A stretch of DNA of 64,000 nt from an uncultured Bacillota bacterium. GTDB taxonomy: Bacteria; Bacillota; Clostridia; Christensenellales; QAND01. Shown piece by piece: positions 1-64,000 of this stretch. The stretch's first letter is position 1, and each line of letters begins with the position of its first letter. The stretch covers positions 44,688-108,687 of the forward strand of contig CAJJKN010000003.1 of assembly GCA_905188085.1 (NCBI GenBank), in the 5' to 3' direction. Made by a program: the position numbers and the translations under genes. A model generated the notes under the pieces. That model searched no databases. It saw nothing but the letters and a program-made list of their open reading frames with translations, and had not been told where the DNA came from.

Positions 1-837
1 GAGAGCATCCATATTTCCCAGGTGGATATGATCGTGGAAGGCAAAAACCCGCCGATCGCTGAAATGGGTGGCGGCGGCCCCGCCACGGAAGTGGACCAGG
101 CCGTGGCAAAGCTTATCGTAGAAGAAATTCCCAACGGCGCCTGCTTGCAGCTCGGCATCGGCGGCATGCCCAATGCCGTGGGTTCGCTGATCGCCCAGTC
201 CGATCTGAAAGATCTGGGCGTGCATACCGAAATGTATGTGGATGCGTTTGTGGATATTGCCAAAGCCGGCAAGATCACCGGCGCCCGCAAAGGGATCGAC
301 CGGTTCCGTCAAACCTATGCTTTCGGCGCAGGCACCAAAAAGCTGTACGACTTTTTGGATAACAACCCGGAATGCATGTCTGCCCCGGTAGATTACACCA
401 ACGACGTGCGCACCATCGCGCAGCTGGATAACTTTATGTCCATCAACAACGCCGTGGATGTAGACCTGTTCGGCCAGGTCAACGCCGAATCCGCAGGCAC
501 GCGCCACATCAGCGGCGCCGGCGGCCAGCTGGATTTCGTGTTGGGCGCCTATCTGTCCAAGGGCGGCAAGAGCTTTATCTGCTGTTCTTCCACCTTCACC
601 ACCAAATCCGGCGAGATGAAGAGCCGCATCGTGCCCACGCTGGCCAACGGTTCCATCGTCACGGACACCCGCGCCAACATCCATTACCTTGTCACCGAAT
701 ACGGCAAGGTAAACTTGAAAGGCCTGTCCACCTGGCAAAAGGCGGAAGCCATCATCTCCGTGGCGCATCCGGATTTCCGCGATCAGCTCATCAAAGATGC
801 GGAAGCCAACCACATTTGGCGTCGTTCCAATAAATAA
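1..837 (+). CDS. Acetyl-CoA hydrolase/transferase family protein (butyryl-CoA:acetate / 4-hydroxybutyrate CoA-transferase-like), C-terminal part; the 5' end lies upstream of the window
   Basis: The ORF is open from base 1 in the same frame as 22..837. The translated C-terminal region (…[41 protein letters not shown]…YLVTEYG) is typical of the AcetylCoA_hydro C-terminal domain. An intrinsic terminator follows. Confidence 0.8.
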
Positions 838-846
838 CGGCAAACA

Positions 847-874
847 AAAGGCCCCAAAGGGGCCTTTTTCTTTT
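847..874 (+). terminator. Rho-independent terminator (aaaaggccccaaaggggccttttt + T-run)
   Basis: A perfect GC-rich hairpin (GGCCCC/GGGGCC) followed by TTTTTCTTTT sits immediately after the stop codon. Confidence 0.8.
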
Positions 875-965
875 GCAAAAAACACATTGCCACCCCCTCT
901 TTCTCCGTGTATACTATCTTTAGGAACACATTTGTTACTATAAAATACAAAAGGGGGCATTCGTT

Positions 966-1475
966 ATGAAAGAAATCCAAAACACGCCGACAAAAACCGA
1001 TGAAATCACGCTTGCCTTGCGCGGCCTGTGCGCCAAACGAGCCAGCACCATCTGTTATATGATCCAGCAGGCCAAAGCCCATGGCGTTCAAGACGGCGTC
1101 GCCTTTGCCCGCGAAGCCGTTGCCCAATACGGAGCGGATATCGGCCGGGAGCTTAAAAACAAACTGAAAGATCCGGATGATCTTTTGGAATTTTCGCAAT
1201 ATTTCGGGGCCGGTACGGATCGCGATATCTATGAAATGGAGGTTGTGGAGCAAAGCGAAGACCGCTTTTATCTCGATTTTCATTATTGCCCCTATGTGGC
1301 CGAATGGCAAAAAATGGGGCGTGCGCCGGAGGAAATGGCCGAGCTTTGCGATATCGCTATGGAGGGAGACAGAGCCATCGGCGCCTCGTTTGACGGGTTT
1401 ACCTTTACTTTGGGCGAAACCATTGCCCAGGGGTGTCCCGCCTGCCAAATTCGCTTTGATAAGGTCAAAAAATAA
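966..1475 (+). CDS. Small Cys-containing protein, possibly L-2-amino-thiazoline-4-carboxylic acid hydrolase (ATC-hydrolase)-like family
   Basis: The 169-aa ORF has an RBS (aaaggggg) upstream. It carries a CPYVAEW…C…CPAC motif pattern that is reminiscent of the ATC_hydrolase family; the family call is from memory only. Confidence 0.5.
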   Translation: MKEIQNTPTKTDEITLALRGLCAKRASTICYMIQQAKAHGVQDGVAFAREAVAQYGADIGRELKNKLKDPDDLLEFSQYFGAGTDRDIYEMEVVEQSEDRFYLDFHYCPYVAEWQKMGRAPEEMAELCDIAMEGDRAIGASFDGFTFTLGETIAQGCPACQIRFDKVKK

Positions 1476-1486
1476 ACAACGCATCC

Positions 1487-1516
1487 CCCCGGGTTTCCGG
1501 GGGATTTTTACATTCT
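1487..1516 (+). terminator. Rho-independent terminator (catccccccgggtttccgggggattttta)
   Basis: Hairpin CCCCCGG/CCGGGGG followed by a T-run, placed after the 966..1475 stop codon. Confidence 0.75.
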
Positions 1517-1624
1517 TGCGCTTTATTTTTTCCAAGCGGTTTTCTCCATACAAAAAACGACCGGTTTTTGCCGATCGTTTTATCGTTATCGTTTTTCCTT
1601 GCCGGGATTTTGTATCCTTTGTCT

Positions 1625-2536
1625 TTACAGCTGCCCAATGAGAAATACAAACCGAAGCGCCAATTCGTCCACCCAGCGCCTGCGCAGCCGTTTCGGGTAA
1701 AACACCTTTTGTATCACATGGCGCAAATAGCCCTTTTCCGCAAACAACCGCACCGTTTTTTTCTGCGCCGGCGAAAGCTCATCGCCCACGGTATGATAGA
1801 AATCATCCAGCAAGATGCGATATTGGGCAAACCCATCGCCAAAAAACTTTTTGATCCGCCATTTCCATAAGCCGAAAAAGCCCATATTCGAAGAGGTAAC
1901 CGCCGAAGTATGCCGCCGATACAGCGCGCACGGTTCGTTATCGTAAACGATTTTCCCAAACGCAGCATACAGCATGCTCATCCAGGTGCCGCGTGCTTTT
2001 GCTTTTTGCGGCTTATGGGTAAACAGAAAGTCTTTGGCTGCGCGGTTGATCGCCATGGTAAATTCCAAACCGCATACCTCAAACAGCGTATCCTTCAATT
2101 CGATCGGCCGCGTCACTTTACCGGATTCCCCTACAATCTTCAGCGCACCGTCGCAAATATGATATCCGGCATAATACGCCACCGGCTTATCTTCCTCTTC
2201 CCGGGCCAGATGGGCCATGGCCCGCGAGATTTTCTGTTCCAGCCAAACATCGTCCTGGTCCGCAAAGAAAAACACGTCCCCCGGCACATCCAGATCCGTC
2301 AGCGCATAAAAACAAGCGGGATACCCCAGGTTTCCCTTGGTTTCCAGCAGATGAAACTTCTCATATTTGGCATCGTATTCTTCCAGGATTTTCGGCGTTG
2401 CATCCGAAGACCCGTCATCGCGCACATAAATCTCCACATCGGGATAATCCTGACGCAGGATGCTGTCCAGCTGCTGCGCCACGTATTTTTCCCCGTTGTA
2501 TGTGGACATCAGCACCACCGCTTTTTTGTTTTGCAT
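1625..2536 (-). CDS. Family 2 glycosyltransferase (rhamnosyltransferase-like)
   Basis: The N-terminus MQNKKAVVLMSTYNGEKYVAQQLDSILRQDYPDVEIYVRDDGSSDAT and a later DQDD motif match the GT2 / RgpB-like signature. Confidence 0.85.
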   Translation of the reverse strand: MQNKKAVVLMSTYNGEKYVAQQLDSILRQDYPDVEIYVRDDGSSDATPKILEEYDAKYEKFHLLETKGNLGYPACFYALTDLDVPGDVFFFADQDDVWLEQKISRAMAHLAREEEDKPVAYYAGYHICDGALKIVGESGKVTRPIELKDTLFEVCGLEFTMAINRAAKDFLFTHKPQKAKARGTWMSMLYAAFGKIVYDNEPCALYRRHTSAVTSSNMGFFGLWKWRIKKFFGDGFAQYRILLDDFYHTVGDELSPAQKKTVRLFAEKGYLRHVIQKVFYPKRLRRRWVDELALRFVFLIGQL

Positions 2537-2836
2537 GTTCTCTCCCCTTATATTTTGCCTGCCCTGTATTGTGAAAACGCGGCATGGAGTTCCTGCCGCG
2601 TCTGTTTTTTCTCGATAAATCCGCTAAATTATATCATAGCGCAGGCCCGAAATGCAATCTGCCGCTTTTTCTCTTTTCGGAGCCTACGGCCGGTTTGTCC
2701 TGTCATTTTGCAATCTAATTTCCCTTTGCAAAAACCGTCTATCCTCTTATCGCTTATCAATGCGCGGCTTTTCCCTGCATATAAAAAAATCCCGCTCTGC
2801 AAACAAGGAAAGCGGGCAAACGCCCGCCTTCTCTTT

Positions 2837-3583
2837 TTATTGATTCTGTTGTTGGCTCATATACGCCCGGCAAACTTCGTCCACCGGGCCGATCATTTTC
2901 ATATGCCCATGATCCAGCCACAGCGCTCTATGGCAAATGCGCTGCACCTGCTCGATGGAATGCGAGACAAACAAAATCGTCACGCCGTTTTCGCGCATCT
3001 GCGTAATGCGGCGTTCGCATTTTTGCTGAAATTGATAATCGCCCACGGCCAAAATCTCGTCACAGATCAAAATATCCGGCTCGATCACCGTTGCAATGGC
3101 AAACCCCAGGCGGGCCACCATGCCGGAAGAAAAGTTTTTCAGCGGCACATCCATAAATTCCCGCAGCTCTGCAAAATCGATGATCTCATCAAATTTGCCA
3201 AGCAGAAATTTTTTGGAATATCCCATCACGGAGCCGTTTAAAAACACATTTTCCCGTGCTGTCAGGTTCATATCAAACCCGGCGCCCAACTCAATCAGCG
3301 GCGCCAAAACGCCCTGCACTTTTACCTTGCCGGCCGACGGCTTGTAAATGCCGCTGATCAACTTTAGCATCGTGCTCTTGCCGGAGCCGTTTAGCCCCAC
3401 CAGCCCAAACACTTCGCCTTTATGCACCTGAAAGCTCACATCGTTGACCGCAATAAACTCGTTATACATCAAGTTTCGTTTTACGATTCGGATAAAATAT
3501 TCTTTCAGGTTGTCTACCTTTTCGGTGGAAAGGTTGAATTTCATCGTGACATTTTGCACGTCCACAACCACAGGCTGTTCCAT
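2837..3583 (-). CDS. Polysaccharide/teichoic-acid export ABC transporter ATP-binding protein (Wzt/TagH/RgpD-like)
   Basis: Walker A motif GLVGLNGSGKST is present, together with an ABC signature LSGGM-like motif (FSSGMVARL), Walker B ILICDE and an H-loop. Confidence 0.9.
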   Translation of the reverse strand: MEQPVVVDVQNVTMKFNLSTEKVDNLKEYFIRIVKRNLMYNEFIAVNDVSFQVHKGEVFGLVGLNGSGKSTMLKLISGIYKPSAGKVKVQGVLAPLIELGAGFDMNLTARENVFLNGSVMGYSKKFLLGKFDEIIDFAELREFMDVPLKNFSSGMVARLGFAIATVIEPDILICDEILAVGDYQFQQKCERRITQMRENGVTILFVSHSIEQVQRICHRALWLDHGHMKMIGPVDEVCRAYMSQQQNQ

Positions 3584-3597
3584 CGCACTTTCCTCCT

Positions 3598-4380
3598 TTA
3601 CACATACAGCACAAAGCGATCCTGCTTGCGCTTAAAGCACCACAGGCCCAGCACCAAAAACCCGAGAGCAAACGCCGTGGCAATCAACCACATCGAAATC
3701 GGCGGCACTGTGTTATACAGCAGCACCTGGCGCATCATCGTTACAAAATAATACATGGGGTTAAAGTGCATAATCGTCGTAATGATGCCCGGCAGATTGG
3801 CAAAATCCAACGGGTAGATGATGGGCGTGGCATACATCCAGGCCGTCAGCAGCACGCTGTACAGGTGCATCAAATCGCGGAAAAACACCGCCAGCGTGCT
3901 CAACAGCAGCCCCATTCCGATGGCAAATACCAAACACAGCATCACCACAAACGGAAACAGGAAAAATGTGAGCGTCGGCCATACGCCGGAGAAGATCATC
4001 ACGATCAACACCGCCACCATGGAAAGCAGCAGGTTCACGCAGGCAAACAGACACTTTTCCAACGGAAACATATATTTGGGAATGTAGATTTTCTTTAACA
4101 GCAGCGCATTGTCCAATACCGAGCTCATGGCCCCGTTGGTGCCTTCGCTGAAAAAGCTCCACAAAACGTTCCCCACCAGAAAATACAGGTGATAATTTTC
4201 AATTTGAAAACGAAACAGCCGGGCAAACACCGCCGAAATGACCACCATGGTCAAAAGCGGGTTTAGCACGCTCCACAATACGCCCAGCACGCTGCGCCGG
4301 TATTTCACCTTCAAATCGCGGCCGATCAGGTTTGCCAACAAAAACCGGTACCGCTTGAATACTTCAATGCTTGCCCTCAA
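3598..4380 (-). CDS. ABC-2 type polysaccharide export permease (Wzm/TagG/RgpC-like)
   Basis: A 260-aa polytopic hydrophobic protein placed immediately upstream of the ATPase gene, with the ABC-2 permease architecture. Confidence 0.85.
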   Translation of the reverse strand: MRASIEVFKRYRFLLANLIGRDLKVKYRRSVLGVLWSVLNPLLTMVVISAVFARLFRFQIENYHLYFLVGNVLWSFFSEGTNGAMSSVLDNALLLKKIYIPKYMFPLEKCLFACVNLLLSMVAVLIVMIFSGVWPTLTFFLFPFVVMLCLVFAIGMGLLLSTLAVFFRDLMHLYSVLLTAWMYATPIIYPLDFANLPGIITTIMHFNPMYYFVTMMRQVLLYNTVPPISMWLIATAFALGFLVLGLWCFKRKQDRFVLYV

Positions 4381-4384
4381 GCCA

Positions 4385-4933
4385 TTACCTCCAAGCGTCC
4401 AGCCCCGGATGTTTTTTATCCTTATCCGAAAGCAAAATTTCCACGCCTTCCGGGATCTGCCAATCGATGTTCAGCTGCGGATCGTTCCACAAAATGCCGC
4501 CTTCGTCCGTCGGGTCGTAAAACGCCGTACACTTATAGGCAAAGATGGCCTCTTCGCTCAGCACCGCAAACCCATGGGCAAACCCTTCCGGCACATAAAA
4601 CTGCCGTTTGTTTTCTTCGGACAAAAGGCAGCTTCTCCATTGCCCAAACGTGGGGCTTCCCTTGCGGATATCCACCGCCACATCCAGCACCGTACCGGAC
4701 AGCGCACGCACCAATTTCCCTTGCGGGTGCTTTATTTGAAAATGCAGCCCGCGCAGCACGCCCAGCCGGGATTTGCTCTGGTTATCCTGCACAAATTTCA
4801 TGTTCATGCCGGCTTCGGCAAAATCGCGTTCGCTGTATGTTTCCATAAAATAGCCGCGTTCATCGCCAAACACCGTCGGCTCTATGATTTTCAGCCCTTC
4901 AATGCCCGTTTCGATAAATTTGAATTTTCCCAT
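4385..4933 (-). CDS. rmlC: dTDP-4-dehydrorhamnose 3,5-epimerase
   Basis: MGKFKFIETGIEGLKIIEPTVFGDERGYFMETY… matches the RmlC cupin family. Confidence 0.92.
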   Translation of the reverse strand: MGKFKFIETGIEGLKIIEPTVFGDERGYFMETYSERDFAEAGMNMKFVQDNQSKSRLGVLRGLHFQIKHPQGKLVRALSGTVLDVAVDIRKGSPTFGQWRSCLLSEENKRQFYVPEGFAHGFAVLSEEAIFAYKCTAFYDPTDEGGILWNDPQLNIDWQIPEGVEILLSDKDKKHPGLDAWR

Positions 4934-4936
4934 CTT

Positions 4937-5992
4937 TTATTTCCCCTGATACATCTTGGCGTAATATTCCTGATAGGCGCCGCTGGTCACGCGTTCCATC
5001 CATTCTTTATGGTTCAAATACCATTCGATGGTCAGCACAATGCCCTTTTCAAACGGCGTTTCGGGATACCAGCCCAAATCGCGTTTGATCTTTTCCGGAT
5101 CTATGCCGTAGCGCTTGTCGTGCCCTTTCCGGTCTTCCACGTATTTGATCAGCTGTTCGCCCACCTGCTCGTCCACATGGTCGTGCACATATTGCAAAAT
5201 GGTCTTTACGATGAAAATGTTCGGCCGTTCGTTGTGGCCGCCCACGTTATACACTTCCCCTACCTTGCCGGAGGTGATTACCATATCAATGGCCTTACAA
5301 TGATCTTCCACATACAGCCAGTCGCGCACGTTCATGCCGTCGCCGTAAACCGGCAGCTGCTTGTGCTGTAAAGCGTTGTTGATCATCAGCGGGATCAGCT
5401 TTTCCGGGAATTGATACGGGCCGTAGTTGTTCGAGCAGCGCGTGATGTTTATCGGCAGGCCAAACGTATCGTGGAACGCCTGCACAAAAAAGTCTGCCGA
5501 GGCCTTGGCCGCGCTATACGGGCTGTGCGGGTTCAACGGCGTGGTTTCGGTAAAATATCCCGTTTCGCCCAGCGAACCGTATACTTCGTCGGTGGATACC
5601 TGCAAATATTTTACGCCCGGCTTAAAGCCCTCGTCCTCTGCCCAATGCTTTTTCGCCACGTTCAACAAATTTACCGTGCCGTTTACATTGGCCATTACAA
5701 ACGCATTGGGGTCTTTAATGCTGCGGTCCACATGGCTTTCGGCCGCAAAGTTTACCAGATAATCAATATCGTTTTGCGCAAAGATGGCGTCAATGGCCGC
5801 CTCGTCGCCAATATCCGCCTGCACAAAGCTGTAACGCGGGTCTTGGTCTATGCTCTTCAGGTTTTCCAGGTTGCCGGCATAGGTCAATTTGTCCACGTTG
5901 ATGATGCGAATGTCTTCATGCTTTTTCAGCATATACAGGATAAAGTTGGAGCCGATAAAGCCCGCTCCTCCCGTTACCAGATAGGTTTTCAT
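4937..5992 (-). CDS. rmlB: dTDP-glucose 4,6-dehydratase
   Basis: MKTYLVTGGAGFIGSNF Rossmann N-terminus plus YxxxK, typical of SDR-family RmlB. I trimmed the start to the ATG preceded by AAGGAGA; the track ORF extends to 6067. Confidence 0.92.
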   Translation of the reverse strand: MKTYLVTGGAGFIGSNFILYMLKKHEDIRIINVDKLTYAGNLENLKSIDQDPRYSFVQADIGDEAAIDAIFAQNDIDYLVNFAAESHVDRSIKDPNAFVMANVNGTVNLLNVAKKHWAEDEGFKPGVKYLQVSTDEVYGSLGETGYFTETTPLNPHSPYSAAKASADFFVQAFHDTFGLPINITRCSNNYGPYQFPEKLIPLMINNALQHKQLPVYGDGMNVRDWLYVEDHCKAIDMVITSGKVGEVYNVGGHNERPNIFIVKTILQYVHDHVDEQVGEQLIKYVEDRKGHDKRYGIDPEKIKRDLGWYPETPFEKGIVLTIEWYLNHKEWMERVTSGAYQEYYAKMYQGK

Positions 5993-6006
5993 TCGTTTTG
6001 TCTCCT

Positions 6007-6903
6007 TTAAGCAAAGATACCGCGTTGTTTTGCGTTTTCCATATACATTTTCAGCGCATCTTCCCACGGGCGCATTTCGTTGCCCACGGTGTTGCGCAGC
6101 ATGGCGTTATCCAGCGAAGAATAGGCCGGCCGCTTGGCAGGGGTCGGGTATTCCTCCGTTGTGCACGGGGTTACTTCGCACGGCACCTGGTAAAATTCCA
6201 TAATCTTTTTTGTAAAATCATACCAGCTGCAGGTGCCTTCGTTGGTGCAGTGGTAGGTGCCGTAGTTTGTCGTTTGCGCCAGCTTCAAAATATGATAGGC
6301 CAAATCGTTGGCGCTGGTGGGGTTGCCGAATTGGTCGTTTACCACCTTCACCTTGCCGTTTTCGCGCGCCAGACGGCACATGGTTTTCACAAAGTTATTG
6401 CCCACATAGCCATACAGCCAGGCCGTGCGCACGATAAAGCTTTTCGTACAGCACTGGCGGACAAGCGTTTCCCCCAGCTCCTTGCTTTTTCCGTACGCCG
6501 TCACCGGCGCGGTATGGTCCCATTCCTTGCGTGGGGTGGGCTCGTCGCCGGCAAACACATAGTCCGTAGAGGTATGCACCAATTTGGCCCCCAGCTCCTG
6601 GCACAGCACCGCCAGGTTCATCGGCAAAATCGCGTTGGCTTTCATCGCCGCGTCCAGTTCCGTTTCGCAGGCGTTTACATTGGTTATCGCCGCGCAGTTG
6701 ATCACAACATCCGGCTTTACAGTATACAAACACGCCCGGGCCTTTTCCATATCGGAAAAGTCCACCGTGTCCATATCCCTGTATACCACTTCCGCATGCT
6801 GGTAGGAAGGGTCGATCGGGCCGATCTCGGCCCGCCCGCTTTCCAGCATGCTTTTCAATTCATTGCCCAACTGCCCATAGGCTCCGGTAATCAACAGTTT
6901 CAT
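6007..6903 (-). CDS. rmlD: dTDP-4-dehydrorhamnose reductase
   Basis: MKLLITGAYGQLGNEL… matches RmlD. Confidence 0.9.
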   Translation of the reverse strand: MKLLITGAYGQLGNELKSMLESGRAEIGPIDPSYQHAEVVYRDMDTVDFSDMEKARACLYTVKPDVVINCAAITNVNACETELDAAMKANAILPMNLAVLCQELGAKLVHTSTDYVFAGDEPTPRKEWDHTAPVTAYGKSKELGETLVRQCCTKSFIVRTAWLYGYVGNNFVKTMCRLARENGKVKVVNDQFGNPTSANDLAYHILKLAQTTNYGTYHCTNEGTCSWYDFTKKIMEFYQVPCEVTPCTTEEYPTPAKRPAYSSLDNAMLRNTVGNEMRPWEDALKMYMENAKQRGIFA

Positions 6904-6917
6904 GCTGCGCCTCCTGT

Positions 6918-7793
6918 TTATGCCTGCTCCGCGCCGGCAATGCGGAACAGATATTTGCCATAATCCGTGGTTTTCAGTTTTTCTGCCTGGCTGAGCAACT
7001 GCTCACGGTCGATATATCCGTTGTTGTAGGCAATCTCTTCCAGGCAGGCAATATACAGCCCCTGGCGGATCTGCACAGCCTGTACAAAGTTTGCCGCATC
7101 CAGCATCGCGCGGTGCGTGCCGGTATCCAGCCAGGCCATGCCGCGGCCAAACAGTTCCACTTTCAATTCGCCCTTTTCCAAATAGGCGTTATTCACCGCC
7201 GTAATTTCAATTTCGCCGCGGGCCGAGGGTTTCACCCGTTTTGCAATTTCCACGACCTGGTTGTCATAGAAATACAAGCCCGGCACGGCATAGTTGCTCT
7301 TCGGCTTGGCCGGTTTTTCCTCAATAGACAACACATTGCCGTCCTCGTCAAAATCCACCACGCCAAACGCCTGCGGGTCTGCCACATGATAGCCGAAAAT
7401 CGTGGCGCCCTTCTCCCGAGCCGCCGCGCGTTTGAGCCGCTCGGTAAACCCATAGCCGTAGAAAATATTATCGCCCAACACCAGGCAAACGTTATCGTCT
7501 CCGATAAATTCTTCCCCTACGATAAACGCATCCGCCAGTCCGCGCGGCTTATCCTGCACTGCATATTGGATTTTCATGCCCAGCTGCGAGCCGTCGCCAA
7601 ACAGCTGTTCAAAGCCATGAATATCCCGCGGTGTGGAGATGATGAGCACCTCGCGAATGCCGGCCAGCATCAGCGTAGACATCGGATAATACACCATCGG
7701 TTTGTCATATACGGTCAGCATCTGTTTGGAGACCGCGATGGTGGACGGATACAGGCGCGTGCCCGCGCCCCCTGCCAAAATAATCCCTTTCAT
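6918..7793 (-). CDS. rmlA: Glucose-1-phosphate thymidylyltransferase
   Basis: [18 protein letters not shown]… matches RmlA. Start taken at the ATG that has AGGAG 8 nt upstream. Confidence 0.92.
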
Positions 7794-7844
7794 CTTACAC
7801 AACTCCTGTTTTTGGTTTTTCGTATCATACAATTGCTCGTCTTG

Positions 7845-8777
7845 TCAGCAATATAAAATCTGTCCGATTTTGCGCACCAGCCCGCCTTTAAACAGGCCGT
7901 ATTTGCACAGCGTATACCAGCGCGCAAGTTTGCTTTTTTGCGGCATAGCCGCAAACGCCCGGGCCGCCTGTTTTTCCCGTTCCGGCATTTTATCGCCAAA
8001 TTGTTTTACAAACGCCTCCGCCTGGGCATAGGTTTCCAGCAGCACCTGCTTGCTCTTTTGCCCCTGCGTTGCCCGCTTTGCCACATACCGGGCCGAGCCC
8101 GCGTTTTTGCTGCCCACCTGGTTGTTGCCGTGCTGGCGATAATCCATCGTCTGTTCTTTTTCCAGGCCGATTTTCCCAAAGCAGGCAGCCGTAAGTGCCA
8201 GATACCAATCATGCATAATCGCCTGCTCCGGCAAAGGCAGCACACAGCGAATTAAGGCGCGGTTTGCCATCATCGTGCAGCCCGTCACCACGTTTTGACA
8301 AAGCAGCTGGCAAAAGCCCGTGCGCGTTAAATCCAGCTTTTGATACGCCGCCATAGACGGTGCCATCTCTTTGCCGGCCTGGTCCACCACCCGCAGATCG
8401 CTATGCACCAACAGCGGCGTCTGTGTGCCGAATTGCTGCTCCATCTGCTTCATCTTGGCCCATGTGCGCGCAATCTTATCCGCATGCCATACATCGTCCT
8501 GGTCGCAAAACATCACATACGGCGCCGTTGCCTGCTCCATCAGCTTTGCAAAATTCTGTTTGGCCCCGCCGCTGGCTCCGCCTTGCACAAGGCAAATGCG
8601 CGCGTCCTTTTCCGCCCATTGCCGCAGCTTGGCGTTTGTACCGTCAAACGAGCCGTCATCACGGATCAACAGCTGCCAATCCGTTTCGCTCTGCGCCAAA
8701 ATAGAGCGTATCTGTTCCTCTATATAAGCCTGTCCATTATAACATGCCAACAGGATCTGTATGCTGTGCTGTGCCAT
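7845..8777 (-). CDS. Family 2 glycosyltransferase
   Basis: ILLACYNGQAYIEEQIRSILAQSETDWQLLIRDDGSFDGT followed by a DQDD motif, typical GT2. Confidence 0.85.
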   Translation of the reverse strand: MAQHSIQILLACYNGQAYIEEQIRSILAQSETDWQLLIRDDGSFDGTNAKLRQWAEKDARICLVQGGASGGAKQNFAKLMEQATAPYVMFCDQDDVWHADKIARTWAKMKQMEQQFGTQTPLLVHSDLRVVDQAGKEMAPSMAAYQKLDLTRTGFCQLLCQNVVTGCTMMANRALIRCVLPLPEQAIMHDWYLALTAACFGKIGLEKEQTMDYRQHGNNQVGSKNAGSARYVAKRATQGQKSKQVLLETYAQAEAFVKQFGDKMPEREKQAARAFAAMPQKSKLARWYTLCKYGLFKGGLVRKIGQILYC

Positions 8778-8778
8778 T

Positions 8779-9633
8779 TCAGTGCCCCTTGTGCGTTCTG
8801 TGGGCCAGCATTTTCTTAAATCCTATGCCGGCATACACCAACCACCGCGTAAACTTTCCATATTGGTCTTGAAAATTTTTCTCGTAAAACAGCTTCATGG
8901 AATCATAAAACGCATCGGATACCTTGCGGTTATAGGTATGCAGGCCGCTTTGCCCTTTCAAATGCAGCATCTGCGCTTTGGGCTGGTAAACGATTTTATA
9001 CCCAGCCTGCATAATGGCATAGCAAAGGTCCAAATCTTCTGCATACATAAAATATCGTTCGTCAAACCCGCCCACCTGCATAAACACGTGCTTTGGAATC
9101 ATCATGCACGAGCCGGAAATGGCATCCACCTCGTGCCGGCTGTGTTCATCCAGATACCGCAGCGCATAGCCGTCGTATTTTTCCGGGTTCCGCTTCATCC
9201 GCCGGCTCAGCCCGGAAAAATAACAAAACGCATTCCACGGCGTGGGAAACCCGCGTTTGCAGCCATGATCCAGCGTTCCGTCCTCCAGATATACCCGCGA
9301 CCCCACAGCGCCGATGCGGCCGTCCTCCCGCAGGGTTTGGTACATCGCTTCAATCGCGCCGTCTTCCAAAAATCCGTCGGAATTTAAAAACAATAAGACC
9401 GGCGCCAGCGCCTGGCGCGCGCCCAGGTTGCACGCATGGCCAAAGCCATGGTTTTCCGCCTCGATCAGCCGATACAAAAGCCCTTGCCCCAGCCGCTCTT
9501 CCGGGCGCGTGGAATTATCCACCACCAGCACTTCCAGTTCCAAGTTCTGCACGGAAGCACGCGCCCGTTCAATGGCGCGCAGCGTCATCTCTTTGGTATT
9601 AAAATTGATGACAACGATGGTTACGTCCGCCAA
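8779..9633 (-). CDS. Family 2 glycosyltransferase
   Basis: MADVTIVVINFNTKEMTLRAI…VLVVDNSTRP, with a DxD motif, typical GT2. Confidence 0.85.
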   Translation of the reverse strand: MADVTIVVINFNTKEMTLRAIERARASVQNLELEVLVVDNSTRPEERLGQGLLYRLIEAENHGFGHACNLGARQALAPVLLFLNSDGFLEDGAIEAMYQTLREDGRIGAVGSRVYLEDGTLDHGCKRGFPTPWNAFCYFSGLSRRMKRNPEKYDGYALRYLDEHSRHEVDAISGSCMMIPKHVFMQVGGFDERYFMYAEDLDLCYAIMQAGYKIVYQPKAQMLHLKGQSGLHTYNRKVSDAFYDSMKLFYEKNFQDQYGKFTRWLVYAGIGFKKMLAHRTHKGH

Positions 9634-9886
9634 GTCCTGTCTTCCTTCCGTAGCAATTTAATCTATTGAATCAGTTTATCATACCCCAAACAGCCCGTGT
9701 TTTCAATGTTTTGTCCGCAATTCCGCCGCCAAACACGCTGTTTTGTTCCTTTCCCGCACATTTTTACCCGCCCGATTCTTTTCCGCGCCTTTTCCCTTTA
9801 TTTTGTTTTCTTCTTTTTCCCTCTTTATTCTTTTTGAAAATATCTTTATGCGACGTGTCGCTTTACATATTTTCAAATGCTCCCGT

Positions 9887-10365
9887 TTATTCCGCAAGCC
9901 GGCAAAGCGTATCCCCTGCCACCCGATACATCGTCCAATCTTTCATCGGCTCTGCCCCCAGCGACAGATAAAATGCAATGCTCGGTTCATTCCAGTCCAA
10001 ATACTGCCATTCCAGCCGTCCGCAGCCGCGCTGCCTTGCCATTGAGGCAAGCTTTTTCAAAATCGCTTTGCCGTATCCTTTGCCCCTGGCTTCCGGCCTT
10101 ACATACAAATCCTCCAAATAGAGCCCAGCCCGCCCCAAAAACGTGGAAAAGTTATGAAAAAGCAGTGCAAACCCCACTTCCTTTTCCCCTTCCATTGCAA
10201 AGATCACTTCCGCTTTCTGCCGGTCAAACAGCCGGGCTTCCGGCGTCTGTTATCCGCCACAACCTGATCCGACATTTTTTCATACGCCGCCGGCTCTTTG
10301 ATAAACTGCAAAATCAAAGGAACATCCTTTCGTTCTGCGTTTCTAAAGCTCAATGCATCGTTCAT
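9887..10365 (-). pseudogene. GNAT family N-acetyltransferase carrying a single-base frameshift
   Basis: An N-terminal segment MNDALSFRNAERKDVPLILQFIKEPAAYEKMSDQVVA (ATG at 10365, RBS GGAGGAACC) runs into a stop codon. The GNAT core continues in another frame (…TPEARLFDRQKAEVIFAMEGEKEVGFALLFHNF…RGKGYGKAIL…), and the frame switch lies near 10240-10250. Confidence 0.75.
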
Positions 10366-10497
10366 TTTCGGTTCCTCCGTCTGTTTTTATCTTCCCAAAA
10401 CATCAATCGTTTTTCCCCAGTATAACAAAAAGCCCGAACAAATTGCGTTCGGGCCTTTGTATCCTTGTTATGGCTCGGCTGTTTTAAGCCGGTATCC

Positions 10498-11709
10498 TCA
10501 GTCTTCCCACAGGGGGGATTTGGCCGGGATTTCTTTGTTGTTCGGCGCAAAATGCTTCAGCATTACCAACGGTTCCACCTTGCTGTGGTTGGTAATCACA
10601 ACGCCTTCCTTGGCCGCTTTTTCCGAAACGAAGAATTCGTCGGCGCTCATCTGTCCGTAGCGCAGCATGATGGCCGCTTCGCAGTCGTGCGGGCCGAAGG
10701 TGCCGTGGCCCTGTACGGTAACGCAGCCATAGGCCGCCGCGTCTTTAATGGTCACGGTCTGGCCGGGCAGCACGGTCAATTCCTTCGCGCCTACCCACGG
10801 GTTGGCATATACGACCCATTTTTCCACAGCCCCTTCCGGTGCTTCGGTTTCGACCGGCGGACGGAAATACTTTTTGCGGTAATGCGGGTCTACATTGGCA
10901 TCCCAATCCATCAGGCTCATGATATAGTCCAGATCGTCTTTTTTGTCTTCCGGGCAGTTTTCATTCAGCGATTCAATCGCGTTTACTTCGTCGCTGGTCA
11001 CGTTTTCGTATACGCTGTTTACATCGCTGTTCCATTGCGGTTCATATGTCAATACAGAGCCCGGGGCATGCACCACACCGGCCGGAGTATACCAGCCTGT
11101 GCCCAATTCAATGCGATACGCACGGGACAGTTCGGTAATGCGGTTGTCTCTGTCTTCAAAGCATTCCAGGCACGCGCGCACTTCTTCTTTTTTCACGTCC
11201 GGGTCAAAGCCAAAATAGGTCACCGGGAATTCGCCCAGGTGGTTGTTCAGCTGCGGCGGGAAATAATACGCTTCGGGCTTGCCCAAACGGCCCACCCTGG
11301 CAGCCGCTTCGTTGTCCAGGTGCAAATGATGGAACAGCGGCACATTGTTATCAAAAAACTTGCTGTACATCGGCCATCCGCCATAGGTATCCATCAATTC
11401 CTGGCCGATGATCTCTGCGCCCATTTCCCGGATCGCGTCGCGCAGCGCCACTTTTTCAGAGCCGTCCTGGTTTAACGCAATATAGCTCAGCCCTTCGTCC
11501 GCCGCCGCGTAGGGGCCGTTGTTTGCCACAATCGTGGAGCTAAACCAGCGTTCTTTCATCGCGCCGCGTTTCATGCCCAGTGCAAAATAATCATCCGGAT
11601 GCAAACGCAGGCGATGGCCGGGCTTGGAAAAGCAGCGCGGCACAAAGTTCGGCATCATGCGAAAGATGCCCTGTCCCTGTTCAAAAGCATCCCGTACAGT
11701 TTGACTCAT
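10498..11709 (-). CDS. Conserved hypothetical protein (403 aa), third gene of a sugar-catabolic operon; possible isomerase/epimerase
   Basis: A long ORF with good coding character, transcriptionally linked to the FucI-like isomerase and FGGY kinase genes. It contains an HHLHLDNE motif. I cannot assign a family. Confidence 0.6.
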   Translation of the reverse strand: MSQTVRDAFEQGQGIFRMMPNFVPRCFSKPGHRLRLHPDDYFALGMKRGAMKERWFSSTIVANNGPYAAADEGLSYIALNQDGSEKVALRDAIREMGAEIIGQELMDTYGGWPMYSKFFDNNVPLFHHLHLDNEAAARVGRLGKPEAYYFPPQLNNHLGEFPVTYFGFDPDVKKEEVRACLECFEDRDNRITELSRAYRIELGTGWYTPAGVVHAPGSVLTYEPQWNSDVNSVYENVTSDEVNAIESLNENCPEDKKDDLDYIMSLMDWDANVDPHYRKKYFRPPVETEAPEGAVEKWVVYANPWVGAKELTVLPGQTVTIKDAAAYGCVTVQGHGTFGPHDCEAAIMLRYGQMSADEFFVSEKAAKEGVVITNHSKVEPLVMLKHFAPNNKEIPAKSPLWED

Positions 11710-11744
11710 GGTAAAATTCTCCCTTCGTTGTCTGTTTGTATTTT

Positions 11745-13229
11745 TTATAGAGAAAACGGATTTTCCCCTTCGTATAACATGCCTTTGGGCTGGTTAAATT
11801 TGGCGTCTACCCCCAGCAATTTTAACACGGAGAACAGGTTTTTGCCCGCCTTGTCAAACGCCACCACCGTATGATGCGGGAATCTGCCTTCCACCAGCAC
11901 ATGGCGGTAAAACCGGCGCATTTCCGGAATGGCAATTACGCCGATGCCGCCAAACGAGCACGGGTCTACCGGCAGCACCTCACCCTCGGCCACATAGCCT
12001 TTCAATTGGCAGCGCGCATCGCCCTGCAAGCGGAACACCGTCACTTTGGACGGTGTCAGCGCCCCTTCCAGCGTGCCGCGGGTAATCACGGGTTCACCGC
12101 CGTTTTCCAGGTTTCGGTTCATAATCAACTGATATTTCATCTCGCCGCTTACCAGGCGCTCTTTGCAGGTGTTTCCGCAATGGAAGCCCATAAACACATC
12201 GTCGCCTTTATACGAGGTCTGCTTTTCAATGCTCTTTTGATACATCTCCGCCGGCACGGTGTTGTTGATATCCAGCAGCGTTACGGATTGCCCCGTCACA
12301 CATTCCGCAATAAATTCGGACAGAGCGCCGTAAATATCCACTTCGCAGGAAACCGGAATGCCGCGGCCGGTCAATCTGGCGTTCACATAGCACGGCACAC
12401 AGCCAAAGGCCTCTTGGAACGCCGGCCAACATTTACCCGCCACCGCCACATATTCGCTGATGCCGCGGTTGTTTTCAATCCAATCCAACAACGTCAATTC
12501 ATACTGGGCCAGCTTGGGCAAAATCTCCGGCATCTTGTTGCCTTCGCCCAATTCATCTTCCATGTCCTTTACCACGTCGGCAATGCGCGGGTCGTTTTCA
12601 TGCGCCTTAAAGCTCATAAACAGATCCAATTCGCTGTTTTCCTGAATTTCCACGCCCAAATCAAACAGCGGCGCAATCGGCGCGTTGCAGGCCAAAAAGT
12701 CCGTCGGCCGCGGGCCGAAGGTGATGATCTTCAGGTTTTTCAGCCCCACCATGGCACACGCCACCGGCAAAAATTCGTCGCGAATCACTTTGGCCAGTTC
12801 GTCCGGCGTGCCCACCGGCTCTTCCGGAATAAACGCTTTCACGCCGCGCAGGCCCAAATTATAGCTGGCGTTGAGAAGCCCGCAGTAGGCGTCGCCGCGC
12901 TTGTTGGCCAGCACCGCAATGTCCTCTTCCGCCGCCGCTGCAAACATCACAGGGCCGTCAAAGCGCTGGGCCACGATGGTTTCCGGGCCTTCCGGGCCAA
13001 AGTTGCCCAGGTACATCATCAACGCATTACATTGGTTTTCTTTCAATTCCGCCAAGGCTTGTTTGGCATCCAGTTCGTTTTCCACCGTGGTTTGAATTTC
13101 CACCGCCTGTACGCCTGCGGCTTCCAACTGCTCCATCAGGGCCGCTCTGCGCGATTGAGACAACTCAATCGGAAAACAGTCCCGACTTACCGCCACAATT
13201 CCCAATTTCACTTTAGGCAGATTAATCAT
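11745..13229 (-). CDS. L-fucose/L-arabinose isomerase family protein (FucI-like)
   Basis: MINLPKVKLGIVAVSRD… resembles the FucI N-terminal PKIGIRP region. 494 aa. Confidence 0.75.
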   Translation of the reverse strand: MINLPKVKLGIVAVSRDCFPIELSQSRRAALMEQLEAAGVQAVEIQTTVENELDAKQALAELKENQCNALMMYLGNFGPEGPETIVAQRFDGPVMFAAAAEEDIAVLANKRGDAYCGLLNASYNLGLRGVKAFIPEEPVGTPDELAKVIRDEFLPVACAMVGLKNLKIITFGPRPTDFLACNAPIAPLFDLGVEIQENSELDLFMSFKAHENDPRIADVVKDMEDELGEGNKMPEILPKLAQYELTLLDWIENNRGISEYVAVAGKCWPAFQEAFGCVPCYVNARLTGRGIPVSCEVDIYGALSEFIAECVTGQSVTLLDINNTVPAEMYQKSIEKQTSYKGDDVFMGFHCGNTCKERLVSGEMKYQLIMNRNLENGGEPVITRGTLEGALTPSKVTVFRLQGDARCQLKGYVAEGEVLPVDPCSFGGIGVIAIPEMRRFYRHVLVEGRFPHHTVVAFDKAGKNLFSVLKLLGVDAKFNQPKGMLYEGENPFSL

Positions 13230-13260
13230 TTGAATTTTCCTCCTCGTAATTAGTTGTTTA

Positions 13261-14769
13261 TTATTCCAGTGCCTGCAAAGCCTGGTAAAGCTTGCAATAC
13301 CGCTGATACGGCGCTTGATATTTTTCCGCGTCTTTAGACGGTTTTGTTACATCCTGCACCTGCAAAAGTTTCATCGCGCTTGTCAGGTTTTCCCACAGCC
13401 CGCAGCCTGCGCCGGCCACCAGCGCCGCGCCGAACGCACCGCCCTCTGCCGCGCCGTAGGTCTGCAAAACCGGCAGACCGAACACATCCGCAATGATCTG
13501 CCGCCACAGCCTGCTTTTGCTGCCGCCGCCGGAAACCACAATTTCGCTCTGCGGCTTAAAACCGGGCATCTGTTCCATCAGTTCTGCCACTTGTTTGAGT
13601 GAAAACGCCACGCCCTCCAGCACGGCGCGCGCAAAATCGCCGTCGGTGTGCAGCGCCGTAATGCCCACAAACGCACCCCGGGCATCCGGATCGTTTACCG
13701 GGCAACGCTCTCCGGATAAATACGGCAAAAACAGCAGCCCATGCGCCCCCGGGCCTGCTACCTCGGCCGCCTGATCCCACAGTGCAAAGGGTGTTGTGCC
13801 CCGGCATTGCGCCTGGCGCTGCTTGTCCTGTCCAAAGGTGTTTTGAAACCAGGCCAAACTCCCCGCCGCACTAAGCGTGATGCCCGCCGCATGCCACATA
13901 CCGGGTGCGGTGTTACAAAACACCTGCAATTTTCCTTCCGGGTTCTCCATAAACGCCGGCAGCCCCGTGGCCACTACGCCGCTGGTGCCCAGCACCAGGC
14001 CCAGCCGGCCCGGCTCTGTTAAGCCCATGGCCGTGGTGGAAATCACAGCGTCTCCGCCGCCGCCTGTCACCGGCACGCCCTCCGGCAGCCCCGTCTGTTC
14101 GGCCGCCTGTTTTGTCACATAACCCCTGATTTCGGTGGATTCAATGCACCGCCCGAACAAATCTGCCGACAGACCCAGCTTTGCCAAAAGGCCCTCGTGA
14201 AATTTTCTGTTTTTTACATCAAACAGGCCCGTGCCCGAAGCATCGGATACCTCCGTTACCTGTTCGCCTGTCAGTTGATAGCCGATATAGTCTTTCGGGT
14301 TCAAAATTTTTACCGTCTTTGCAAAGTTCTCCGGCTCGTTTTCGCGCATCCAGAGAATCTTACCCCCGGTAAACCCGGTCAACATCCTGTTATTTGTCAT
14401 GCTCAGCAGGCCGTTTAGCCCACCGGCCGTCTGTGTAATTTCATCGCATTGCGCCCCGGTTCGCTGGTCGTTCCACAACAGCGCCCGGCGTACCACCCGG
14501 CCATCCCGGTCCAGCGCCACCATGCCATGCATCTGTCCGGACAGGCCAATGCCGATAATCTCTGCATTCTCCAGTTGGCTTGTCACCTTTTGAAGCGTTT
14601 CCGCCGCCGCCTGCCACCAATCCTCCGGCGCCTGCTCGTTCCAGCCCGCCTGCGGTGTATACAGCGGATAGCTGGCCAATGCGCTCGCCAGAATCTTGCC
14701 CTCCTGGTCCACCGCGATGGTCTTTGTGCCGGATGTGCCGACGTCAATCCCAATCACACATTGTTTCAT
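13261..14769 (-). CDS. FGGY-family carbohydrate kinase (xylulokinase-like)
   Basis: MKQCVIGIDVGTSGTKTIAVDQEGKIL…APEDWWQA… matches the FGGY N- and C-terminal domains. Start taken at the ATG that has GAGGTGAAGGA upstream. Confidence 0.88.
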   Translation of the reverse strand: MKQCVIGIDVGTSGTKTIAVDQEGKILASALASYPLYTPQAGWNEQAPEDWWQAAAETLQKVTSQLENAEIIGIGLSGQMHGMVALDRDGRVVRRALLWNDQRTGAQCDEITQTAGGLNGLLSMTNNRMLTGFTGGKILWMRENEPENFAKTVKILNPKDYIGYQLTGEQVTEVSDASGTGLFDVKNRKFHEGLLAKLGLSADLFGRCIESTEIRGYVTKQAAEQTGLPEGVPVTGGGGDAVISTTAMGLTEPGRLGLVLGTSGVVATGLPAFMENPEGKLQVFCNTAPGMWHAAGITLSAAGSLAWFQNTFGQDKQRQAQCRGTTPFALWDQAAEVAGPGAHGLLFLPYLSGERCPVNDPDARGAFVGITALHTDGDFARAVLEGVAFSLKQVAELMEQMPGFKPQSEIVVSGGGSKSRLWRQIIADVFGLPVLQTYGAAEGGAFGAALVAGAGCGLWENLTSAMKLLQVQDVTKPSKDAEKYQAPYQRYCKLYQALQALE

Positions 14770-15067
14770 TCCTTCACCTCGTTTGCCCCCGCTTTTCAAA
14801 AGAAACGGAGCGTTTGTTTTTCCTTCTGTTTTGTTTTTAAACAATCCCTCGCGTCCTCTTTTTCTTACGCGTTTATTGTTTTATTTATTCTATCATATTC
14901 CCCCGCGTTTTCGTGTATTGATTTCGTCCGAAACGCCTTGTAAAATCAGCCCGCTTCCTCTCAAATTTCCTTTGCTATCCAATCTTCTGCTTTAGTCAAT
15001 ATTGCTTTTCTTCCATTCACTTTCCTATCATTTTTTCTGTTGTTTATCCTCGGACGTGCGCTTTTTC

Positions 15068-15105
15068 CATAAAAAAAAGGAAGCCCTAAGGCCTCCTTTT
15101 TTCTA
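15068..15105. terminator. Bidirectional intrinsic terminator (aaaaaaaaggaagccctaaggcctcctttttt)
   Basis: A hairpin flanked by an A-run on one side and a T-run on the other, lying just downstream of the darA stop codon. Confidence 0.7.
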
Positions 15106-15110
15106 CGGAT

Positions 15111-15440
15111 TTATACCCGTTTAAATTGCTCCACATCCAAAATGAATACCGTGGCACCGCCCACCGAAACCTCTACCGGATAGGGAATGTAAAAGCCCGT
15201 TGTGTCCACCGAAGGCGCCACAGCCGATACCGTCTGTTTGCGTGCCTTGCAAACCTTTTCAATGATATCCAACACCTCTTGCAGTTTGCCTTCCTCCACG
15301 CCGATCATCACGGTCGTATTGCCCGTGCGCAAAAAGCCGCCGCTTGTGGCCAATCTCGTAGAGCGAAACCCTTCTTTTACCAGCGCATTGTTCAATTTCT
15401 GGTTATCCTCATTTTGTATAATGGCGATGACTAATTTCAT
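15111..15440 (-). CDS. darA: Cyclic-di-AMP receptor DarA/PstA (PII-like)
   Basis: MKLVIAIIQNEDNQKLNNALVKEGFRSTRLATSGGFLRTGNTT…YIPYPVEVSVGGATVFI aligns nearly residue for residue with B. subtilis DarA (YaaQ). Confidence 0.9.
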   Translation of the reverse strand: MKLVIAIIQNEDNQKLNNALVKEGFRSTRLATSGGFLRTGNTTVMIGVEEGKLQEVLDIIEKVCKARKQTVSAVAPSVDTTGFYIPYPVEVSVGGATVFILDVEQFKRV

Positions 15441-15707
15441 ATTCATTTTGCAGCCCACCTTTCAAAATTTCACGTTTTTTTGTACCTATATTATATCCCT
15501 TTCGCCGCAAAAAAGAAAATGATTTCCCCGTATTTTTGCTCGTTTCCGTTCTTTTTTCACACTTGTCAATCCCCCGCCACATATTTCACAAATTTCTATT
15601 TTTCTCTTGCTAAAATCACAATTTTCTCTTGTTTTCTTCACAAATTCTTAATATTTTCTTGATTTTTTATTCAAATAATGTCAAAATAGTAACATGAGGT
15701 GTTATGG

Positions 15708-16919
15708 ATGATAGAAACAAAGGAAAAACAAGGGGCCATCCTTTCCAGGGTAGAGGCCCGTTCCGCCAAAAAAGCACATGGGCATCACGTTCTTTCTCTG
15801 CTTGCCTGCGGTATCGCAGGGTGCTTTGTGATGGTTGCCGGCGTTTTGTTTATGCTGCGCCCCGGTGCCAACGCCGCCTTGGAAGACGGCGCAGCTGTGG
15901 GGTCGCTTGAAATCATCGACTCCGACGCCGCCGAAGCGGAAAAAGCCACGGAGCCGACAGACGGGGAATCCGTCGGTGTGGAAGCCGTGTCCGTTGCCAC
16001 AGGGCAGGTAACGCTGGCCGTCAACGGAAAGCCCATTGTCTCCCTGCCCAGCAAGCAGGATGCACAGTCTCTTTTAAACGCGCTGTTGGCCGCCGGCACG
16101 GTGGAAAACGGCAAAGCGCAGTTTGTAGATCAAGTAGAAATTATCACTTACGACAACACCACCTCCGTTTTGGGGCTGGATGAAGCGAAAGTTTTGGTAG
16201 AGTCGCAATCCCCGTTAAAGGTAAAATGCACCGTTACCAAAACAGAGGACATTCCGGTGGCGTTTCAAACCGTAAAACAAAACAGCAGCGCTTTGTATGT
16301 GGGTTCCACCAAAACAAGCACGCAGGGCGAAAACGGCGTAAATCGCAAAACCACCGTCATCACCTATCTGGACGGAAAAGAAGTTTCCCGCCAGGAAGGC
16401 AAAACGGAGGTTGTGAAAAAGCCCGTCAATCAGGTTGTGCTGGTCGGCACAAAGAAAAAGGTTACCAATACCGCTACCAAAGACAATAATAAAAATAATA
16501 ATAAGAACAACAATAACAAAACGGACAACAAAACAAACACGGTCCAGGGCACGCCTTCTTTTGCATGGCCCACCAGCGGCCGGATCAGCTCCCGCTATGG
16601 CCAGCGCGACGGCAGGCTCCATGCCGGAATAGACATCAGCAAACCCGTCGGCAGCACGGTGAAAGCCTCCGCAGGCGGCACCGTCACCCGCGCAGGCAAC
16701 GCCGGCACCTATGGCATCTTGGTGGAAATCAAGCACGGCAACGGCTGGGTTACCCGCTATGCGCACAACAGCAAAGTGCTTGTCAGGGCTGGTGATAAGG
16801 TCACCAAAGGACAGGCCATCGCCCTGTCCGGCAACACGGGGCGCAGCACCGGCCCGCATGTGCATTTTGAAATCCGCTATAACGGCAGCGCCAAAAACCC
16901 GTTGTCCTATCTGCCGTAA
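15708..16919 (+). CDS. M23 family metallopeptidase (LytM-like) with N-terminal TM segment and Asn-rich linker
   Basis: The C-terminal GRISSRYGQRDGRLHAGIDIS…HVHFEIR is the M23 HxxxD/HxH signature. Start taken at the ATG (MIETKEK) with GAGGTG 6 nt upstream. Confidence 0.9.
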   Translation: MIETKEKQGAILSRVEARSAKKAHGHHVLSLLACGIAGCFVMVAGVLFMLRPGANAALEDGAAVGSLEIIDSDAAEAEKATEPTDGESVGVEAVSVATGQVTLAVNGKPIVSLPSKQDAQSLLNALLAAGTVENGKAQFVDQVEIITYDNTTSVLGLDEAKVLVESQSPLKVKCTVTKTEDIPVAFQTVKQNSSALYVGSTKTSTQGENGVNRKTTVITYLDGKEVSRQEGKTEVVKKPVNQVVLVGTKKKVTNTATKDNNKNNNKNNNNKTDNKTNTVQGTPSFAWPTSGRISSRYGQRDGRLHAGIDISKPVGSTVKASAGGTVTRAGNAGTYGILVEIKHGNGWVTRYAHNSKVLVRAGDKVTKGQAIALSGNTGRSTGPHVHFEIRYNGSAKNPLSYLP

Positions 16920-17021
16920 TTCTTATGAAAAAAGCAGCCGCACAGGCTGTTTTTTCTTGCCCTTTTTCTCCTTCCCGCAGTATGATATTGATACACTTTC
17001 ATCGGAAACGAGGCGCCTAAT

Positions 17022-18059
17022 TTGGATTTTTCTTCCTATCATCCCTTTTTATTGGATACCCTTGTCCGCCTGCTGGGCACAGATAGCCCCAGTGGCTATA
17101 CCGCCCGCGCAATTTCCCTGGTCGAAACCATCGCGCAGCAATACGGTTTTCAAACTGCCCGCACCAACAAAGGCAATCTTATCGTCTCCCTCCCCGGGCG
17201 GCAAGACGGCCCGTCTGTCGGCGTTTGTTCCCATGTGGATACGCTGGGGCTGATGGTGCGTTCCATTCAGCAAGACGGCCAGCTGCGCTTTACCCGCGTC
17301 GGCGGCCCGCTGCTGCCCACGTTAGACGGCGCCTATTGCACGCTGTATACCCGGGAAAACAAGCAATATACCGGTACGGTTTTGTCCCTTTCCCCCGCCG
17401 CGCATGTCTTCAGCGACGCTGCCACCCGCGCCCGCGACGAGGAAAATATGGCTGTGCGCCTGGATGAAATCGTTTCCGATAAGGCCGATGTTCAAGCCCT
17501 GGGCATACAGACCGGCGATTATCTCTGTATCGACCCCAAAACCGTTGTAACGGACAGCGGCTTTGTCAAATCCCGCTTTTTGGATGATAAAGCCAGCTGC
17601 GCATGTTTGCTGACGCTGCTTCGCCTTCTGTCCGATGAAAACGCACGGCCCGTTCATCCGGTGGATCTGCTGTTCACCGTGCATGAGGAAGTCGGCCACG
17701 GCGGCGCCGCGTTTGGCGATTATGCCGAGCTGCTTGTGGTGGATATGGGGTGCGTCGGATCGGATCTTTCCTGCACCGAACAGCAGGTTTCCATCTGCGC
17801 CAAAGATTCTTCCGGCCCGTATGATTATGAAATGACCTCCCGTTTGATCGCCCTTGCCAAAGCGCACAATATCCCCTATGCCGTGGATATCTATCCCTAT
17901 TATTCTTCGGACGGTTCCGTCGCCCTCAAGGCCGGGTGCGATGCCCGCTGCGCGTTGATCGGCCCCGGCGTACACGCTTCCCACGGCATGGAGCGCACGC
18001 ATATCCAAGGGCTTTCGGCCACTTTGCAATTGCTCTGGTTTTATCTGGATTGCCAATAA
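17022..18059 (+). CDS. M42 family aminopeptidase (FrvX/YsdC-like)
   Basis: DTLVRLLGTDSPSGYTARAI… and the HVDTLG and HEEVGHGGA motifs match M42 peptidases. A TTG start is used, as in the ORF track. Confidence 0.85.
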   Translation: MDFSSYHPFLLDTLVRLLGTDSPSGYTARAISLVETIAQQYGFQTARTNKGNLIVSLPGRQDGPSVGVCSHVDTLGLMVRSIQQDGQLRFTRVGGPLLPTLDGAYCTLYTRENKQYTGTVLSLSPAAHVFSDAATRARDEENMAVRLDEIVSDKADVQALGIQTGDYLCIDPKTVVTDSGFVKSRFLDDKASCACLLTLLRLLSDENARPVHPVDLLFTVHEEVGHGGAAFGDYAELLVVDMGCVGSDLSCTEQQVSICAKDSSGPYDYEMTSRLIALAKAHNIPYAVDIYPYYSSDGSVALKAGCDARCALIGPGVHASHGMERTHIQGLSATLQLLWFYLDCQ

Positions 18060-18251
18060 CGGTTTTACAAAAGGCAGTTTTCTCCGCGCATCCGGCAAAA
18101 TACAAACCCGCCGGGTGCGTGTTTCTTTTCTCGCATCCGGCGTATTTTCGTTGTTTCCCGTTTTTTGTTGAAATTCTTTCTATATCCTGTTATTCTGTTA
18201 AAGTAACTTTTTCTTTTCCTTTTTTCTCTATTTTTGAGAGGACTCGTATTG

Positions 18252-19205
18252 ATGAAAAAAAGGCCCAGCCTGTTGTTTTGCTACGGCAGCATTGCCGTCG
18301 GCTTGTTTTTAGGTTCTCTGATGGCGCCGCTTTTGCGCTTTACCCTGGCCCATGATTGGGGGCTGCGTGTAGAAAACATTTTGTTTTATCGCATGCTGTT
18401 TGCCTCGTTGTTTTTGTGGACGTTTTGCCTTTTCTCCAAAAACACCCGGCCGCATATCAAACGCATTTTTGCAGACCGGCGCACGCTTGTGTTCCTTTCC
18501 GTCATCGGGCTGAGCCGCGCGGCGGAATTATTGTTATGGAGCGTGGCGCTGCGCGATACCAACGTGTTTGTTGTCAACATTCTGGGCAACAGCACACCTG
18601 TGTTTATCCTTTTGGGCACCTATCTTGTCTATCGGCAAAAGACCTCTTCCCGGGCGCTGATCGGCATTGCCGTCTGTATGGGTGGGCTTTGTTTAACCGG
18701 CCTTTCCGGCGGGGCCGGCGGCGCATCGCTGGAAAGTGTTTTGCAGATGACAGGTACCGCCGTTCTTCAAACGGTCTTTCTATTGCTCAGCCAACCGCTG
18801 CGCAGCGGAGACGAACCCCTGCCAGCCACGCTGATGATGGCCTTTGTCTTTTCCATCGCTGCCGTTTGTTCTCTGGGGCTTTGTGCCGTGCGCAGTGTGC
18901 CGATTGCGCCCTTCCCCTGGCAGGGGTGGGGCATGCTGGTCGCCATGACGCTGCTCTGTACCATCTATCATCAAACCGTGCCCACCTGGACATTGCAGTT
19001 CTTAAAACCGGAAAATGTTTCCATGCTCAATTTGGCAGGGCCGGTGGTGGCGGCCGTCACGGCGTTTTTCCTGTTGGGCGAAGTGCCCAATTTACAAACC
19101 GTCTGTGGTGGTATCATCGTTTTAACCGGGCTGGGCTGGTATATTCGCCAGGACGCCAAAGCCAAGCGCGCGCAAATGTCCTGCCCGCCGCAAGATCAAC
19201 AGTAA
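18252..19205 (+). CDS. EamA/DMT family transporter
   Basis: A protein with 10 predicted TM segments and duplicated EamA-like halves. Confidence 0.8.
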   Translation: MKKRPSLLFCYGSIAVGLFLGSLMAPLLRFTLAHDWGLRVENILFYRMLFASLFLWTFCLFSKNTRPHIKRIFADRRTLVFLSVIGLSRAAELLLWSVALRDTNVFVVNILGNSTPVFILLGTYLVYRQKTSSRALIGIAVCMGGLCLTGLSGGAGGASLESVLQMTGTAVLQTVFLLLSQPLRSGDEPLPATLMMAFVFSIAAVCSLGLCAVRSVPIAPFPWQGWGMLVAMTLLCTIYHQTVPTWTLQFLKPENVSMLNLAGPVVAAVTAFFLLGEVPNLQTVCGGIIVLTGLGWYIRQDAKAKRAQMSCPPQDQQ

Positions 19206-19217
19206 GGAGGATTCTCT

Positions 19218-20165
19218 TTGTCCATTTCCAAAAAACATGCCTTAGCCTATGCGGCGATGGCGGTGTACGTTTTGCTTTCTTCCGTTCTTTCCCCCCTGTA
19301 TAAGCCCTGTTTGGCTGCCGGCATGAAACCCGTCAGCACCATGACGGTGCGTTTTCTCATCGTCGGTACCGGGCTTTTGCTCTGGTCGTTTGCCGCGCCT
19401 GCCCGCCGCAAGGAAAGCTGTGCGTTTTTACAGCAACGCAGCGTGCGTTTGCGGCTGTTTGTGCTGGGCATTTTGCGTTCTGTGGAGCTACTTCTATGGT
19501 CCTATGCGCTGCGCGGCACCAATTCGTTTGTCGTTAACATCCTTGGTAATTCTTCACCGTTGTTTGTGTTGGCGGCCAGCATATTGATTTTCCACGAAAA
19601 AGTACCGTTCAAAGTGGCCTGCGGATTGGGCATCACGCTATGTGGGCTTTTGATCGTCTCCCTATCCGGCGGTACGGGCGGTGCCAATCCTTTAAGCATT
19701 GTGTTAATGCTTACGGCTGCGCTGGATAATACCGTGTCTCTGTTTATCAGCCGTGACCTGCGCACGGGCGAAACCCCCATGCCCACCTGCCTTTTGATGG
19801 GCGTTCAGTTTGCCATTTGTACTGTTGTTTTCACTATATTCAGTTTTTGTACCGGCGCGCCGCTGTTTCCGCAAACGCCGGTCACTTGGGTCTTGGTGCT
19901 TGCCATCACATTCTGCAACACGTTTTTAGGCCTGCTCATCCCCATATGGGCTTTGGGTACGTTAAAGCCCGCTACCGTCAGCATCATTTCGTTGGCCAAT
20001 CCGCTGGCCACGGCACTCACCTGCTATGTGTTTTTGGGCGAAATTCCCAGCGTACAGGTTCTAATCGGCGGCGGCGTTGTGCTCATTGGCCTGCTCCTGT
20101 ATATTTGGCAGGATGAGAAAAACAGACAAAAGCTGGCCGCAGCCTCCTCTGAAAAAGTCGTTTAG
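19218..20165 (+). CDS. EamA/DMT family transporter (tandem paralog)
   Basis: A paralog of the preceding gene that shares the motifs SAELLLWS/SVELLLWSYALR and NILGNS. AAGGAGG RBS, TTG start. Confidence 0.8.
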   Translation: MSISKKHALAYAAMAVYVLLSSVLSPLYKPCLAAGMKPVSTMTVRFLIVGTGLLLWSFAAPARRKESCAFLQQRSVRLRLFVLGILRSVELLLWSYALRGTNSFVVNILGNSSPLFVLAASILIFHEKVPFKVACGLGITLCGLLIVSLSGGTGGANPLSIVLMLTAALDNTVSLFISRDLRTGETPMPTCLLMGVQFAICTVVFTIFSFCTGAPLFPQTPVTWVLVLAITFCNTFLGLLIPIWALGTLKPATVSIISLANPLATALTCYVFLGEIPSVQVLIGGGVVLIGLLLYIWQDEKNRQKLAAASSEKVV

Positions 20166-20307
20166 ATCCCTTGAAATTGCACGCTATGTAAAACAATTGC
20201 AAAAAAGCCGTCTGTCCACCAAAGACAAACGGCTTTTTTCATGTCCCTTATTTCCATGAGCAATAACACAAAAACATTTTTTATTTTGCAAGTGCGTTAT
20301 TCTGTTG

Positions 20308-20598
20308 TCAAAAAAATATCTTTATCCCCTCTTCATCCAATCCGCGATACACGAATAAATCATCATACATCGGAACAGCTATTTCTATGAATTCGCATTC
20401 AATATGAAAGTTTCCGGTGCATACGTCAATGGCCACCAAAACATCCTCTACCCGATAACAGCGAATGTTCGCATACGCGTCTTTTGCGCACTTTTTCTTA
20501 TCGCCGTCGTCCTGTGTAAAATCCAGCAAGGCCGCTTTTAAAGGTTCTGCCTTTTCAAGCCGCTGATACGCATAGCTTTTCCGAAAATATCGAGCCAC
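20308..20598 (-). CDS. Hypothetical small protein (possibly the 3' part of a frameshifted ~125-aa gene)
   Basis: A 96-aa ORF. A second open frame (MVAERKRIFENITVRYRRIENRAKKW…) overlaps its 5' end out of phase. Confidence 0.4.
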   Translation of the reverse strand: MARYFRKSYAYQRLEKAEPLKAALLDFTQDDGDKKKCAKDAYANIRCYRVEDVLVAIDVCTGNFHIECEFIEIAVPMYDDLFVYRGLDEEGIKIFF

Positions 20599-20954
20599 TT
20601 CTTGGCCCGGTTTTCGATTCGGCGATAACGAACCGTGATATTTTCAAAAATTCTTTTCCGCTCCGCCACCATTTCCGGGGTTGGTTCTGTTGTCAGTATA
20701 TCGTTTCCCTCCGGTATAACAATGCATCCCGTTTAGCCTGCCAAACGAGAGGCTTTGTCTTTTATCCTTGCAAATTTAATCCGTACGTTTCCCAACCTCT
20801 TGATTTTTTAAGGCCAAGGATACGCGGGGTCAAAACGCACATTCTCGCACGCAACAATCCGCGCCCCGCCCGTGCCCGTTCCGCCGGCCAAGGTTGTTAT
20901 GCAAAAGCGCCGGGGTAAACCACATCGTGTTTTATCTGTTTTGTCACGTTAAAA

Positions 20955-21275
20955 TCAATTCTGATTTGGCGTTACTTTATTTTCTTCCTCCGTTCCCGGA
21001 ACAATGATCGCCCGGCTGTCTACATTGTTGGTCCGTTTTTCCATAATTTTCCTGTACGGCTCGGACGAAAAGCATTTTTCAATGGCCGCCCGATCCGGAA
21101 AACAAATCACAATGCAGCGGTCCGGTTTTCTATCCTCGTTCCAGCTTTCCACCGCATCCGTCCGTACCAGATACCGGCCGCCGTAAGATTCCACCATCGG
21201 CTTTACCTGCTCTATGTAGGCTGCATATTCTTCCGCGTCGCCGTTTATGTAGTTATCCACGATAAAATAGTACAC
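20955..21275 (-). CDS. DUF1330 domain protein
   Basis: A ~100-aa protein, MYYFIVDNYINGDAEEYAAYIEQVKPMVESYGGRYLVR, matching the DUF1330 pattern. Confidence 0.7.
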   Translation of the reverse strand: MYYFIVDNYINGDAEEYAAYIEQVKPMVESYGGRYLVRTDAVESWNEDRKPDRCIVICFPDRAAIEKCFSSEPYRKIMEKRTNNVDSRAIIVPGTEEENKVTPNQN

Positions 21276-21306
21276 GGGATTCTCCCCTCCGTTTTCCTTT
21301 GCGTTT

Positions 21307-22215
21307 TTAGAATTTTTTAACGGCCAGGCAGTAGTTCACATGTTCAAAGGCTTTTAGCTCCGCCCCCGCCTTGTCGATAATCTGTTTTTGAATCTCCTCC
21401 GGCGTCAGCAGCTCATAAATCAAAAATCCGTGCTTTTCCAGCAGTTTTTCAAGCTCTGCATAGGAAAACGACGATTGCATCGGTTCGCCGCCCGCTTTTG
21501 CCATCATGATCGTGTTTTGCACACGCCTTTCCGCGGCGGTAAAGAAGGTTTCGTCCGGGTAATCAAACACCAGCGTGCTGCCCTCCGCGCAAAGGCCGGC
21601 CAGCTCGGAGAGCATTTTGTCTATCGCCTCCGCCGTAAGATAATACGTTACGCCCAGCCATGAGAAAAACGATTTTGCGAATGTATCAAACCCGCCGGCC
21701 CGCAAACATTCGGCTAAGTCATCCTGGGCAAAATCCACCGGAACAAACGAAAGATTTTCCGGAACCTCCCATTCGGCGCGCGCAATCCTGTGTTTTTTAT
21801 CCGCCTGCGTTGCGGGATGATCCACTTCAAACACCTTATATTTTTTCAAAAACGCCTTTTCGCGAAAGGCAAAGGTATCCAGCCCTGCGCCGAGGATGAC
21901 ATATTGCGTTGTCCCGGTCAAAACGGCGGTTTTCAGCGCCTGCTCCGTATAGGCCGCGCGGCATAACGGCGACGGGGCAATGTGAACATTCACAAGCTTT
22001 CGCAGCAGGTCTTTCGGCGCCTGCTTTGAAGCATCTATCTCCGGTTCAAAAAACTTTGCGCCGCCAAGCACATAGCCTTGCACGGCCTCGTATTCTTCCT
22101 CTGTCATCAATTCCTTTGCAAGTGTATCGCCAAATACCGGCGCCTTTTCATTTTCTGCGTGAAACGCCCGCCCAAACGAACTCATAAGTGCTGTGATACT
22201 GCTTTTGTTCTCCAT
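21307..22215 (-). CDS. Class I SAM-dependent methyltransferase (Leu carboxyl methyltransferase / TcmP-like O-MT family)
   Basis: The motifs TQYVILGAGLDTFAFRE and DYPD resemble the LCM/PF04072 family. Confidence 0.75.
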   Translation of the reverse strand: MENKSSITALMSSFGRAFHAENEKAPVFGDTLAKELMTEEEYEAVQGYVLGGAKFFEPEIDASKQAPKDLLRKLVNVHIAPSPLCRAAYTEQALKTAVLTGTTQYVILGAGLDTFAFREKAFLKKYKVFEVDHPATQADKKHRIARAEWEVPENLSFVPVDFAQDDLAECLRAGGFDTFAKSFFSWLGVTYYLTAEAIDKMLSELAGLCAEGSTLVFDYPDETFFTAAERRVQNTIMMAKAGGEPMQSSFSYAELEKLLEKHGFLIYELLTPEEIQKQIIDKAGAELKAFEHVNYCLAVKKF

Positions 22216-22760
22216 CGTTTTCCTCCTGCTTTCTTTTCCTTTTTAGGCGTCCATGGTTGTTCTGTGCAAAATGCTTGCCGTCTCCAGCCCGGTTTACGGT
22301 TTTAAAACAAACACCAATCCGCGTTCTTTGTTTTGTCATAGAGAAACGCACCCGGCGCCTTTTGGGCCGCCTTTCTGCGCTTCGTATCTTTTGACCGTAC
22401 CGCGGATATGCTCGTTTGTTCTTTGGCCGCTGTCCGCTTTGTCCGCGCCGCAAACCTTAGCCATAACAGCGTTTTTAACGTTGTTCCAACCGGAATGTGG
22501 GCCTGTTCCGTCTGCATGGGCAGCCCGGTTTTTCCCCGTCATGATCGTCCTGCCGCTGTTTTTTCGGGCTAAGTGCTTTTTTGCTTTCCTTTTGGCGCGG
22601 TAAAGCAAGAGCCACATACTATGATTCTCCGTATAATTCCATTTCCCTTTTTTTACATGGCTTTTCATATGTTTTGACACCGCAGGATCTTTTTTCATTC
22701 GCCTTATTTTCCCTAAGTGCCTGTTTTTTACACGGGCCGTTTTCGTATCGTATGCCTGTT

Positions 22761-23204
22761 TTATCGCCCAAGAGTTTCAAAAAAACGAACCGCAGCCGCA
22801 ATTTCATCCGGCTTCGGATGCCTTTTGTTTATCCCGCCGATCAGCTTAAACAGGCCGAACGTATCGTATCCTTTGCAACAATAGGTGCCGAGTATCGTGC
22901 AATCCTTTTCCTCCGCCAGGTTTTTTGCTGCGGCGTTATGCTTTTCTTTCGGGTCTCCGGCCGTGTGAAGAAAAAATACCTCTTTCCCTGCGGGCAGGTT
23001 TTTCTCCATAAATGTCAATAGCGGCGGATAGTATTTCCCAAAGGCAACCCCGGAGGCAAAGCCGATGCGATCGTAATTCTTTAAGTCTGCCGTTTGTTGC
23101 AAATCAGCGTCTATCACATCCACGGCGTGCGCTTTGGCAATGGCCTCCACCAGCTTTTTTGTATTTCCATGATGCCGGGAGGCGTATACAATGACGGTTT
23201 TCAT
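22761..23204 (-). CDS. Flavodoxin family protein
   Basis: MKTVIVYASRHHGNTKKLVEAIA… is a flavodoxin-like fold signature. Confidence 0.8.
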   Translation of the reverse strand: MKTVIVYASRHHGNTKKLVEAIAKAHAVDVIDADLQQTADLKNYDRIGFASGVAFGKYYPPLLTFMEKNLPAGKEVFFLHTAGDPKEKHNAAAKNLAEEKDCTILGTYCCKGYDTFGLFKLIGGINKRHPKPDEIAAAVRFFETLGR

Positions 23205-23256
23205 TTAAACCTCCTTCCTAAATCTATCCGTTTAAAAATGGCCATGCGTTGGGGCG

Positions 23257-23823
23257 TCACTGTTCGTTTGCGCTTTCTTTCTGCGCCAGCTCCGCGCCGT
23301 AGCGGCAAAGCAAAGAGATCACAAGCAGCATTATGCCCAGCACAATTCTTGCCCCGTTGTCAAAGCCAAAATCCAGCATTGCCGCTTTTTCAACCTGCAA
23401 AAAGCCTGCCACAATGCCCTCCGCAATGCTGCCGATTACGGCACACCCGATAGGAATGGCCATTGTCAAAATGCCCAGCCGCATCAGTTCTTTGGCCCCG
23501 GCCGGGGTAAAAGGCGTGCCGGCCTGCCCTTCATGTTCAAAATAAGCTTGCGCAAACTTTGCCAGCACCCCTTCTCCCGCGCAAACAATCAACCAGCCGG
23601 ATAGCGCCGCGGCTATGGCTCCGGGGGCGTATCCGCTGCTGTTTGCGATCAGCCCGTGCAGGGTAACGCCGCCGATCTTAATCAGCTCTCCGCCAAAGCC
23701 AAGGCCAATCAGCCCCGCTATGCTGCCGCAAAAGCCGATCATCGAAAAGATAAATGCAATTTTGCTGAGCACCTTTCCCATTTTAAAAAGCTTTTGAATC
23801 AAATTCAGATTGCGTGATTCCAT
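23257..23823 (-). CDS. Membrane protein, function unknown
   Basis: A hydrophobic protein of ~188 aa. Start taken at MESRNL…, with AAAGGAGAAGGA upstream. Confidence 0.6.
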   Translation of the reverse strand: MESRNLNLIQKLFKMGKVLSKIAFIFSMIGFCGSIAGLIGLGFGGELIKIGGVTLHGLIANSSGYAPGAIAAALSGWLIVCAGEGVLAKFAQAYFEHEGQAGTPFTPAGAKELMRLGILTMAIPIGCAVIGSIAEGIVAGFLQVEKAAMLDFGFDNGARIVLGIMLLVISLLCRYGAELAQKESANEQ

Positions 23824-23837
23824 TGTCCTTCTCCTTT

Positions 23838-24770
23838 TTATTGTATTTCTAGATTTCCGTCGGCTGTTTCCACGATAAGCTTGCAAGCCCCGCCGCCAAA
23901 TACAACCAGATCGCCCTTTTGTTCATACGCACGCTTTGTTTTCAGTTTTCCGCTGCTGTGTTCATACAAAACCTCCGCCCCGCCTTGCCCCAACATCAGG
24001 GCTACGTTCCCGCCGACGGTGCGGATTTTGGCCGCCTCCGTTTCTGCAAAGCCGATGTTTACACGCCCGCCGACAGTCGTAATTTCCGCCGTTTTTACGG
24101 CCAGGCTGTTTACCGTAACAAAGCCGGAGGAGGCGCTGCCGTCAAATTTTTCAGCCGAAACCGTGCCAAAATCAATCGAGCCGGAGATTGTGCCGCATTT
24201 TATTGCCTCGGCCGAAACACTGTCCGCCCGAATGGCGCCGGAACTGCTGGTTAAATCCACGCTTTTCGCCGTCACCGCGCCCAGCGATATACTGCCGGAA
24301 AATGAGGCGATCAAAATATCATGCTGCCGCAACGTCTCTGCTTTCACCCGGGCCGATGTCGTGTGAACGGAAAATGCAATCCCTTTGGACACTTCCAGCT
24401 GCAATCGTTTCTCACTCCCCTCCACCCGAACCTTCGCCCCGGAGGCACAAAAGCGGATTTTCAATACGCCGTCCTCTAACAGATAGTGCAGCGCGGTCTC
24501 CTCCGGCAACACGCCGCTTTCTTTCACGCTGAGCTTTGCTTTGTCCGATTCCGCAATTTCCACCTCGCCGGAGCGCCAATACACCTCAACGGCTTTGATT
24601 TTATCCGCCTCATAGGCAAACGCGCCCGTTTGGTATTTCTCGCTGTCCGGATATGTCTCTCCCGTCAGCCTATCGTCTGTTCCCATCGATAGGCCGCGGC
24701 AGCCGGACAGCAGCGCGGCCGCAAAGATACACAGCATCCACAAAGCCGTGCGCCGTATCCTCTGGTGCAT
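23838..24770 (-). CDS. DUF4097 family lipoprotein (YvlB/LiaF-C-terminal-like putative adhesin beta-solenoid)
   Basis: The lipobox LLSGC follows a signal peptide. Repeated G-S-I/V β-strand motifs are typical of DUF4097. Confidence 0.7.
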   Translation of the reverse strand: MHQRIRRTALWMLCIFAAALLSGCRGLSMGTDDRLTGETYPDSEKYQTGAFAYEADKIKAVEVYWRSGEVEIAESDKAKLSVKESGVLPEETALHYLLEDGVLKIRFCASGAKVRVEGSEKRLQLEVSKGIAFSVHTTSARVKAETLRQHDILIASFSGSISLGAVTAKSVDLTSSSGAIRADSVSAEAIKCGTISGSIDFGTVSAEKFDGSASSGFVTVNSLAVKTAEITTVGGRVNIGFAETEAAKIRTVGGNVALMLGQGGAEVLYEHSSGKLKTKRAYEQKGDLVVFGGGACKLIVETADGNLEIQ

Positions 24771-24872
24771 CGTTCCTCTCCTTTGTAATCAATCGTTTGT
24801 CTTTCGCGGCAAACTTGCCTTTGCCCCGCCTCCTGGGCCGGAAAACATTTTTTGCTTAGTGCCGCTTACGCT

Positions 24873-25085
24873 TTATTCAGGTTTCTTTTGCACAAACAGC
24901 ACCGTCTGCGCTTTCATGGAAATTTTGCCGACCTCATAGCCATAGGGCAGCAGCTCCTTTTTGTATTTCAAAAAGGAATGATCCAGCGGCACCCCCGCAA
25001 TTTCGCCGATTTCGTCAAAGGTCATTGTCAGCTGCGGCTTGCCGCATTTTTGAATGTATTCCCAGAGCGGTTCATATTTGCTCAT
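24873..25085 (-). CDS. Small conserved hypothetical protein (~70 aa)
   Basis: MSKYEPLWEYIQKCGKPQLTMTFDEIGEIAGVPLDHSFLKYKKELLPYGYEV… with GGAGGA 7 nt upstream of the ATG. The track ORF extends further 5' in a K/R-rich frame that is unlikely to be real. Confidence 0.55.
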   Translation of the reverse strand: MSKYEPLWEYIQKCGKPQLTMTFDEIGEIAGVPLDHSFLKYKKELLPYGYEVGKISMKAQTVLFVQKKPE

Positions 25086-25260
25086 GTCTTTGTCCTCCAT
25101 ATCTTGTTTTTGAAAAGCGTTTCCCTTTTGGGCCCATCTCCGGTTTTTCCGTTTTTCACGCACGCCGCATCCGCTTAATCCCCGCCGGCGCTTGTTTTTC
25201 AACCGAAGTATCGGTGCATTTTGTACATAAAGACGCAGAGCAAACCAAATTTCTTTAGGT

Positions 25261-25452
25261 TCAGCGCTGCGTCTTCGCGTCTGGCTTTGTTTTAACTTTT
25301 ATTTTGTCCCCGTGTATTGAGATCACAAACGTCTTTTTGCATTTCGGGCAAAACAGCGGGAAGTTTTGCAAAATCGTATCTTCCCGAATCTGCGTTCGTG
25401 TCTTTCCATGACATTCCGGACACAAGATCCACTGTGTTTTGCCCCCGTTCAT
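25261..25452 (-). CDS. Cysteine-rich KTR domain protein (zinc ribbon)
   Basis: CPECHGKTRTQ…CPKCKK is the Cys_rich_KTR pattern. 63 aa. Confidence 0.75.
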   Translation of the reverse strand: MNGGKTQWILCPECHGKTRTQIREDTILQNFPLFCPKCKKTFVISIHGDKIKVKTKPDAKTQR

Positions 25453-26033
25453 TTTTCCTCACCGGCTTTGGATTTTACCAGCAGCATCATCGCCTGAAAT
25501 TCCGTAGACAACATTTCTCCCAGCTTTTCTTCGGAAAAATGGCATACCCGCGTGGCGCACAAAGCGCCCACCCCAAAGGTGTAAATCCACACGTTTTCAA
25601 ACAACCGCTTGGCGTCCGTTTCGCTCATCCCGTATTCATCCCGAATCAGCCCAATGCAGGTCTCTGCCGTGGGGCCCAACTCACCGAATACGTCATCAAA
25701 GCTAACGGCGTTTCGGTTTTCCTGCATAAACAACAGCTGATACAATTTCGGCTCTTTCGCGCCAAACAGAACCATCTGCATGCCCACCTGTTTAAACAAC
25801 GGCATATCGGGCAATTTTTTCTCTGCAAAATTTTCAAACCGGCACATCGCAGCGGCGCGCACCTCGTTTTGCACCTCTTTCATGCTGTTAAACACCGTGA
25901 AAATCGGGCGGGCGGAGCTGCCAAGCGCATCGCCCAGCTCTTTGGCCGTCAGCGCCTCCACGCCTTTTTTAGAGACAATTTCCAACGCCGTCTGCACAAT
26001 TTTCTCTTTGGTAAATTTCGGTTTTGGCGGCAT
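25449..26033 (-). CDS. TetR/AcrR family transcriptional regulator
   Basis: The N-terminal HTH (IVQTALEIVSKKGVEALTAKELGDALGSS…FTVFNSMKEV) is typical of TetR. Confidence 0.88.
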   Translation of the reverse strand: MPPKPKFTKEKIVQTALEIVSKKGVEALTAKELGDALGSSARPIFTVFNSMKEVQNEVRAAAMCRFENFAEKKLPDMPLFKQVGMQMVLFGAKEPKLYQLLFMQENRNAVSFDDVFGELGPTAETCIGLIRDEYGMSETDAKRLFENVWIYTFGVGALCATRVCHFSEEKLGEMLSTEFQAMMLLVKSKAGEEK

Positions 26034-26369
26034 AAAAACTCCCCTTTTTATATTAAAATAATCGTTTTAAAACATTCGTTTTGCATTAAGCATTTTAATT
26101 ATAATTGCCGTGCAAATCCCTGTCAATAGCAGGCATACTTTCTTATTGTTTTGCGCTTTTTGCCCTTATCTGTCCTCTTTAACCCTGCCACAGCAAGCCG
26201 AAAAATAAATTTACACGATGTCGATTAAGCCATAGCGGCAAAATTTCTAAAAACAAGCTTGACCCAGATACAAAAACGGCATGGCCGTCCCGATCATACC
26301 GTTTGTTCCGTCATCGTAAATCATCCTATGCAAAAACTTGCGCCTGCCTCCGCGCTTTGATAGGCGGGC

Positions 26370-27281
26370 TTATCTGTCTTTAAACACGCCGGTTTTGCAC
26401 TGTATACTGCGAAATCCCGTATATGAAATGCCCAAAAGCCGATCCATCTCCCGGACCGCATTTTCATATCTGTCCTTTGTATGGTGCACCACCACATAAT
26501 CCGCTTCACGAATCTGCCCGGCCGCCTGCTCGCAAAAGCTGCGCACCGGCGCCGCCAGCGCAAACACCCAGATCGGCGTGCAGATCGTCACATGCTCATA
26601 GGCGGATAAATCCACGCCGATCGGCTCTATCGGCATGCCCCACCTGTGCATACCAAACCGCCCGCACCACCAAAAGCCCAGCGTGCCGGCCACCCGTTCC
26701 GTCGATTTAATTTCATATACCGCTGCGCCCGTTTTATCCGCCAGATCATACGCCTGTTTTTTCACATACCCCATCCGGGAAAAATACACCACCAGCCGCT
26801 TTTTGTTTGTGCCGATGTTTGTATACGCCGCCGTGTTCACGGTAAACGCTTCCTGCTTGTAAAAAATCCAGGCCGCATAGCCCGTGGCCGCCTGGCAAAG
26901 GCCAAAGATAAAATAGGCCGTGGACATAAAATTCAGCGGAAACATATAAAACTGAATGCAGATCCACAACATCAGCGTAATGCCGAAACTGCCGCCCAAC
27001 ACAATCCCGGCCTTCTTCTTTGCCAGCAAAAAGCCCGCCGCCGTTAAATTGCTCAGCCCGTTTACAATCAGCAGTGCAATCCCGGAAAACGTAAAATCCT
27101 GAAACACCACCTCTGCAAACGGAAGCACCTGAAAATACGGAAGCATGGCATCCATCCCCATGGCTTTCCCGCTCGGGTCTATCAGCATGCCCGCCGCGCC
27201 TGCCACGGCGCCCAGGCCGATAAACAGCGTCCAAAAAATCAAAAGGCGGCGCGCTGTGCGGTATCTAGATCTTGTTTCCAT
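26370..27281 (-). CDS. Membrane protein (4 TM) fused to a C-terminal flavodoxin-like domain
   Basis: Start taken at METRSRY…. An N-terminal hydrophobic region is followed by RLVVYFSRMGYVKKQAYDLADKTGAAVYEI…, which looks flavodoxin-like. Confidence 0.6.
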   Translation of the reverse strand: METRSRYRTARRLLIFWTLFIGLGAVAGAAGMLIDPSGKAMGMDAMLPYFQVLPFAEVVFQDFTFSGIALLIVNGLSNLTAAGFLLAKKKAGIVLGGSFGITLMLWICIQFYMFPLNFMSTAYFIFGLCQAATGYAAWIFYKQEAFTVNTAAYTNIGTNKKRLVVYFSRMGYVKKQAYDLADKTGAAVYEIKSTERVAGTLGFWWCGRFGMHRWGMPIEPIGVDLSAYEHVTICTPIWVFALAAPVRSFCEQAAGQIREADYVVVHHTKDRYENAVREMDRLLGISYTGFRSIQCKTGVFKDR

Positions 27282-27630
27282 TTTCGTTTCCTTTCCTGCC
27301 CTGTTTTTTTGCAAAACACAGCCCGGCCATACGTTGCCCGGCGCACCCCTGCCCGCTTTCCATTGGCCGGCTGCTTTCGTCGTATTGCCGGATTGTTTAT
27401 AAAATAACGCCAAATATATAACATGCACTATCTAACACCATTCTGGCCGGAAAGTCCATACCTATCAACAAAAAATAGCGGTTTATGGCAGTTTTTGTTG
27501 CGTCAGGTTTTCTTTCTCTGTGTGCCCGTACCGGTTTTTTCTGTCTTTCATCCTGTTATATTGTTTCATTGTCCGCCTTGTTTCAGTATTTTCGGCCAAC
27601 AAAAAAGGAGCCTTTCGGCTCCTCTTTTTC

Positions 27631-28233
27631 TTACTTAAAGCGGATAGACTGGAAAAAGTCTTCCATCGTATGTTCGTTGTAGCCGTCTTCCTCCGCCACA
27701 TATACCAACACATACGCCGCGCTTTCGTTTACAAACACCACATACTGCCCGCGGCGCGTTTTGCTGGGCAGCGGGTCTTCCTCGTCTTCATCCGGCGGCA
27801 GCGTAAACGAGTAGCGCACACACGCACGGTCCTGAATGGTATCGTTCACGCCGGGATCGTAAATGGCGCCCGCCAAAAGCGTGCTCATCATATCCTTTAA
27901 CAGCGCGCTGAACAGCTTATCCTGGTCATAGGTATGCCCGGCGTTTTCCCAGCACGTTTTATAATCCTGCACCAGTTGCCCCCAGTCCGCCTCCACGGCC
28001 GTGTAGGTTGCGCCGGCGGAATAGTCCACCGTTTCCGTCGTGGTCAGCGTCATGCTGGAGGACAGGCCGATTTCCGAAATCTCAATCGGAATGCTTTGCG
28101 ATTCTTTTGCCACATCGCCCGGCATCTCCACCACATAGTTTCCGGCGTCCACCTGCTCTACGGTTTTGCCGCCGCAGCCGGCCGTTAACAGCAAAGCCAA
28201 ACACAGCGCCAACGCGCTTTTCATTTTCTTCAT
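27631..28233 (-). CDS. Hypothetical lipoprotein
   Basis: MKKMKSALALCLALLLTAGCGG has a lipobox. A terminator lies downstream at 27601-27635. Confidence 0.7.
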   Translation of the reverse strand: MKKMKSALALCLALLLTAGCGGKTVEQVDAGNYVVEMPGDVAKESQSIPIEISEIGLSSSMTLTTTETVDYSAGATYTAVEADWGQLVQDYKTCWENAGHTYDQDKLFSALLKDMMSTLLAGAIYDPGVNDTIQDRACVRYSFTLPPDEDEEDPLPSKTRRGQYVVFVNESAAYVLVYVAEEDGYNEHTMEDFFQSIRFK

Positions 28234-29696
28234 GCCTGCTCCTTTTGGATTTTCTCCATCCCGATCTTCATACGCCGCAGCGTTTCCTGCTTGCCTAAAA
28301 GCACAGCCGCTTCCACAGCGCCGCCCGGCGTCACCTGCGTGCCCGTCACCGCCACGCGCACCGGCCAGAGCATCTGTCCGTTTTTCAGGCCCTGCTCTTT
28401 GGCCGTTTGCAGCAGCGCATCATGAATCTTTTCCTGTTCCCAATCCGCCAGATTTTCCAATACACCATACGCCTTTTCCAAAGCGCCCAGCGACATCGGC
28501 AAATCCGTTTTCATTTTCTTATGGCAATACATCGCCAAATCATAGTCCGGCAAGGCCTGCAAAAACGCAATCTTTTCCGGAATCTCCGCAAAGGCTTCCA
28601 GCCGCTGCTGCAAAATCTGGCACAGCACCTGCTTTTGCGTTTCATTCGTCGGCAGCACCTTTTCATAATACGGGACCGCATGGGCGGTAAAGGTCTCGTA
28701 ATCCATCTTGCGGATGTATTCGGCGTTCATCCAGCGCAGCTTGGCCTCATCGAAAATCGCGGGCGATTTGGAAATGCCCTTCACATCAAACGCCTGAATC
28801 AATTCCTCCAGCGTAAACAATTCCTGGTTTGTGCCGGGGTTCCAGCCCAACAGCGCAATGTAATTCAAAATCGCTTCTTTCAAAAAGCCGCGGTTGATAA
28901 AATCTTCATACGAGGCATCGCCATAGCGCTTGGAAAGCTTTCTGTGCGCATCTTTCATCACCGGCGGCAAATGCAGATACTGTGGAATTTTCCAGCCGAA
29001 CGCCTCGTAGATCAAATTGTATTTCGGCGTGCTGGAAAGATACTCCGTTCCGCGGATGATATGGGTAATATGCATCAAGCTGTCGTCCACAACGTTTGCA
29101 AAATTGTATGTCGGCAGCCCGTCTGTTTTCAGCAAAACGCCGTCTTCCAATTCGTGCACATCCACTTCGATATGCCCGTAAACAAGGTCGTCAAACCCTG
29201 CAACGCCGCTTTCCGGAATGCGCTGGCGCACCACATACGGCTCGCCGTTGGCAATCCGCCGCCGCGCCTCTTCCACCGGAATATCGGCACATTTTTTATC
29301 GTATTTATAAGCGCCTTCCTCCTGGCCGGCCGCTTTTCGGCGCTGTTCAATCTCCTCTTTGGTGCAAAAGCAATAATATGCGCCGCCTTTGTCCACCAGT
29401 TCGTCGGCATATTTTTTATAAATCTCACGCCGTTCGCTTTGGATATACGGGCCGTACGGGCCGCCCACATCCGGGCCTTCATCATAGGAAAGTCCCGTTT
29501 GCTTCATCGTGCGATAGATCAAATCCGTGGCGCCTTCCACATAGCGCTGCTGGTCCGTATCCTCCACGCGCAGCACAAATTTCCCCTCATATTTTCTGGC
29601 AAACAGCCAGCCGTATAGCGCGGTGCGCAGCCCGCCGATGTGCAAATACCCCGTAGGGCTCGGCGCAAATCGGGTTCGTACCTCCGTCATTTTCAA
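28230..29696 (-). CDS. gltX: Glutamate--tRNA ligase
   Basis: RFAPSPTGYLHIGGLRTALYGWLFAR… shows the HIGH motif and a KLSKR-like motif. Confidence 0.93.
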   Translation of the reverse strand: MKMTEVRTRFAPSPTGYLHIGGLRTALYGWLFARKYEGKFVLRVEDTDQQRYVEGATDLIYRTMKQTGLSYDEGPDVGGPYGPYIQSERREIYKKYADELVDKGGAYYCFCTKEEIEQRRKAAGQEEGAYKYDKKCADIPVEEARRRIANGEPYVVRQRIPESGVAGFDDLVYGHIEVDVHELEDGVLLKTDGLPTYNFANVVDDSLMHITHIIRGTEYLSSTPKYNLIYEAFGWKIPQYLHLPPVMKDAHRKLSKRYGDASYEDFINRGFLKEAILNYIALLGWNPGTNQELFTLEELIQAFDVKGISKSPAIFDEAKLRWMNAEYIRKMDYETFTAHAVPYYEKVLPTNETQKQVLCQILQQRLEAFAEIPEKIAFLQALPDYDLAMYCHKKMKTDLPMSLGALEKAYGVLENLADWEQEKIHDALLQTAKEQGLKNGQMLWPVRVAVTGTQVTPGGAVEAAVLLGKQETLRRMKIGMEKIQKEQA

Positions 29697-29711
29697 TCCC
29701 CTTTTCTTTTT

Positions 29712-30263
29712 TTATTTGCCGTTGTTTCTTTTCGCCATGGCCATTGCCAGGCCCGCCACGGTTTTTCCGTCCGGAAATTCGCCGCGCATTGCTTTTTCAT
29801 AGGCCTGTTCAAACGGCATGGTAAATACCTCTACAAATTCATCTTCGTCTTTTTCGTCCGCTTCCCGCGTAAGCCCCGTTGCCAGATACAAATGCAAAAT
29901 TTCATCGGAAAATCCCGGTGTTGTAACGATCTCTCCCAGCTTTTCCCAATGCCGGGCCACCAGCCCCGTTTCCTCTTTCAATTCTCTTCTGGCCGTCAAT
30001 TCCGGCGCTTCCCCCGGCTCGCGTTTGCCGGCCGGCAGCTCCACGATCACTGTATCCAGCGGCGTGCGGTACTGGTGTTCCAAATACACCTCGTCCTCTT
30101 CGCCGATCGCCACGATCACCACCCCGCCCGGATGGCGCACCATATCCCGTCCGGAGGTATGCCCGTTCGGCAAGCTCACCTCGGCATGGGTCACCTTCAA
30201 AAATTTGCCTTGATATACCGTTTCTTCATTTAAGATGGTTTCGCTCAGCTGATCGTTTTTCAT
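29712..30263 (-). CDS. NUDIX hydrolase (ADP-ribose pyrophosphatase-like)
   Basis: The Nudix box GKREPGEAPELTARRELKEETGL is present. Confidence 0.85.
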   Translation of the reverse strand: MKNDQLSETILNEETVYQGKFLKVTHAEVSLPNGHTSGRDMVRHPGGVVIVAIGEEDEVYLEHQYRTPLDTVIVELPAGKREPGEAPELTARRELKEETGLVARHWEKLGEIVTTPGFSDEILHLYLATGLTREADEKDEDEFVEVFTMPFEQAYEKAMRGEFPDGKTVAGLAMAMAKRNNGK

Positions 30264-31909
30264 TTTTTCACCTGCTTTGCCCAGCTGTCTTTCAAGCCTA
30301 CGCTGCGGTTGAATACCGGCGCGCCCGGTTTTCCGTCCGGGTCTGCGCAGAAATAGCCGATCCGGATAAACTGAAACGAATCCTGCACCGCCGCATCAGA
30401 AAGGCTGGCTTCCACCTTGGCATGGCGGACAGACAGCGAATTGGGGTTAATGCGCTGGGTAAAGTCTCCCTCGCCTTCCAGCACCAGGTTTTCATACAGG
30501 CGCACTTCCGCATCCACCGCGGTGTTTTTGTCCACCCAGTGCAACACGCCTTTTACCTTGCGCCCGCCCGTACCGGAGGCGGAGTCTTCATCATAGGTAC
30601 ACAATACACGGGTCACATTGCCTTCTTCGTCCGTTTCATAGCCGGTACATTTAACAATATAAGCCCCCATCAGCCGCACCTCTTTTTCCGGTGACAGCCG
30701 CTTATACTTCGGCGGCGGCACAATGGCAAAGTCATCCCGTTCGATGTATACATGTTTGGAAAAGGTAATTTCCCTTGTGCCCAACGCTTCGTTTTCCGCG
30801 TTGTTGGCAATGGTCAGCGTTTCGCTCTTCCCTTCGGGATAGTTTTCAATCACAAGCTCGATCGGATCCAACACCGCCATGCGCCGCGGCGCCGTCGGTT
30901 TCAAATCGTCTCTTAAGCAATGTTCCAATACGCCGGGCTCCACCGTGCTGTTGCTTTTGGCCACGCCCACCGTAGCGCAAAACTGGCGAATGGAGCCTTT
31001 GGTATAGCCCTTGCGGCGCAGGCCGCAGATCGTGGGCATACGCGGATCATCCCATCCGCTGACAAATCCTTCCTCCACCATGCGCCGTAAATACCGCTTG
31101 CTCATGATGGTTCCTTCGATATTCAGCCGCGCAAATTCATACTGGTGCGGCGGATTTTCAAAGCCGATAGCCTGCAAGAACCAATCGTACAGCGGGCGGT
31201 GGTCTTCAAATTCCAGCGTGCAAATGCTGTGTGTAACCCCTTCAATGGCGTCAGACACGGGGTGTGCAAAATCATACATCGGATAGATACACCATTTTGT
31301 GCCCGTCCGGTGGTGCGGGGTATACATAATCCGATACATGGCAGGGTCGCGCATGTTCATATTGGGCGAGGCCATATCAATCTTGGCCCGCAGGCAGCAT
31401 TCGCCTTCTTTGTATTCTCCCGCTTTCATTTTGCGAAACAACGCCAGCGTTTCTTCCGGCGTGGCATCGCGATAAGGGCTGTTCTGGCCGGGCTCCGTCA
31501 GCGTGCCGCGCGTGGCGCGCATCTGTTCCGCCGTCTGAAAATCCACATACGCCAGGCCCTTTTCAATGATCTGTTCGGCATAGGCATACAGCTGATCAAA
31601 ATAATCGGATGCATAATGCAGGCCGTCTCCCCAGTCACACCCTAAAAAGCGGATGTCCTGCATAATGTTTTCCACATATTCCGTATCTTCTTTAACAGGG
31701 TTGGTATCGTCGAACCGGAGGTTACATTGGCCCTGGTATTTCTCCGCAATGCCAAAATCCAGCAAAAACGCTTTGGAATGCCCAATATGCAAATATCCGT
31801 TTGGCTCCGGCGGAAAGCGGGTCACAATTTTCTCGTATTTCCCGCTCTTTAGATCCTGCACCACAATCTCTTCAATAAAGTTGCTGGCAGCTTCAGGTTC
31901 AAAATTCAT
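30260..31909 (-). CDS. glnS: Glutamine--tRNA ligase
   Basis: TRFPPEPNGYLHIGHSKAFLLDFGIAEKYQGQCNLRFDDTNPVKED is nearly identical to the E. coli GlnRS catalytic core. Start taken at MNFEPEA, with GGAGGGA upstream. Confidence 0.92.
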   Translation of the reverse strand: MNFEPEAASNFIEEIVVQDLKSGKYEKIVTRFPPEPNGYLHIGHSKAFLLDFGIAEKYQGQCNLRFDDTNPVKEDTEYVENIMQDIRFLGCDWGDGLHYASDYFDQLYAYAEQIIEKGLAYVDFQTAEQMRATRGTLTEPGQNSPYRDATPEETLALFRKMKAGEYKEGECCLRAKIDMASPNMNMRDPAMYRIMYTPHHRTGTKWCIYPMYDFAHPVSDAIEGVTHSICTLEFEDHRPLYDWFLQAIGFENPPHQYEFARLNIEGTIMSKRYLRRMVEEGFVSGWDDPRMPTICGLRRKGYTKGSIRQFCATVGVAKSNSTVEPGVLEHCLRDDLKPTAPRRMAVLDPIELVIENYPEGKSETLTIANNAENEALGTREITFSKHVYIERDDFAIVPPPKYKRLSPEKEVRLMGAYIVKCTGYETDEEGNVTRVLCTYDEDSASGTGGRKVKGVLHWVDKNTAVDAEVRLYENLVLEGEGDFTQRINPNSLSVRHAKVEASLSDAAVQDSFQFIRIGYFCADPDGKPGAPVFNRSVGLKDSWAKQVKK

Positions 31910-32162
31910 GTGAAATCCCTCCAGGCAGTTCAATGATTCTTATTATTTTACATGATAACTTTTCTTCTCACAAGGGCCGTCCGCCATTTGTGCGCGGTTT
32001 TCCATCCCTATTGTCTGCATTTCTCCTTCATTTTAGCACAAAAGCGGCAAAAAGGCTGTTCTCTGCCCGGTTTCCCGTTGTTCTTGTTTTGCTTTTTCGC
32101 CTTATCCTACATAAACAAAAAACGACCCCTGCGGATCGCTTTTTGTCCCGTTTGCCCTTTGG

Positions 32163-33668
32163 CTAATTTAAAAATTCTTCTGCCATCATGCGCACGTTTT
32201 GCCCCGTCTTTTCCTCCATGGTCTGCCAAAAGTTTTCGGCATCGGCCCGCAGGCCCGCATAGGCTTGATAATACGCGGCAAGCGCCTGTATCATCTTTTC
32301 CCGGCTCACAGCCTGTTCTATTTTGCGCAGCATCATCGTGCCCTCCGTATACACCACCAGGCTATACAGTCCGTTGTTTCGAAACGCCGTGGCCGGCGCG
32401 TTTACCTTTGCCTTGCATTGGTCTCTGGCATACAGCGGGTTCATAATTTCACTGAGCAGCACCACATAGGTTTGATAAAATGCCTGTTCCTCCTCTTGTC
32501 CTTTTGTCTGCCCCATAAACAACAGCGTGGAATAATCCGTCAGCGCCTCATCCAGCCAGGGCTGCAAAACCTGGTCGTTGCCCACCACGCCGTACCACCA
32601 TTGGTGCGCCGTTTCATGCACGCTTACCCGCTCCAAATCCGCCAGCCCCTGCCCGGTATAGAGCGATTGATCCAGCAGCACCAGCCCGGGATATTCCATG
32701 CCGCCGATAAAAAAGTCCGTCTGCACCACGCAAAAATTTTCATACGGATACATGCCATACATCTTCCCAAAGGTTTCCATCGCCTTTTTGGCCGCCTGCC
32801 CGGCCAGTTTACCGCCCTGTTTGCATTCTTTCTCATAATACGAGCGTACCGTCACCCTGCGCCCGCCGCTTTTCACATGATAGGTATCCACGGCAAAGCT
32901 GCGGCTCAATACGGCTGCAAAATCCCGCACATGCCCAGCCTGTATGGTCAGTTGCTTTCGTCCGTTTTCCGTCTTTATCTCTTTTCTTTCGCCGGTATGC
33001 GCCGTTTCCATGGCTTCCGGCACATTCAACACCACCGTATAGTCGCTGCAATCGCTGACAAACGGATCGCCCACTGCGCCGTATGGGTGGTGTAAAAACG
33101 CGCCGTCTTCCCATGCGCAGGCAATCGGCAGAAAATTGCACAGGTTTACCGTCTTTTCCCCATAGCCAAACCTTCCCAAACAATGGGGCAGCTGCACGGT
33201 AAACGCAAAGAAAACCTCCGTCGTTTCCCCGGGGGCCAGCGGCCTTGGCAGAGATATTTCCAAAAGCGTTTCATCCGGGTTGCCGAGTTTTGTTTTTGCC
33301 TCTTGCCCGTTTACCTTCGTTTGGTTTATTTCAATGCCGCCCGGGCTAAAACCTTTGGGATAAGCCTGCCCCATCTCCTCATTGATAAACGGCGCCGTTT
33401 CCACTTTCCTAAACGCGTTGGGATACAGCATAAACGGTATGCTTTCCAATGTTTTTCCGGCAGGATTTGTATACTTTACCTGCAATGTGCCCGCCACCGT
33501 TTTTTTCTCGTCGTCATACACCGCGTCCACATGATATTCGTGCAGCGACGGCTGCTGCCAAAATCCCGCATCTGCCGGTGCAGCCTTGCCGCAGCCCGCC
33601 GCCAGCATACATACAGCCAGCAGCACCGCTGCCAGTTTTTTCCCTTTTTTCAGGGGATAATCCCACAT
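32163..33668 (-). CDS. M1 family zinc metallopeptidase, lipoprotein
   Basis: HETAHQWWYG…E zinc-binding motif. An N-terminal lipobox LAAGCG is present. Confidence 0.8.
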   Translation of the reverse strand: MWDYPLKKGKKLAAVLLAVCMLAAGCGKAAPADAGFWQQPSLHEYHVDAVYDDEKKTVAGTLQVKYTNPAGKTLESIPFMLYPNAFRKVETAPFINEEMGQAYPKGFSPGGIEINQTKVNGQEAKTKLGNPDETLLEISLPRPLAPGETTEVFFAFTVQLPHCLGRFGYGEKTVNLCNFLPIACAWEDGAFLHHPYGAVGDPFVSDCSDYTVVLNVPEAMETAHTGERKEIKTENGRKQLTIQAGHVRDFAAVLSRSFAVDTYHVKSGGRRVTVRSYYEKECKQGGKLAGQAAKKAMETFGKMYGMYPYENFCVVQTDFFIGGMEYPGLVLLDQSLYTGQGLADLERVSVHETAHQWWYGVVGNDQVLQPWLDEALTDYSTLLFMGQTKGQEEEQAFYQTYVVLLSEIMNPLYARDQCKAKVNAPATAFRNNGLYSLVVYTEGTMMLRKIEQAVSREKMIQALAAYYQAYAGLRADAENFWQTMEEKTGQNVRMMAEEFLN

Positions 33669-33811
33669 GGTTGCTCCCTCTTTTCCTTTTTCCTCTTGCT
33701 TAAAAGCAAAGGGCTTTCACGATAGCTTATACAAAAAACAAAGGATGTATGATAAGATGAAAGTTACCAACCGCGCCTTTGGGCGCTTTTCAAGGAAAGC
33801 GAGGCTGTTTG

Positions 33812-35254
33812 ATGCCGCTGTGTTCGTATGGGCAATCGCGTCCGCAAAACGACCGTACCCTGGTGGAAAATATTTTTATTCGTGAGTTTTTGCCCGCCGC
33901 GCCGGACGGGTTTGTTAAAGTATACCTTTACGGCCTTATGCAGTGCCAGACAAACGTCGGCGCCGGCTCTCTTTCCAGCTTTGCCCGCGATTTGGGCTGC
34001 AGCGAAACAGACGTGCAGGACGCTTTTTCCTATTGGCAGGAAAAAGGGCTGGTTGTCATACAGACAAAGCCGATGTTTGCCGTTTTTTATCAGAATGTAA
34101 AAAATGCGCTGCCGGAGGATGCCTCCGTGTATACCGACGCTGCCTACAATGCGCAGCTGCAAACCCTCTTTGCGCCCAAAATCGTAAACCCTGCCGAGCT
34201 TGTGCGCATTTACGATTGGACGGATGTATTTTCCATCGAAAAAGAAGCCGTGCCGCTTTTGGTGCAATACGGGCAAAGCAAATTGAGCAATTTGGAAAAG
34301 GCCTCGGCCCGCCGGCAGGTAAGCTATATGGATAAAATTGCCCGCCAATGGAACGAACAGGGCGTGCGCACCGCAGAAGACGCCCGAGCCTGGCTGGATC
34401 TTCAGCAGCAGCAAGACAGCGGCCTGTTGTCCGTTTTGCAGCGGCTGGGGCTTCGGCGCAGCGCCACCGCGCCGGAGCGGGCGCTCTATGAAAAATGGCA
34501 GCAGCAGGGCTTTTCTTTAGAGGCCATTTTGGCCGCGGCGGACCGCACCGTTTCCGTCCGCAACCCCAGCTTTGATACCCTAGACGGCATTTTATCGGAT
34601 TTTGATCAGCAGGGCGTTCACGAGGCCGCCTCCATTGAGGGCGATCAGTCCGCCGCGCTGTGCAAGGAAGTGTTGCAGGCCCTGGGCCTTTCCGGCGCCA
34701 CGCCTTCCGCTTCTCAATTGGCCCATTACAGAGATTGGGCCGCCGGCGGCTATTCGCATGAATTGATCTTGCTGGCCTGCGAAAGATGCAAACAGCACAA
34801 AACCTTCCGCTTTGCCGATGTGGCCGCCACGCTGAAAGATTGGCGCGCGCATAAGCTGCGCGGTGTAAAATCCATCCGCAACTATGAAAAAAAGCGCTCG
34901 GCCCGTATGGATCTTATGCGCGAATGCTTTGCCCGCATGGGCGATTCGCGCCGCAAAGTAGACGAAACGGATCTTCTCTTGGCCGAAACCTGGCAAGAAC
35001 AATGGCATATGCCGGAGGAAGTGATCTTCTATGCCGCGGAATGCAGCCACGGCGCCAAAAGCCCCTACCGCATGATCAAGCGGCTTTTGGAGGCCTGGCA
35101 TATCCAAAAGATAGATTCCGTTTCCGCTGCGCGTGCCGCATTCAAAGCATCCTCCCCTTCCCAAGCTTTGGGCCAGCCGGCCAATCGCGCTTTGCAATAC
35201 GATCAACGCTCTACCGAAGAGCGAGGCGATCTAAACAGTTTAATTCAATATTAA
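33812..35254 (+). CDS. Replication initiation / helicase-loader protein with DnaD/DnaB(Bsu) C-terminal repeats
   Basis: There are multiple DDBH2-like repeats (…YEKWQQQGFSLEAILAAADRTV…, …HYRDWAAGGYSHELILLACERC…, …WHMPEEVIFYAAECS…). It is immediately followed by dnaI. Confidence 0.75.
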   Translation: MPLCSYGQSRPQNDRTLVENIFIREFLPAAPDGFVKVYLYGLMQCQTNVGAGSLSSFARDLGCSETDVQDAFSYWQEKGLVVIQTKPMFAVFYQNVKNALPEDASVYTDAAYNAQLQTLFAPKIVNPAELVRIYDWTDVFSIEKEAVPLLVQYGQSKLSNLEKASARRQVSYMDKIARQWNEQGVRTAEDARAWLDLQQQQDSGLLSVLQRLGLRRSATAPERALYEKWQQQGFSLEAILAAADRTVSVRNPSFDTLDGILSDFDQQGVHEAASIEGDQSAALCKEVLQALGLSGATPSASQLAHYRDWAAGGYSHELILLACERCKQHKTFRFADVAATLKDWRAHKLRGVKSIRNYEKKRSARMDLMRECFARMGDSRRKVDETDLLLAETWQEQWHMPEEVIFYAAECSHGAKSPYRMIKRLLEAWHIQKIDSVSAARAAFKASSPSQALGQPANRALQYDQRSTEERGDLNSLIQY

Positions 35255-35264
35255 GGAGCACCGT

Positions 35265-36155
35265 ATGCGTTATTCATGGGATCTGCTTCAACCGCTGCGC
35301 GCAAAGCTGCCGGCCCTGGAGCAGGAATTTATGGGCTATTATAAGCGTCTGTCCGCCTCGGCCCTGGCCGCTGCCGACGGCGCCTCCATCGAAAAAGAAG
35401 AAGGCGAACGCCGGGCCTATGCCGCCGGGATGGAACAGCGCATCACCGAAATTTTGCTGGAAAACGGGCTGAACCCGGCCGATTATTGTCCGCATTACCG
35501 TTGTCCGCTTTGTAAGGATACCGGCTTTCGCATGGAGGGCAGCAAAAAAGTGCGCTGCACCTGCCAAATCGTCCGTCGGGCCGATCAGGCAAACGGCGCC
35601 TACGATTTCCCCACGTTTGCGCAGTTTGATCTGTCCGTTTTCCCGGAAGGCGAACAGCGTGAAAGAATGCAGCGCCATAAAGACCGCCTATATGCCTATG
35701 CCGAGCAGTTTCCGCAAACCGAAAAGCAAAACTTTCTGCTGCTCGGCAAAACGGGGCTGGGCAAATCGTTTTTGCTGTCCTGTGTCTCTCAGGCGCTTCG
35801 GCAAAAGCAGGTGCCTGTTCGTTTTCTTACCGCCTATCAGCTTTCCCAGGCGTTTCGTGCCCAGCATTTCGGCGAAAAGGAAACCCTGTCCTCTTTGATC
35901 CGCGTTCCGTTTTTGGCCGTGGATGATTTGGGCACAGAGCCCATGCTGCGCAATATCACGCTGGAATATTTCAACACCCTGTTGGAAGAGCGCCTGCGCC
36001 AGGGCAAACATACCGGCCTTGTTTCCAATTTAACGCCGGAGCAGCTGATGGCCCGCTACGGCGAGCGAATTGCTTCCCGCCTGCTTGGCAGCGGCCGGTG
36101 CGACGTGCTGGGTTTTTCCGGCCGGGATATCCGTCTTCATCCGCTTTCTTTATAA
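35265..36155 (+). CDS. dnaI: Primosomal helicase loader DnaI/DnaC-like AAA+ ATPase
   Basis: An N-terminal Zn-ribbon (CPHYRCPLCKDTGF…CTC) is followed by Walker A LLLGKTGLGKSFL and Walker B FLAVDDLG. Confidence 0.85.
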   Translation: MRYSWDLLQPLRAKLPALEQEFMGYYKRLSASALAAADGASIEKEEGERRAYAAGMEQRITEILLENGLNPADYCPHYRCPLCKDTGFRMEGSKKVRCTCQIVRRADQANGAYDFPTFAQFDLSVFPEGEQRERMQRHKDRLYAYAEQFPQTEKQNFLLLGKTGLGKSFLLSCVSQALRQKQVPVRFLTAYQLSQAFRAQHFGEKETLSSLIRVPFLAVDDLGTEPMLRNITLEYFNTLLEERLRQGKHTGLVSNLTPEQLMARYGERIASRLLGSGRCDVLGFSGRDIRLHPLSL

Positions 36156-36174
36156 TTTTAAGGAATGATTTTTT

Positions 36175-36834
36175 ATGCACTATGCGCCGCCGCGCCTGCC
36201 AAATGATATTTCCCCTCTTCCCAACGATCCGGCCCTTTTCATACAGGCCGCCCGGGAAGAGCGGTGTCTTTCTAACATCCTGGTTGAAAATGCGGATCTG
36301 TCCGGTTACGATCTTTCTTCGCTTTCCGTAAAGCAGGCAAAATTTATCCGCTGCCGGTTTGCCGGCTGTGATTTAACAAACCTGGATGGCCGGGACGTCG
36401 TCTTTTCCGCCTGTGATTTTTCCAACGCCCGGGCCGATCGGGCTTATTTTTCCCGCTGTTTGTTTGAAAACAGCAAAGCCGTTGGGCTGCATGCGCAGCA
36501 GACGCTTTGGCGGCAAACCGCTTTTTCGCACAGCTTATTTTCCTATGGCAATTTTGACCATGCCGGGTGGGACGGCATCCGCATTCTAAACAGCGATTTT
36601 TCCCATGCTTTTTTCACGTTTTGCACCTTTAAACAAGTCGAATGGAACGATGCGCTTTTAGTTGGCGTTTGCTTTGCCGGCAGCCCGCTTTCCGGCCAGG
36701 ATTTTTCCCGCAGCCGGTTGTCTGCCGTAACGGTAAGCCAATATGCGCCGGAACTGTCCGGCGCCGCAGTCAGCCCGGCCCAGGCGCTGGAATTTTCCCG
36801 CCTGCTGGGGCTTATTATCAAAAATCCGGGATAA
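36175..36834 (+). CDS. Pentapeptide repeat protein (Qnr/MfpA-like)
   Basis: Tandem A(D/N)LxG-type pentapeptides run across 219 aa (…NADLSGYDLSSLSVKQAKFIRCRFAGCDLTNLDGRDVVFSACDFSNARADRAYFSRCLFENS…). Confidence 0.8.
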   Translation: MHYAPPRLPNDISPLPNDPALFIQAAREERCLSNILVENADLSGYDLSSLSVKQAKFIRCRFAGCDLTNLDGRDVVFSACDFSNARADRAYFSRCLFENSKAVGLHAQQTLWRQTAFSHSLFSYGNFDHAGWDGIRILNSDFSHAFFTFCTFKQVEWNDALLVGVCFAGSPLSGQDFSRSRLSAVTVSQYAPELSGAAVSPAQALEFSRLLGLIIKNPG

Positions 36835-36917
36835 TTTTTGTTCCTGTTTGGTTCGTTTATACGATATAATACAGACATACTTAAAACTCGACGAAATATC
36901 ATTCCAGGAGGTTTTGT

Positions 36918-37850
36918 ATGCAAAAACATATTTTGGTTTTCGGCAGCTTTGTGGTAGACCTGATGAGCCGCAACCCTCACCTGCCCACGCCGGGCGAAAC
37001 CGTGCTCGGCAGCTTTTTCAAAATGGGGCCTGGCGGCAAAGGCTTTAACCAGGGCGTGGCCGCCCATAAATCCGGCGGGAACGTTACCATGGTTACCAAA
37101 ATCGGGCAGGATGCCTTTGGCGACGTGGCCCGCCGCACCATGGAACAGCTCGGTATGGACACCACCTATCTTTTGGTTTCCGAAACACACAGCACCGGCG
37201 CCGCGCAGGTATTGGTCGACGAAAACACCTCGCAAAACATGATCAGCGTTGTCAGCGGCGCATGCGCCACCATCACCGAAGAAGACATTGCCCGGCTGGA
37301 GCCGCTGATCGAACAGTCTTCGTATTTGCTGATGCAGCTGGAAGTAAATCTAGAGGCAAACTGGCGCGTATTGGCCCTTGCTAAGCAACACGGCGTTACC
37401 ACCATCCTAAACACCGCCCCCGCCCAGAGTTTGCCGGATGAGATTTTATCTCAAATCGACATCGTTACCCCCAACGAGGTGGAGGCCGAAATGCTGACCG
37501 GCATTCCGGTGGAAAACGTAGAAAACGCCTACAAGGCCGCGCAGGTTTTCTTTGAAAAAGGGGTAAAAGCCGTTGTCATCACGCTTGGTTCGCGCGGCGT
37601 ATATGTGGCAACGCCTGAAAAACAGCAGCTGTTGTCCGTGCCCAAAGTGGATGTGTTGGATACCACCGGCGCCGGCGACGCCTTTAACGGCGGGTTTGTT
37701 ACCGCGCTGTCCGAAGGGAAAGACCTTTGGGAAGCGGCCCGTTTTGCCAATGCCCTGGCGTCTTTGTCCGTTCAGCGCATGGGCACCACCGCCTCCATGC
37801 CCACCCGTGCGGAAATCGATGAATTTTTGGCCGAGCATCCCGAAATGTAA
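36918..37850 (+). CDS. PfkB-family ribokinase/deoxyribokinase
   Basis: The N-terminal GG motif and the anion-hole DTTGAGDAFNGGF are present. It is co-operonic with deoC, which suggests a deoxyribokinase role. Confidence 0.88.
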   Translation: MQKHILVFGSFVVDLMSRNPHLPTPGETVLGSFFKMGPGGKGFNQGVAAHKSGGNVTMVTKIGQDAFGDVARRTMEQLGMDTTYLLVSETHSTGAAQVLVDENTSQNMISVVSGACATITEEDIARLEPLIEQSSYLLMQLEVNLEANWRVLALAKQHGVTTILNTAPAQSLPDEILSQIDIVTPNEVEAEMLTGIPVENVENAYKAAQVFFEKGVKAVVITLGSRGVYVATPEKQQLLSVPKVDVLDTTGAGDAFNGGFVTALSEGKDLWEAARFANALASLSVQRMGTTASMPTRAEIDEFLAEHPEM

Positions 37851-37895
37851 CGCCTTGCTTTTCTCCATTCATCAGCATCGGAAAGGAAGTTTCAT

Positions 37896-38546
37896 ATGAA
37901 TTTAGCCCGTTATATCGACCATACCATTTTAAAAGCAGAAGCCACCAAGGCGGATGTGGAAACCCTGTGCCGGGAAGCCAAAACCTATCATTTTGCCTCC
38001 GTGTGTATCAACACCTGCTATGTGCCGCTGGCCGCCTCCCTTCTAAAGGACAGCGACGTAAAAGTCTGCTGCACGGTCGGTTTCCCGCTGGGCGCCATGG
38101 CTACTAAATCCAAAGCCTTTGAAGCGGCTACGGCCGTGGCCGACGGCGCGCAGGAAGTGGATATGGTGTTGAATATCGGCGCTATGCGTGCCGGAGATTA
38201 TGACTATGTGAAACAAGATATTCATGCCGTGGTGGAGGCCTGCCACCCCAAAGCCCAGGTAAAAGTGATTTTGGAAACCTGCCTGCTTACGGAGGAGCAA
38301 ATCATAAAAGCCTGCGAACTGTGCGTAGCTGCGGGCGCGGATTTTGTAAAAACCTCCACTGGCTTTTCCACAAAAGGCGCCACGGTAGAGCATGTGGCGC
38401 TGATGAAGCGCGCCGTGGGCGATAAAGCCAAAGTGAAAGCCGCAGGCGGCATCCGCACCTATGAAGACGCCATGGCCATGATCAACGCCGGAGCGGACCG
38501 CATCGGTGCCAGCGCCGGCATTGCCATTGTGGAAAGCGCCAAATAA
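37896..38546 (+). CDS. deoC: Deoxyribose-phosphate aldolase
   Basis: [18 protein letters not shown]…[13 protein letters not shown]…KTSTGF is the DeoC signature. Confidence 0.92.
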
Positions 38547-38685
38547 TTGTCCTTATGAAAAAAGAGCCGATTTGGCTCTTTTTTGCATTCTCGCTGTTTT
38601 CTTTGTGCCACAGCTCTTTTTTTCTATCGCTTTAGAAAATTATATTTCGTTTGCAAAGCATATTTCCGGCGCTCTCCGTCTTTTT

Positions 38686-39282
38686 TTATCCGTTGGATAG
38701 CCCCAGCCCGTATTTGATCCAGCTTAGGCATTCGCGCACGCGGGAAAACCAAGTGCCCGGCCAATCGCTTTTGGCGCGGCTGGTTGTAATGCAAAGCCCT
38801 TCCTGCTCTGCCAGCATGCGGGCACGCGCCATATGGTAATCCGCCGTCACAAGGATGGCGGTCTGCATGCCGTTTTCCTGCAAAATCCGCTTGGCAAATC
38901 GCAGATTCTCCCGCGTATTTTTGCTGTCCGGCTCTGTTAAAATATCCGCTTCCGGCACCCCGGCATTCATCAAATACCCTTTCATTGCCACGGCCTCTGC
39001 CACGGTTTCATCGTCGCCTTTGCCGCCGCAAACTAAAATTTTGGGTGCCATGCCCTGGTCATACAATGTTTTGGCCTGTTCCAGCCTGGCCCGAAGCGCG
39101 CGGCTGGGCGTCATGCCTCGCGTTTTTGCGCCCAGCACGATGATACAGTCCGATGCTTGGGCGTTGTCCTCTTCGCCGCTTTTTATCCATACAATCAAAT
39201 ACAAAACGCAAAACGCCGCCAACAGCAGGCCCGCAATGCCTATGCAAATCCAACGCCCTTTTCCTCGCCAAAATGCACTCAA
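38686..39282 (-). CDS. DUF218 (YdcF/SanA/ElyC-like) domain protein
   Basis: A TM anchor is followed by DCIIVLGAKTRG…ILVCGGKG…NTRENL. Confidence 0.8.
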   Translation of the reverse strand: MSAFWRGKGRWICIGIAGLLLAAFCVLYLIVWIKSGEEDNAQASDCIIVLGAKTRGMTPSRALRARLEQAKTLYDQGMAPKILVCGGKGDDETVAEAVAMKGYLMNAGVPEADILTEPDSKNTRENLRFAKRILQENGMQTAILVTADYHMARARMLAEQEGLCITTSRAKSDWPGTWFSRVRECLSWIKYGLGLSNG

Positions 39283-40010
39283 TATTCGTCCTCCGCCGCA
39301 TACATCAGTGTATTGGTTTTCAGTTGTCTTGTCTGCCCCACGTCGTTTTTCATAAAGCTGAAATATCCGTTGGCGCCGATGATCAGATGATCCAAAAGCG
39401 CCACCTCTATGCTTTCCAGCGCCTGCATAATCTTGCGCGTTAAATCAATATCGCTGGTCGTAGGCCGCAGCGAACCGGATGGATGGTTATGCATCAGCAG
39501 CACGTTTTTGGCCTGCACGCTCAGCGCCGCGCGAATGATCTCCCTGTTGCCGATGGGCACTTTGTCTATCGTGCCCTCCGCCATTTTCACTGCCTGAATC
39601 AGCCGGCATTTTACATCCAGGCAAAGCAGATACAGCGTTTCCACCCGGCAATCCGCAAACAGCGCCTGCCCATATTCGCCGGCCTTGGCCAAGGTGTTCA
39701 GCAGCGGCTTTTCCCCGGTTTTGCTCAATAAATATCGTTTTGTCATGGAGGGAAACAGCGTCAGCAGCGTGGCGGCGTTTTCGCCTACGCCTTCCACCCG
39801 CATCAAATCCTGATAGCCGGCATCGAGCACACCGGAAAGCGAACCAAACGTCTGGATCAACCGGTGCGCGGTTTGGTTTGTATTCACCCGCGGGATGGCA
39901 TAGGTCAGCATAAGCTCCAGCACCTCATGCTCTGCCAGGCCCTCCAGCCCGGTGCGGCGCGCCTTGTCTCTCAGCCGTTTTCTGTGCCCGCTGTGGTCGT
40001 TTTGACTCAT
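39279..40010 (-). CDS. radC: RadC-family JAB/MPN domain protein (UPF0758)
   Basis: HNHPSGSLRPTTSDIDLTRKI is the JAMM-like motif, and there is an N-terminal HhH. Confidence 0.9.
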   Translation of the reverse strand: MSQNDHSGHRKRLRDKARRTGLEGLAEHEVLELMLTYAIPRVNTNQTAHRLIQTFGSLSGVLDAGYQDLMRVEGVGENAATLLTLFPSMTKRYLLSKTGEKPLLNTLAKAGEYGQALFADCRVETLYLLCLDVKCRLIQAVKMAEGTIDKVPIGNREIIRAALSVQAKNVLLMHNHPSGSLRPTTSDIDLTRKIMQALESIEVALLDHLIIGANGYFSFMKNDVGQTRQLKTNTLMYAAEDEY

Positions 40011-40147
40011 CGCATGTGCTCCCTTCCCTCAATATCCCTATTTTACCATCATTCGGTGTTTTTCGCCATTTGTATTACGCCGTATCCGTTGACGGACGAA
40101 AGTTTACAAAGTATCATACCGGTATAGAAAGAAAAGAGGGATGCAAA

Positions 40148-41554
40148 ATGTCTATCAACCAAGCCATTGACGCACGCAAAGAGGAAATGGTGTCCCAGCT
40201 TTGCCGTTTGATTGCCATGCCCAGCCTGGAGGAAGCTCCGCAGCCCGGCAAGCCCTTTGGCGCGCCGCTATATGATTGTTTGGAATCTGCGCTGGCGCTG
40301 GCCCGCTCGCTCGGATTTTCCGTCTGCAAAAATGTGGACGGCTATGCCGGCTATGTTGAAATGGGCCAAGGCGAAGAGGAAATCGGCATTTTGGCACATC
40401 TGGATGTTGTGCCGCCGGGCGACGGTTGGTCTTTGCCTCCCTTTCAAGGCACACTGCGCGACGGCAGAATCTACGGGCGTGGCAGCCAGGATAACAAAGG
40501 CGGCGTCATCGCCTCTCTATACGCCATGTGCGCGCTGCTGCCGCTGGCGCATTCTTTCAAACGGCGCGTCCGCCTGATTTTAGGATGCAGCGAAGAAACC
40601 GGAATGACCTGTATCGACCATTATCTGCAATGCTATCCCATGCCGGATTACGGCTTTTCGCCGGACGGCAGCTATCCTTTAATCAATACCGAAAAAGGCA
40701 TTCAGGATGTGCATGGCACATGCGCTGTGCCCCTTTCCGCAGAAGGGCTGCGCATTGTCTCCCTCCAAGCCGGCGATCGGCCCAATGTAATCCCCGGCAA
40801 AGCCACGGCCGTTTTGTTTGCGCCGGAGCCTGCGGATTTACAGGCCGCCTTTAGCGCCTATCAAGCCGCCCATCCGGAATCGGAGCGTATGCAGCTAAAT
40901 TTTCAGGATCATTTGGCCACGCTTACCTGCCTGGGCATTGTGGGCCATGCCTCCACCCCGGAACAGGGGCGCAATGCCGCCGGGCTTTTGCTCTCCGTTC
41001 TTGCCGCGCTTCCCCTAGTGCAGGCGCCCATGGAAAACGCCGTGCGCGCCCTTTCCCGCCTGGTCGGCGATACCTACGACGGCGCGCCGCTCGGCATTGC
41101 CTGCCAAGACGAAATTTCCGGCGCGCTTACCTGTAATCTTGGGCTGCTGCATGCCGATGAAAACGGCCTGCGTTTCACTTTGGATATTCGCTATCCCCTG
41201 TGTATGACCCAGCAAACCCTGATTTCCACCATTACCAAAGCGTTTGCCGGCACGGATTTTGTCATCGCCGGCGGCCACGGGTATCCGCCGCATCATGTGG
41301 AGGAAGATTCCCCGCTGGTGCAAACCCTTTTGCGCGTCTATGCCGAACAAACCGGGCTGCCTGCCTACTGCATGGCCATCGGCGGCGGCACCTACGCCCG
41401 CAAACTGCCCGGGCGCGCCGTTGCGTTCGGGATGGAATTTCCCGGCCAGCCCGCCACCGCGCATATGGCGGATGAATATATGGATGTAAAGGAACTGGTG
41501 CTCAACGCCAAAATCATTGCCCACGCCATTTACGCTCTTGCCACGGAAAATTAA
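40148..41554 (+). CDS. pepV: M20 family dipeptidase (PepV/Sapep-like)
   Basis: ILAHLDVVPPGDGW…RGSQDNKGGV are M20 motifs. Start taken at MSINQA, with AGAGGGA upstream. Confidence 0.88.
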   Translation: MSINQAIDARKEEMVSQLCRLIAMPSLEEAPQPGKPFGAPLYDCLESALALARSLGFSVCKNVDGYAGYVEMGQGEEEIGILAHLDVVPPGDGWSLPPFQGTLRDGRIYGRGSQDNKGGVIASLYAMCALLPLAHSFKRRVRLILGCSEETGMTCIDHYLQCYPMPDYGFSPDGSYPLINTEKGIQDVHGTCAVPLSAEGLRIVSLQAGDRPNVIPGKATAVLFAPEPADLQAAFSAYQAAHPESERMQLNFQDHLATLTCLGIVGHASTPEQGRNAAGLLLSVLAALPLVQAPMENAVRALSRLVGDTYDGAPLGIACQDEISGALTCNLGLLHADENGLRFTLDIRYPLCMTQQTLISTITKAFAGTDFVIAGGHGYPPHHVEEDSPLVQTLLRVYAEQTGLPAYCMAIGGGTYARKLPGRAVAFGMEFPGQPATAHMADEYMDVKELVLNAKIIAHAIYALATEN

Positions 41555-41659
41555 GGGATTTTTCCCTTTTTTCCGTGATTGTTGGCCAAATAAAGAAAAC
41601 TTGCAATCATTGGATTGACTTTTTTGTGAATTTTTGGTATAGTTTCAGGGCATTCTATT

Positions 41660-41748
41660 GGAGAGATGTCCGAGTGGTTTATGGAGCTGGTCTTGAAAAC
41701 CAGTGATGCCGTGAGGCACCGGGGGTTCAAATCCCTCTCTCTCCGCCA
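41660..41748 (+). tRNA. tRNA-Ser (anticodon UGA)
   Basis: GGAGAGATGTCCGAGTGG… has a long variable arm, the anticodon loop cTTGAaa, a GGTTCAAATCC T-arm and a CCA end. Confidence 0.85.
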
Positions 41749-41773
41749 GCATTCCAATAGAATTATACAGCCT

Positions 41774-41867
41774 GGAGAAGTACCCAAGTTTGGCTGAAGG
41801 GGCTCCCCTGCTAAGGGAGTAGGTCGGGTGTACCGGCGCGAGGGTTCGAATCCCTCCTTCTCCGCCA
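41774..41867 (+). tRNA. tRNA-Ser (anticodon GCU)
   Basis: GGAGAAGTACCCAAGTTTGG… has a long variable arm, the anticodon loop cTGCTaa, a GGTTCGAATCC T-arm and a CCA end. Confidence 0.85.
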
Positions 41868-42317
41868 AAATGCCTGAAAACCGCGTGTTTTCGGGCTTTT
41901 TTGTTGCCTTTTAACCTCCCGTCCCGCCCGTGCCGGAAAAATAAAATGGCTTAAAATAGGAAAAAATGGGTTCCTATTACGCCCCTATTCCGCCCGGTGT
42001 TTCTCCTCTGGCTCGTCCTATTTATAGCCCATTTTGTTTGTTAAATTTTATACAGAATAAGCCTGCAAGGCAAAATATACCCGGCCTTTGGGTATCTTTG
42101 TTCTAATCGGTCAATCCACTTTTGGGGGGATTTACCAATGCCTTATACACATTCCCCGCTCAATCCTACGATCGCATCCTCTTTCAGATACATATTTGCA
42201 TCTTTCTCTAGGAAGGCAAGCGCGCTTTATGGCATAATATACTTATAAATTCTTGTATTTGTTTTATGATTAAACTCGGCGCCCCTTGATTGGCGAAACC
42301 GGAAAGGAGGGACCTCC

Positions 42318-43562
42318 ATGGCATACAGCGAGCTTGTAAAAAACTTTGAAAAAGTCCGTGCCTATATGCGGGAATTTTATGTGTACGGGTTCAAAAGCCG
42401 TACCGAATACGATGCCAAAAGCGCGCGCTCCTATGATGATGAGCGGCGACGCATCGAAAGTTGGCTGGGAGACTATATGCATTTTTCGCAGACCGCCGAG
42501 GGGAAAAACATCTTTCTTTCCATAGACAGCCGCACCTGCCAACGCAATCCTTTCTATAAAGCGTGGAAAGCCAAAAGCTTTACCGATAAGGAGATTACCC
42601 TCCATTTCCTTTTGCTGGATATTCTCCACGCTCCGGATGTTAAAAAAACGATTCAGGAGCTTACGGAAGAAATCGACACGTATCTTTCCGATTTTGAAGC
42701 GCCTATGACGTTTGACGAATCCACCCTCCGGAAAAAGCTGAAGGAATATGAGGCAGAAGGCATTGTCAAAATTGAAAAACACGGGCGCAAAGTGTTCTAT
42801 CGACGCTCGGCAGACACGGAGATTTCTCCTTTAACGGATGCCATCGATTTTTTCAGCGAGGCCGCCCCCTGCGGCGTTGTCGGCTCTTTTCTTCAGGACA
42901 GGCAAAAAGCACACAATCCTCTGTTTTCCTTTAAGCATCATTATATTACCTCCGCGATAGACAGCGCCGTTTTGGCCCTGCTTTTTGAGGCCATGCATAA
43001 AAAATGCTATATCATGGCAGATAATCTGGGAAAACATTCGGGCAGCGTGCAAACCCTTCGCCTTGTTCCGCTTAAAATCTATATCAGCGCTCAAAACGGG
43101 CGTCAGCATTTAATTGCGTTTCAGGCAAAATCCAAGCGGTTAAATTCCTATCGGCTGGATTATATGTCCCATATAAAATTCGGCGAACCTTGCGAAAACT
43201 ACGATGCTTTAAGAGCCGCCCTTTCCAAGGTTGAAAATCATATGTGGGGCGTAAATTGCAGATGGAATACGGATCGTTTGGAGCATGTGGAGTTTGAGGT
43301 GAAAATCAACGACGATGAACAGTATATCGTCCGCCGGTTGGAGCGTGAAAAACGCTGCGGGCGCGTTGAGCAGCTGGATGAACATACCTACCGTTTTGTT
43401 GCGGATGTTTTTGATACCAACGAAATGCTGCCCTGGATTCGCACCTTTATCTCCCGGATTGTCAAAATGAACTTTTCAAACCGAACGGCCGAAAACAAAT
43501 TCAAGGCGGATTTAGCGGCCATGTATCAGCTCTATGGGCTTGACGGAGGGGATTCGGCATGA
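42318..43562 (+). CDS. WYL domain-containing regulator (PafB/PafC-like), first paralog
   Basis: A WYL-core-like segment VQTLRLVPLKIYISAQNGRQHLIAFQAKSKRLNSYRLDYMSHIKF is present. The RBS is GGAAAGGAGGGA. The gene is translationally coupled (ATGA) to the next WYL gene. Confidence 0.7.
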   Translation: MAYSELVKNFEKVRAYMREFYVYGFKSRTEYDAKSARSYDDERRRIESWLGDYMHFSQTAEGKNIFLSIDSRTCQRNPFYKAWKAKSFTDKEITLHFLLLDILHAPDVKKTIQELTEEIDTYLSDFEAPMTFDESTLRKKLKEYEAEGIVKIEKHGRKVFYRRSADTEISPLTDAIDFFSEAAPCGVVGSFLQDRQKAHNPLFSFKHHYITSAIDSAVLALLFEAMHKKCYIMADNLGKHSGSVQTLRLVPLKIYISAQNGRQHLIAFQAKSKRLNSYRLDYMSHIKFGEPCENYDALRAALSKVENHMWGVNCRWNTDRLEHVEFEVKINDDEQYIVRRLEREKRCGRVEQLDEHTYRFVADVFDTNEMLPWIRTFISRIVKMNFSNRTAENKFKADLAAMYQLYGLDGGDSA

Positions 43563-44467
43563 TTTTCAGCGAACTGTATTCCGTTTATTACAACACGGTG
43601 GCGGCCATTTTAACGCGCGCGGCCAAAGGAAATGCAACCGAAAGAGAATTGCAGCAGATTGTATTAGACACCGCCTTTTCCGAAAGCGTATTATCCATTC
43701 TGCCGTCGCTCAAATCCGGAAAATGGCCGTTGCTCCGCCATGATATGACCTCCGTGCTGCGCAACCCCCCTTCCATGCCGTTGACAACGCTGGAAAAACG
43801 GTGGTTAAAATCCATTGCCGCCGACCCCCGGATTCAACTGTTTCACATTCAAATGCCAAACCTGGACGATGTAGCCCCGCTGTTTACGCGCAAGGATTAT
43901 AAAATTTACGATCAATACGCCGATGGCGATCCTTTTGAGGATGCTGCGTATATCTCCCATTTTAATTTGATTCGAACCGCAATCCGCGCCAAAAAGCCGG
44001 TAAAAATTACCATGACCGGCCGCCACGGAAACCAGGCATGGGCGCGTTTTTTCCCAAAGGGCTTTGAGTATTCCGTCAAGGACGATAAAATCCGCATCCT
44101 TGCCTCCGGTTGTAAATTCCCGTATTTCAATTTAGGCCACGTCACAAGCTGCTATTATTATCACGGCAACGGCCCCTGGCGAGAAAAGACAAAGGCGGAC
44201 CGTGTGCAAAATCTTATGCTGGAAATCACGGACGAGCGCAATGCCTTAGAGCGCGCTATGCTACATTTTGCCCATTTTGAAAGACAGGCGGAGCGTGTGG
44301 ACGGCAATCGCTATCTTCTGCGCATCCGGTATTATGAAAACGACGAAACGGAAATGCTTATCCGTGTGCTGTCCTTTGGGCCTTATGTAAAAGTGCTTGC
44401 GCCGGAAAGCTTTATAGAATTGATCAAACAACGCCTTGTCTGTCAAAAAAGCTGTGAACTTAGATAA
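43559..44467 (+). CDS. WYL domain-containing regulator (PafB/PafC-like), second paralog
   Basis: The N-terminus MIFSELYSVYY is paralogous to MAYSELVKNF of the upstream gene. It has the WYL-like core PVKITMTGRHGNQAWARFFPKGFEYSVKDDKIRILASGCKFPYFNLGHVTSC and the C-terminal VLSFGPYVKVLAPESFIELIKQRL (WCX-like). Confidence 0.7.
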   Translation: MIFSELYSVYYNTVAAILTRAAKGNATERELQQIVLDTAFSESVLSILPSLKSGKWPLLRHDMTSVLRNPPSMPLTTLEKRWLKSIAADPRIQLFHIQMPNLDDVAPLFTRKDYKIYDQYADGDPFEDAAYISHFNLIRTAIRAKKPVKITMTGRHGNQAWARFFPKGFEYSVKDDKIRILASGCKFPYFNLGHVTSCYYYHGNGPWREKTKADRVQNLMLEITDERNALERAMLHFAHFERQAERVDGNRYLLRIRYYENDETEMLIRVLSFGPYVKVLAPESFIELIKQRLVCQKSCELR

Positions 44468-44614
44468 GTTCGCAGCTTTTTTTCCGTGAAAAACGGATTT
44501 ACGGCCCCTATACTCTGGTTGTAAGGGGCAGACAGCCCGCCGGTTCCGCCGAAAATGAACACTGTGAAAAAGCAAAAGATCGGCAATACCGGACAAAAAG
44601 AAAGGAGCAGCACG

Positions 44615-45790
44615 ATGATTGAAATCAAAGGAAAAGCGAACACGGCCCTCTGTTATGCCGCGATGATTGAGGATGAAGCCATTGAACAGATTCGCACCCT
44701 GTGCGACTATGACTTTACCGCCGGTTCCAAAATTCGGATCATGCCGGATGCCCATGCCGGCAAGGGCTGCACCATCGGCACAACGATGACCATCAAAGAC
44801 AAAGCCGTTCCCAACGTGGTCGGCGTTGATATCGGCTGCGGCATGTACACGGTCAACTTAGGGAAAATCGATATTGATTTTGTGAAGATGGATGAGGCGG
44901 CTCATTTTATCCCCAGCGGCAAAGAAGTATGGGAAGGCCGCATGAAACGGTTTGATTTAACCCGCCTTCTGTGCTATCGCAATCTAAAGCAGACCAAGCG
45001 TTTGGAGCGCAGCCTCGGCACGCTGGGCGGCGGCAACCATTTTATCGAGATTGACGCAGCCGCCGACGGCACAAAATATCTTGTCATCCATTCCGGCAGC
45101 CGCAACCTGGGCAAACAGGTGGCCGAGCTTTATCAGCACCTGGCGGTTGATTTAAACGCAGGCAAAGCCGAGCTCTTTGAAAAAAAGGAAGCGCTCATCC
45201 GCACCTACAAAGAACAGGGCCGCCGGGCGGAAATTCAAGCCGCTTTAAAGGCTTTGGAGCGCGCGTTTATCGCCAAAAAACCTACCCTCCCCGCCAGCCT
45301 CTGCTATCTGTATGGCACCTACCTTGACGACTATCTGCATGATGTGGAAATCTGCCAGCAATTTGCCGTGGAAAACCGTGAGAGAATGGCGGAAATCATC
45401 TTGGAGCGCACCGGGATGACTGCGCACGATTCGTTTCACACCATTCATAATTATATTGATACCAAGGAAATGATCCTGCGCAAAGGGGCGATAGCCGCGC
45501 ATAAAGACGAGCTTGTTTTGATTCCCATCAACATGCGAGACGGCAGCGTGCTGGCCCGCGGCAAGGGAAACCCGGAATGGAACTATTCCGCGCCGCACGG
45601 CGCCGGGCGGCTGATGTCTCGCACACAGGCCAAACAAACCCTCTCTTTGGAGGAGTATAAAAAAACCATGGAGGGCATTTACACCACCTCCGTCAACCAG
45701 GCAACGCTGGATGAAGCGCCCATGGCGTATAAATCCCTTGATGATATCCTCGGCGTAATCGGAGAATCTGTGGATATCATCGAAGTATAA
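44615..45790 (+). CDS. rtcB: RNA-splicing ligase RtcB (3'-phosphate/5'-OH RNA ligase)
   Basis: The metal- and GMP-site motifs MPDAHAGKGCTIG, GGGNHFIE and NYSAPHGAGR are present. AAAGGAG is 7 nt upstream of the ATG. Confidence 0.9.
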   Translation: MIEIKGKANTALCYAAMIEDEAIEQIRTLCDYDFTAGSKIRIMPDAHAGKGCTIGTTMTIKDKAVPNVVGVDIGCGMYTVNLGKIDIDFVKMDEAAHFIPSGKEVWEGRMKRFDLTRLLCYRNLKQTKRLERSLGTLGGGNHFIEIDAAADGTKYLVIHSGSRNLGKQVAELYQHLAVDLNAGKAELFEKKEALIRTYKEQGRRAEIQAALKALERAFIAKKPTLPASLCYLYGTYLDDYLHDVEICQQFAVENRERMAEIILERTGMTAHDSFHTIHNYIDTKEMILRKGAIAAHKDELVLIPINMRDGSVLARGKGNPEWNYSAPHGAGRLMSRTQAKQTLSLEEYKKTMEGIYTTSVNQATLDEAPMAYKSLDDILGVIGESVDIIEV

Positions 45791-46123
45791 AGCCCATTTA
45801 TAATTTTAAGGCGTGAGACTGATGCCGTGCACACAGAATTTAAAATGCCAAAAAAGGCAATCCCCTCATTCCTATGGTGTCCTTGGATTAACTCTATCAA
45901 AGCCGTTTCTTTTACAGAAACGGCTTTTCTGTTTTAGGCTTTTTCTATGGCGTTTCTGTCCTTTCAAGCCTTCATCGCTTTGATGGATGCGTCTTTTTTC
46001 CATAAATCAAACTTGGCAAAGGCATGCCCTCTTTTGCCCATCCGAAAACGCCAAAAGCCTGCTCTGTACGCCAAACTTTCATCTTTTCCTCTCCCTTTGT
46101 TTTTCCCTCCTCGCGGAAAACCG

Positions 46124-46152
46124 TTGATTTTTTTCCGTTCTCACGCTACAAT
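46124..46152 (+). promoter_or_regulatory. Putative sigma70-type promoter (TTGATT-17-TACAAT) for the methyltransferase gene
   Basis: Consensus-like -35 and -10 hexamers with 17-nt spacing lie ~110 nt upstream of the 46262 start. Confidence 0.45.
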
Positions 46153-46261
46153 ATGGCCAAACGGATTCTTTGCAAAAACAGTTTCGTATCAAACGATGCC
46201 GCCGATGTGCGGCTTTTCCAAAGCCCAGTAGTTAGGCATAGCTAACCAGTAAAGAGAAGAG

Positions 46262-46879
46262 ATGGCCATGAAAAAGAATTTTTGGGACCGCAATGCCCGC
46301 ATTTACAATCGGTTTATGCAAAAAGATGCCTCAGCCTATGCGCAGATGTATGCCCTGATTCGGCCGGCCGTGCAGAATAAAACCGTGTTGGAATTGGCAA
46401 CCGGCACAGGGCTGATTGCCAAAAACATCGTGGGCGCCGCAAAAAACGTGGAGGCTACCGACGCTTCTGCGGATATGATTGCCCAGGCCAAAAAAGAATG
46501 TATGTCCGCAAAGCTGCATTTTTCCGTACAGGATATGTTTGATCTGCCGTATGCGGAAAAAACGTTTGATGTTGTCATCGTGGCCAACGCCCTGCATATC
46601 GTTTCGCAGCCGGAAAAGGCGCTTTCCGAAATCCGCCGCGTCTTAAAAGACGACGGCCTGCTCATCGCCCCCACTTTTACCCATGCGGGCAACACCATTC
46701 GCGGCAAAGCAAGAGCCTTTTTTATGAAGCTGGCGGGGTTCCCCCTGCACAACCGCTGGTCAAATGACGCTTATCTTCAGTTTCTTCAAGCCAACGGCTG
46801 GCGCGTTGAAAAAAGCAAACTGCTCCCCGCTTCGTTTCCGCTGACATATGCGGAATGCACCAAAGCAAAAATCTCATAA
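46262..46879 (+). CDS. Class I SAM-dependent methyltransferase
   Basis: VLELATGTGLIAKNIV (motif I) and VVIVANALHI are present. Confidence 0.85.
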   Translation: MAMKKNFWDRNARIYNRFMQKDASAYAQMYALIRPAVQNKTVLELATGTGLIAKNIVGAAKNVEATDASADMIAQAKKECMSAKLHFSVQDMFDLPYAEKTFDVVIVANALHIVSQPEKALSEIRRVLKDDGLLIAPTFTHAGNTIRGKARAFFMKLAGFPLHNRWSNDAYLQFLQANGWRVEKSKLLPASFPLTYAECTKAKIS

Positions 46880-46972
46880 CGCCTTGCATTTATCCCAAAT
46901 GCCGTTTTTTCATAGCGCCATAAACCAGCGCCGCAAAACCAAACTTTCGCTTATCAAAAAGGAGACAATGCC

Positions 46973-47836
46973 ATGTCCAAAAAGGCTACCGAGTTTCAGA
47001 AAAAAGAAATGAGCAAAATGTATCGGGGCAAAGAGATCTTCAAGCCTTTGAATACCGGCTGGATTGATGAAAACCTGGCCTGTGTACGGGAATGGGTGGC
47101 CAACATCTTTTTCTATCGCAAAAACGGCACCATTCTTATGATCGACGCCGGCTATAATTACGATCGTCTGGAGGAAAAGATGGGCTGGCTGGGGATAGAC
47201 CCGGCCTCCATTCGCCATATTCTCATTACCTATCAGGATACAGACCACGTTGGCGCCGTGGAGGCAGACAGTCCCGGGCTGTTTCACCGGGCTACGCTTT
47301 ATATCGGGGAAACGGAAAACGAATATTTAACGGGTGCTATGCGCCGCAAGGTTATCTATCATCTCTATAAGCTGCCGCAGGTAAGCATTCCAAACGAAAA
47401 AGTGCTGCTAAAAGACGAACAGGTCTTTTACATTGACGACATCAAAATCGAATGCTTTCTCGTGCCCGGGCATACCTGGGGCCATATGGTATATCTTGTG
47501 GATGATCGTTATCTGTTTACCGGCGATACCCTCTGGTTCGGGGCCGACGGCGGTTACAGCTTTATCAGCAGCCTGGCCGAAGACAACAAGCTGGCGGTAA
47601 AATCGCTGGCAGCGCTGGAGCAGCGGCTGCGCAGCCGGCAGATCCGGCCGCTTTTCATCACCGGCCATACCGGATGGACGGACCGGTTTGAGTTTGCCTT
47701 TGCCCATAAGGATAAGCTCTGCTCTCCTTTCAAAAAGCGGGTGCCCGATCCTTCCGCGCCATACGATGCCTATGATGAATCTGACGATACCGAACAAAAA
47801 GCAAAAACGCAAAGGCTCAAAGGCGTGGGGCGCTGA
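46973..47836 (+). CDS. MBL-fold metallo-hydrolase
   Basis: HxHxDH-type motifs are present (…ILITYQDTDHVG…VPGHTWGHMVYLV…FTGDTLW). Confidence 0.85.
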   Translation: MSKKATEFQKKEMSKMYRGKEIFKPLNTGWIDENLACVREWVANIFFYRKNGTILMIDAGYNYDRLEEKMGWLGIDPASIRHILITYQDTDHVGAVEADSPGLFHRATLYIGETENEYLTGAMRRKVIYHLYKLPQVSIPNEKVLLKDEQVFYIDDIKIECFLVPGHTWGHMVYLVDDRYLFTGDTLWFGADGGYSFISSLAEDNKLAVKSLAALEQRLRSRQIRPLFITGHTGWTDRFEFAFAHKDKLCSPFKKRVPDPSAPYDAYDESDDTEQKAKTQRLKGVGR

Positions 47837-47951
47837 TTTGCCGTTCCCTTTTCGGCTTTGCCCCCTGTCATTTTTGTAGCCCGACCCCCTTGCGCCGGCA
47901 AACAAAACCCGGCTTTCATGCCGCGCAATCCTCTAGAACGGGAGAAGATAT

Positions 47952-48332
47952 ATGAAATTACACATGTCCGGCGAAGACTATCTTGAAACCATCTTAATCC
48001 TCGAACAAAGCCGGAGCGAAGTACGGGCGGTAGACATTGCAGAGCGCATGGGCGTCACCAAGCCCAGCGTCAGCCGCGCGCTTTCCATTTTAAAAAACGG
48101 TGGGTTTCTCACCATCATCGACCATTCCGTCCGCCTGACAGAGGTCGGTCGGGAGGCCGCGGAGGAAATCTACAAACGGCATTCCTTTTTCAAAAAAGCA
48201 CTGGTTTCCGTGGGCATTGCGCCGGAGACCGCCGAAAAAGAGGCCTGTTTAATCGAACATGCCGTTAGTGCAGACAGCTTTCGTAAAATAGAGGCCGCCA
48301 TGGAGAAAAAAGCCTCTGACGAAAATTTTTGA
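47952..48332 (+). CDS. DtxR/MntR family metal-dependent transcriptional regulator
   Basis: MSGEDYLETILILEQSRSEVRAVDIAERMGVTKPSVSRALSIL matches the DtxR-type wHTH. Confidence 0.85.
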   Translation: MKLHMSGEDYLETILILEQSRSEVRAVDIAERMGVTKPSVSRALSILKNGGFLTIIDHSVRLTEVGREAAEEIYKRHSFFKKALVSVGIAPETAEKEACLIEHAVSADSFRKIEAAMEKKASDENF

Positions 48333-48411
48333 TAAGCAAATCCGCCCAAATTTTCTTTAAGGAAAAACACATCGCCGGCCAGGTTTTAGTCATTGGTAAA
48401 AGGACGCCATT

Positions 48412-49113
48412 ATGAAAGACAGCGAACTGAATTTTGATCGAACTTGTCATGTGTTATATGCAAAGCCCTGTAAAAAACAAATCCGGGCCAAAATTGCCCT
48501 CCATTATCCGCCTGCGCAGCAAGAGGCCGTTTGGGAACGGGCGTAGCTGCAATATGTGGATTTTCTAAAGGATTGGCGTACGGACCTGGGCGGAAAGAAA
48601 AACTTTCATAACGGCAAGGGCGGCACTTACGACTTCATTGCGCTGATGGCCTATTATGTTGTCTGCAAAGAGGTTGCCAACCTTTCGGAAATCGAAGAGA
48701 TGGAGGGCAATCTGTTTTTAACCGCCTTTCGGAAGCTGAAATTTGTCAATGCCAACCGACCCTTTATCAAAAAACTGCTCTACCGCGCCTTTTCGAACGC
48801 GAAAAAGCAGTGCGATACATGGGGCGATTTTGAAATGCACATAGCGCCGTTTGAAAAAGATCAGCCGATCTATTATGAATTTACCGCGTGCCCCACGGCG
48901 GAATTTGCAAAAAAGCATGATCTGTTGGAAGTTATGCCCGCCCTTTGCAATCCAGATTTTGAAGCCATGGAGCTGATTCATGCCCGCCTTGTCCGCAAGA
49001 CCACCTGCTCAAACGGCTGTAAATGCGACTATACCATCTGCGGCGATCGGGACGAATTTCTAAACGCGCATCCTGAATACCGGGACGAAGCCGGCTACCG
49101 GCGAAACCGATAA
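48412..49113 (+). pseudogene. Cys-rich hypothetical protein (possibly ATC-hydrolase-like) interrupted by a single in-frame TAG at 48544-48546
   Basis: An ATG at 48412 (AAGGA upstream) opens 44 codons, then TAG, then the same frame continues without a shift into the 185-aa track ORF (GTG at 48556). Motifs C…C and CPTAEF…CNPDF…CSNGCKCDYTICG are present. Confidence 0.5.
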
Positions 49114-49267
49114 ATTTCTATAAAACAAAAAGGCCTCCGTTTTTAGGCGGTCTTTTCTTTTTCCCTTGTAATTTTTTCCATTTTCGCGGATTTGAAAATC
49201 CCTATAAATAAACCGCGCATCTGTCGTATAATACTATAATCACAACAGCCAGAAAAGGAGTCTTTCT

Positions 49268-50254
49268 ATGTGTACAGCCATTAGTTTTCAAACCAAAGAC
49301 CATTATTTCGGCCGCACTTTGGATTTGCATTATTCTTACGACGAAGCCGTCGTCATAACCCCCAGAAACCATCCGTTTCATTTTCGGTATGCCGGCAGCC
49401 TTCCCAACCATTACGCCATCATCGGCATAGCCACCGTGGCCAACGGCAGCCCGCTGTATTACGAAGCCACCAACGAGGCGGGGCTGAGCATCGCCGGGCT
49501 GTATTTTCCCGGCAACGCCTATTATCCACCCGAAACGCCGGAAAAGGACAACATTGCGCCGTTTGAAATCATCCCGTGGATTTTGGGCCAATGTGCTTCC
49601 GTAGAGCAGGCGCGGGCCATGCTTTCTCGGATGAACCCCGTCAACCTGTCCTTCAGCCCGGATTTTCCCGTAACGCCGATGCATTGGATCGTATCGGATA
49701 AAACCGCATCCCTTACCGTGGAACCGCTGGAGCAGGGGCTGCGCGTCTACGAAAACCCCGTAGGCGTTTTAACCAACAACCCGCCCTTTGACATCCAGCT
49801 GTTCAGCTTACATCAATACAGGGCGCTTTCCCCCCGCACCCCGGAAAACAATTTTACCGACCGGCTTCCCCTTGCCCCCTATTGCAACGGCATGGGCACA
49901 ATTGGCCTGCCGGGGGATTTCACTTCACAAGCCCGCTTTGTCCGCGCCGCTTTTACCAAATTTCATATCAAAGCGGAAAGCGACGAACAAAGCAGCGTTT
50001 CCCAGTTTTTCCGTATCCTGGGCGCCGTGCAGGTGCCGCGCGGCTGCGTACAGACAGCAGACGGCCGGGATCACTATACAATCTATACCTCCTGCTGCAA
50101 TACGGATAAGGGCCTTTACTATTATACCACCTATGAAAATCCGCAAATTATAGGCGTGGATATGCATGCGGAAAACCTGGACGGCCAAACGCCTGTCCGC
50201 TATCCGCTTCGCCAGCCTTGGCAGATTTCCATGCGCAATCATTCCACCGTTTGA
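49268..50254 (+). CDS. bsh: Choloylglycine hydrolase family protein (bile salt hydrolase / linear amide C-N hydrolase, Ntn)
   Basis: The N-terminal MCTAISFQTKDHYFGRTLD has the Cys2 nucleophile. The family length and motifs fit (…NEAGLSIAGLYFPG…). Confidence 0.88.
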   Translation: MCTAISFQTKDHYFGRTLDLHYSYDEAVVITPRNHPFHFRYAGSLPNHYAIIGIATVANGSPLYYEATNEAGLSIAGLYFPGNAYYPPETPEKDNIAPFEIIPWILGQCASVEQARAMLSRMNPVNLSFSPDFPVTPMHWIVSDKTASLTVEPLEQGLRVYENPVGVLTNNPPFDIQLFSLHQYRALSPRTPENNFTDRLPLAPYCNGMGTIGLPGDFTSQARFVRAAFTKFHIKAESDEQSSVSQFFRILGAVQVPRGCVQTADGRDHYTIYTSCCNTDKGLYYYTTYENPQIIGVDMHAENLDGQTPVRYPLRQPWQISMRNHSTV

Positions 50255-50298
50255 TTTTTCCCATTCAAAAAGCCCCGCAAAACGGGGCTTTTGTTTTC

Positions 50299-51057
50299 TC
50301 AATCTTCCATGCCTTCCCGGTTAAAATACCGCGGCTTTCCCTTGCTTTTTCGGCCGTACTCCACCGCCGTTTTCGGGCACCCCGCGATACACGCCATACA
50401 GTGCGTGCAGGCAGTGCCCCATTGCGGCCTGCCGTTTTGCATTGTAATGTTGTTCAGCGGGCACCGTTTGGCGCAAAGCCCGCAGCCTATGCAGGCCTGC
50501 GTTGTCCAAAACTTTTTCGCCTTCACAAAGCATTTGTAAAACACATCGTTGACAATCCCGCTTTCCAGCCGCCCGATCGGCCCGGGCTTGGCAGCTTCAA
50601 ACATTTCTCCCGCTTTTATCTTTTCCGCCAGCTCGTCTACCGCAGGGCGGGCGCGTTTCAAAATTTCCTCCGCCTCTTTGGGGCCGGGCACAGGAAACAT
50701 CGCCAGATAGTTTTCCGGCATTTTCACCGCCGCCAGCCCGCGCCATTGCCCCTGTATTTTTTCGCAGAGCGCCTTTGCATACCGGGCCGCGTTGCCGGCG
50801 CTGTCTCCGCAGGTCGTCACAAAATAAACCGGCCGCCCCGCTGCCGCACAGTGCTGCTCTAAATACACCTGCGCCAGGCGCGGAACCCGCCATCCGTAAA
50901 TCGGGGTGACCACCACCAGCGGCCGCTCGTCCATTTCAGGCATCGGCGTTTGGCCTTTTATACATTTTGCCAGGTTGATTCTTTTTTCTTGCAGTTTCTC
51001 TGCCAACCATTTTGCCGCCAGCGCGCTGTTACCCGTGCCGGAAAAATATGCTATCAT
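50299..51057 (-). CDS. EFR1-family flavodoxin-like/4Fe-4S ferredoxin fusion protein
   Basis: MIAYFSGTGNS (flavodoxin-like) is followed by two CxxCxxCxxxCP ferredoxin motifs (CIGCGLCAKRCP and CTHCMACIAGCP). Confidence 0.8.
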   Translation of the reverse strand: MIAYFSGTGNSALAAKWLAEKLQEKRINLAKCIKGQTPMPEMDERPLVVVTPIYGWRVPRLAQVYLEQHCAAAGRPVYFVTTCGDSAGNAARYAKALCEKIQGQWRGLAAVKMPENYLAMFPVPGPKEAEEILKRARPAVDELAEKIKAGEMFEAAKPGPIGRLESGIVNDVFYKCFVKAKKFWTTQACIGCGLCAKRCPLNNITMQNGRPQWGTACTHCMACIAGCPKTAVEYGRKSKGKPRYFNREGMED

Positions 51058-51248
51058 GCCGCGTTCCCCCTCTTTTTCCCTTTCCGCTGCTTTCTCGTTT
51101 GGTTTTCAGTATAGCATGTCTTCTCTGTTCTGTCCGTTTTGCCTTCTTGCCATTTCCCGATAAAAATGGGATAATGTCTGTATAGTATCTTTTTTGTTCC
51201 TAAAGTCGTGTCTTTTTGTTTTTCATTTGCATCAAGGAGGTTTTCCCC

Positions 51249-52352
51249 ATGAAACAATTGCTCACAGACATCCTTTCCGACCTGTGCACCACCCCCGGCC
51301 CTTCCGGTTTTGAGCGGGAGATTGCACAAAAGGCCAAAGACTATCTCTCTCCCTATTGCGATGAAATCACCGTGGATGCCGTGGGCAATGTCGTCGGCAA
51401 AATCAACGGGCAAGATCCTTCGCTCAAGCCTGCCATGGTCTATGCGCATATGGATCGCATCGGTTTTATCGTTTCCTTTTTGCAGGAAGACGGCTTTTTG
51501 CGCTTGCAGGCCGTCGGCGGCATTCCGGATAAAGTACTGCCGGGCAGCGTTGTTTCGGTACGCACCTGGGCGGGCGACACTTGGAAGCCCGGCGTAATCG
51601 GCACCAAATGCAATCATTTGATGACCGAAGAAGAGCAGGGCCGCGTGCAGCCTCTTTCCGAATTATTGGTGGACGTGGGGGCGCACAGCGTAGAAGAATT
51701 GCAGCAGATGGGCTTTTCCGTCGGCTGCCCTGCGGTATACCGTCCGTTTTTCCAGCGCATGGGTGAATACGGCATTGCCGCCACAGCCCTGGATAACTGT
51801 GGCAGCGTCGCTGCCCTAATCGGTATTGCCAAGCAGCTTTGCAAAGCCCGCCCGCCACGCGATACCTACATCGCTGCCACTGTGTGGGAAGAATACAACC
51901 AGCGCGCCGCCGCCATGGCCGTGCGCAAAGTAAACCCCGTTGTGGCCATCAGCATGGATATGCTCCTGGCGGGGGATACGCCGGATGTGCGCGGCTCGTT
52001 TGAGGGCACGTTGGGCCGCGGGCCGGTCGCTTCGCATTTTAATTACAGTGATCAGCCCATGAACGGCACCATCGCCCACCCCGGCCTATACAAACTGGCG
52101 CTGAAAACAGCACAGGCACAAAACACCGGCCTCCAGCGCTATGTCTGTTACAGCAGCCTGGGCGACAATGCCTATTCCCAGCTGCAAGGCGACGGCCCGG
52201 CCTGCATTGAAATCGGCGCCCCCGTTCGCTATGCCCATTCCACAACGGAAGTAGCGGATATTCGGGATATCGTCGGCCTGTCCGTTTTGGTGGCCCATAT
52301 GCTGTTATCCCTGGATGCGTCCTTTGTGCAGGCACGCTATACCCTGCGCTAA
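51249..52352 (+). CDS. M42 family aminopeptidase (second paralog)
   Basis: MKQLLTDILSDLCTTPGPSGFEREIA…HMDRIGF…WEEYN. AAGGAGG upstream. Confidence 0.85.
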   Translation: MKQLLTDILSDLCTTPGPSGFEREIAQKAKDYLSPYCDEITVDAVGNVVGKINGQDPSLKPAMVYAHMDRIGFIVSFLQEDGFLRLQAVGGIPDKVLPGSVVSVRTWAGDTWKPGVIGTKCNHLMTEEEQGRVQPLSELLVDVGAHSVEELQQMGFSVGCPAVYRPFFQRMGEYGIAATALDNCGSVAALIGIAKQLCKARPPRDTYIAATVWEEYNQRAAAMAVRKVNPVVAISMDMLLAGDTPDVRGSFEGTLGRGPVASHFNYSDQPMNGTIAHPGLYKLALKTAQAQNTGLQRYVCYSSLGDNAYSQLQGDGPACIEIGAPVRYAHSTTEVADIRDIVGLSVLVAHMLLSLDASFVQARYTLR

Positions 52353-52470
52353 CCGCACTCCTCATGCCCGGCCTATGGCCGGGTTTTTTATTTTGGTATG
52401 TTCTGTTTGGTTTTCGCATAGGCTAGCGTTGGAGCCCGGCTCAACTATCTTTTTACAGGAGGCGTTTTCC

Positions 52471-53556
52471 ATGCCACACATTCGTCATCTCTATCCCGGC
52501 GGCAACACTTCGCGCGGATTTTACAGTTATTACGATCAGCTTCTTCCCCCGCAAACCGCCACCCGCATTTTCATCTTAAAAGGCGGCCCCGGCGTAGGAA
52601 AATCCACGCTGATGCGCAGCATCGGCGAAACCATCGCCGAAAAAATGGATGTAGAGTTTTTGCATTGCTCTTCGGATAACGACAGCCTGGACGGCATCCT
52701 CGTACCCTCCAAAGGCCTTATGATGGTAGACGGCACCGCGCCGCATATCGTCGATCCCGATCTGCCCGGCGCTGTGGACGGCATTGTCAACCTTGGCACC
52801 TGTTTAAACGAAACGGCCATGCAGGAAAAGGCGCCGCAAATCCATCAAACAAAGCAAAAGATTTCCGCCCGGTTCCGGCGCGCCTATCGCTATCTGGCCG
52901 CCGCTTCCCGCCTGCGGGAAGACTCCAACGCCCTCTATGCCGCCCATGCAGACCGCGCCGCGCTCAACGATGCGCTGGCCCCCTGGCTGAAAACGCTGTT
53001 TGGTAAACGCAAACCGCAAGCCCCCGGCCGCGAGCGAAAGCTGTTTGCCGGCGCCGTTACGCCGCGCGGCTGCGTCTGCACGCTGGAATCGTTAAAGCCC
53101 GGCGAATGCTGGCGGATAGACGGCCCCTGGGCCTTCCCCTCGGAATGGATTTTGCAGCGCATCCGTACCCAGGCGCTCTGGGCCGGGATGGATGTGGAAT
53201 CCTATCACTGCGCCATAGACCCGCAGCGCATAGAGCACCTCTATCTCAAACAGGCGGATCTTTTGATCACCACGCATTCGGAATATCACAACATTTCCCC
53301 GGCCGGCGTCACGCAAACCCTGTCTTTCCGGCCTTTATTGGATGCTTCGGCGCTTTCTTTGCATCAGGCCGATTTGCAGCAAAACCGGGCGATGTTTTCC
53401 CAGCTCCTTCAAACCGCCGCAGACGCCATTGCAGACGCCAAAGCCCTGCATGATACGCTGGAGCATTTTTACACCAGCGAAATGGATTATACAAAGCTCG
53501 GCCGCATTACAGAGCAGGTTCGCCGCCGGATGCTCTCTTTATCCGGACTCATATGA
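52471..53556 (+). CDS. P-loop NTPase of unknown function (PRK06851-like conserved Firmicutes protein)
   Basis: Walker A ILKGGPGVGKST is present. 361 aa. AGGAGG 8 nt upstream of the ATG. Confidence 0.6.
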   Translation: MPHIRHLYPGGNTSRGFYSYYDQLLPPQTATRIFILKGGPGVGKSTLMRSIGETIAEKMDVEFLHCSSDNDSLDGILVPSKGLMMVDGTAPHIVDPDLPGAVDGIVNLGTCLNETAMQEKAPQIHQTKQKISARFRRAYRYLAAASRLREDSNALYAAHADRAALNDALAPWLKTLFGKRKPQAPGRERKLFAGAVTPRGCVCTLESLKPGECWRIDGPWAFPSEWILQRIRTQALWAGMDVESYHCAIDPQRIEHLYLKQADLLITTHSEYHNISPAGVTQTLSFRPLLDASALSLHQADLQQNRAMFSQLLQTAADAIADAKALHDTLEHFYTSEMDYTKLGRITEQVRRRMLSLSGLI

Positions 53557-53684
53557 TCTATGCCGTTTGGAGTGTCGTTTCTCCCTGCCTATTTTCAAAC
53601 CTTCGGCTTTGCCGGAGGTTTTTCTTTTCTCCTTTAACGGCAAAAGAAAAAAGAGGAATTTCTCCTCTTTTTCCGGTTCTTGTT

Positions 53685-55082
53685 TTATCCCAACATTTTC
53701 TTAACCGGCCGCATGGGGTCTGCGTTTACGCCGCCCAAATACTTGCAGGCCTCGCTTAAAATCTGGCTGTAATTTCCGTATGCGCCCGCCACATGATGAA
53801 TATAGGGGCCAAAGATAATCTTCTCTTCCCAGTCCTCCCAGCAGTCCACTTCCAGCCATACATAGTTTCCCTTTTTAGGCGGCCCGTCTATTCCGCGGCC
53901 CTGGCCGGAAAACAGGGAATACACGCCGTTCAACATATCAAACCGGGCAATGGTAATCGGCCCGTTTTTCAATTGAAAAGCGCCCCTGCCGTGGAAGGTG
54001 CTCTTGGGCGGCGTATCCGGATGCGCCAAACCGGGCGGATACGGCCCGCAATGCCATAACAGTTCCACGTTGTCCCATTCCGGGTGCCGGCTTGTAATGT
54101 CGGAAAAGAAAATCGGCTCCCGGTCCAGCGTGGCCGCTTGCATCATCACGGCCGTCACCGCGCCCAAAATATCCCCTTCACAGGCCGTGGGAATGCCCTT
54201 TTGGCACAGTTGGCCGATGATCTGGCAGCCGGAAATGCCGTAGCGCTGCGGCAGCAGCGACCAACATTCCATCGCCACGCCGTCTATGTCATAGTTTTCC
54301 ACCATCTCTTCAATGGCCATAATCAAAGCCGCCTGCCGGCGCTGCCTATCCATAGCCAATTCGCTCACATCCACGGTTTTGGCAAACGCCGCCACGGCGC
54401 TGTCCACCTCTTCGGCTCTGGTTTGCAAAATGCGATCCGATGCTTCCAGCATATCCGCGCTGCCCCACGGGTATACCTCTATCCCGAATTTTCTCAACAG
54501 CTCATCTTCGTTATAAATCACCGAATAAAACGCCTGCGGCCGGCCCCCTGCCAACAGAATCCGCATGCCGCGGAACCGGCGCACCACATTGGCCACCGCG
54601 CAAAAATCCTCAAAGCCTTTTTTCAGCCTTGGCCCGTCCACTTCGGAATTGAGAATATAGGAAAACGGCACGCCAAAGCGCTGCAGGCTTTTGGAAGAAG
54701 CCAGCGTTCCGCATTGCGTATCCCTGTCCTTGCCGCCCGGATAATCCGGATACGGGTCTCGGTTGCCCCACAAAAGCACCGGCACATTCATCCGCTTTGC
54801 AATCTGCCCTACCACTTCTTCACAGCCAAAATCGCAATGCGGCACAAACAGCGCATCTACCTGCTGGCGCTTTAGCGCCTGTTCCACCTGCGCCACCTGC
54901 GCATGCTCATACAATAGCCCCTCCGGCAATACGGCTTCCATATCCACCGTAACCGCCTCTTTGGGCGCAATCTGCTTTAGCCGATCTAAAATCAGCTGCT
55001 TTTGTTCCAGCGCGGTTTCCATCCTCGTCGTAGCTCTTTTAATCGGCACTACCCCTATTTTCACCGGTCCGTTGTCTCTCAT
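53685..55082 (-). CDS. L-fucose isomerase family protein (FucI-like, second copy)
   Basis: GPVKIGVVPIKRATTRMETALEQ parallels E. coli FucI [23 protein letters not shown]. 465 aa. Confidence 0.7.
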   Translation of the reverse strand: MRDNGPVKIGVVPIKRATTRMETALEQKQLILDRLKQIAPKEAVTVDMEAVLPEGLLYEHAQVAQVEQALKRQQVDALFVPHCDFGCEEVVGQIAKRMNVPVLLWGNRDPYPDYPGGKDRDTQCGTLASSKSLQRFGVPFSYILNSEVDGPRLKKGFEDFCAVANVVRRFRGMRILLAGGRPQAFYSVIYNEDELLRKFGIEVYPWGSADMLEASDRILQTRAEEVDSAVAAFAKTVDVSELAMDRQRRQAALIMAIEEMVENYDIDGVAMECWSLLPQRYGISGCQIIGQLCQKGIPTACEGDILGAVTAVMMQAATLDREPIFFSDITSRHPEWDNVELLWHCGPYPPGLAHPDTPPKSTFHGRGAFQLKNGPITIARFDMLNGVYSLFSGQGRGIDGPPKKGNYVWLEVDCWEDWEEKIIFGPYIHHVAGAYGNYSQILSEACKYLGGVNADPMRPVKKMLG

Positions 55083-55206
55083 TCTCTTGCTGCACCTCCT
55101 GCCCCTTTGTTTGTATTATACCTTACTTTGCCCTTTTGCAACACCCGGGCACGCGCGCTTGTTTTTTGGCATAGCATAGCAAAGAAAGCAAAGGAGGAGA
55201 TTTGTC

Positions 55207-55950
55207 ATGCCCATCATTTATCTAAGCCCCTCTACCCAGGAATGGAACCCCACCGTCATCGGCCAAAACGAGGAATATTATATGAACCTCATCGCCGATG
55301 CCATGATCCCTTACCTTACCGCCAGCGGCATTGCCTATACCCGCAACACCAAAGACATGACGGCCGCTTCCTCCATCGCCGCCTCCAACCGCGGCAGCTA
55401 TGATTTGCATCTGGCGCTGCATTCCAACGCCGCCCCCGAGGCTCTTTCCGGGCAGCTGCAAGGGCCGGATGTCTATCATGCGCCGGGCAGCGTTTTGGGC
55501 GCCCGCGCCGCACGCATCATCGCGGATAACTTAAAAGCCATCTATCCCGATCCCAATTTGGTCCATGTGCGCAGCTCTGCTGCCATTGCGGAAGTGCAGC
55601 GTACCAAGGCCCCCTCTGTTTTAATCGAATTTGCCTATCACGATAACGTGGCGGACGCAACCTGGATTCAAAACAACATCCAGGCCATCGCCCGCAATGT
55701 GGTGCTCTCTCTCACGGAATATTTCGGGCTGCCTTTCATTGAGCCCGTGCCGCCCAGGGCAGGCGTAGTCCGGGTAAACAGCGGCAGCTTTTTATACATC
55801 CGGGAAAAACCGTCCACCTCCGCCGCCGTTGTGGCGCTGGCCTATAATGGCGATGAAGTCACGGTTTACGGCCAATGGCAGGGATGGTATACCGTTTTGT
55901 ATCGCGATGATTTGGGCTATGCCAACAGCCGATACATCCGCTTTTTGTAA
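55207..55950 (+). CDS. N-acetylmuramoyl-L-alanine amidase (MurNAc-LAA) with C-terminal SH3b domain
   Basis: The zinc-amidase core (…YDLHLALHSNA…VLIEFAYHDN…) is followed by an SH3-like C-terminus (GVVRVNSGSFLYIREKPS…VTVYGQWQGWYTVLY). Confidence 0.8.
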   Translation: MPIIYLSPSTQEWNPTVIGQNEEYYMNLIADAMIPYLTASGIAYTRNTKDMTAASSIAASNRGSYDLHLALHSNAAPEALSGQLQGPDVYHAPGSVLGARAARIIADNLKAIYPDPNLVHVRSSAAIAEVQRTKAPSVLIEFAYHDNVADATWIQNNIQAIARNVVLSLTEYFGLPFIEPVPPRAGVVRVNSGSFLYIREKPSTSAAVVALAYNGDEVTVYGQWQGWYTVLYRDDLGYANSRYIRFL

Positions 55951-56037
55951 AAAGCGAACCTTCTTTCTAAACCCCGCATAGGATAGGGGTGAAAGGGGCG
56001 TTTCCCTTTCGTTACCAATGAAGAGGAGGACATAAAA

Positions 56038-56301
56038 ATGTTTTGTCAACGTTGTTCCTATGCGCGCACGCGCCGCTGCTGCAACAACAGCACTTCCAAC
56101 CAAATTTCCGATACGGCAACGGGCTATATCCCCGTTACCATGTCGTATACCTTTACCCCCACAGGCAGCCAATCCGATGGCTTCGGCTTTATCGACCAAA
56201 ACGCCCTGCTTTCCGGGCAGAGCGGTGCCTGTGATGATTGCAACACCGCCTCCAAATCCGCCGTGAACAACAGCGGCTGCGGCTGCAACGTTCGCTATTA
56301 A
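56038..56301 (+). CDS. Small Cys/Ser/Thr-rich protein of unknown function (87 aa)
   Basis: GAGGAGGA 7 nt upstream of the ATG. Sequence MFCQRCSYARTRRCCNN…GACDDCNTASKSAVNNSGCGCNVRY. Terminator hairpins follow at ~56310-56345 and ~56385-56413. Confidence 0.6.
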   Translation: MFCQRCSYARTRRCCNNSTSNQISDTATGYIPVTMSYTFTPTGSQSDGFGFIDQNALLSGQSGACDDCNTASKSAVNNSGCGCNVRY

Positions 56302-56496
56302 CCCTCCCGCGCCCCTTATCCGGGCGCTTTACATCTGTTTTTCACAAAGGCCTCCTTCCCTTGTCCCTCGTTTTCTTATCCCCAAAAAGGGCCGGTTTCG
56401 GTCCTTTTTGTTTTCGCTTGTTCGTTTCCGCGGCAGCGTGCATTTTCCCCGTCGCTTTGTTATAATAGGGCCAACGTATGATACAGGAGGAATGCT

Positions 56497-56924
56497 CCGT
56501 GCTTTCCAAAAAAGCAAAAAGCACCGCTTTGGTGCTGTTAAACGATGCCACACGCCAACGCTGCCAACAGGGGGTCGGCGCGCAGCTATCCCGTCTTGCG
56601 CAAAACGACCCATCCTACCTCACATCCCCTGCCTATCGCGAAATCTATACTTCTTTATGCCGGGATGTCGCGCTGGATGTCCGCCGAGCGCTGGCGTTTA
56701 AGTCGCCCTCGCACGCCCGGGTGATGGAGCGGCTGGTAGCCCATCCCGAACAGCTTTATCATGAAAGCATTTTGGAGGAAAATGGCATTTATACCTATCC
56801 GCTTTTGTTTGGGCTTTTATATTTTTCGCTGACCAGGCGCACCCCAAAGCCGGAGGATTTGCAAATCGTCCAGCAGTATTTTACAAAATTTCTCTGTGAA
56901 ATCGCCGAAGGGCAGCCTTTGTAA
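56497..56924 (+). CDS. Hypothetical protein
   Basis: GTG start with AGGAGG 6 nt upstream. The track lists an ATG at 56478 in the same frame, but it has no RBS. Confidence 0.5.
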
Positions 56925-57016
56925 ACACCCGAAAAACCGGGTGTTTCTTTTTTCGCATTTTGTGTATGGTATATTTTCCCACGGCCCGGGCCATACTAAT
57001 TTCGAGGTGAAGCAGT

Positions 57017-57178
57017 ATGGCCTATATCAACCCCCAATTGCGGGAGTATTTTGAAGATCTGCCCATAGATCTTCAGGAAACTCTGTTACACAGCACTGCC
57101 AACATCGGCACAGTCGGCGAACTGGAAACCGCCCTGCATCTTTTAGGGCACTACGAACGCTGCTGCGGCGATGATTGA
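57017..57178 (+). CDS. Small hypothetical protein (53 aa), below the ORF-track length cutoff
   Basis: GAGGTGAAG upstream of the ATG. Sequence MAYINPQLREYFEDLPIDLQETLLHSTANIGTVGELETALHLLGHYERCCGDD. A strong terminator follows. Confidence 0.5.
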   Translation: MAYINPQLREYFEDLPIDLQETLLHSTANIGTVGELETALHLLGHYERCCGDD

Positions 57179-57189
57179 ATCCTCTCCAA

Positions 57190-57219
57190 AAAAAGAAGCC
57201 CCCAGGGGCTTCTTTTTTA
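57190..57219. terminator. Bidirectional intrinsic terminator (aagaagcccccaggggcttcttttttat)
   Basis: A perfect hairpin flanked by A- and T-runs. It ends the + small gene and the minus-strand V-ATPase operon, and it overlaps the ntpD stop codon. Confidence 0.8.
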
Positions 57220-57846
57220 TCGCCGGCTCAATACCAGATCTTTTACTTTTCTCAGCCTCGTATTGGTCGCTCTGTCGTTTTCTTCCAGCTGCATGGCAAT
57301 GCGCCTTGCGCTTTGCTGATATTGCGGAATCAACACATATTCCAGCGCATTTACCCGGCGGCGCGTTCTTTCAATTTCATCGGCCAATTGCCGGCATGCC
57401 TGTTCGGTTTCCGCCAATTGTATCAGCTTTGGCAAAGCGCTTTTCAACGCTTCCATGCCACATCGCATATCTTCATCCTGCCACAGGCACGGCGTTGTCT
57501 GTGTTTTTTGCTGCAAAAGCGTCAGCTTCGGCAGCGTTACGCCCATAGCCTTTTGCGTCTGTATTTCAATTTCTGCCGTCTCCCTCGGCCATAACAGCGC
57601 CGTTTCCCATTTGGCCCGGCCGGCAGTGCCCATGGAAAAGCGCAGCGCCGCATAGGCGTTTTCCAGCTCTTTTTCCGTTTCGTCCCGCAGCTGCCGGTTT
57701 TCCTCTGTCAACATCAAAAACCGGCGCATCAGTTCGTCTCTTTTATCCTTTAACAGCTTATGCCCCCGCTGGGCCGCCATCAGCTTTTTCTTGGTTTCGG
57801 ACAGCGCCATGCGCGTAGGCGCCGGGTTTGTCTGCACCATGGTCAC
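57217..57846 (-). CDS. ntpD: V-type ATP synthase subunit D
   Basis: [30 protein letters not shown] is the V1 D-subunit signature. Confidence 0.88.
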
Positions 57847-59228
57847 TGCTCCTTTTTCTGCGTATCGTAATATTGTTCCAGCTGCTTGTTGGAAAGGCGT
57901 TTTAGTTCCTGCCTTGGCAGCATACGCAATAGCTCCCAGCCAAGATCCAAGGTCTGTTCGATGGTGCGGTTTGTTTCAAAGCCCTGGCAAAGGTAGCGCT
58001 GTTCAAATGCCTCGGCAAATTTGGCATATTGCAAATCCGTCTCCGTCAAGGCGGATTCTCCCAAAATCACCATCAATTCCCCGGCCTGTTTCCCCCTGGC
58101 ATAGGCGGAAAACAGCTGGTTCATCGTGTTTGCGTGGTCCTCCCTGGTTTTTCCTTCCCCAATGCCTTTGTCCTTCAGCCTGGAAAGAGAGGGCAGCACA
58201 TCAATCGGCGGCAGCACGTTTTTTCGATACAGCTCTCTGGACAGCAAAATCTGTCCTTCCGTGATATAGCCGGTCAAATCCGGAATCGGATGGGTCTTGT
58301 CGTCCTCCGGCATGGTTAAAATGGGGATCATGGTAATGCTGCCCGCTTTGCCAACCTGCCGGCCCGCCCGTTCATACAGCGAGGCCAAATCCGTATACAT
58401 ATAGCCCGGATATCCCCGCCGCCCCGGCACCTCTTTGCGCGCCGCCGAGATTTCCCGTAGCGCATCGGCATAGTTTGTCATATCCGTCAGCAGCACCAGC
58501 ACATGCATATCCCGCTCAAACGCCAGATATTCCGCCGCCGTCAACGCCATGCGCGGCGTGGCAATGCGCTCTATGGCCGGGTCGTTTGCCAGGTTGATAA
58601 ACAATACCGTCCTATCCAGCGCCCCGGTTTGGCGAAAGCTTTCTGTGAAAAAGTTTGCCTCTTCAAAGGTGATCCCAATGGCGGCAAACACCACGGCAAA
58701 CGCATCGTCTGTGCCGCGCACCTGCGCCTGGCGCGCAATCTGCGCTGCCAATTGCGCATGTGGCAGGCCGCTGGCCGAAAAAATCGGCAGTTTCTGTCCG
58801 CGTACCAGGGTGTTGAGCCCGTCGATGGCCGAAATGCCCGTTTGTATAAATTCCTCCGGATATTGCCTTGCCACCGGGTTGATCGGTACCCCGTTTACAT
58901 CCCGGTACTCTTCCGCCATCAGCGGCGGCCCCTGGTCAATCGGCCGGCCCAATCCATCAAACACGCGGCCCAGCATGTCCGGCGAAACCGGCAATTCCAT
59001 CTGCCGCCCGGAAAACCGTACTTTGCTGGTCTGTAAATTGATCCCTGCCGCATTTTCAAACAACTGCACCAGCGCTTTGTCGCCTTCCACTTCCAGTACG
59101 CGGCAGCGCCTGGTTTCGCCGTTTTCCAGCTCTATTTCGCCCAGTTCATTATACGTTACGCCCTTTACCCGGCGCACCAGCATCAGCGGGCCCGCCACCT
59201 CTTCAATGGTTTTGTATTCAGTCGGCAT
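57843..59228 (-). CDS. ntpB: V-type ATP synthase subunit B
   Basis: [14 protein letters not shown]…, 461 aa, fits the non-catalytic B subunit. Confidence 0.9.
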
Positions 59229-61002
59229 CGTTTTCCTCCTCCCTTGGCAAGGCGCTTTCTATCTCCCGGTTCAGCGCCTGCAAAATGCGCTGTTGTTCCG
59301 TTTCTCCCTGTTCTTCCGGCACATATTTAAACCGCCCGATCTTTTCGCGCACCGGCAAAGCCAATACGCGCTCCACCGGCGCCCCCTGTTCCAATGCCGT
59401 AAGCGCCCGGTCGTAATAGGCCAAAATCAGCAGCATCATCCGATATTGTTTTACAAGGCTGGTGTAGGTGTCCACCTGGTCAAACGCCACCTGGTGCAAA
59501 AAATCTTCCCGGATAGAGCGCGCCGTTTCCAGCTTCAGCCTATCCGCAGGCGAAAGCGCATCCATCCCGATCAGCTTTACAATTTCTTCCAATTCCGCCT
59601 CCTGGCTTAAAATAAGCAGCAGCCTGTGCCGCAGGGCAGGCCAATCCTCCGCTACATTTTTCTTAAACCAGCCCGCCAGCGAATCCACATACAGCGAATA
59701 GCTCGTCAGCCAGTTGATCGCAGGAAAATGCCGCCTGTATGCCAACTGTGCATCCAGCCCCCAAAACACCTTGACGATGCGCAGCGTGGCCTGCGATACC
59801 GGCTCGGAAATATCCCCGCCCGGCGGCGATACGGCGCCGATGATGGTAAGCGCACCTTCGCCTTTTTCCGTGCCCAAAGGCACAATCCTGCCGGCCCGCT
59901 CGTAAAACTGCGCCAACCGGCTGCCCAAATAGGCCGGGTATCCTTCTTCGCCCGGCATTTCCTCCAGCCGGCCGCTCATTTCCCGCAAAGCTTCTGCCCA
60001 GCGCGAGGTGGAATCCGCCATCAGCGCCACGGAATATCCCATGTCCCTGAAATATTCGGCAATGGTCACTCCCGTATAGATCGAAGCTTCCCGCGCCGCC
60101 ACCGGCATATCCGAAGTATTGGCAATCAACACGGTGCGTTCCATCAAAGAACGTCCGGTGCGCGGGTCTATCAGCGCCGGAAATTCATTTAACACGTCCG
60201 TCATCTCGTTGCCGCGCTCTCCGCAGCCGATATATACCACAATATCCGCTTCGGCCCATTTGGCCAGCTGGTGCTGCGTCACGGTTTTCCCGCTGCCAAA
60301 CGGCCCCGGGATGGCCGCCACGCCGCCCTTTGCCAGCGGAAACAGGCAGTCTATCACCCGCTGCCCCGTAATCAACGGCCTGTCCGGCGCCAGTTTTTTG
60401 GCATAGGGGCGCGCCTTTCGCACCGGCCAGCGCTGCATCAGCGTCAGTTCCTTTTCCCCTTGCGGGGTTTCGATTCGGCCGATCGGCCGGTCTACGGTGT
60501 ATGTGCCCGCCTTTAATTCCGTCAGCGTTCCTTCAAAGCCCGGCGGCACCATGATTTTCTGCGTCACCAGCCCGGTCTCTTCCACCGTGCCCAGCACATC
60601 GCCGGGACGCACCTGCTGCCCCGGTTCCATGGCCGGCACAAACTTCCATTCCTTTTCCCGATCCAGCGACGGCACCTTAACCCCGCGCTCCAAATTGTTT
60701 CCCACCGCGCGGTAGATCCCGTCCAGCGGGCGCTGTATGCCGTCAAAAATGCTGCCGATCAGCCCTGGGCCCAATTCTACGGACAGCGGGTGCCCGTCGC
60801 TTTCCACCGGTTCACCCACGCCCAGGCCGCCCGTTTCCTCATATACCTGAATAGAGGCCGTCTCGCCGTGCATTTCTATAATTTCGCCGATCAATTTCAA
60901 ATGTCCCACGCGCACCACGTCAAACAAATTGGCATGCTGCATCTGATCGGCCATCACCAACGGGCCCGCCACTTTTACAATGCGTCCTATTTGCTGCTTC
61001 AT
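59218..61002 (-). CDS. ntpA: V-type ATP synthase catalytic subunit A
   Basis: The P-loop GPFGSGKTV and [13 protein letters not shown] are present. Start taken at [11 protein letters not shown], which overlaps the upstream stop codon (ATGA). Confidence 0.9.
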
Positions 61003-61322
61003 TTTTCTCCGCCTTCCCATAGGCTTGCGCCCACCGCGCGTTGAATGTGCTGCGCCATCTGTGTTTTCCCCTGTCCGGTATTTCCTTCTTGTCCCGGAAT
61101 GAGCACCACCGCCGGCACAGCCTGTTGATACAGTTTTTCCAAACTTTCTTCCATCTCTGCCGCCAGCGCTTCCGTTATGCACAACACCGCGCAGTCCGTC
61201 TTTTGAATACGCCGCAACGCCTTGTTTCCCTGCACCGCGTTTTCTGCCGGATACAGCGTCAGCCCCAGCGCGCCAAAGGGCAAAATGCTCTCATAATCGC
61301 CCAAAATTGCCCAGTTCGCCAT
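60999..61322 (-). CDS. ntpF: V-type ATP synthase subunit F
   Basis: [25 protein letters not shown]…, ~107 aa. The track ORF is over-extended at its 5' end through the stop of the upstream gene. Confidence 0.75.
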
Positions 61323-62257
61323 TACAGGCTTCGCCTCCTGTCCTTTGCCTCTTTGCCCGGGGTCGGCGCCGTCAACGCCAGATACACCGTTTCCGCCTCC
61401 GCCTTTGCCCGCAAATAATAGGCTGCCAGCGGCCCCGGGCCGAAGATTTGCCCGTTGGCCTTTTGCGCCGTTTTCAACGCCAATCCGTCGCACCACGCTT
61501 CAAACGCCGCGCCCGGTTTCGTTTCCATCTGCTCCGCCGCCGCTGTGTGCCCGTTTTCCCGCCAATACGAGGCCAGCGCCTTGGGGCCTGCCGCAGCCGC
61601 CTTGCTCCAGCTTTTTATCTCTATTTCGCTCTGAGGGCACAAAACAGATGCTATCTGTTTTTCGTTGGCTTTTTGCATCGCGCCTTGGTACGCCGCTTTA
61701 TAGTTTTCCGCCAGCACCATCGCACCCGCTATATGCTTTAACAGCTCGTCTCCTGTTTCCTCGGCCAATGCCAGCGTGGCCGCCAGCCCGTCTTTATGCA
61801 GGGCAGACAGCACCGCTGGCCCGTCTCCGCTTCCCTGCAATGCCTTTTCCGCACGTTTTTCCGGTTCACGCAGCCAATCGGGCAGTGCGTCTTCGTTTCC
61901 TTTCAAAGCCTGCGTTAACGTTTCCGGGTCTGTCAGGCACGGTTTTTCCCATACGGTTCTGTCTATCCCCCGTGCCTTTGACAGCAACGCCGCGGCCGCA
62001 TTTTGAAAATCGTTTTGCACAATCAAAAACCGAAACGCCTCCGGCTGCGGCGCCCATTGCATCAGCCGGCGCCAGGCCTGTTCTTTATGCGCTTGGCACA
62101 TCTTTTCCGCCGGCTGTTCCGTCTGCCAGCCCTTTTCCTGCAAAAGCCTTAAACACTGCTGTTTCGGGCCGTATATCCGATCCAGCGTCTGCTCGTCCCA
62201 TTGCCTGTCAAGCGTTCTTGCCGCGGCCACGGCAAACGCATAGTCCTGCGGGTTCAT
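61322..62257 (-). CDS. ntpC: V-type ATP synthase subunit C (V0 d-like)
   Basis: 311 aa, at the expected position in the ntp operon. Confidence 0.75.
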   Translation of the reverse strand: MNPQDYAFAVAAARTLDRQWDEQTLDRIYGPKQQCLRLLQEKGWQTEQPAEKMCQAHKEQAWRRLMQWAPQPEAFRFLIVQNDFQNAAAALLSKARGIDRTVWEKPCLTDPETLTQALKGNEDALPDWLREPEKRAEKALQGSGDGPAVLSALHKDGLAATLALAEETGDELLKHIAGAMVLAENYKAAYQGAMQKANEKQIASVLCPQSEIEIKSWSKAAAAGPKALASYWRENGHTAAAEQMETKPGAAFEAWCDGLALKTAQKANGQIFGPGPLAAYYLRAKAEAETVYLALTAPTPGKEAKDRRRSL

Positions 62258-62850
62258 TGTTTTGCGCCCTCGCCGCTCAAAATGCGCGCCACCAGGCCCA
62301 GCAGCACGTTTCTCTTTTCCTGCAAAATGGCCTGCAACGTACAGTTTTGCTCCATGTCCGCATAACGAAGGATAAAGCCGCTTTTCACCGTGTCGGATGC
62401 TTTCATCGTCAAAGCCGCCCCTTGGGGCAAATGCGGCTGCATGGTTTGCATAAACTCTTTCGGCACGCGCGCCACATCCTCTTTGGCCATCACCAAAACG
62501 CCCGGCTCTGCCAGCGCATTTTTCACAATCCTATCCTGCAAAAACGCAAAGTACCGCTCGTCTTGCCTGGCCGCCTCCAGGGCTTTTGCAAACACGCTTT
62601 CAATGCGCTTTGCCTTTTCCCATAATAAGGCGTCCCGTTCCTCTTTTTGCGCGGCGGCCTGCGCTTGTTTATAGGCAAATGCCGCTTTTAATTCCGCCTG
62701 TCCGTATTGCTTTTGCATTTTTTCCTTCGCCTCCTTATACGCCTGTTCGCTGTATTGGCTTGCGGCCTGTTCCGCCTCGGCCAAAATCTTTTCCGCCCGC
62801 TCGTCTGCCTGCTCTTCAATGGCCTGCAGCACGTTGGATAATCCTGTCAT
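62254..62850 (-). CDS. ntpE: V-type ATP synthase subunit E
   Basis: A coiled-coil, A/E/K/Q-rich N-terminus and a ~198-aa length fit the E subunit. Confidence 0.75.
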   Translation of the reverse strand: MTGLSNVLQAIEEQADERAEKILAEAEQAASQYSEQAYKEAKEKMQKQYGQAELKAAFAYKQAQAAAQKEERDALLWEKAKRIESVFAKALEAARQDERYFAFLQDRIVKNALAEPGVLVMAKEDVARVPKEFMQTMQPHLPQGAALTMKASDTVKSGFILRYADMEQNCTLQAILQEKRNVLLGLVARILSGEGAKQ

Positions 62851-62868
62851 TGCCCCTCACCCACTTTT

Positions 62869-64000
<1,132 letters not shown>

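Follow-up and report, generated by a model that had tools for sequence, protein, structure and literature searches.

The analysed window, a 64,000-nt stretch of DNA from an uncultured clostridial bacterium, includes two adjacent genes, A and B, which probably encode the two subunits of a WYL transcription factor that activates the RNA ligase gene rtcB through a 21-nt promoter box in response to a nucleic-acid ligand. The anatomy of the genes, the predicted folds of their products, their synteny with RNA-repair genes, natural fusions of the pair and the constant geometry of the box support a regulator of the PafBC/DriD kind that is functionally tied to RNA repair and probably heteromeric. All features of the window given below lie on the + strand.

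Domain structure of the gene products

Gene A (42318–43562) encodes the large subunit of 414 aa and gene B (43559–44467) the small subunit of 302 aa, and the stop codon of A overlaps the start codon of B by 4 nt (ATGA). These sizes and the overlap had been given in the preliminary description and were confirmed by the ORF coordinates. Pfam matches of both proteins were borderline and just under the cut-offs: A reached 19.9 bits with the WYL model (gathering cut-off 21.8) and 15 bits with the WCX model, and B 23.7 bits with the WCX model (cut-off 23.9), while the Pfam WYL model did not match B. The PADLOC WYL model matched both (A 1.2e-9, B 5.5e-8), and precomputed PF13280 or PF25583 matches are present in many of their homologues. 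The homologue clusters of A number more than 7,400.

In the AF2 model of A (pLDDT 67.7) the first 90 aa, the most conserved part of the protein (alignment A3), are modelled with low confidence and without a recognisable fold. They are followed by a wHTH (approximately aa 90–165) with an ArsR/PaaX-like signal, a WYL Sm-like barrel (approximately 216–291) and a WCX domain (approximately 322–406). The model of B (pLDDT 86.6) includes a helical wHTH-like N-terminal domain, which does not clearly appear to be a DNA-binding HTH, a divergent WYL-like barrel (approximately aa 129–200) and a WCX domain (approximately aa 216–297). Foldseek aligned both models along their full length to DriD, PafBC, BrxR and CapW with a probability of 1.0. 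DriD was the best match of both A (1.8e-10, followed by PafBC, CapW and BrxR) and B (4.6e-9, followed by PafBC, BrxR, CapW and WYL1, PDB 6oaw). The earlier assignment of WYL and WCX domains to both proteins agrees with the predicted structures, and the segments quoted for it map to the WYL barrels and WCX domain of the models. The profile searches against PDB sequences found PafB and PafC only with a non-significant E of ~1–2.

In the profile-profile comparison of A and B the WYL cores alone aligned (52 columns, E = 2e-4, probability 45%). The two proteins, described earlier as paralogous, are very distant, and recent paralogy is not supported; the similarity seen between their N-termini is a superficial xxSEL match.

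Conservation of the pair

The survey included 80 related genome loci, and A and B were adjacent in every one where the contig was long enough. Among 77 loci, the stop of A and the start of B overlap by 4 nt in 47 and by 14 nt in 17. Also natural A–B fusion proteins of 685–799 aa exist; the two that were checked show 32–38% identity to A along its whole length, followed by a linker and the B part.

RtcB orthologues, 66–83% identical, are present downstream of A–B in about 50 loci, and in other loci DUF2828, SPFH or RlaP accompany or replace RtcB. The operons of the relatives are larger, with arrays of tRNA-like RNAs, a DUF2828/vWA protein, SPFH and RlaP, and the window represents a minimal form with RtcB only. 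This larger system, together with Pnkp/Hen1, could not be seen from the single stretch on which the preliminary description was based. In Enterococcus raffinosus a pair with 39% identity adjoins Hen1–Pnkp–RlaP in divergent orientation. Altogether, the linkage to RNA-repair genes is kept across about 60 loci and two different ligase systems. Six loci with sufficient sequence (L033, L040, L052, L069, L075 and L080) have the pair with neither a box nor a repair gene nearby, and the same is true of a Treponema plasmid.

The rtcB gene, its terminators, promoter and box

The rtcB gene (44615–45790) encodes an RNA 3'-phosphate/2',3'-cyclic-phosphate ligase of 391 aa (PF01139 1.3e-53; phrog_1075 2.7e-121). 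Its ORF spans 44555–45790, and the start was revised to the ATG at 44615, 147 nt beyond the stop of B, because of the homologues and the ribosome-binding site AAAGGAG (44601–44607). The motifs D..C, GGGNHF, HSGSR and PHGAGR align to the catalytic positions of Pyrococcus horikoshii RtcB (PDB 1uc2), in agreement with the complete RtcB reported earlier. The gene is followed by an intrinsic terminator with a 12-bp stem and a T run (45899–45927).

The end of B coincides with the likely intrinsic terminator of the A–B transcript (44445–44482), a hairpin of 17 bp with a T run behind it. The predicted RNA fold has −21.8 kcal/mol (z = −6.4), and none of 200 shuffled sequences was as stable. The 5' arm falls within the final codons of B and the 3' arm reaches into the 21-nt box, and the arm sequences are kept across loci. 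The rtcB promoter (44486–44514) consists of a −35-like GTGAAA, a 17-nt spacer and the −10 element TATACT (9/12 matches in the scan). RtcB had been presented as translationally coupled to the pair; with the hairpin and its own promoter intervening, it is not coupled to the pair, and simple co-transcription is not supported either.

The box TTCGCAGCTTTTTTTCCGTGA (44469–44489), the proposed binding site of the regulator, is the main cis element of the locus and was absent from the preliminary description. Its consensus, TTCGCA-NN-T7-CCGTGA, is placed over the −35 position, 17 nt from the −10 element, and covers −53 to −33. The window contains one exact match against a chance expectation of 0.01. 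With 0–1 mismatches, about 60 of the 80 loci have the box after B, and 17 loci have it upstream of A. It is near-invariant although the proteins at these loci share only 44–77% identity, and its 84 instances all have the same orientation and lie 40 nt from the start of the −10 element. A logo of 65 distinct sites shows that the −10 element (TATAAT or TATACT) and its spacing are conserved as well.

Because the 3' arm of the terminator overlaps the box, the conservation after B could partly reflect the hairpin. The copies upstream of A have no hairpin partner, and their distance to the −10 start is likewise always 40 nt. In locus L087, where the arrangement is divergent, the box stays with the repair operon: it precedes DUF2828–RtcB on the opposite strand, again without a hairpin partner. 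The Enterococcus Hen1 operon has a half-conserved box, CTCGCA-CC-CTTTTTT, at the same distance to the −10.

The promoter of A in the window has no convincing box. A possible degenerate remnant, TTTGCATCTTTCTCTAGGAAG (42195–42243), was read from the sequence; it has 8 mismatches and −10-like hexamers 38–43 nt downstream, was not recovered by the box search allowing up to 5 mismatches, and is only suggestive of a weak candidate A–B promoter. The rtcB leader starts with AAGGGGCAGACAGC (44523–44536; alignments A1 and A2), which is similar to the 5' half of the relatives' first RNA module. Its closing strand is absent, and no RNA module was found in the window by pattern scan or covariance model R1.

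Genomic context of the module

The two tRNA genes reported upstream were both detected outside the module: tRNA-Ser(UGA) (41660–41748; ARAGORN, Rfam tRNA 57.3 bits over the full model), with a promoter-like site of its own (41615–41643), and tRNA-Ser(GCU) (41774–41867; ARAGORN and Rfam), with a terminator downstream (41872–41896). The gap between the tRNAs and gene A is about 450 bp with a GC content of 41–48%. Precomputed Pfam annotation, taken from identical contigs, shows no RtcA, archease or sigma54 activator within ±10 kb, as the preliminary description had also noted.

That A–B–rtcB is a horizontally acquired islet integrated beside the tRNA-Ser pair, as had been proposed from its position, seems unlikely. 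GC content is lower over 41800–44800 (41–50%) than upstream (55–61%), and the flanking genes of the window are not conserved among the related loci but differ in every species. The A/B family reaches Spirochaetota and Enterococcus megaplasmids, and two IMG/VR contigs carry the module. Also the closest non-conspecific locus, L001, has a tRNA-Ser (CGA) 115–201 nt upstream of A. However, besides this only one other of the 80 loci has a tRNA directly upstream of A (L063, Pro). A search for an att-like direct repeat of the tRNA 3' end found none, the same annotation shows no integrase or other mobility gene within ±10 kb, and six independent metagenome contigs from the same species share one identical neighbourhood. 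The family was not found in isolated phage genomes.

Proposed regulation of rtcB

A and B are each predicted to combine an N-terminal region of HTH type with a WYL Sm-like barrel and a WCX domain for dimerisation. We infer that the overlapping genes would yield them in fixed proportion and that they most likely pair as a heterodimer by way of the WCX domains. The A–B transcript would stop at the hairpin overlapping the end of B, with rtcB as a separate transcription unit. The factor would bind the box, and a nucleic-acid ligand in the WYL domains, most plausibly RNA fragments from tRNA or rRNA cleavage, would turn rtcB on. RtcB would then reseal RNAs with 2',3'-cyclic-phosphate or 3'-phosphate ends and 5'-OH ends. 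The PafBC-like heterodimer wired to RNA repair suggested earlier is in line with the structures, synteny, fusions and shared box; a recent paralogy of A and B and a translational coupling to RtcB are not supported.

It is less probable, though possible, that A/B is instead a BrxR/CapW-like repressor seated on the box over the −35, where it would keep rtcB and, in the relatives, its own genes off, and from which it would dissociate when its WYL domains bind damage-derived nucleic acid. The promoter overlapped by the box seems functional by itself, and its −35-like GTGAAA with a good −10 could yield basal activity, which would fit repression equally well. The box at the A promoter in 17 loci would imply negative autoregulation, which is typical of repressors. 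The structural matches include BrxR and CapW, and WYL regulators of defence systems have been described as repressors (PMC11888443). However, the constant orientation and −10 distance of an asymmetric box are not required of an operator but are expected of RNAP-coupled activators such as DriD and PafBC, which are also the best structural matches. The sites of DriD cover part of the −35 and keep a fixed spacing to the −10 (PMC13004042), and PafBC works through sigma adaptation, with ssDNA bound in the WYL domains as its activating ligand (PMC11804915). Because the orientation and distance are fixed, an activator coupled to RNAP is favoured over a simple repressor.

There is little to recommend a further explanation, in which A/B would be an RNA-binding accessory complex working with the repair enzymes, like WYL1 with Cas13d, and not a regulator of rtcB; just as improbably, the box would then be a promoter and terminator element read by RNAP or another factor. 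WYL and WCX are folds typically seen in proteins that bind RNA (PMC6789036), WYL1 is among the structural matches and part of the box forms a hairpin arm, but the wHTH of A is clear, both models match complete HTH–WYL–WCX transcription factors, the box occurs upstream of A and in L087 free of any hairpin, and no second regulator gene is conserved at these loci. Hardly credible is a PafBC orthologue that serves a DNA-damage regulon and lies beside rtcB by coincidence. The three-domain architecture and the two-gene layout are common to both, but the sequence match to PafB/PafC is not significant, the Pup-proteasome context is absent at the locus and the box bears no relation to the −26 element of PafBC. 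The synteny with RNA-repair genes effectively refutes it.

Comparison with known systems

The activator proposed here resembles PafBC of Actinobacteria (PDB 6sj9, 7p5x and 9fnd) in its adjacent HTH–WYL–WCX genes and natural fusions, and presumably also in heteromeric assembly through WCX, nucleic acid bound by WYL and an element upstream of a normal −10. Unlike PafBC, A/B shows no detectable orthology (E ~1–2), A has an additional conserved N-terminal domain of ~90 aa and the HTH of B is degenerate. A/B occurs in Clostridia with RNA-repair genes as proposed targets, as compared with ~150 DNA-damage genes, and its box of 21 nt at −53 to −33 differs from the −26 element. Up to 2025, according to PMC11804915, no heterodimeric WYL factors other than PafBC and its orthologues had been reported. 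DriD of Caulobacter (PDB 8tp8 and 9pfq), the best structural match of both subunits, has a site overlapping the −35 and is an activator switched by single-stranded nucleic acid, as proposed for A/B, but it is a homodimer, its site is pseudo-palindromic and its signal is ssDNA arising from DNA damage, whereas A/B has two different subunits, an asymmetric box and proposed RNA-repair targets. The BREX and CBASS repressors BrxR and CapW have the same HTH–WYL–WCX fold, promoter operators and a position beside the system they control; they differ as homodimeric repressors with palindromic operators in phage defence.

RtcR of the RtcR–RtcBA system of Escherichia coli and Salmonella is likewise a nucleic-acid-sensing regulator beside rtcB, and its signal is tRNA fragments with cyclic-phosphate ends (PMC7790460). 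RtcR is a CARF–AAA+ sigma54 enhancer-binding protein, whereas the present locus lacks a sigma54 activator and RtcA, and its proposed sensor is a WYL pair acting at a sigma-A-type promoter. The relatives' operons, with tRNA-like RNAs closed by a conserved stem and a large helical-repeat and vWA protein annotated as 'RNA-binding protein' (DUF2828/DUF7788, phrog_850), are similar to operons of Rsr (Ro60), Y RNA and RtcB and to a predicted RNP of ROT/TROVE plus tRNA-like RNA, which are reportedly the subject of Chen et al. 2014 and Burroughs & Aravind 2016 (both cited in PMC7824862). In contrast to these systems, the window has no RNA arrays or DUF2828, and the regulator is the WYL pair and not RtcR. 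The Rfam YrlA and Y RNA models did not match the RNA modules of the relatives, and Ro60 was not found with the DUF2828 profile among PDB sequences.

The searchable literature yielded no experimental characterisation of the A/B–RtcB arrangement, as had been stated beforehand. We read A/B as a second family of heteromeric WYL regulators, distinct from PafBC, that would be dedicated to RNA repair. With a box nearly unchanged across gut Clostridia at rtcB's own promoter, the family would offer a testable RNA-repair switch unlike RtcR.

Genes A and B encode WYL proteins

Gene A (window 42318–43562, forward strand) and gene B (43559–44467, forward strand) encode the 414 and 302 aa subunits of the proposed WYL regulator in the ORF list, and the four bases ATGA are common to both. 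The overlapping pair with an RtcB RNA ligase gene downstream had been described from the sequence alone and was borne out by the ORF list, the PF01139 match and the catalytic motifs of RtcB.

Pfam and NCBIfam searches with the two proteins gave sub-threshold matches only. A scored 19.9 bits against PF13280 (WYL; cut-off 21.8) and 15 bits against WCX, and included a PaaX/ArsR-like wHTH signal at aa 112–167. B scored 23.7 bits against WCX, just below the cut-off of 23.9, and had no PF13280 match. The CRISPR-associated WYL model from PADLOC matched both A (1.2e-9) and B (5.5e-8). Precomputed PF13280 matches were present in many A homologues, and many close homologues of A and B had precomputed WYL or WCX matches and the NCBI name 'WYL domain-containing protein'. 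Against PDB sequences, the A-family profile gave only non-significant matches to PafC (E = 1.4) and PafB (E = 2.2), and the B-family profile no match.

Because the domain assignment by sequence remained below threshold, structure prediction was relied on. B was modelled with a pLDDT of 86.6 and A with 67.7, the first 90 aa of A being unreliable. The Foldseek top 30 of both models consisted of DriD, PafBC, BrxR, CapW and WYL1, with probability 1.0, best E-values of 1.8e-10 (A) and 4.6e-9 (B) and alignments of more than 300 columns. All the significant structural matches were WYL transcription factors, and both models have the wHTH, linker, WYL barrel and ferredoxin-like WCX of the solved members. 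The assignment of A and B to the WYL proteins, borderline by sequence alone, is settled by these predicted structures.

In A, R279 and D281 are invariant within SYRLDY, placed by eye only on the Sm-2/FRxDRI-like ligand groove. In B, N191, L192 and R194 of NLGRI are conserved together with an invariant EYSxKDxKxR patch, and also here the groove placement was by eye only. The most conserved part of A is an extra N-terminal segment (aa 1–90, window 42318–42590) with many invariant aromatic and arginine residues, modelled at pLDDT <50. It has no match in Pfam, and no corresponding domain is present in PafB/C, DriD, BrxR or CapW.

Profile–profile comparison of A and B (hhalign) aligned 52 columns, covering the WYL cores only (probability 45%, E = 2e-4). 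Recent or close paralogy of the two, called tandem paralogues in the preliminary description, was rejected on this basis, and the similarity reported between the two N-termini was not recovered.

Pairing of A and B

The comparison included 80 loci from different species, among them Lachnospiraceae, Oscillospiraceae, Christensenellales, Merdimmobilis, Yeguia and Ruthenibacterium. A was followed by B in every one of the 80 loci whose contig reaches far enough, the A stop and B start overlapping by 4 nt in 47/77 loci and by 14 nt in 17/77. A search of the full library with the B-family profile found 1,815 clusters at 50% identity. Among these were natural single-chain proteins of 685–799 aa, with B as the C-terminal half (P0366, P0378, P0472, P0480, P0499 and P0508). 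The N-terminal halves of the two that were checked are 32–38% identical to A over its full length, one with a Ser/Gly-rich linker, and by their alignments these two are true A–B fusions. Universal adjacency, overlapping stop and start codons and natural fusions lend indirect support to a putative A/B heterodimer. The pattern matches that of PafB and PafC, which dimerise via their WCX domains and are naturally fused in some Actinobacteria (PMC6789036).

The RtcB gene and its promoter box

The mechanical ORF call for RtcB (44555–45790, forward strand) begins 60 nt too early, at ATG 44555, and some callers give 400 or 411 aa in public contigs. As the homologues align from MIEIKG and a ribosome-binding site, AAAGGAG, is located at 44601–44607, the real start is ATG 44615 (391 aa), 147 nt past the B stop, and positions 44555–44614 are the transcribed leader of rtcB. 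The protein matched PF01139 with 183 bits (E = 1.3e-53), and its D..C, GNHF, HSGSR and PHGAGR motifs align with those of Pyrococcus horikoshii RtcB (1uc2), which makes it, by sequence, a clear member of the RtcB family. A PrfH-linked subtype was rejected, since the score against TIGR03073 (PrfH-associated RtcB2) was 115.6 bits with a cut-off of 271.8 and no prfH was found within ±10 kb. Within the same distance there was neither RtcA, archease nor a sigma54 activator, as had been described earlier, and no gene matching PF00158 or PF01137. The locus thus differs from the RtcR-regulated Rtc operon, in which the CARF-AAA+ sigma54 activator RtcR and the RtcA cyclase are located beside rtcB.

The last codons of B and the bases following them fold into a hairpin of 17 bp, followed by a T run (44445–44482; -21.8 kcal/mol, z = -6.4). 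The 21-nt box TTCGCAGCTTTTTTTCCGTGA (44469–44489, forward strand) begins directly after the B stop, and 3' of it are GTGAAA, a 17-nt spacer and TATACT, a promoter of the sigma-70 type. With the hairpin terminator and a promoter of its own, rtcB is a transcription unit separate from A–B, and the translational coupling of RtcB to the pair proposed in the preliminary description does not hold. The box was the main element that this description had missed.

The window has a single copy of the box, against 0.01 expected by chance. After B it was found with 0–1 mismatches in about 60 of the 80 loci, including loci where B is just 44–50% identical, and a second copy is present 70–130 nt upstream of A in 17 loci. 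Its orientation is identical in all 84 instances, its start lying 40 nt before the -10 element. In one locus (L087), where the repair genes are divergent from A–B, the box is on the other strand, in front of the repair genes. The possibility that the box is merely the 3' arm of the B terminator was rejected, since the A-upstream copies and the L087 copy lack the partner arm; upstream of A the box is preceded by unrelated sequence, so that no hairpin is possible. From the constant orientation and spacing, the hairpin-free copies and its position with the repair genes in L087, the box is therefore a cis element linked to the promoter of the repair operon and often also to that of the regulator genes. 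The window's own A promoter has a degenerate copy at best.

The 5' arm of the hairpin is coding sequence for the conserved C-terminal peptide QKSCEL of B, and the first bases of the box serve as the 3' arm, so that protein, RNA and DNA constraints overlap on 40 bases. The promoter-like region of the downstream methyltransferase gene includes TTGATTTTTTTCCGT (46120–46152), which resembles the T7CCGT core of the box. In this T7CCGT string (about 46128–46139) the TTCGCA half is missing and the spacing is wrong; it was rejected as a second box, being probably a chance resemblance.

Larger box-driven operons in relatives

RtcB is encoded downstream of A–B in about 50 loci, with identities mostly of 66–83% and of about 50% in a few, and none of the window's flanking genes is conserved across the loci. 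A DUF2828/DUF7788 (vWA) protein of about 490 aa (for example L011:10022–11491, among loci L003–L077) is encoded before or after RtcB in 37 loci. It is matched by phrog_850, 'RNA-binding protein', at 1e-134. The DUF2828 profile had no match among PDB sequences, Ro60 included; the protein may be a Ro60-like scaffold.

In these relatives (L003–L077) the stretch from the box to the first gene is often occupied by 1–6 tandem RNA modules, as in the arrays between B and rtcB at L011:8145–8772 and L005:8145–8741. The modules have the form AAAG-R-N4-5 / ACAGCAA / payload / N4-5-Y-CTTG, in which ACAGCAA is an invariant 5' bulge. The closing stems covary between modules, whereas the payload is variable; the alignment of 19 modules showed compensatory changes in 12 of 23 base pairs. 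Many payloads are tRNA-like, scoring 35–51 bits against the Rfam tRNA model, and form a cloverleaf without acceptor stem, with CAU, GAA/AAA, UUU, UCG or UAA in the anticodon-like loop. The generic tRNA model was the sole Rfam match of the intergenic RNAs of the relatives. The covariance model built of the modules (R1) had 92 matches across the loci, and the window had none. With modules defined by matches to this model, they were present in 33/35 loci with DUF2828 and 4/22 without (Fisher p = 3.6e-9, with kinship ignored).

An SPFH/Band-7 protein was found in eight loci, and in L063 and L091 RtcB is followed by RlaP. SPFH/Band-7 is driven by the box in a more divergent clade (L046, L047, L054, L055, L061–L063, L067 and L091), RtcB and RlaP being present in some cases and absent in others, with small DUF4275 genes and unannotated genes interposed. 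RNA modules are absent from the SPFH-type loci. In L013 (8515–10083) and L014, RtcB is replaced, after a truncated RNA array, by a 522-aa protein with a coiled coil and, C-terminally, a CHAP/NlpC-like region as is typical of conjugative elements, which suggests insertion of a mobile element into the operon.

The DUF2828/vWA protein and the stem-closed tRNA-like RNAs of the relatives, which would correspond to the TROVE/vWA protein and the RNA of a Ro60/Y-RNA-type repair RNP, are absent from the window. The operons of the relatives resemble the predicted ROT/TROVE-plus-tRNA-like repair RNP mentioned in PMC7824862. Searches of the window with tblastn for DUF2828 and SPFH were negative, and no relic of either gene or of an RNA module was found in 45791–46261 or 44468–44614. 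The window carries the simplest form of the A/B–box–repair system.

Distant pairs and exceptions

In Enterococcus raffinosus megaplasmids a pair just 39% identical to A/B is encoded divergently beside Hen1-Pnkp-RlaP (L089, pCX012922, locus positions 1312–8146; also L092). A half-conserved box, CTCGCACCCTTTTTT, is located on the Hen1 side, 40 nt before a -10-like TAAGAT. The chemistry of Hen1-Pnkp-RlaP differs from that of RtcB, and the position of the Enterococcus pair beside it ties the A/B family to RNA repair as such and not to RtcB specifically.

Six loci (L033, L040, L052, L069, L075 and L080) and a Treponema plasmid have the pair with no box or repair genes nearby. In Treponema saccharophilum pTS1 (L090) genes for a NUDIX protein and for a diguanylate cyclase adjoin the pair. 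The box-less pairs either have their targets elsewhere or have been recruited to other roles.

Genomic context and spread

Two complete tRNA-Ser genes, UGA (41660–41748) and GCU (41774–41867), both on the forward strand, were found upstream of A by ARAGORN and Rfam, in agreement with the preliminary description. They have a promoter-like site and a terminator of their own. The proposal that the A/B/RtcB module is an islet integrated at these genes was not supported. Lower GC content across A–B and the varying neighbours of the module between species are in its favour, but no mobility gene was present within ±10 kb, no att-like repeat was found and the context is identical in six conspecific contigs. 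The A/B family is also absent from isolated phage genomes. The trio of two WYL genes and rtcB recurred in relatives as far as the invariable adjacency of A and B and the frequent presence of RtcB are concerned, but a tRNA gene was directly upstream of A in just 2 of the 80 loci. Horizontal spread of the A/B family as such is likely.

Proposed mechanism and comparison with known WYL regulators

In the best-supported reading, A and B would form a heteromeric WYL transcription factor that binds the box at about -53 to -33, a nucleic-acid ligand in the WYL domains gating the transcription of rtcB. The sites of DriD overlap the -35 position at a fixed distance to the -10 (PMC13004042), and PafBC, which ssDNA spanning both WYL domains activates, takes the place of -35 recognition (PMC11804915). 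A box that is asymmetric and strictly fixed in orientation and spacing is more in keeping with this class of activators than with BrxR and CapW, whose operators are palindromic. By box architecture, activation by A/B would be favoured over repression, though not strongly. PafBC, for which no sequence orthology to A/B was found, belongs to the Actinobacterial Pup-proteasome locus, a DNA-damage regulon and the RecA-NDp/-26 element, whereas A/B have a clostridial context, RNA-repair neighbours and the box TTCGCA-NN-T7-CCGTGA. The ligand may be RNA, judging from the target genes and the RtcR precedent (PMC7790460). In a general statement, the Aravind group have named WYL and CARF factors as possible sensors of cyclic-phosphate-ended RNAs and regulators of repair pathways (PMC9503650).

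A more elaborate version, considered improbable, is that the WYL pair is an RNA-damage alarm reading cleaved tRNA-shaped RNAs, with decoy arrays in the relatives. The box-driven transcript of the relatives would open with tRNA-like decoys, their anticodon-like loops resembling Met, Phe, Lys, Arg or Leu tRNAs, held by the DUF2828/vWA scaffold. Anticodon nucleases would cut the decoys into cyclic-phosphate-ended fragments, which would bind the two non-identical WYL domains and raise the expression of the repair operon still more; the heterodimer of the minimal version in the window would sense cellular tRNA fragments directly. If true, no RNA-sensing WYL transcription factor would precede A/B, which would also be the second heterodimeric one and the sigma-A equivalent of RtcR.

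The PafBC-like pair wired to RNA repair, as first suggested in the preliminary description, gains support from independent comparative evidence and predicted structures. On these grounds the verdict for the less elaborate reading is that A/B probably represent a second family of heteromeric WYL regulators, which has a defined 21-nt promoter box and is dedicated to RNA-repair cassettes. According to a 2025 paper, no heterodimeric WYL proteins other than PafBC and its orthologues had been reported (PMC11804915). The literature search found no experimental study of a WYL–RtcB, DUF2828–RtcB or RtcB–SPFH–tRNA-like system.

To our knowledge, the sole known regulator that switches on RNA repair is RtcR, mainly of Proteobacteria. 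In gut Clostridia, A/B would provide an alternative that is compact and very widespread, with thousands of protein clusters and well-defined parts, namely a pair of subunits, a 21-nt box and a single target gene. If confirmed, they would form the second family of heteromeric WYL transcription factors, and probably the first with RNA, not ssDNA, as the physiological ligand. The association of the same regulator family with RtcB, with RtcB, DUF2828 and tRNA-like RNAs, and with Hen1-Pnkp-RlaP suggests a common damage signal, and knowing this signal would help to explain how the gut microbiota tolerates ribotoxins and ribosome-targeting antibiotics.
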